Shown here one piece after another: positions 1-25,485 of a stretch of DNA of 25,485 bases. Under the pieces are notes generated by a model. That model worked only from the letters and a program-made list of their open reading frames with translations, ran no database searches and was not told the DNA's origin. The translations under genes were made by a program, and so were the position numbers. The first letter of the stretch is position 1. Each line of letters opens with the position of its first letter. This stretch comes from an uncultured Deinococcales bacterium (GTDB taxonomy: Bacteria; Deinococcota; Deinococci; Deinococcales; JAAFIG01): NCBI GenBank assembly GCA_964244895.1, contig CAXTKV010000054.1:1-25485 (forward strand), written 5' to 3'.

Positions 1-560
1 TTGACTCCGCCCATCTTTTCGAAGTTCGCGCGCAGCGTCTCGAGCGGTTCGGTCGGTATCGACTGCGGATCGCCGGGCAATGTTCCCGCAAAAACCTCGA
101 GCGCGTCCGGGTAGCCGTCACCGTCGCTGTCGGCCTCGAGCTTGATTCCGCCAGCTTCGAGCCCCGTGTCGTACTTTTTCAGGAGGGCATCGAGTTTCTC
201 GGTCGGTTTTGAATCGCGGCTGGCGAGGTCCGTCCCCGCCATGCGTTCGATCGCGTCCGGATAGCCGTCGCGGTCGGTGTCACCGCCGTACCGGAGCACC
301 GAGTAAATGGCCTGTCCCACGTCCTGCTTCTTGGCGCGCCACGATCCCACGGCCAGCCCGAAGGCGTTCCACGGCGCGTCCCCGGTCGGTTTGACGTGGC
401 AGAGCTGACAGCCGGATTGCGCCAGCACCGTGCTGGGTCTGGACTGGTAATCGAGTTGCGTCGCGGCCAGGCTCAAAAAGCCCGACCTCGCGCCAGCCGT
501 CACCAGACAACTCGAGCCCGCCACGGCGACCATCGCCAGCAGCGCACTGAATGGCCTCAC
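1..560 (-). CDS. Secreted c-type heme (CxxCH) protein with two DxDxDG / bacterial TSP3-like Ca-binding repeats; runs off the window (3' truncated)
   Basis: Manual translation from GTG 560 (absent from the ORF track because there is no stop): MRPFSALLAMVAVAGSSCLVTAGA(signal-like)...SGCQLCHVKPTGDAPWNAFG...DTDRDGYPDAIERMAGT...DSDGDGYPDALEVFAGTLPGDPQS. CQLCH is encoded at 410-396. Confidence 0.8.
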   Translation of the reverse strand, partial: MRPFSALLAMVAVAGSSCLVTAGARSGFLSLAATQLDYQSRPSTVLAQSGCQLCHVKPTGDAPWNAFGLAVGSWRAKKQDVGQAIYSVLRYGGDTDRDGYPDAIERMAGTDLASRDSKPTEKLDALLKKYDTGLEAGGIKLEADSDGDGYPDALEVFAGTLPGDPQSIPTEPLETLRANFEKMGGV

Positions 561-574
561 GATTCCACCGCACA

Positions 575-627
575 GAGAACACCGTTTAGCGCGCGTCTCG
601 AGAATCGCGTTCCGCACGGTGCTCTGT
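575..627. repeat. Degenerate REP-like palindrome doublet
   Basis: GAGAACACCGTTTAGCGCG...CTCGAG...CGCGTTCCGCACGGTGCTCTG; resembles the family consensus AACACCGTCCNGSACGGTGTT. Confidence 0.6.
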
Positions 628-654
628 TATCTGACCACTGAACTTTGACTGTCT

Positions 655-2772
655 TCACATCCCCTTAGAGACCTCTGGGGTCATGTTCGGTTCCCGCAAG
701 AAGATGTTGAAGGCCAGCACCGGAGCGTAGGTCTCGAGCGCGGCCACGAAAGACCCGTCTGGCGCGTACTTGCGGATCAGGTGACCGCCGCGCCGGGAGG
801 CGTACACGAAGCTTTGATGGTCGATACCGATGTCCAGGATCGCGGTCGTGTCCTCGCCGTGCAGGGGTTCGATCACGAAGGTCTGGCCCTGCTTGCCGTC
901 GGGTTTGATGGTACGGATCTTGGCGGATGAACCATCACTCACGTAGAGCGTGCCGTTGGAATCGACGCCCACACCGTCCAGCACGCGCAGTTCTTCGGAA
1001 TCCTGGCGCAAGCGGAACGAATACTTGTTCAAGAATTCGCCGTCCGTGGTGAAGCGCTGAATCTGGCGGTTGCCGTAATCGAGCACGTAGACGAATCGGT
1101 CGTGGCCCGCGATCAGGGCGCGCGGATCGTCGAAGCTACCGCGGCCCTTGCCGCGCCCACCGAACTTGCCCAGGTATTCGCCCTGAGCCGAGAAGCGCTG
1201 GATCATGAAGGTTTCGGAATCCAGGATGTAAACCTGCCCGAACGGGCTGACGGTGATCGCGGCGGGGTACAGCAACTCGCCGGGTTTCATGCCGTAAGAC
1301 CCGAAGCTCATGATTTCCGTGCCGTCCGAGCGCAGCTTGCGGATCATGTTCGGTACGGCCTCGCCGCTGCGGTACTCGAAGATCGCGGCGTACATGTTGA
1401 GATCCTTGTCGGACGCGATGGCGACCGGCGCGGCGGGCAGTTTGTCCGGCCCCTGCCCGATCTGTCCCAAGGATCGCTCGAGGTTGCCGCGCATGTCCAG
1501 AATCCGGATCGGGCCTTTTCTCGAGTTGAGGCTCAACACGATCTGCGCGGGCGAATCCAGGCTGGTGGCGGCCTCGAACAGTCCGGCATCGATGGCTTCG
1601 ATGACTTCGGTCAGGGTCGGGCGCTTGTCGGGGTCTTTCTCGATCATGCGCATGATCAGATCGTTCAGGGTCTGGCCGACCTCGAGGTTGATCTGGCGCG
1701 GCGGTGGCGGCGTCTGGAAGATCTGTTGCTGCACGACCGCGTCGTACACGCCCTTGAAAGCGGTGGTTCCGGTGACCATCTCGTAGAACACCAGTCCCAG
1801 GCTGTAAATGTCGGATCGGTGGTCTATTTTCAGACCCCTGGCCTGTTCCGGGCTCATGTAGACGGGCGTGCCGACCCGAGCACCCGTCATGGTCAAACGC
1901 GTCAAGACCTTGCCTGCCGCGATGCCGAAGTCCATCAGCTTGACGCCGTCCGAGGCGACTCGAGGTTCGGGATGCATGGTCAGCGCACCCCGGACGATCA
2001 TGATGTTGCCCGGCTTGATGTCGCGGTGAATGATGCCTTGCTTGTGAATGTAGCGAAGCGCATCGGCGGTCAGTTTCAGGACTTCGACGCTGTGCTGGAT
2101 GGTCAATCGGCGCGATTCGATCAGTTGCTCCAGCGAATCGCCCTCGATCAATTCCATCGAGATGTAGTGGGTCGTGCCCTCGTTGGCGTGCTCGAAAACC
2201 TTGATGATGTTCGCGTGGTTGAGCCGCATCAGCACTTCGGCTTCGCGGTGGAAGCGGCGCACGAACTTGGCGTCGGCCACGAACTTTTCCTGGGGGATCT
2301 TGAGCGCCACGACCTTGTTGTCGTCGCGGCGGATGGCGCGGAAGACGGTCGCCATGCCGCCGATCCCGACCCGATCCTGCACCTCGTAGCGCGACAGCAC
2401 GCCGCCGTCGTCGCCGGTCTTGACCTTGCCGTTTTTGGTGGTCTTGCCCTTCTGCGCGCCCCGGAATCCGGCCAGGGTCGGGGTTCGCGAGACTTTCCCG
2501 ACGCCCTTGCGCGGTGGCCCCTTGCGGGCTCGCCTGACGCCGAGTGGCACCAGCGAGGAAGTCAAAATGAGCGCGGAAATCACCAACGACGCCAGTGCGC
2601 GCTGCGGTTGGTTCTGGTTGAGCTGATCGATGGTGGTCGAACCCAGCAACCACTGGTAGATCGCCAGCAGCACGCCCGACCCACCGATGCCGAGCGCGAG
2701 CACGCCGAGCGGAACCCGGCTGAAGGCCAGGATCGCCACGACCAGCAGCAGCGCCAGCACGATGAAGGTCAC
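655..2772 (-). CDS. Hanks-type Ser/Thr protein kinase with N-terminal membrane anchor and C-terminal NHL-repeat beta-propeller
   Basis: Kinase motifs GIGGMATV, VALK, HRDIKPGN, DFG, GTPVYMSPEQ, DIYSLG. Three hydrophobic N-terminal segments. NHL-like repeats, e.g. FGSYGMKPGELLYPAAITV and FGGRGKGRGSFDDPRAL. Confidence 0.95.
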   Translation of the reverse strand: MTFIVLALLLVVAILAFSRVPLGVLALGIGGSGVLLAIYQWLLGSTTIDQLNQNQPQRALASLVISALILTSSLVPLGVRRARKGPPRKGVGKVSRTPTLAGFRGAQKGKTTKNGKVKTGDDGGVLSRYEVQDRVGIGGMATVFRAIRRDDNKVVALKIPQEKFVADAKFVRRFHREAEVLMRLNHANIIKVFEHANEGTTHYISMELIEGDSLEQLIESRRLTIQHSVEVLKLTADALRYIHKQGIIHRDIKPGNIMIVRGALTMHPEPRVASDGVKLMDFGIAAGKVLTRLTMTGARVGTPVYMSPEQARGLKIDHRSDIYSLGLVFYEMVTGTTAFKGVYDAVVQQQIFQTPPPPRQINLEVGQTLNDLIMRMIEKDPDKRPTLTEVIEAIDAGLFEAATSLDSPAQIVLSLNSRKGPIRILDMRGNLERSLGQIGQGPDKLPAAPVAIASDKDLNMYAAIFEYRSGEAVPNMIRKLRSDGTEIMSFGSYGMKPGELLYPAAITVSPFGQVYILDSETFMIQRFSAQGEYLGKFGGRGKGRGSFDDPRALIAGHDRFVYVLDYGNRQIQRFTTDGEFLNKYSFRLRQDSEELRVLDGVGVDSNGTLYVSDGSSAKIRTIKPDGKQGQTFVIEPLHGEDTTAILDIGIDHQSFVYASRRGGHLIRKYAPDGSFVAALETYAPVLAFNIFLREPNMTPEVSKGM

Positions 2773-2804
2773 GCCGCACCCCCGACGCGCGGCACATCAG
2801 GCAC

Positions 2805-2852
2805 GAACACCGTCCAGCACAGTGTTCTCGAGATAGCGTCCTGGACGATGTT
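2805..2852. repeat. REP-like palindrome doublet
   Basis: GAACACCGTCCAGCACAGTGTT-CTCGAG-ATAGCGTCCTGGACGATGTT, between the phosphatase and the kinase. Confidence 0.8.
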
Positions 2853-2881
2853 GCCATGCCCAGGACCCCAGAGAACGCGGC

Positions 2882-3655
2882 TCACGTGCCCACCTGCGCG
2901 ACCACGCCGGTGATGTTGTCCGGCCCGCCCCTGGAGTTGGCCAGGCCGATCCAGTATTCGATCGCGGATTGCAAGCTGGACGCGCGCTCGAGTTCGGCGG
3001 CGAACTCGTAATCGCGCACCAGACCGTGAAGCCCGTCGCTCGAGAGGATCAGCGTGTCGCCCGGTTGGGTCTGCACGACCTTCAATTCCGGTTCGACGCT
3101 CGGACGCGTGCCCAGGGCGCGCATCAAAAGGTTGCGGTAATCGTGGTTCTCGGCGGCCTCGCGGGTCAGGAAGCCCTTCTCGATCTGATCCTCGACCCAA
3201 CTGTGGTCGCGCGTCAATTGCTTGATCTGGCCCTTGCGGAGCATGTACGCCCGCGAATCGCCGACGTGCCCGAGCGTCAGGTCCTTGCCGTGCAAAAGCG
3301 CCACGGTCAAGGTCGTGCCCATGCCCTCGCGCTCCGGGAATTCCAGGGCCATGCGGTAAATCTGGCGGTTGGCGGACAGGATGGACTTTTCCAGGGCTTT
3401 ATCGAGCGGAATGGCGGCCCGCCCGCCCGAGATGAAATCGGTGTAATCCCCGATGGCTTTGGTGATCGTGTCGATGGCAATTTTCGAGGCGTACTCTCCG
3501 GCGGCAGCCCCACCCATGCCGTCGGCGACCGCCAAAAACACCAGCGGCCCCGTCGGCGTCGAGTAGGTCTTGACGCGGTGGTAATCCTCGTTGGTTTCGC
3601 GCACCCGGCCTGGACTCGAACCGTGACCGAAACTGACGCCCGTTCGTACCTGCAA
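2882..3655 (-). CDS. PP2C/PPM-family Ser/Thr phosphatase (PrpC/Stp1-like)
   Basis: Motifs GRVRETNED, VADGMGG, MGTT, HVGDSRAY, LTRDHS, SSDGL, GGPDNIT. TTG start preceded by GAGGTG. Confidence 0.95.
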   Translation of the reverse strand: MQVRTGVSFGHGSSPGRVRETNEDYHRVKTYSTPTGPLVFLAVADGMGGAAAGEYASKIAIDTITKAIGDYTDFISGGRAAIPLDKALEKSILSANRQIYRMALEFPEREGMGTTLTVALLHGKDLTLGHVGDSRAYMLRKGQIKQLTRDHSWVEDQIEKGFLTREAAENHDYRNLLMRALGTRPSVEPELKVVQTQPGDTLILSSDGLHGLVRDYEFAAELERASSLQSAIEYWIGLANSRGGPDNITGVVAQVGT

Positions 3656-3712
3656 AATGCACCTCGAGAGCGCGAAATCTGGTGTGGAACTTCCCCGGAT
3701 AAGAGCAACGCG

Positions 3713-3718
3713 ATTCTA
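3713..3718 (-). promoter_or_regulatory. Putative -10 box for the phosphatase-kinase operon
   Basis: TAGAAT on the minus strand about 57 nt upstream of the PP2C start. Confidence 0.45.
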
Positions 3719-3809
3719 GCACCCGTCCTTTGGGCTTCCCGGTTCGATCGACACACGGGACGCTCAGAGAGCGTCACAGACGCCGATTCAGCCGCGAGGA
3801 TGGTGCAGG

Positions 3810-3837
3810 AAGACCGCCTCGGACGGTGTTTCTCGAG
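3810..3837. repeat. REP-like palindrome (single, degenerate) plus CTCGAG
   Basis: AAGACCGCCTCGGACGGTGTTTCTCGAG. Confidence 0.6.
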
Positions 3838-3956
3838 ATACAAAAGTTGCGTGCTGAACGGTCTTCCCTGCCGACGCACGACTCCGGATCGTTCCGCCGA
3901 GCCCGAAGACCCGCGCGCTTCGGTCATTCGCACGGCCAGAACCCCAGCCCAGCACC

Positions 3957-3962
3957 TATACT
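3957..3962 (+). promoter_or_regulatory. -10 box of a leaderless transcript
   Basis: TATACT 7 nt before ATG 3970, with no SD sequence. Confidence 0.65.
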
Positions 3963-3969
3963 CGAGCCG

Positions 3970-5886
3970 ATGAACGCCGTTCCGTGGGTCGCGCTGGTCG
4001 AACTCTACGAGTACAAGGTCGCGGACATGCTTTCCGAACGCGAACCGCGCGGCGGCAAACGGTCCCTGCGCGACCTGCGCTCGAGCCTGATGACGGCACC
4101 GTTATCGGGTCAGATTCTGAAACGGTTCCGCGTGGCGGATCGCGCCCTGCGCGAGTTGACGCACGGCCCGAGCGAGGTCACGAACAACGCCACGCTGACC
4201 GCGCAATCCCTGGAAGTCAACCTCTCGCCGAGCTTGCAACTGACCGCCACCAGCCTGAGCGGGGAAGCCGACGCGCCCGAAACCCCAATCGACGAGGAAG
4301 GCCAGGCGCTCCAGACGCTGGCCGACGCCGCCTGGCGCGCGGATTTCGATGACGACCTGCGCGCCCAGGTCGGGCGTCTGCGTTCGGAACAGAACCGCGT
4401 CACGGCCAGAATCCTCTACGCGACCATGCACAACCTGGATCAGTACGCGGAATCCGATGATTTCGCGACCGATCTGAACCTGGCCAAGTTCCGAACGATC
4501 TCGAAGGTGTCCGCCGTCGATGACCCGCTGGCGAGCTTCAACGACCCTGAGGTCGTGCAGAACCTGATCGAAGATGTCGGGACGCGCATCGTGGAGTTCA
4601 AACGCCTCTACCCGAAACTGCAACTCGGTGAGACCGAAGCGCTGTCCTACCTGCGGCGCTTCGCGCTGGCCGTGGCCGAAGATCCGAACGCGGGCGAGGT
4701 GCCGCCCAGCCTGGGGCCGTCGTCTCGAGAGATCAACGACGCGATCGAATCCGCGCGCCGCGAGCAGTTATCACCGGATGCCAAACGCAGCCTGCTGGAT
4801 CGCTTGAACGCCCAGTTGCAGGTGGCGGCCACCCGCGAACGCGATTTCGTGCGAAACCAGCAAGAGGAACGCAAGGCGCTCAAGACCGCCATCGACGGGA
4901 TTTTTGCGTGGCTCTCCGAGCGCGTACCCGGACGTTTCGGCGGGCGCGGCAAGGGCGCGATGGCGCAAACCCAGGTGCTGAACGCGATCAACGAAACCCG
5001 CAAGCTCGAGCAACCCGCCAAGGGCGCGACCGAGATCGCCTTGCGCTTGACCCGACCGGACGGCGTCAACCTGAGCGGCGCGCAGGTCGGCTGGCGTCAC
5101 GCGCCGGAAGGTTGGGTGATCGAGTTCGCCGGAGCCGAATACCCGTTGCGCAACGGCACGCGCATCCCCGCCGAAAACCGCGAGATTCGCGTCTACACCA
5201 CCGGCGGGGCCAATCCCTACGTGCTCTTGCAATCGCGCACGCGCGAGAGCGGCAGCAGCAGCCTGTGGAGCCTGTTGACCCTGACCAAGTGCATCGCGGC
5301 GCTGCTGGAACCGCAATTCGATTTCCTGCACCTGCGCCTGGCGCGCGCGACCGTCGGTTGGTTGCGCGACAGGCGCGTCAGCGCCGACCAGCACAGCCCC
5401 GAATCCGCCGAACGTTACGCTCAGGCTGCGGATGACACGCTGACCTCTTTCGCGCGCAGCGGCGCTGAAAAACTGTTGGAACGTTTTGCGCGCACCAAGG
5501 AACCCGACATCATCGAACGCGCCTTCTGGGCCGCCGCCGAGGCGCTGGCCGAAGTCGAGGCGCTCGAGGCCGCCAAGTACCTGTGCGCCGTGTTCCGCGC
5601 CACCCAGGAATCGAAAGAACCGCCGCTGGTCGAAGGGCTCGAGATTCGCGCCCCCGGCGAGGTGATGCTGATCCCGTACCGTGGCGAACCCGTCACCCTG
5701 CGCGTCATGGGCCGCATCTTCACGGTGCGCACCGACAACCTCGGTCGCGTCTTCGCGCTCCTGCCCGGCGGTGGCGGGCACGTGCTCGAGGACGTGCTGC
5801 CGCAGATTCTGCCCGGCGGCTTCGCGCTCTTGGCGCGCGAGGGCATGCGCATCGCGATCAGCTTCACCACCAACCGCGTGACGTGA
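3970..5886 (+). CDS. Hypothetical protein (638 aa), helical/coiled-coil core with beta-rich segments
   Basis: Long ORF with host-like codon usage. Start revised from 3730 to ATG 3970 (MNAVPW...) because of the adjacent TATACT box. No catalytic motif recognised. Confidence 0.85.
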   Translation: MNAVPWVALVELYEYKVADMLSEREPRGGKRSLRDLRSSLMTAPLSGQILKRFRVADRALRELTHGPSEVTNNATLTAQSLEVNLSPSLQLTATSLSGEADAPETPIDEEGQALQTLADAAWRADFDDDLRAQVGRLRSEQNRVTARILYATMHNLDQYAESDDFATDLNLAKFRTISKVSAVDDPLASFNDPEVVQNLIEDVGTRIVEFKRLYPKLQLGETEALSYLRRFALAVAEDPNAGEVPPSLGPSSREINDAIESARREQLSPDAKRSLLDRLNAQLQVAATRERDFVRNQQEERKALKTAIDGIFAWLSERVPGRFGGRGKGAMAQTQVLNAINETRKLEQPAKGATEIALRLTRPDGVNLSGAQVGWRHAPEGWVIEFAGAEYPLRNGTRIPAENREIRVYTTGGANPYVLLQSRTRESGSSSLWSLLTLTKCIAALLEPQFDFLHLRLARATVGWLRDRRVSADQHSPESAERYAQAADDTLTSFARSGAEKLLERFARTKEPDIIERAFWAAAEALAEVEALEAAKYLCAVFRATQESKEPPLVEGLEIRAPGEVMLIPYRGEPVTLRVMGRIFTVRTDNLGRVFALLPGGGGHVLEDVLPQILPGGFALLAREGMRIAISFTTNRVT

Positions 5887-6347
5887 AGACCGGTCGGGCG
5901 TCAGGGCTCAGAAGTCAGAGGGAACCTCAGTCGGGAGACGAGCGGGAGGCTTTGAAGCCCGAGACGCGTCAAGGCGGACCCGAGGTTGCGCTTTCGTGGA
6001 ACCAAATCCTGGCGATGCACGGATCTCGGCGCGGCATTCGGGTCACGCCGGAACACGCGAGTTTGCTGCTGGACTTCGGACTCTCGAGCTACGTCAATCG
6101 CCGCCACGACGGACGCATCACCTACGAGGGCGAGGGCAAACGCGGCGATCAAACGCCATCGGGAGGCAACGCGGGATTGCTCGCGTGCTTCGATACGGGA
6201 CGGAGCTTGCGCGTCTTCGAGCGCACCCGACCGGGCGTGTGGTTCGAGCGTGGATTGCATCGGATAACGGGCGTCCAGTACGTCTGGCGCGAATCCGAAC
6301 GCCGCCGCGTCTTCGAGTTCGTGCTCGAGCCTGCGGAATCGGCGTGA
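5883..6347 (+). CDS. Stand-alone SRA/YDG-like domain protein
   Basis: 3' part of ORF 5583-6347. Motif ITYEGEGKRGDQTPSGGNAGLL...LRVF...FEFVL resembles the SRA signature YTGEG..GDQ....GN.AL. GTG 5883 overlaps the upstream TGA (GTGA); TTG 5952 is an alternative start. Confidence 0.65.
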   Translation: MKTGRASGLRSQREPQSGDEREALKPETRQGGPEVALSWNQILAMHGSRRGIRVTPEHASLLLDFGLSSYVNRRHDGRITYEGEGKRGDQTPSGGNAGLLACFDTGRSLRVFERTRPGVWFERGLHRITGVQYVWRESERRRVFEFVLEPAESA

Positions 6348-6384
6348 GTGTGCGAGGCCGATCCAGGAATCCCGAGTTCAGCAG

Positions 6385-6438
6385 GAACGACCGTGCCGGA
6401 CGTTGCGCGCATATCCAGCACCCTTCTGGACGGTGTTT
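6385..6438. repeat. Degenerate REP-like doublet
   Basis: GAACGACCGTGCCGGACGTT...AGCACCCTTCTGGACGGTGTTT. Confidence 0.55.
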
Positions 6439-6449
6439 ATTGATGCGCG

Positions 6450-6607
6450 AAAGTTTCACCCCCGCCGGGGAAAGCGGGGGCGCAGGGAGGTAACACACGC
6501 GAATCACGCTTCTGGTCGATACCGCCGGGCGCTCACTCCGGCGACCATTGTGACCCTGGCGCGAAGCCGTGCCCCATCAAATTAGTCCAGGTTCCGCACT
6601 CATACTG
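6450..6607 (-). ncRNA. Candidate structured RNA (rod-like), class unknown
   Basis: Minus-strand TAAACT at 6619-6614. Nested pairings GCAC/GTGT, CGCG/CGCG, GGTCAC/GTGATT, TGGT/ACCA, CGCCGG/CCGGCG. Ends in a GC hairpin at 6459-6480. Strand and boundaries are uncertain. Confidence 0.3.
6459..6480. terminator. GC-rich hairpin, possible terminator
   Basis: CCCCCGC-cggggaaa-GCGGGGG; only a weak U-tract (TGAAACTTT) on the minus strand. Confidence 0.4.
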
Positions 6608-6628
6608 GAATGAAGTTTATCTTTCAGG

Positions 6629-6651
6629 GAACACCGTCCTGGACGGTATTT
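6629..6651. repeat. REP-like palindrome
   Basis: GAACACCGTCCTGGACGGTATTT. Confidence 0.8.
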
Positions 6652-6710
6652 TTGGACGGTCAAAATCCGTCTGCGCCATTTCGCTCATGCAGCCGCACGC
6701 GGACTTCGTG

Positions 6711-6716
6711 TACACT
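6711..6716 (+). promoter_or_regulatory. -10 box for the leader ORF / RIO kinase transcript
   Basis: TACACT, followed by GAAAGAGAGGTGA (SD) and ATG 6752. Confidence 0.55.
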
Positions 6717-6751
6717 CACGGCATTCACACCGAAAGAGAGGTGATGTGCGT

Positions 6752-6874
6752 ATGACCAACTTTGTCGCTGTCTTCCAGATCGGCCCCGAGAACCTGAGCC
6801 TCGAGACCCTAAGGAGTCACAACCTTGCTGTCACGCGCACGCACCACCACCTTCCGGCGTTTTTCAACTCTTAA
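6752..6874 (+). CDS. 40-aa small ORF / putative leader peptide upstream of the RIO kinase
   Basis: Strong SD GAGGTGA 7 nt before ATG. Translation MTNFVAVFQIGPENLSLETLRSHNLAVTRTHHHLPAFFNS*. Below the ORF-track length cutoff. Confidence 0.55.
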   Translation: MTNFVAVFQIGPENLSLETLRSHNLAVTRTHHHLPAFFNS

Positions 6875-6910
6875 AACTCAATCGCCCGAATCCAAGCTCG
6901 AGGTTCGCCC

Positions 6911-7882
6911 ATGAGCGGCCACGAATGGCGTGACCTCGAAGCGGACGCGTTGGAGGATTTCGGGGCGGACATCGATGATCTCGACGATCTCGGGTCGCCG
7001 CAGATCGAGCGCTTCGAGGATCGCGCGCACCGCATCTCGGGTCGAAAGCCCGCCCGCAGGCGCAGCGTCAAGGCGCTCCTGGCCGAAAACCAGGAGCACT
7101 ACGACCCGCTGGACAACACGAAATTTGCCGATCCGGGCCTGGAAGATCTATTCGAGCGAACCCTGATCACGGACGTGCTGTGGGAGCTCAAATCCGGCAA
7201 GGAAGCGACCGTCTACGTCTGCTCGAGCGACCACGCATTAAACGGCCTGGCCGCCGCGAAGCTGTACATCGATTCCAGGGTTCGCAGCTTCAAGGATGAC
7301 AGCCTTTACCGTCAGGGACGCTTCCTCGACGATAAACGCCTTCAAAAAGCCATCGATCACGGTTCGCGCACCGGCATGGACGCGCGGAATTACTTGTGGG
7401 TTTCAGAAGAATTCGGGCAACTGTCCGCGCTGCACGCGGCGGGCGTTCCAACGCCCAAACCCCTGGCGCGAAGCGAGGTCGGCGGAATCATTTTGATGGA
7501 GTTCATCGGCAGCGACAACGAGGCCGCGCCGCGCGTGGCCGACGCGAAACTGACCCGCGCCGAGGCCGAGGACGCCTTCGCTCAGGCCGTGCAGGCCTAC
7601 GGGCTGATCCTGTCCACCGGACGCGTCCACGGCGATTACAGCACCTTCAATTTGCTGTGGTGGCAGGGTCGCGTGATCGTGATCGACTTCCCGCAGGTCG
7701 TGATGATCAACGACAACCCAGCCGCCAGGGAAATCCTCGAGCGGGACATCGTGGGTTTGTGCCGCACCTTCGCGCATTTCGGAATCAAACGCGATCCGGC
7801 CAGCGTGCTGAGCGACGCGCAACGGATCGCCCGGAGCGCATCGAAACGCACGCTGACCGAGCAGCAGGAGGCCGTGCTTTGA
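6911..7882 (+). CDS. RIO1-family atypical protein kinase/ATPase
   Basis: LKSGKEATVY, AAKLY, LMEFIG, VHGDYSTFNLL, IDFPQ; acidic N-terminal extension; SD GAGG. Confidence 0.92.
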   Translation: MSGHEWRDLEADALEDFGADIDDLDDLGSPQIERFEDRAHRISGRKPARRRSVKALLAENQEHYDPLDNTKFADPGLEDLFERTLITDVLWELKSGKEATVYVCSSDHALNGLAAAKLYIDSRVRSFKDDSLYRQGRFLDDKRLQKAIDHGSRTGMDARNYLWVSEEFGQLSALHAAGVPTPKPLARSEVGGIILMEFIGSDNEAAPRVADAKLTRAEAEDAFAQAVQAYGLILSTGRVHGDYSTFNLLWWQGRVIVIDFPQVVMINDNPAAREILERDIVGLCRTFAHFGIKRDPASVLSDAQRIARSASKRTLTEQQEAVL

Positions 7883-7983
7883 CCCATCCTCGAGAACACG
7901 AGCGCAACGCGGTCTTCCCGAAGGCAGCCGAGACCATCCTGGGCGAGCCCCAAATCGCGCGGTTCAACAATTCCTCGGCGCGA

Positions 7984-8031
7984 GAACACCGTCCGGGACG
8001 CATTCCCTAAATAGCGTCCTGGACGGTGTTC
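7984..8031. repeat. REPIN-like inverted doublet (18-bp arms)
   Basis: GAACACCGTCCGGGACGC-attccctaaata-GCGTCCTGGACGGTGTTC. Confidence 0.9.
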
Positions 8032-8123
8032 GTGCGCCGCACGATCAAAGCCCGCACCTGATCGCGCCCTTGAAAACCCGCCAAAGAGAACCTTCGAGTC
8101 ACTTTTTTGAAATGGAGCACACC

Positions 8124-8588
8124 ATGAGCGAAACGCAACCCACCCCGCAAGAAAGCCTGCTGGAATTGCTCGAGGAAACCTTTGAAAAACACCACGGTTA
8201 CTACCTGGACAAACGCGCTGGCGGTCTGTTCGGCACGCTCGAGGGCGTGAGCTTCGATGTCGCCTCGAGCCCGATCCTGCCGGAGCGCCCGACCATCGCG
8301 GCGCACGCCGAGCACCTGCGCTTCTACCTGGACGTGCTGTACCGCGGCATGCACGGCGACACCGCCCGCGCCGACTGGGACGCGAGCTGGCGCACCCAGA
8401 CGGTGACTGCACCCGAATGGGACGCGCTCAGGGCGGCGATCCGATTCGAATACGACCGCCTGATGGTGGAACTGCGCGCGATGGACGCGCAGGACACGCG
8501 GCTCGAGACGGGCATGAGCGTGCTGGCGCACACGGCGTACCACATCGGTGCGATCCGGCAATTGATACCGAAAGGCCCGCTGACGTGA
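8124..8588 (+). CDS. DinB/YfiT-superfamily protein
   Basis: TIAAHAEHL and LAHTAYHIGAIRQ His motifs; SD GGAG before ATG 8124. Confidence 0.85.
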   Translation: MSETQPTPQESLLELLEETFEKHHGYYLDKRAGGLFGTLEGVSFDVASSPILPERPTIAAHAEHLRFYLDVLYRGMHGDTARADWDASWRTQTVTAPEWDALRAAIRFEYDRLMVELRAMDAQDTRLETGMSVLAHTAYHIGAIRQLIPKGPLT

Positions 8589-9103
8589 CTGTGCCTGACT
8601 ATTACGCGTACCTCGTCCGGGCGAGGCGCGATCTGTGGGCGTTCCTCGAGACCGTGCCGGACGAGGTGCTGTCCACGTCCGTGCTGCCGGGTGAGCGCTT
8701 CCACTGCATCAAGGACCTCGTGTTGCACATCGCTGCCGTCGAGGATTCGTGGCTGCACGAGGACATTCTGCGCGATCAGCCCGTCTGGGAAATCACGCCG
8801 GAAATAGAAGGCGCAAAGGACGGACCGTTCTTCGCACAGATGCAACTCGCGGTGCTGATCGCGTACTGGCGGGCGGTGGAACACAGCACGCTGGCGTACC
8901 TCGAGCGCTTGACGCCTGAAGAACTCGAGCGCCGGGTGACGGTTCCTCGTGCGAAGGGCGATGAACATTTCACCGTTGATGGCCTGCTGTGGCACGTCAT
9001 GCAACACGAGACGCGCCACACCGCGCAGATCGCCGCGCTGGTACGACAGGCTGGTTTCAAGCCGCCGTTCCTGGATTTGTTGAACTACCTTCCCTCGAGT
9101 TGA
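8585..9103 (+). CDS. DinB/YfiT-superfamily protein
   Basis: IKDLVLHIAAVEDSW and LWHVMQHETRHTAQI; GTGA overlap with the upstream stop. Confidence 0.9.
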   Translation: MTVPDYYAYLVRARRDLWAFLETVPDEVLSTSVLPGERFHCIKDLVLHIAAVEDSWLHEDILRDQPVWEITPEIEGAKDGPFFAQMQLAVLIAYWRAVEHSTLAYLERLTPEELERRVTVPRAKGDEHFTVDGLLWHVMQHETRHTAQIAALVRQAGFKPPFLDLLNYLPSS

Positions 9104-9122
9104 TGGTTGTGCGCTGGCGAAA

Positions 9123-9626
9123 GTGAGGCTCAAAATGGGCAGGCTCGAGATTCGACCCGAACGACCCGAAGATTTCCTGTTGATCGCGGAACTGATCCCC
9201 CTCGCGTTCGACAAAACCGACGGGCGCGAGGTCGGCATGATCGAGGACATTCGCGCGTCAAATGATTACGTACCCGATCTGGCACTCGTCGCGGTGTTCG
9301 AGGGACGCGTCGTCGGGCACGCGCTGTTCTCGCACATCACGCTCGAAGGCGAACACCCGGAGCGCGTCATGAACCTCGGCCCCATCGGGGTTCATCCTGA
9401 ATTTCAACGTCGCGGCATCGGCAGCGCCTTGATTCTCGAGGGCATCCGGCGTGTGCGTGCGATGGGTGAACCACTCGTGATGTGCCTGGGGCACGAGACG
9501 TACTACCCGCGTTTCGGCTGGCGTCCAGCCAGAGAATTTGGCATCCAGCCCGACTGGGACGCGATGATGGTGCTGCCGCTGACGGATGACCTCGAGCGAT
9601 TCCGTGGGTCGCGTTATCCGCATTAA
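9123..9626 (+). CDS. GNAT N-acetyltransferase (YhbS-like, single domain)
   Basis: LGPIGVHPEFQRRGIGSALI and LGHETYYPRFGW; ATG 9135 is an alternative start. Confidence 0.9.
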   Translation: MRLKMGRLEIRPERPEDFLLIAELIPLAFDKTDGREVGMIEDIRASNDYVPDLALVAVFEGRVVGHALFSHITLEGEHPERVMNLGPIGVHPEFQRRGIGSALILEGIRRVRAMGEPLVMCLGHETYYPRFGWRPAREFGIQPDWDAMMVLPLTDDLERFRGSRYPH

Positions 9627-9637
9627 TTTCATGTCAG

Positions 9638-9685
9638 GAACACCGTCCAGGACGCATTTCTTGAATTGCGTCCTGGGCGGTGTCC
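9638..9685. repeat. REPIN-like inverted doublet
   Basis: GAACACCGTCCAGGACGCA-tttcttgaat-TGCGTCCTGGGCGGTGTCC. Confidence 0.9.
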
Positions 9686-9753
9686 CTGTACTTAAGCCGT
9701 CTGGCAGATGCACGCCAGCCGCAAAACCCTCGAGACTCCCGCAAAGGAAAACC

Positions 9754-10722
9754 ATGATCACGATTCGCAAGGCTGAACGCACCGACGACGACTACGCGAC
9801 CATCGCGCGGATTCACAACGCCGTCTACACCGATTACCCGGACACGCCCGAGGAATACCGCTTCTACGACGAGCGCCGCGAGGCAAAAATCCGCTTCGGC
9901 AGGTTGATCGCGGAACTGGACGGTCAGCCCGTCGGCGTGGGCGTCTACGGTCAGTCGGTGGACGCGTACCACCCGCAGCGGTTCTGGCTCGAGGTGATGG
10001 TCGAGCCGGATCACCAGTCCAGGGGCGTGGGTCGGGCCTTGATGGACGGGCTGAACGACGCGATCAAACCGTTCGAGCCGATCAAGCTTCGCACCGGCAC
10101 GCGGGCGGATTGGACCCGAGCGATTCACTTTCTGGAATCGGCGGGTTTCGCCGAGGAGTACCGGGCGTGGGAATCCAGGTTGAGCCCCGAGACCTTCGAT
10201 CCATCGCCGTACTCGGGGCTCGAGGCGAAGCTGAACGCCGACGGGATCGAGTTGCTGAACCTGCGCGATCTCGAGCGGATTGACCCGGATTGGAAGCGCA
10301 AGCTGTTCGATCTGGACACGGACGCCTGCCGCGACATGCCATCGACGGAAGCCTTCACGGGGCAGAGCTTCGAGCGTTTCGAGTCGGTGATCCTGGCTAA
10401 CCCGGATTTGTGCCCGGACGCTTTCCTGGTCGCGGTCAAACGCCAGCCGGATGGAACAATTGAATACCTGGGCGAAAGCACGCTGTGGCGCAAACCGGGC
10501 GATCCAAAAGCCTACAACGGTGCGACCGGAACCCGGCGCGAGTGGCGCGGAAGAAAGATCGCGCTGGCCTTGAAGGTCAAGAACCTGATCTGGGCCAGAG
10601 AAAACGGTGTCGAGGAAATCAGAACCTGGAACGACACGATCAACCGTCCGATGCTTTCGATCAACGAAAAACTGGGTTTCTTGAAAATGCCCGTCTGGGT
10701 GAATTTCGTCAAGGTTCTTTAA
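9754..10722 (+). CDS. Tandem (two-domain) GNAT acetyltransferase, paralog 1
   Basis: VEPDHQSRGVGRAL and TGTRREWRGRKIALALK...NDTINRPMLSINEKLGF; SD AAGGA before ATG 9754. Confidence 0.92.
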   Translation: MITIRKAERTDDDYATIARIHNAVYTDYPDTPEEYRFYDERREAKIRFGRLIAELDGQPVGVGVYGQSVDAYHPQRFWLEVMVEPDHQSRGVGRALMDGLNDAIKPFEPIKLRTGTRADWTRAIHFLESAGFAEEYRAWESRLSPETFDPSPYSGLEAKLNADGIELLNLRDLERIDPDWKRKLFDLDTDACRDMPSTEAFTGQSFERFESVILANPDLCPDAFLVAVKRQPDGTIEYLGESTLWRKPGDPKAYNGATGTRREWRGRKIALALKVKNLIWARENGVEEIRTWNDTINRPMLSINEKLGFLKMPVWVNFVKVL

Positions 10723-10743
10723 ACACCGTCCTTGACGGTGTTT
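10721..10743. repeat. REP-like palindrome overlapping a stop codon; terminator-like
   Basis: (T)AAACACCGTCCTTGACGGTGTTT(TT). Confidence 0.85.
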
Positions 10744-10779
10744 TTCGCGTTCACAACCGGTTCGGCCCGAGAGGTGCGC

Positions 10780-11283
10780 ATGGCATCAGACCTGAAACTC
10801 GAGATTCGAGCCCTTGAGCTCCGCGACCGCGAGGCGTGTCTGAAATTGTTCGACTCGAACGCGCCACAGTTTTTCGCGCCGCACGAACGCGCGGAGTTCG
10901 AGCAATACCTGAGCGATCCCGAGGAGCGCGGCCCGAACGCGGCGTACCTGGTGCTCCGGGTGGCTGGAACCATCGTGGCCTGCGGCGGGTACTCCGTCGC
11001 CGATGGTACGGCGGGTCTGGCGTGGGGTCTGGTCGGGCGGGATCGGCACAATGAGGGCTTCGGGACGGCGCTGCTGCTCGAGCGGTTGCGGCGCATCGCT
11101 CACTTGCCGAACGCGCATGAGGTCGTGCTGGACACGACCCAGCGATCCAGAGGATTTTTTGAGCGCTTCGGTTTTGAAGCCGTTCAGGTCACGCCGGACG
11201 GGTACGGCGCGGGCCTGGATCGCGTGGACATGCGCCTCGGGTTGACCGATCAGTCCCGAGCGAGAATCCTGGAGGCATCGTGA
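10780..11283 (+). CDS. GNAT acetyltransferase (single domain)
   Basis: LAWGLVGRDRHNEGFGTALL...GFFERFGF; SD GAGGTG. Confidence 0.88.
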   Translation: MASDLKLEIRALELRDREACLKLFDSNAPQFFAPHERAEFEQYLSDPEERGPNAAYLVLRVAGTIVACGGYSVADGTAGLAWGLVGRDRHNEGFGTALLLERLRRIAHLPNAHEVVLDTTQRSRGFFERFGFEAVQVTPDGYGAGLDRVDMRLGLTDQSRARILEAS

Positions 11284-12257
11284 GCGACCTTCAGATTGAA
11301 ATTCGAGCCGCACGCCTGCCGGATGATTACGCGGCCATCGCCGGGATCATCGCGGCGACCGACCCGGAGTTTGCGCCCACCGCCGAGGTGCTCGAGCGCG
11401 AGGATGCGTCGCTCGATCCGGCCTTGAACTTCGCGCGCTTCGTCGCGGAGGGCTCGAGCCAGGAGGTGCGCACTGCGGTCGGTACGGCCTCGGTCGGGCA
11501 CGACCGCTGGAATCCGAGCGAGGGCGTGTGGGTGCTGCACATCCGCGTGCAGCCCGAGTTTCAACGGCGCGGCATCGGCGGGCTTTTATACCAGCGCGTT
11601 CTGAAATACGCGTCCGAGCTGGGATTGCGCGAACTGAAAACCCAGGCTCGAGAGGACAACCATGCCGCCATTCGGTTCCTGACGAAGCTCGGCTTCCGCG
11701 AGGTCTGGCGGCGGTTCCAGTCCAGCCTCGAGACGGCGAACTTCGATTTCGGGCCGTACGCACACCTGGAGAAGCAAGTTGAAGCCAACGGCATCAGGAT
11801 TCTGACCTACCCGGAACTCGAGGCTGATCCCGGACGAGACCGGAAACTTTTCGAGCTGGACAAGGAACTCTCGTTGGACATCCCGACCGGCGAGGCACTG
11901 GTCGATCCCAGCTTCGAGCTCTGGAAAGCCGAATTTCTCGAGTCGCGACGCGTGCTGAAGGACGGGTTCTTCGTGGCGGTGGCGGGCCACGATTACGTCG
12001 GATTGAGCACGCTCTGGACGGACGGGCCAAGACTGCTGACCGCCATGACGGGCGTGCGGCGGTCGCACCGCGGGTTGGGGCTGGCGCTGGCGCTCAAATT
12101 GCGCGGTATTCAGTACGCCAAGGATCACGGCAGCAAGGAGATCACGACCATGAACGACGCGCCGAACGCCGCGATGATCGGCATCAACCAGAAACTGGGA
12201 TTCGAGCGCGCGCCCGAATGGGTGCGCTACGCCAGAAACTTCGAGGGAAATCCATGA
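11280..12257 (+). CDS. Tandem GNAT acetyltransferase, paralog 2
   Basis: VQPEFQRRGIGG and TGVRRSHRGLGLALALK...NDAPNAAMIGINQKLGF; GTGA overlap. Confidence 0.92.
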   Translation: MSDLQIEIRAARLPDDYAAIAGIIAATDPEFAPTAEVLEREDASLDPALNFARFVAEGSSQEVRTAVGTASVGHDRWNPSEGVWVLHIRVQPEFQRRGIGGLLYQRVLKYASELGLRELKTQAREDNHAAIRFLTKLGFREVWRRFQSSLETANFDFGPYAHLEKQVEANGIRILTYPELEADPGRDRKLFELDKELSLDIPTGEALVDPSFELWKAEFLESRRVLKDGFFVAVAGHDYVGLSTLWTDGPRLLTAMTGVRRSHRGLGLALALKLRGIQYAKDHGSKEITTMNDAPNAAMIGINQKLGFERAPEWVRYARNFEGNP

Positions 12258-13255
12258 GTACCGCCCCAGACGCACATTTCGAGATCCGCGCCACGCGCAC
12301 GCCCGAAGATTACACCGCCATCGCCGCCGTGCTGTACGCCGTCAACCCGGAATGGCCAGTCACGCCCGAAGACCTGGCCAGAGAGGACGCCGACCGCGAA
12401 GCGAAGTACCATTTTATGAGTTTCGTGGCGGAAGTCCTCGAGAATTCCGGGAATGGCCCCGAGCGGCGCATCGTCGGCGTGGGTACGGTCGGACACAACC
12501 CGTTCAGCCACCGTGAGGACAAGTACGGCGTGAACGTGCGCGTCCACCCGGAATTCCGTCGGCGCGGCATCGGGCAGGCGTTGTACCAGACGATCCTGAA
12601 CCACCTTTTGCCGCGCAACCCCGGTGAACTGGTGGGCTTCACGCGTGAGCACTGGCCGGAGGCGATCGGATGGCTGGAACGTCGCGGTTTCCGCGAGGTA
12701 CACCGCCGTTTCGAGTCGCGGCTGAAGCCCTCCAGCGTCAACCTCGAGCAGTACGCGGGCCTGGAGAATCGGGTGCGCGAAGCGGGCATCGAGATCAAAA
12801 CGTTTTCAGAGATCACCGACCCCGAGCGCGAGCGCAAACTCTACGAATTGGACGCGGAAACCATGCAGGACGTACCCTTCGGCGAACCCGTCACCATGCC
12901 CAGCTTCGAGCAGTTCAAAAAAACGGATCTCGAAGGCCCGAGTTACGTGCCGGACGGTATTTTTATCGCGCTCAGGGGTGAGGAATTCGTTGGACTCTCG
13001 AGCTTCGCGCACGATCCAGGCGCTGATTTCGTCGGCATCCGCATGACCGGCGTGAAACGCGATTATCGCGGGTTGGGGTTGGCCAAACTCCTGAAATTGC
13101 GCGGCCTGCAGTACGCGCTGGAACACGGCGATCTGGAGATCCGCACCACCAACGATCCCGATAACGCTGGCATGCTCAAGATCAACCGCGACATGGGTTT
13201 CTCGCCGCAACCCGCGTCGTTGCGCTTCTCGAAGATGCTCGGGCGATCCGAGTGA
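12254..13255 (+). CDS. Tandem GNAT acetyltransferase, paralog 3
   Basis: VHPEFRRRGIGQAL and TGVKRDYRGLGLAKLLK...NDPDNAGMLKINRDMGF; ATGA overlap at 12254. Confidence 0.92.
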   Translation: MSTAPDAHFEIRATRTPEDYTAIAAVLYAVNPEWPVTPEDLAREDADREAKYHFMSFVAEVLENSGNGPERRIVGVGTVGHNPFSHREDKYGVNVRVHPEFRRRGIGQALYQTILNHLLPRNPGELVGFTREHWPEAIGWLERRGFREVHRRFESRLKPSSVNLEQYAGLENRVREAGIEIKTFSEITDPERERKLYELDAETMQDVPFGEPVTMPSFEQFKKTDLEGPSYVPDGIFIALRGEEFVGLSSFAHDPGADFVGIRMTGVKRDYRGLGLAKLLKLRGLQYALEHGDLEIRTTNDPDNAGMLKINRDMGFSPQPASLRFSKMLGRSE

Positions 13256-13273
13256 ACTCGATCCTCGAGCGAA

Positions 13274-13334
13274 GAGAACACCGTTCAGGACGGCGTTCTC
13301 TCGAGATGGAACTCTCGCGTCCCAGACGGTGTCC
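13274..13334. repeat. REP-like doublet between convergent genes
   Basis: GAGAACACCGTTCAGGACGGCGTTCT-CTCGAG-...CGCGTCCCAGACGGTGTCC. Confidence 0.8.
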
Positions 13335-13335
13335 T

Positions 13336-13533
13336 TCAATCCTTGACGCCGAAGGTTCTGCTGACCAGATGATCGATCAACAAGAACAGCCCCAAACCCA
13401 ACAAGAGCAATCCCCACCACGGCATCTGCACCCAGATCACGATGAAGACGCGCTCGAGCACCTTATAGAGCAAAAACCCGAAAATCAGCGTCGTGACCAG
13501 GCTGGCCAGGGTGCGGCGAACGTCTTTGAACAT
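13336..13533 (-). CDS. Small two-TM membrane protein (65 aa)
   Basis: Two hydrophobic helices; leaderless TATCCT (13545-13540) 6 nt before ATG; fills the gap between GNAT genes. Confidence 0.75.
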   Translation of the reverse strand: MFKDVRRTLASLVTTLIFGFLLYKVLERVFIVIWVQMPWWGLLLLGLGLFLLIDHLVSRTFGVKD

Positions 13534-13555
13534 GACATAAGGATAAGGGATCAGC

Positions 13556-14509
13556 GTGAACTACACGATTCGAGCCTTCAAACTTGAGGATGTACCCGGC
13601 TTCATCGCCGCGCAGAACGAGGCCACACCGCAACACCCGTTGTCACAGGGTGAATTCGAGCGCGATCTGGACAGGCTCGAGCCGCACTTGCAACCTCGCC
13701 TACTCGTCGCAGAGGCGGATGGCGATCTCGTCGGTGGAGCCAGTTTCTACCGCAACGCAGGCGCTTACCATCCGCACAAGTTCCAGTTGCAAGTCTTCGT
13801 CAGGCCAGCATTTCAATCTCGGGGCGTCGGAAAGGCGCTCTACGACGCGGTACTCGAGGAATTGGCCGCACTCGAGCCGATCAGCTTGAGCGCGCACGTG
13901 CGCGAGAGCGAACCGCGAGCCGTGCGGTTCGCCGCGAGTCGCGGTTTTCTGGAAACCAAGCGCGATTTCGAGAGCATCCTCGAGACGGAAGGTTTCAATG
14001 CGAGCCTCTATGGCCGTCTTTTCTCGAGGCTCGAGCGCGAGGGCGTGAGCTTCAAAAGCTTCCGCGACCTGGACACGCCAGCCTTCCGGCGCGCCTTCCA
14101 CGAGGTCTTCGGGGTCGTGCGGCTGGACGTGCCGCGCAGCGAAGCACCCACACCGTTGAGCTTCGAGTTCTTCAATGAGAACGTGATCGACGATCCCGAG
14201 ATGCTCCAGGATGTCTTCTGGTTTGCGCTCAGGGGTGAAAAGATTCTCGGCTTCACGGGCGGCTACCGGGGCGCGAAACCGGGCTGGATGGACACCTGGC
14301 TGACCGCCGTAACCCGCGAGGCTCGAGGGTGCGGGATCGCGACGGCGCTCAAAATTCGAGCGATCCAGGCGGCGAAAGTGGCGGGCTTCACCAGCATCCG
14401 CACCGACAACGACACGAGAAACAGCGCGATGCTGGCCGTCAACGTCAAGCTCGGGTTTGCGCGGCAACCCGCCGTTTTGAGCGTGCGCAAGATCTTCCGC
14501 GATGAATAA
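13556..14509 (+). CDS. Tandem GNAT acetyltransferase, paralog 4
   Basis: VRPAFQSRGVGKAL and TAVTREARGCGIATALK...NDTRNSAMLAVNVKLGF; SD AAGGGA before GTG. Confidence 0.92.
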   Translation: MNYTIRAFKLEDVPGFIAAQNEATPQHPLSQGEFERDLDRLEPHLQPRLLVAEADGDLVGGASFYRNAGAYHPHKFQLQVFVRPAFQSRGVGKALYDAVLEELAALEPISLSAHVRESEPRAVRFAASRGFLETKRDFESILETEGFNASLYGRLFSRLEREGVSFKSFRDLDTPAFRRAFHEVFGVVRLDVPRSEAPTPLSFEFFNENVIDDPEMLQDVFWFALRGEKILGFTGGYRGAKPGWMDTWLTAVTREARGCGIATALKIRAIQAAKVAGFTSIRTDNDTRNSAMLAVNVKLGFARQPAVLSVRKIFRDE

Positions 14510-14570
14510 CACCGTCCAGCACGGTGTTTCTCGAGATGACAAGAACACCGTCCGGGACGGTGCGCTCGAG
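14508..14570. repeat. Two tandem REP-like palindromes, each followed by CTCGAG
   Basis: (T)AACACCGTCCAGCACGGTGTTT-CTCGAG-atgacaa-GAACACCGTCCGGGACGGTGCG-CTCGAG. Confidence 0.9.
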
Positions 14571-14613
14571 AATCAACCCGAAGAACCTGTTACCTTCTAA
14601 CCAGAGGAACCCC

Positions 14614-15570
14614 ATGCTCGAAATTCGAGAATTCCAGGAAAGCGATTACGCCGCCATCGCCATCGTCTACAACGCCGCGCAACCCGAGAAGAATCACACC
14701 GCCGACGGCCTGCGCCACGCGGACGGGACGCGGGACGAGAAGTGCAAGCACGCGCGCTGGGTGGCGGAAATGGCTGGTCGGATCGTCGGCGTGGCCGAGT
14801 ACGACCAGTTCGCGGGCATGTACCACCCGCGCAAGTTCGGCGCTTGGGTTCACCTGGAACCCCAGCACGACAACGTGCAAAACCGCGCGGCGCTGTGGGA
14901 TCGGATCGTGGCGGCGCTCGAGGTCTTCGAGCCGTTGAGCATCCTGTCTTACGGGCGCGAGGATCGGCGCGCGACGATTGAATTCCTGGTATCGCAGGGC
15001 TTTCAGGAAAAAATGCGCTACTGGGAATCCAGGTTAGACGTGAACGCCTTCGATCCAGCACCATACAAAGGCGTGCAGGACGATGTTCACGCGGCGGGCT
15101 TCGAGATCAAAACGCTGGCGGAGCTTGGGGATGACCCCGAGTACAGGCAAAAGCTGTTCGAGCTCTGGGCCGATTGCCGCCGCGACGTACCGCGCCCGGA
15201 CGAGGCCACCGAGGTCGGCTTTGCGCAGTTCAGCAAGTGGACGTTTGAAAGCCCGTACCTGCTGCGCGACGCGTGTTTCATCGCGCTCGAGACACTGACG
15301 GGGCGTTGGGCTGGCATGTCGCAACTCTGGAAATCCGAGGGCGCGTACCTGAGCACCGGCTTGACCGCCGTGCGCCGAGAGTACCGGCGCAACAGGTTGG
15401 CGCTGGCCACGAAATTGCGCGGCATCGAGTACGCCAGATCCGTGAATTCGCCGGAAATTCGCACGGGCAACGAGAGCAACAACCGGGGAATGCTATCCAT
15501 CAACGAGGCGTTGGGCTTCGTCAAGCAGCCCGCCTGGATCGATCTGGTCAAGGTCTTGCGGGAGGAGTGA
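14614..15570 (+). CDS. Tandem GNAT acetyltransferase, paralog 5 (degenerate CoA-binding loops)
   Basis: YHPRKF, WESRL..AFDPAPY, TAVRREYRRNRLALATK...NESNNRGMLSINEALGF; SD AGAGGA before ATG 14614. Confidence 0.9.
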   Translation: MLEIREFQESDYAAIAIVYNAAQPEKNHTADGLRHADGTRDEKCKHARWVAEMAGRIVGVAEYDQFAGMYHPRKFGAWVHLEPQHDNVQNRAALWDRIVAALEVFEPLSILSYGREDRRATIEFLVSQGFQEKMRYWESRLDVNAFDPAPYKGVQDDVHAAGFEIKTLAELGDDPEYRQKLFELWADCRRDVPRPDEATEVGFAQFSKWTFESPYLLRDACFIALETLTGRWAGMSQLWKSEGAYLSTGLTAVRREYRRNRLALATKLRGIEYARSVNSPEIRTGNESNNRGMLSINEALGFVKQPAWIDLVKVLREE

Positions 15571-16502
15571 GCGTGACTCGAGCATCCGAGGGCGAAATTC
15601 GCACGGTTTTAGAGCAGTACGGACTCGAGGGCGCGTCCCTGACGGTCTTGCGCGACCTGGGGAATACCGTCCTGCGCGCGGATCTGAACTCGAGTCGCTA
15701 CAGCGTGCGCATGTGTGCGCCCGACGCCACGCGCGCTCGGCTCGAGGCGGAACTCGACTGGCTGGAGGCCTTGCGGCGCGACACGGGTTTGATCGTGCCG
15801 CAGCCCGTGTTGAACGCGAGCGATGAGTACATCAGCCGCGTTGGTGAGCGGCTGGCAGTCGTGTTTCGCTGGGTCGGTGGCGAACCCGTTTCGGGTCGCA
15901 TGAACCTCCAAACGGCGCGGGCCATCGGTGGGCTCACGGCGCGGCTGCACCATCACGCCAGAACGTACCGCCCGAGCAACTTCGCGGGCTTGCGTTTTGA
16001 TCTGGACTGGCTGAACGGCCCGAACTCGTGGTGGACGACGAAAGCCAGGCGCGACCTGAAAGACGACTTCGCGAGTCTCGAGCCCGCCATCGCATTTTGC
16101 GCGTCCGTCATGGCGAAACTCGGAAGCTCGAGCGAGCATTTTGGGTTGATCCATTCCGATCTGAATTTTGGCAACGTCCTCGTTCACGACGATTGGTTTC
16201 GGGTCATCGATTTCGAGGCGTGCGGGATGGGGTATTTCCTGATGGATCTGGGCGTGACCGAGATCGAATTTCTGGATTACGACGACGGGTCCGAGCTGGT
16301 CGCGGCTTTTCGCTCGGCTTACAGCGTCGTGCGAAGGATCGAGCTCGAGCCGTCCGACCTGGCGGCGTTTCGGATCGCGGCCTGCGTGGTGTACCTGGAA
16401 TGGTTGTTCACCCACCCGAACCCGGCGGTGCGCCGGGAAAAAATGCGCTGGGTTCTGAGAACCCTGGCGCTGATGCGGGGCGCGCTGGCGCGACAGGACT
16501 AA
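15567..16502 (+). CDS. Aminoglycoside-phosphotransferase/choline-kinase-fold phosphotransferase (homoserine kinase type II/SrkA-like)
   Basis: GLIHSDLNFGNVL and VIDFEACG motifs; EAELDWLEAL...VPQPV; GTGA overlap (GTG 15573 is an alternative start). Confidence 0.88.
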   Translation: MSVTRASEGEIRTVLEQYGLEGASLTVLRDLGNTVLRADLNSSRYSVRMCAPDATRARLEAELDWLEALRRDTGLIVPQPVLNASDEYISRVGERLAVVFRWVGGEPVSGRMNLQTARAIGGLTARLHHHARTYRPSNFAGLRFDLDWLNGPNSWWTTKARRDLKDDFASLEPAIAFCASVMAKLGSSSEHFGLIHSDLNFGNVLVHDDWFRVIDFEACGMGYFLMDLGVTEIEFLDYDDGSELVAAFRSAYSVVRRIELEPSDLAAFRIAACVVYLEWLFTHPNPAVRREKMRWVLRTLALMRGALARQD

Positions 16503-16523
16503 AACATCGCGCAGGGCGGTTTT
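16501..16523. repeat. Degenerate REP-like palindrome at a stop codon
   Basis: (T)AAAACATCGCGCAGGGCGGTTTT. Confidence 0.4.
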
Positions 16524-16550
16524 CGCTGGTGTTAGGATCGGCGCTCAACG

Positions 16551-17066
16551 ATGGCGCAGGTTCCGCAGAACGTCCAGATCAGCCCCGAACGCCTCGAGCA
16601 ATGGCGCGCCACCGTCGCCTGGCTCGAGACGCAACGCTTCGAGCGCGTGCGCGAGGTCAGCGATGTACCAAAAGAATTCCGCGAGTTATTCCAACCGGAA
16701 AACCAGGACGAACTCCGGGCGCTCGGGCTGGTCGGGCGGGCCGGAAATTACTGGTTGTTGCGCCCGGATCACGCCCTCAAGTTGGCGTACTTCGGTGGCG
16801 ATCCGGCAACCGTTGCAGGCATGAACGCCGTGCAGAACAGACTAGAGGCGCTGGCGGATCGGTTCTTGAGGCGCGTCGAAACCCTCGATGGCATCCTGGC
16901 GTTGGAACGCGGCACGAGATCGAAATGGGAAACCGACTGGGCGTTGGTGGCTCGCGGTCAGCGCGAGGCGATGAATCGGGTCAGCGTGTTCGCGCTGCGC
17001 GGGTACGTCTCCGAGATCGCTCGGGCCGCCAGGGAACTGCGCCGCGAGGCGAGAATCGGCGGTTGA
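16551..17066 (+). CDS. Hypothetical protein (171 aa, predicted helical)
   Basis: ORF with host-like codon usage; extended -10 TGtTAGGAT at 16530-16538. Confidence 0.75.
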   Translation: MAQVPQNVQISPERLEQWRATVAWLETQRFERVREVSDVPKEFRELFQPENQDELRALGLVGRAGNYWLLRPDHALKLAYFGGDPATVAGMNAVQNRLEALADRFLRRVETLDGILALERGTRSKWETDWALVARGQREAMNRVSVFALRGYVSEIARAARELRREARIGG

Positions 17067-17153
17067 GCGCCTGGCTTCCGAATCTCGAGCGAGACATCAT
17101 TTGGGTGCGCTTCGTGCGCGGAGCCGCACAGATTCAACTCGAGAGAAACGCCT

Positions 17154-17201
17154 GAACACCGTCCAGCACGCAAATATTAATCTGCGTGCTGGACGGTGTT
17201 C
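17154..17201. repeat. Perfect REPIN-like inverted doublet (19-bp arms) between convergent genes
   Basis: GAACACCGTCCAGCACGCA-aatattaatc-TGCGTGCTGGACGGTGTTC. Confidence 0.92.
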
Positions 17202-17227
17202 CGGAGCGACTCGAGCGGTCGCGTTCC

Positions 17228-17680
17228 TCAGCCCATCTTGAGGAACATCGGCGGCTCCACGCCGACCATCCGAGCCATCATCCAGATCTGACCCTTGTGG
17301 TGCGCGGTGTGCTGAATCACGCCGTCCACCAGGGCGTGAACGGGCATCTGACGCCCGCCGAAACCCGTCACGGTCGCGGAAATCTGCTCGGGTGCCATCG
17401 CCTCGAAGTGCGCGCGGGTGGCGTCGGTCGAGGCGCGCAGGCGATCCAGGGCGGCGGGCCAGTCAGCGCTGGGTTCCGGCTTGGCGGGCGTCTGTCCGGC
17501 CAGCATGACCCCGAAGCGCTCCATCGAACCGCTGAGGTGATCCGTCAGGCGTTTGAAGCTCATGCCGCCGTCCCAGGCGGCAAAATCGGATTGTTCTGCG
17601 GGCAGTTTCTCGAGCAGTTCGATCAACGGGACGGAATGCGAGGCGAAAGCGCGGGCGTACTCGAGTCCAGTGTTCGGCAC
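17228..17680 (-). CDS. DinB-family protein
   Basis: WDGGMSFKRLTDHL and IQHTAHHKGQIWMMARMVGVEPP; SD GGAGG (17692-17688) and -10 TAGGCT (17705-17700). Confidence 0.9.
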   Translation of the reverse strand: MPNTGLEYARAFASHSVPLIELLEKLPAEQSDFAAWDGGMSFKRLTDHLSGSMERFGVMLAGQTPAKPEPSADWPAALDRLRASTDATRAHFEAMAPEQISATVTGFGGRQMPVHALVDGVIQHTAHHKGQIWMMARMVGVEPPMFLKMG

Positions 17681-17864
17681 GGTGTTTCCTCCGCGTCGAA
17701 GCCTAACGCGTCCAGGTCAGGGCATCTCGAAGAGTGAGCACATTTGGGCGGGTGCTCGGATTCTGTGCGAGTGGCCACAAGCCGTTCGCCACAAGGAAAA
17801 CCTTGTGATAACACCCCTTTGCGTCAGCCGAGTCCGATCACGTTGCAGCGCACAGAACGCTCTT

Positions 17865-17912
17865 GCTTGTGGCTCGAGGCTTGCGGCTAATGCCTCGAGG
17901 CTTGCGGCTCGA
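17865..17912. repeat. Short direct repeats
   Basis: CTCGAGGCTTGCGGCT at 17873-17888 and 17894-17909, plus a partial GCTTGTGGCT just upstream. Confidence 0.7.
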
Positions 17913-17926
17913 ATTCCCGAGACGAC

Positions 17927-17956
17927 AAAAAGGAGCCGGGTGAACTGCCCGGCCCC
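17927..17956 (-). terminator. Intrinsic terminator
   Basis: Minus strand GGGGCCGGG-cagttca-CCCGGCTCC-TTTTT. Confidence 0.85.
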
Positions 17957-18151
17957 TCTCGATACCCGTCTGGGTTTGGGGTTTCGCCCCTACCCGTGTT
18001 CGGGATTCAGTCGCTCCGTTTTCGGAGGCGATCCTGGCGGTGCGAATTGGCGGCTCAGCCGCAACGCGCCACCGCTTGTGAAGCTAGCCCCGACGGGCAC
18101 CTCCACCAACCGAATAATCATTTAACAGTTGGACCACCTCCTTTCTGGTGT
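17927..18151 (-). ncRNA. Candidate structured sRNA / sORF-containing RNA with an extended SD at the 5' end
   Basis: Own extended -10 (TGaTACGAT, 18166-18158); 5' AGAAAGGAGGTGGTCCA; about five hairpins plus a long-range helix; intrinsic terminator. Confidence 0.6.
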
Positions 18152-18178
18152 ACGGGGATCGTATCATTTCTTTTACCT

Positions 18179-19177
18179 GTGACTGTGAATCAATTGACCA
18201 ACCCCGTCATACGCCACAATGCCGATCCCTCGCAGCCCGGTTCGTTCCTGGCGGTCGGTGATCTGGCCTGGGACGTGCTGGCCAAGCCCGATCAGAGCCT
18301 GTTGCCGGGCGGTGATACGACCGGGCTGGTGGCCCTTTCGGGAGGCGGCTCGAGCGCCAACGTGGCCGTCTGGGCGGCGCGGACTGGCATGCCGACGGGC
18401 TTTTTGGGCAAGGTCGGCAACGACCGTTTCGGTCACGAGGCCGTACAGGATCTGGAACTCGAGGGCGTCAGGCCGCACATCGTCTGGGACGAGACGCACC
18501 CGACGGGCGTGATTCTGGTGCTGATCGATTCGGGCGGGCAGCGTTCGATGCTGTCGTCTCAGGGCGCAGATTTCAGACTCGAGCCCGAGGAATTGCCCAC
18601 GGCGGCCATCAGCGCGGCGGGGCACGTCCACATCACGGCCTGGAGCATGTTCACCGATCCGCCGCGCCGTGCAGCCCTGCGCGCGGCGCGGTTGGCGCTC
18701 GAGGGCGGCGCGAGCGTGTCCTTCGATCCGGGGTCCTACCAGATGATCCGCGAGATCGGGCGCGAGGAATTCAAACGCCTGACGCGCGAATTGCGTTTCG
18801 ATTACATCCTGCCGAACCTCGAAGAAGGCCGCTCCCTGACGGGCGCAAAACACCCGCGCGAAGTGCTGGAGGCGCTCCGCGAGCTGTACCCGGAAACCAT
18901 GATTCTCTTAAAACTCGACAAGGAAGGCGCGCTGATCGCGGAGGGCGAACGCGTGCTCGAGGTTCCGGCCTCGGATGACCGCGTGATCGACGCCACCGGC
19001 GCGGGCGATGCGTTCGGCGGGGCGTTTCTGGGGCATTACCTGCGTTCGCACGACGCGCTGGCCGCCGCCGGGCTCGCGGTTCAGGTCGCGGGCTGGGTGG
19101 TCGGGCATTTCGGTGCGCGACCCGCGCCCGACGCAAACCTGGCAGCGCGCATCGGGCGGTACGGGGTTCAGCTCTGA
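18179..19177 (+). CDS. PfkB/ribokinase-family carbohydrate kinase
   Basis: GGGSSANVAVWAAR, GKVGNDRFG, DATGAGDAFGGAFL. Start revised from 17996 to GTG 18179 (or 18185), downstream of TATCAT 18162-18167. Confidence 0.9.
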   Translation: MTVNQLTNPVIRHNADPSQPGSFLAVGDLAWDVLAKPDQSLLPGGDTTGLVALSGGGSSANVAVWAARTGMPTGFLGKVGNDRFGHEAVQDLELEGVRPHIVWDETHPTGVILVLIDSGGQRSMLSSQGADFRLEPEELPTAAISAAGHVHITAWSMFTDPPRRAALRAARLALEGGASVSFDPGSYQMIREIGREEFKRLTRELRFDYILPNLEEGRSLTGAKHPREVLEALRELYPETMILLKLDKEGALIAEGERVLEVPASDDRVIDATGAGDAFGGAFLGHYLRSHDALAAAGLAVQVAGWVVGHFGARPAPDANLAARIGRYGVQL

Positions 19178-19571
19178 ATCGGATTCTTGATCGCGTGCAC
19201 CGACCGAGAATCAGATCTCGGTGTTGACCGCGCAATCCGTCCAGCACAGCGAAAGCCCATCTTCGACACGAGTACCCGGCTGCTTCCAGTATTCTTTTAC
19301 ATGGACTTGAACCAAGTCCAGCCGATCCGTGCGCCACAACTCGAGAACTCGGAACCCGCGCCGCGTGATCCTCAGTGGGACTCTGCCCTCGGTGGGAACT
19401 CTGCGAATTGCCCGCGGCTTCGTTTCAGACGAGGACAAGAATTGGCTCTTAGGCTCCGGCTGATCGAGGGCACCCTGTCAGGTTTCTGTTACTGCCCCTG
19501 GTAGAGACTCCAGAACTGTAATTGGTAGCGAACCCCATACATTTGAACGTCTCACGCACGCGAGGAGTGAA

Positions 19572-20369
19572 ATGAAAGTTGTTCTTTTTTGTGGTGGGCT
19601 GGGCATGCGAATGCGCGAATACTCCGAGAACGTCCCGAAACCGATGGTTCCGATCGGCTACCGACCGATCCTGTGGCACATCATGAAGTATTACGCGCAC
19701 TTCGGGCACACGGATTTCGTGCTGTGCCTGGGCTACAAGGGCGACGTGATCAAGGATTACTTCCTGAATTACCGCGAGACCCTGACCAACGATTTCGTGC
19801 TGACCAAGGGCGGCAAGCAGGTCGATCTGGTCACCAGCGACATCGACGAGTGGAGCATCACCTTCGCGGAGACGGGTTTGCACTCGAACATCGGCATGCG
19901 CCTGAAAGCCGTGCAGCCTTACCTGGAGGGTCAGGACGCGTTCCTGGCGCATTATTCCGACATCCTGACGGATCTGGACATGAACGCTTACATCGACGGC
20001 TTCATGTCGCGCGACAAGATCGGCAGCTTCGTGGCGGCCAAACCGCCCGTCAGCTTCCACACCGTTCAGGTCGAGGCCGACGGATTGGTCAAAAGCATTC
20101 AGCCCGCCGATCAGGACGACCTCTGGCAGAACGGCGGCTTTTTCGTGCTGCGCAAGCAAATCTTTGATTACATCCAGCCCGGCGAGGAGCTGGTGATCGA
20201 ACCCTTCCAGCGCCTGATCGCAGCGGAACAGCTCGTGTCGCACAAACACCACGGCTTCTGGTCGAGCATGGACACGTACAAGGAAATGCAGACCCTGAAC
20301 GATATTTACACCGCCGGCAAAGGCCCGTGGGAAGTCTGGAAGAAACCCGCCCTCGAGCGCAAAGCTTAA
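19572..20369 (+). CDS. rfbF: Glucose-1-phosphate cytidylyltransferase-like nucleotidyltransferase
   Basis: MKVVLFCGGLGMRMRE...PKPMVPIG...LCLGYKG...NGGFFVL...HHGFWSSMDT; SD GAGGAG. Confidence 0.88.
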   Translation: MKVVLFCGGLGMRMREYSENVPKPMVPIGYRPILWHIMKYYAHFGHTDFVLCLGYKGDVIKDYFLNYRETLTNDFVLTKGGKQVDLVTSDIDEWSITFAETGLHSNIGMRLKAVQPYLEGQDAFLAHYSDILTDLDMNAYIDGFMSRDKIGSFVAAKPPVSFHTVQVEADGLVKSIQPADQDDLWQNGGFFVLRKQIFDYIQPGEELVIEPFQRLIAAEQLVSHKHHGFWSSMDTYKEMQTLNDIYTAGKGPWEVWKKPALERKA

Positions 20370-20421
20370 ACATCATCCAGCACGGTGTTCTTGATATATC
20401 GTGCTGGATGGTGTTCTCGAG
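20368..20421. repeat. REPIN-like doublet overlapping the rfbF stop, followed by CTCGAG
   Basis: (T)AAACATCATCCAGCACGGTGTT-cttg-ATATATCGTGCTGGATGGTGTT-CTCGAG. Confidence 0.85.
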
Positions 20422-20562
20422 AGTGCCACCGAAATCATCGATACCGATCCAGACCGGTGATCGTGAAGGTCTAAACTCGAGCCATCGGGCGCAGGCTCGA
20501 GCGGCGGGTTTCGGGAACTTCTTGGGCGCCAGAGGGCTCTAAGCAAAGATTCGGGGGCAGGC

Positions 20563-21204
20563 ATGCTCAACCTCAATCTCGCCAGCAACATCAGCCGCGT
20601 GCTGTGCCTCGGCGCGCACAGCGACGACATCGAGATCGGCTGTGGCGGCACGATCCTCAAATTAATCCAGCAGAACCCGAAGCTGGAATTTTACTGGGCC
20701 GTTTTTAGCGGCAACGCCGAACGCGCCCAGGAAGCCCGAGCGGGCGCCGAGCGTTTCCTCGAGGGTGCGGCCTCCAGCAGGGTCGTGACGCTCGAATTTC
20801 AGGACACGCTCTTCCCGACGCAATTTGCGGCGCTCAAAGACGCGTTCTCGAGCATCAGAGCAGAATTCGCGCCAGATCTGATCTTCACGCAGTACCGCCA
20901 GGATCGGCATCAGGATCACCGCACGCTTTCAGACCTGACCTGGAATGCGTTCCGCGACCACGCGATCCTGGAATACGAAATCCCCAAATTTGACGGCGAC
21001 CTCGGGCAACCCAACGTCTTCGTCGACCTGCCCGACGAAATTGCCAGCCGCAAAATCGAGCTTTTGATGGCCTGCTTCGGCACGCAACGCAGCAAACACT
21101 GGTTCAGCCCGGACACCTTCGAGGGACTGATGCGCCTTCGCGGCCTGGAATCGGCCACGCGCCACGCGGAAGGTTTTCACGGGCGCAAACTGCGGGTGCT
21201 GTGA
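20563..21204 (+). CDS. PIG-L/LmbE-family deacetylase
   Basis: GAHSDDIEIGCGGT and DRHQDH metal-binding motifs. Confidence 0.92.
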   Translation: MLNLNLASNISRVLCLGAHSDDIEIGCGGTILKLIQQNPKLEFYWAVFSGNAERAQEARAGAERFLEGAASSRVVTLEFQDTLFPTQFAALKDAFSSIRAEFAPDLIFTQYRQDRHQDHRTLSDLTWNAFRDHAILEYEIPKFDGDLGQPNVFVDLPDEIASRKIELLMACFGTQRSKHWFSPDTFEGLMRLRGLESATRHAEGFHGRKLRVL

Positions 21205-21483
21205 GGAATCGTGGGTTCCGAGCCATCGCCAAAGCGGTATCCTGATTCGATATCGGCCTCGCACCCAACGGGCAATTTCTCACAGAAAACCGTGAAATCC
21301 TCGGTGGGCAAGGGCATGGAATAGCCCGGCACCGTTCCAGACGAACAATAACCATCGCGCTCAAAACAGCAGCTTCATGGCAAGTTCAACTCTTCTTAAT
21401 TTGATGGTGTTTAACTCAGTGACATCGCGGGCCTCTGGATAGAGTCCCCATCCTGATCCCGAGACGAAAACGAGGCCCGACTG

Positions 21484-23226
21484 ATGAACCCGATGGACGC
21501 GAACGATCGCTTTAGTCCAACCCGAATTTTCCGGATTTTCAAGGTCAACGCCTGGTTGATCGGGTTGGCCGTGATCCTGGCCAGCACGGTCGCATTCATG
21601 CTTTCGCGCAGCCAGAAACCGCGCTTTGAATGCGTCGTAGATATCCTGTCAGCCGCTACCCCGACGGGCAATTCCGGCCTCAACGGTCAGATCGTGACCG
21701 CTTCGCCGTTGCCGCAGGGCGCGTTCGCGCAGACCCTCGGCGGCGCGCCAATCATCGAAACGATCCTCAAGGACGATGAACTCGCCAAGGTCGCCAGCAA
21801 AGAAGAACTCGAGAAGCTCGGCAGCAACCTGCGCCGTCAGGTGGTCGAACGCAAGCTCGAGGACATGACCGTTCGCGGTCGGACTGATCTGTCCGGCAAC
21901 GGAACCTACGAACTTTCGGCCTTCAACGGCAACCCGCAAGTCTGCGCCGCGCTCGCCAACGCCGCGACCCGCGCCATGATCGCCTGGGACACGGATCGAG
22001 CCCGACTGACGGTGCGCCAGTCGATTCAGCCCCTCCAGAACCAACTGGTGCTGATCGAAGCGCAGATCCAGAACACCCGTCCCGGCTTCGACCGCGACAC
22101 GCTCAACGCGCAGCGCACCAGCATTCTGGCGCAGCTCGGTGGCCTGCGCTCGAACGAACGCAGCGCCGTGCCGACCCTGACGGTGCTGGCTCCCGCCGTA
22201 CCGTCCTACACGCCCGTCTCGCCCAAGCCGACCCGCGATGCGCTCCTGACGGCGCTGGTGGCGCTCTTGGTGACCTCGAGCATCGTGGTCTTCCGCAGCG
22301 AAGTCAACCGCAAAGCCAACGACGAATCCGACCTCAAGCAGCTCGATTTGCGTTTGCTCGGCAAGCTACCGCGCGTCCCGATGAAACGCGGCGCGACCGG
22401 CCTGCAGACCGTGCTGGAACTCGGCAAGAACGTGGACGACGTGGCCTTCGTGCGCGCCAACCTGAACGTGCTCTTATCAAAAACCCAACCCAAGATCATC
22501 CTGATCACCTCGCCCATGCCCGGTGACGGCAAATCGAGCGTCTGCGCGACCCTGGCCGAAAGCTTCGCCGCCGCCGGGCAGCGCACGCTGATCATCGACG
22601 CCGACCTGCGCCGCGCCGGACAGCAGGCCATCTGGTCGCACCTGGCGCAGACGAGCGGCTGGGTCAGCCTGCCCGGTGCATCCCCAATACCGGCAACCCG
22701 CTCGAGCGCAGCGCTCGAGATGGGCAGCCCCGAAGACTTCGAGCAGGATGGACGCCAGTACCACCTGCGCTCCGCCCTGGCCGAACCCGAGAAAGCCCGC
22801 GCCCGGAAGCTTCAGGAGAAGCTGCACTACATTCCCGCCGGGCCACCCACCTGGCGTTCCGCCGAGATCCTGACGATGGGTACCTTCAGCGCCGCCATCA
22901 AACGCTGGGGCACCGGCTACGACGTGATCCTGATCGATTCCCCACCCGCCTTGGCCGTGGCCGACCCGGTGCTGATTGCGCCCTTGACCAGCGGCGTGGT
23001 GCTGGTGATCGAACCCGGACGCACCACCTACGAGGCGCTCGAGCGCCTGCTCGATTCGCTGCGCATCGGTCGCGCCCCGATCCTGGGCGCTGTCTTCAAC
23101 CGCGTCAACCCTCGCCAGCGCGAACGCTACACGTACTACCCGCCCAAAGGTCAGCCCGTGCAGGCCGGGCCGCGCGCCAGCGCCCTGCCGACCATCAGTG
23201 ACGAAGTGCGCTCAAACGGTCGTTAA
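21484..23226 (+). CDS. Wzc/CpsD-CapB-type polysaccharide co-polymerase with BY tyrosine kinase domain
   Basis: Two TM helices flanking a coiled-coil loop (SPKPTRD before TM2); Walker A SPMPGDGKS; IIDADLRR; ILIDSPP; C-terminal YTYY. Confidence 0.9.
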   Translation: MNPMDANDRFSPTRIFRIFKVNAWLIGLAVILASTVAFMLSRSQKPRFECVVDILSAATPTGNSGLNGQIVTASPLPQGAFAQTLGGAPIIETILKDDELAKVASKEELEKLGSNLRRQVVERKLEDMTVRGRTDLSGNGTYELSAFNGNPQVCAALANAATRAMIAWDTDRARLTVRQSIQPLQNQLVLIEAQIQNTRPGFDRDTLNAQRTSILAQLGGLRSNERSAVPTLTVLAPAVPSYTPVSPKPTRDALLTALVALLVTSSIVVFRSEVNRKANDESDLKQLDLRLLGKLPRVPMKRGATGLQTVLELGKNVDDVAFVRANLNVLLSKTQPKIILITSPMPGDGKSSVCATLAESFAAAGQRTLIIDADLRRAGQQAIWSHLAQTSGWVSLPGASPIPATRSSAALEMGSPEDFEQDGRQYHLRSALAEPEKARARKLQEKLHYIPAGPPTWRSAEILTMGTFSAAIKRWGTGYDVILIDSPPALAVADPVLIAPLTSGVVLVIEPGRTTYEALERLLDSLRIGRAPILGAVFNRVNPRQRERYTYYPPKGQPVQAGPRASALPTISDEVRSNGR

Positions 23227-23244
23227 AGAAAAGGGGGTGAGACC

Positions 23245-24684
23245 ATGCTCGGAACCGTCAAATCCAACACCGAAACCACCAAATCCTTGAGCGTCCTGGT
23301 CGATTTCCGCGCGACCCCTCACCGCATCGTCGGCAACGCCCTGGGCACGCTGATCGGCGACGCGCTCGGCTTGTACCTGGCCAGCCGCGCCGTCCTGGGT
23401 GTAAGAGGCCTGATTCTCGGGCCGCAGCAAGGTCCCTGGAACGAGGGCTGGGTCTGGGTCTGGATGGCGCTGTGGCTGGCCGTTTCCATCGCAGACGGAA
23501 TGCATCCCGGATTCGGGCTGGATTTGACGGAACAGATGCGCCGCACCGTGCGCGTGGCCGCCGCCACGTCCCTGTTCGGGCTCGCCACCATCGTGATCGC
23601 ACCGAACGCCACCGAATTTTCTAGGTTGCTCCTGCTGGCGGGCAGCATCGCCGCGATCCCATTCACCCTGATCGTGCGCCGCCTGGTCGTGACGTTGATG
23701 GTCAAACTCAAGCGCTGGGGCATCCCCGTACTGGTCGTCGGTGACAGCGACACCGCCCGCGAGTTGACCCGAACCCTGAGCGCCATGTCGTCGCTCGGCT
23801 ACCGTCCGACGCGCTACGAACTCGAGCAATTGCAGTGGGGCGCGAGCGGCAACCCGAAAGACACCGGCTGGACTTCGACTTCGGGCAGCATCGCGTTCCT
23901 GGCCGACCCGCACATGCCCTACCGCCAACGCGAGGCGATCATCGCCGGGCCGCTGGCGGCCTTCAGGCGCGTTTTTCTGGCGGTGGACACGCCCGCGCTG
24001 GACATCGGTTGGGCGCACGCCCGTTACCTGGGCGCAGTGCGCGTGCTGGAACTCCGCCGTTTGCACCTCGACCCGGCGGAATTGCGCGTCAAACGCGTGA
24101 TCGACCTGCTGTTCGCGGGCATCGCGATCGTGCCGTTGACGTTGCTGATGGTGGTTCTGGCTATTTTGATCAAGCTCGACTCGCCGGGGCCGGTCTTTTA
24201 CATGGACGACCGACTCGGGCTGCGCGGCAAGCTTTTCAAGTGCATCAAGTTCCGCACCATGCGATTGAACGCCGAGGAGTACCTCAAGGACTTGCTCGAG
24301 AAGGACGCCAAGCTGCGCGAGGAGTACACGACCTTCCACAAGCTCCGCAACGATCCGCGCGTGACCCGCATCGGACAGTTGCTGCGCAAGACCAGCCTGG
24401 ACGAACTGCCCCAGGTGATCAATGTGCTGTTGGGTCAGATGAGCCTGGTCGGCCCGCGCCCGTATTTGCAGCGCGAGCAGCAGTACATGCACCCGTACAC
24501 CGAGGCCGTGCTGTCCTGCCGTCCCGGCATCACCGGCTGGTGGCAGGTCGAGGCCCGCAACCGCGCCCGCTTCGACGAGCGCGTCCAGATGGACATCTTT
24601 TACATCCGCCGCTGGAGCATCTGGCTGGACTTGAATATCCTGATCCGCACGGTGATGGTCGTGCTGCAAGCGCGCGCGTACTGA
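23245..24684 (+). CDS. Priming undecaprenyl-phosphate sugar-1-phosphate transferase (WbaP/WcaJ family)
   Basis: KRVIDL, DSPGPVFY, KFRTM, NDPRVTRIGQLLRKTSLDELPQ, MSLVGPRP, PGITGWWQV; N-terminal TM helices. Confidence 0.93.
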   Translation: MLGTVKSNTETTKSLSVLVDFRATPHRIVGNALGTLIGDALGLYLASRAVLGVRGLILGPQQGPWNEGWVWVWMALWLAVSIADGMHPGFGLDLTEQMRRTVRVAAATSLFGLATIVIAPNATEFSRLLLLAGSIAAIPFTLIVRRLVVTLMVKLKRWGIPVLVVGDSDTARELTRTLSAMSSLGYRPTRYELEQLQWGASGNPKDTGWTSTSGSIAFLADPHMPYRQREAIIAGPLAAFRRVFLAVDTPALDIGWAHARYLGAVRVLELRRLHLDPAELRVKRVIDLLFAGIAIVPLTLLMVVLAILIKLDSPGPVFYMDDRLGLRGKLFKCIKFRTMRLNAEEYLKDLLEKDAKLREEYTTFHKLRNDPRVTRIGQLLRKTSLDELPQVINVLLGQMSLVGPRPYLQREQQYMHPYTEAVLSCRPGITGWWQVEARNRARFDERVQMDIFYIRRWSIWLDLNILIRTVMVVLQARAY

Positions 24685-24710
24685 TGGCTGCAAGCGCGCG
24701 CGTACTGATG
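24663..24710 (+). repeat. Perfect 24-bp tandem duplication spanning the WbaP-like stop codon
   Basis: GCTGCAAGCGCGCGCGTACTGATG twice (24663-24686 and 24687-24710). Confidence 0.95.
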
Positions 24711-24755
24711 GCGGCGTGATGCTCGGTCAACCGCTCAGCGCTTCGAGCTTTCTGG

Positions 24756-24814
24756 GAACATCGTCCCAGACGTGAGAATGGCCTACTCGAGAAATACCGT
24801 TCTGGACGGTCTTC
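24756..24814. repeat. Degenerate REP-like doublet with internal CTCGAG
   Basis: GAACATCGTCCCAGACG...CTCGAG-AAATACCGTTCTGGACGGTCTTC. Confidence 0.7.
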
Positions 24815-24879
24815 CTCGGGTATCTTGAAAGCGTGCGTCTCGAGCAGGCCGCGCACGAAATCACCCAGAAAGAATAGAA

Positions 24880-25485
24880 ATGTCTGAAGCCACCGACCAG
24901 AACACACCCGCCGCGACCTCACGCCCGAAGAAACGAGGGTCGTTGGCGGGCGATGTTTCATCGCAGTTGGCGGTGCAGTTGCTGATGCGCTTGGTGACGG
25001 GCGTGACCGCGATCTTCTTTTACCGGCACATCTCCCCCGCCGACCTGGGTTTGCTCAGCACCGCGCTGGCCTTCGCGGGCTTCGCCAATTACTTCACCGA
25101 TATGGGGTTCAACCCCGTGCTGGTGCGCGAGGCCGCCGCCGCCGACTTCGAGCGGCGGCGCAAGCTGGTCTGGACTTCGATCCGATCCCGCCTGGTGTTG
25201 ACGGCGATCGTGACGCTGATCTCGTTCGTGGCGGTCGGGTTTATTTCCCGCGATCCGCAACTGGTCTTCCTGGTTCGGGTGCTGTTGATTCTGACGGCGG
25301 TTTCCGCAATGGTCATCAACTGGGTCGAGGGCGCGATGCAGGGCACGGAACACGTCGCGCTGGCGGGTTATCTGCGTCTGGCGCACGCGACTGCGCAATC
25401 CCTGGCGACGCTGGCGGTGGTGGTGTTCAATGGCGGGCTGACGCAGTACGTGATCTTTCAGGGCGTGGCCAACTGGAGCATCGTG
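24880..25485 (+). CDS. Wzx-type oligosaccharide flippase (MOP superfamily), 3' truncated by the window end
   Basis: Manual translation MSEATDQ...LAVQLLMRLVTGVTAIFFYRHISPADLGLLSTALAFAGFANYFTDMGFNPVLVRE...; multiple TM helices; open to the end of the window; follows WbaP-like and Wzc-like genes. Confidence 0.85.
   Translation, partial: MSEATDQNTPAATSRPKKRGSLAGDVSSQLAVQLLMRLVTGVTAIFFYRHISPADLGLLSTALAFAGFANYFTDMGFNPVLVREAAAADFERRRKLVWTSIRSRLVLTAIVTLISFVAVGFISRDPQLVFLVRVLLILTAVSAMVINWVEGAMQGTEHVALAGYLRLAHATAQSLATLAVVVFNGGLTQYVIFQGVANWSIV

Follow-up and report, generated by a model that had tools for sequence, protein, structure and literature searches.

Which kind of gene lies on the minus strand between a divergent pfkB-family kinase gene and dinB in an uncultured Deinococcales bacterium, and what would its product do? 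The 25,485-nt stretch of DNA that was analysed (hereafter the window) had been read before from its letters alone. The original prediction placed there a structured RNA that begins with a near-perfect complement of the 16S rRNA 3' tail and would be a ribosome-binding sponge or decoy, a switchable short-ORF mRNA or a type I toxin-like mRNA. All the motifs that it listed were found at their positions, including the extended -10 element. As judged from its conservation, the element is a real, stand-alone, structured small RNA with a predicted promoter and terminator of its own, the features of which are collected in Table 1.

Table 1. Features of the RNA locus and its neighbours (window coordinates)
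Feature	Position	Strand	Remarks
Whole RNA	18151..17927	-	Length 225 nt; +1 predicted at the A of 18151
Extended -10 promoter element (TGn + TACGAT)	18158..18166	-	Conserved across homologs
Ultra-long Shine-Dalgarno (SD) sequence	18125..18146	-	Core GGAGG at 18141-18137; 22 nt with G-U, reaching helix 45
Hairpin P0	18106..18132	-	18132-18126 with 18112-18106; encloses the start and the AU-rich codons; pair probability 0.91-0.98
14-codon mini-ORF LLNDYSVGGGARRG	18084..18128	-	Near-cognate CTG at SD+8, stop TAG 18086-18084; predicted translation
5' strand of long-range helix P1 (18101-18092) and P2	18087..18101	-	Equals codons 10-14
Internal 16S-tail mimic	18024..18034	-	Agrees with the 16S tail at 10/11 positions; complementary to the RNA's own SD over 11 bp
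A-rich bulge (17977-17971) and 3' strand of P1 (17970-17961)	17961..17977	-	Conserved
Intrinsic terminator hairpin and U run	17927..17960	-	Directly after P1; folded 13-bp stem and U5
pfkB-family kinase gene	18194..19177	+	Divergent; kept upstream within its own family
DinB-family gene (dinB)	17228..17680	-	Downstream of the RNA, same strand

Gene boundaries and neighbourhood

The 5' ACAC or ACCAC start is kept across homologs, and the +1 of the window RNA is a predicted one. Among 67 distinct homologous upstream regions, a TAnnnT box precedes the predicted start by 6 nt in 65 and by 5 or 7 nt in the remaining two, with the TGn extension of the -10 element present in 19. The promoter call for the window RNA rests on this conservation, because a simple consensus scanner found no promoter there. 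The same scanner called no terminator; the strong terminator originally proposed stands as a folded hairpin with its U run, and it forms in every modelled folding state of the window RNA. The 3' ends of the homologs are hairpins with U runs as well, of sequences unrelated to one another.

On the upstream side, each family retains its divergent gene. On the downstream side the genes belong to various families, lie on either strand and are often convergent, which argues that the RNA is a gene of its own. It is present as a single copy in its genome. In a public metatranscriptome, one 162-nt contig (depth 3.6) from a relative that is 90-95% alike lies wholly inside the RNA; of the 701 bases compared it covers 17999-18139 only. 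The contig supports expression weakly, and contigs cannot show the ends of an RNA.

Two further observations concern the window itself. Just past the terminator, a short imperfect repeat in two copies of about 15 nt occupies 17910-17865 (minus strand); Tandem Repeats Finder scored nothing, this repeat included. On the plus strand, positions 12218-15570 hold an APH-family phosphotransferase gene preceded by three double-domain GNAT-like acetyltransferase genes in tandem; Pfam matches were obtained for two of the three GNAT-like genes and none for the third.

Distribution of homologs

Homologs were found in 17 of the 18 genomes of the same family, the one without being 57% complete. A two-motif pattern that left the spacing free gave 49 further loci in GTDB genomes, labelled Trueperaceae, Truepera, Deinococcales, Deinococcaceae or uncultured bacterium. 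A search of 101 genomes with model R1, trained on 43 Deinococcota sequences only, gave strong matches in 4/4 genomes of family f2 and in two small genera of family f3. It found nothing real in the Deinococcus-like group g7 (53 genomes) or in the Thermus-like families f5 (37 genomes) and f4 (4 genomes), where nine weak matches proved on reading to be other sequence. A second model, R2, gave none above 19.3 bits in eight Deinococcus-like and Thermus-like genomes. Since neither the Deinococcus-like nor the Thermus-like genomes searched yielded a copy, the RNA appears to be dispensable there.

A pattern scan of 301 genomes with two mismatches allowed was too noisy outside families f1 and f2. BLASTN against plasmids and phages gave short chance matches only, none covering more than 21%, and the exact 5' motif had 0 matches in viral contigs. 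Looser 5' motifs in viral contigs marked mostly ordinary genes with long SDs, together with four to five loci resembling the Rfam family CC2171. As a lead only, an ESM Atlas result on one neighbour of locus L104 points to Thermodesulfobacteriota.

The ultra-long Shine-Dalgarno sequence

Pairing between the RNA and the 3' end of the genome's own 16S rRNA (contig C124) extends over 17 nt (18146-18130) and, once G-U is allowed, over 22 consecutive nucleotides (18146-18125). Among the 9,997 GG(A/G)GG sites of the genome this is the longest complement, the rRNA gene itself excepted, and the next measures 18 nt. In strength the complement is matched by another site: against the 15-nt single-stranded 16S tail, the ribosome-binding site of an ordinary gene on contig C187 reaches a duplex energy of -26.6 kcal/mol, compared with -25.6 kcal/mol for the window RNA. 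Because of this site, a long SD alone is not unique; equally long SDs also occur in phage genes, so that the SD by itself is not the finding.

Invasion of 16S helix 45 by the RNA, for which the 22-nt pairing leaves room in the window, was rejected as a general feature. The extension into helix 45 does not covary, the AAC or AGC of the RNA not following the 16S sequence; the same helix 45 occurs in all 11 family genomes with a match, and the Trueperaceae-type copies lack the extension.

Strong SDs ahead of very short frames were also seen at other loci. Six viral contigs (L247, L266, L276, L281, L243 and L265) carry tiny Lys/Gly-rich ORFs of 11-46 codons behind very long SDs, and these were set aside as not belonging to the class of the window RNA. 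In the organism's own genome, contig C18 bears at about 36490-37300 (plus strand) a cluster of 13-codon ORFs, three or more, that resemble one another (MKKIRKG...W..) and follow strong SDs; they are perhaps peptide precursors.

A conserved frame with a near-cognate start

Eight nucleotides after GGAGG, the 63 distinct Deinococcota 5' regions carry ATT (21), CTG (17), ATA (13) or ATC (10), that is, a near-cognate codon in 61 of 63; of the two left, one has CTG at +9 and one TTG at +10. A later match (L296), read by eye, has ATT at +7 and again 14 codons. Canonical starts (ATG, GTG or TTG) between +4 and +12 are depleted, with 2 observed in 53 distinct regions and 16.6 +/- 3.3 expected. The frame that follows is 13-15 codons long in 60 of the 63 homologs. 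Its AU-rich part (71% A+T) is free of stops in 62 of 63, compared with 23 and 19 of 63 for the other frames, and shuffling predicts a stop in frame in 26.6 +/- 3.8 of the 63 sequences; as the homologs are related, these counts of frames and starts overstate independence. Of the two short frames proposed originally, the 14-codon frame from CTG 18128 is thus the conserved one. The 43-codon ORF from ATG 18121 falls away, an ATG at +15 being found in one of the 63 homologs, which is the window itself.

The length of the mini-ORF changes in 3-nt steps, except in genus g2 and in L029, and in one genus (L016 and L023) a CUG stands in another frame and the stop comes later. The distance from the start of P1 to the stop is 15 nt in Deinococcota, with the stop sitting just behind P1.

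Conservation of the frame does not extend to its product. In close pairs, pN/pS is 2.3 over codons 2-7. Across 38 distinct 14-codon frames, the AU-rich codons 2-6 vary at all three positions, codons 9, 10 and 12 do not change even at the third position, and the residue at codon 13 is R, L, P, Q or H, switching where P2 covaries. The 14-mer is hydrophilic and without a membrane segment. As these alignments indicate, the mini-ORF is conserved as a frame and not as a peptide, and the RNA probably works by sensing or engaging translation initiation rather than via its peptide.

A strong SD with a non-canonical start at a working spacing has a counterpart in infC. In the organism's own genome and in the 5/5 relatives read (6 genomes), infC carries GGAGGUG with GTA or ATA at the same +8 as the window RNA. 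According to PMC13009471, extended SDs in S. aureus guide initiation to non-canonical codons with about 10% of the efficiency of AUG, and the Discussion of that paper, citing earlier work, has IF3 modulate such starts. The S. aureus genes cvfC1 and ccpN, as described there, likewise combine a strong SD with a non-canonical codon at +8. The starts of infC, cvfC1 and ccpN control a protein gene in cis, whereas the window RNA has a 14-codon frame with no conserved product.

As an observation on infC itself (contig C12 of the organism's genome, minus strand, near offset 26126; loci L290 and L291), the start in the organism's own family seems to be GTA, which is unusual even among non-canonical codons, and the f2 and f3 genomes read have ATA.

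Fold, alternative states and the internal 16S mimic

The RNA is structured, as had been predicted: its folding z-score is -4.9 over 240 nt and -3.6 without the terminator, and in either case 0 of 200 shuffles were as stable. In the model, P0 must open for initiation; the other lineages show an equivalent pairing in a different register. With the 5' end at 18151, P1 has a pair probability of about 0.95 and the second hairpin of the original prediction one of about 0.05, the two being mutually exclusive as proposed. The second hairpin was dropped as a conserved element, since it is not kept as such in the homologs and belongs to an alternative fold. The hairpins between 18080 and 17980 are lineage-specific insertions. 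Within the 43 Deinococcota sequences, P1 is 96% paired with 0/10 pairs changed on both sides, and in P2 3/5 pairs are so changed.

The internal mimic of the 16S tail pairs with the SD of the same RNA at -21.1 kcal/mol (z -4.1 in the window RNA). A complement of the SD with z below -2 against interior shuffles was found in 29 of 62 Deinococcota homologs vs 4 of 65 others. In Deinococcota it lies mostly 1-5 nt after the stop, and some copies lack it (L018, L029 and L084). Its bases track the SD variant, GGUCC occurring with GGACC and GAUCC with GGAUC, and the additional GGAC or GGAU fit the SD of the same RNA, an agreement that points to cis pairing.

Two folds are predicted at 1.8 kcal/mol from each other, one with the SD exposed (-107.0 kcal/mol) and one with the SD locked by the mimic (-105.2 kcal/mol). 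In the full-length fold P1 is closed and the SD core exposed, nascent RNA of 135-165 nt prefers the SD-locked fold, and forcing the pairing of SD and mimic restores the second hairpin of the original prediction. When a ribosome was modelled at the stop, the mimic locked the SD with one blocked range and not with another (minimum free energy, window RNA). SD:mimic and P1 together would form an H-type pseudoknot, which the energies quoted do not include. Among the identities first considered, a switchable short-ORF mRNA fits these results, given the conserved CTG frame and the two closely spaced folds.

Relation to Rfam families

The Rfam check returned 0 matches in the window at gathering level. 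The best sub-threshold matches were Ms_IGR-5 (RF02471; 19.9 bits, cut-off 45) and CC2171 (RF01867; 12.3 bits, cut-off 75), and two other Deinococcota copies reached 25.2 and 28.8 bits against Ms_IGR-5, below the same cut-off of 45. A metagenome scan for the 5' motif gave at least 119 stretches, of which 80 were listed, with a pattern that forced a nearby ATH and so biased the start codons; among the matches listed were RNAs with the same layout. Of 16 loci tested (14 from metagenomes, 2 from Deinococcota), 10 pass the Ms_IGR-5 cut-off, and neither Deinococcota locus does.

Whole-core homology was supported reciprocally. Model R1 scored full-length Actinobacteria-type loci at 26-45 bits, with one divergent copy at 18.9 (83 loci given), and nine ordinary long-SD genes at 7-19 bits. 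Model R2 scored held-out loci of further types at 43-60 bits, two others at 26 and 32, and one phage gene at 28.8. In a joint alignment of 66 sequences (A2), which was fitted to the model, the long-range helix that ends at the terminator is shared: P1 is 97% paired, with 6/10 pairs changed on both sides across groups, and slid controls are 34-45% paired. The covariation looked for from the outset is thus present in P1 between groups and in P2, and absent from P1 within Deinococcota.

Ms_IGR-5 and the window RNA have in common the 5' ACAC..AAGGAGGUGGUCC, P0, a second GAGGUG, the A-rich bulge, a P1 closing just before the terminator and a hidden ORF stopping behind P1. In the non-Deinococcota relatives a UUG, GUG or AUG opens an ORF of 12-22 codons, in a sample biased by the search pattern. 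In non-Deinococcota, non-alpha loci the distance from the start of P1 to the stop is 13 nt in 62/62 kept of the 80 given, truncated, split and duplicate loci having been dropped; the frame relative to P1 differs from that of Deinococcota. The hidden ORF of Ms_IGR-5 has 12 codons and a UUG start at +11/12, whereas the window branch uses CUG or AUH at +8, has its frame shifted against P1, carries the internal 16S mimic and has P1 altered by compensatory changes.

Because R1 scores the Ms_IGR-5 loci well above the long-SD controls and P1 covaries between the groups, the window RNA is placed as a homologous Deinococcota sister branch of Ms_IGR-5, outside RF02471 by the cut-off. The original view of an undescribed system is accordingly replaced by that of a divergent relative of a known family. 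In the sequences compared, the near-cognate starts and the SD-locking 16S mimic are specific to the Deinococcota branch. What is new here is the link between the non-AUG branch and Ms_IGR-5, the shift of the frame against P1 and the internal 16S mimic.

Ms_IGR-5 is an Actinobacteria sRNA. In 10.1101/2021.12.14.472595, IGR-5 of M. smegmatis (ncMSMEG15794c) is a validated, uncharacterized, NAD-capped sRNA between MSMEG_5794 and MSMEG_5795, and it also appears in PMC10454040 and PMC8079986. For Ms_IGR-5, no paper was found that assigns it a function, describes an ORF or notes a complement to 16S, and none was found on any Deinococcota copy; subscription papers and supplements may hold more.

A separate observation concerns metagenome contigs in which the Actinobacteria-type RNA gene appears to be a target of mobile-element insertion (L100:301-336, L119, L113 and L125). 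In L100 and L119 the native promoter and the first ~36 nt are kept and foreign DNA follows; in L113 and L125 an intact RNA stands behind a foreign promoter (compare the intact L174 and L095). A short CACCCCGGCG direct repeat is common to both sides, and the arrangement resembles an att site through which the gene is rebuilt; the 300-nt flanks showed no integrase. From position 301, L101 and L150 have the same foreign promoter and 5' end with a different 3' half, which holds a 22-24-codon ORF and its own terminator and is possibly an element-borne substitute RNA. Mobile elements appear to treat this gene as they do tRNA and tmRNA genes, inserting in it and rebuilding it, which suggests that the host needs the RNA.

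The resemblance to CC2171 was taken as analogy only. Both RNAs have a long SD, a short ORF running through a long-range helix, and a terminator, and homology was not supported, the CC2171-like loci scoring 8-17 bits with R1 and R2, which is long-SD background; by its own score the window RNA is no member of RF01867. The CC2171-like loci start at GUG and the window RNA at the near-cognate CTG. In 10.1101/2022.01.24.477521, CC2171 is reported as confirmed by Northern blot in Methylorubrum. According to PMC4117421, Caulobacter CCNA_R0051 (between CC_2171 and CC_2172) contains the 87-nt ORF CCNA_03965, which ribosome profiling had mapped. Its listed start is CTG, its expression is given as 0 RPKM for rich medium and 2,049 for minimal medium, and its YFP fusion was among four reported to give a band. 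The listed start could not be matched to the alpha loci of this analysis.

In two viral contigs, the CC2171-like RNAs (L238:585-655 and L282:115-185) adjoin a tRNA gene, and these stretches are probably host DNA at prophage ends. Another viral contig (L275:273-343) has a Hammerhead type II match of 36.1 bits (cut-off 37) near a long-SD 19-codon ORF.

Proposed mechanism and alternatives

The frame is kept while its start swaps among four near-cognate codons and it shifts against the helix, which suggests that translation itself is selected and makes IF3 a candidate input. We propose a translation-coupled, IF3-sensitive mini-mRNA switch, whose function would lie in ribosome loading and occasional translation and not in the peptide, and we hold this reading to be evenly poised between right and wrong. 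In it, 30S subunits would bind tightly to the SD core exposed in the full-length fold, and IF3 would reject most of these complexes because the start codon is weak. When discrimination slackens, through low IF3 per 30S subunit or a changed initiation capacity, a ribosome would initiate, unwind P1 and P2 and terminate with their 5' strands inside it. The RNA might then refold, its 3' domain released and its SD locked through pairing with the 16S mimic, so that its fold, lifetime or ribosome occupancy would report the state of initiation. Candidate outputs are decay, a trans partner of the 3' domain, or the holding of 30S subunits. The starts outside Deinococcota are UUG, GUG or AUG, and IF3 sensing can therefore not be a class-wide rule in its strict form.

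A wider proposal is put forward tentatively, as possible though on balance doubtful: free-standing test mRNAs in several phyla would monitor initiation, with the Deinococcota branch as a sensor of IF3 and start fidelity in which initiation melts P1 and flips the RNA to the SD-locked state, releasing the 3' module or the 30S subunit.

The first alternative, which we regard as rather improbable, is a 30S decoy or storage RNA, whose long duplex would hold small subunits, for example in stationary phase, with the weak start and short frame limiting or clearing rare initiation. The maximal 16S complementarity, the selection against canonical starts, the stand-alone gene with its variable downstream neighbours and the exposed SD core all agree with it, and a structured RNA built to bind the 30S subunit, as predicted from the sequence, is the part of the earlier decoy idea that we retain. 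As a purely non-coding sponge or decoy, the RNA would leave the conserved frame unexplained; alone, this reading also does not account for the fixed P1-to-stop distance, the length changes in 3-nt steps and the internal SD lock. Those relatives that start at GUG or AUG would be translated. To act as a sponge, the RNA would have to be highly abundant, and the Caulobacter analogue reaches about 900-1,500 RPKM in PMC4117421.

Unlikely is a dual-function sRNA, protected or activated by ribosome loading, in which the bulge and the 3' strand of P1, or the CU-rich mimic, would pair with the SDs of other mRNAs or bind a protein. The A-rich bulge conserved across groups and the anti-SD-like stretch in many Deinococcota copies would suit it, but the extra bases of the mimic follow the RNA's own SD and so speak for pairing in cis.

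That the RNA acts through its 14-residue peptide, as a signal, as an arrest peptide with C-terminal GG(A/T)RRG or as a type I toxin, we consider very unlikely. The frame is open and its C-terminus constant within Deinococcota. Type I toxin mRNAs (txpA/bsrG, aapA) have very long SDs and metastable SD-locking hairpins, which the folds described here recall, and they share with the window RNA the long SD, an SD-locked nascent fold and long-range pairing. Unlike them, the window RNA shows no conserved hydrophobic peptide, canonical start or antisense partner; a consensus scan for an antisense RNA found no promoter-like site on either strand and missed the sense promoter as well. The freely varying N-terminal codons (pN/pS above 1) and the hydrophilic 14-mer set the type I toxin-like mRNA of the original prediction aside. 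The C-terminal constancy is one of nucleotides, the residue at codon 13 changing with P2, and the Ms_IGR-5 loci read the same helix in another frame.

A cis-acting attenuator of the downstream gene is barely credible: the leader ORF overlaps alternative helices just before the terminator and dinB follows on the same strand, but the genes downstream belong to different families and are often convergent, every modelled state contains the terminator, the sequence of which is unrelated among homologs, and neither a conserved downstream gene nor an antiterminator was found.

Ms_IGR-5 and CC2171 are catalogued as non-coding, with no known function in the papers found. If the wider proposal is true, the RNA of the Deinococcota branch would be riboswitch-like, with the ribosome as its ligand. 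If the switch or the storage reading is true, bacteria would have a free-standing RNA that reads the fidelity of initiation or stores small subunits.
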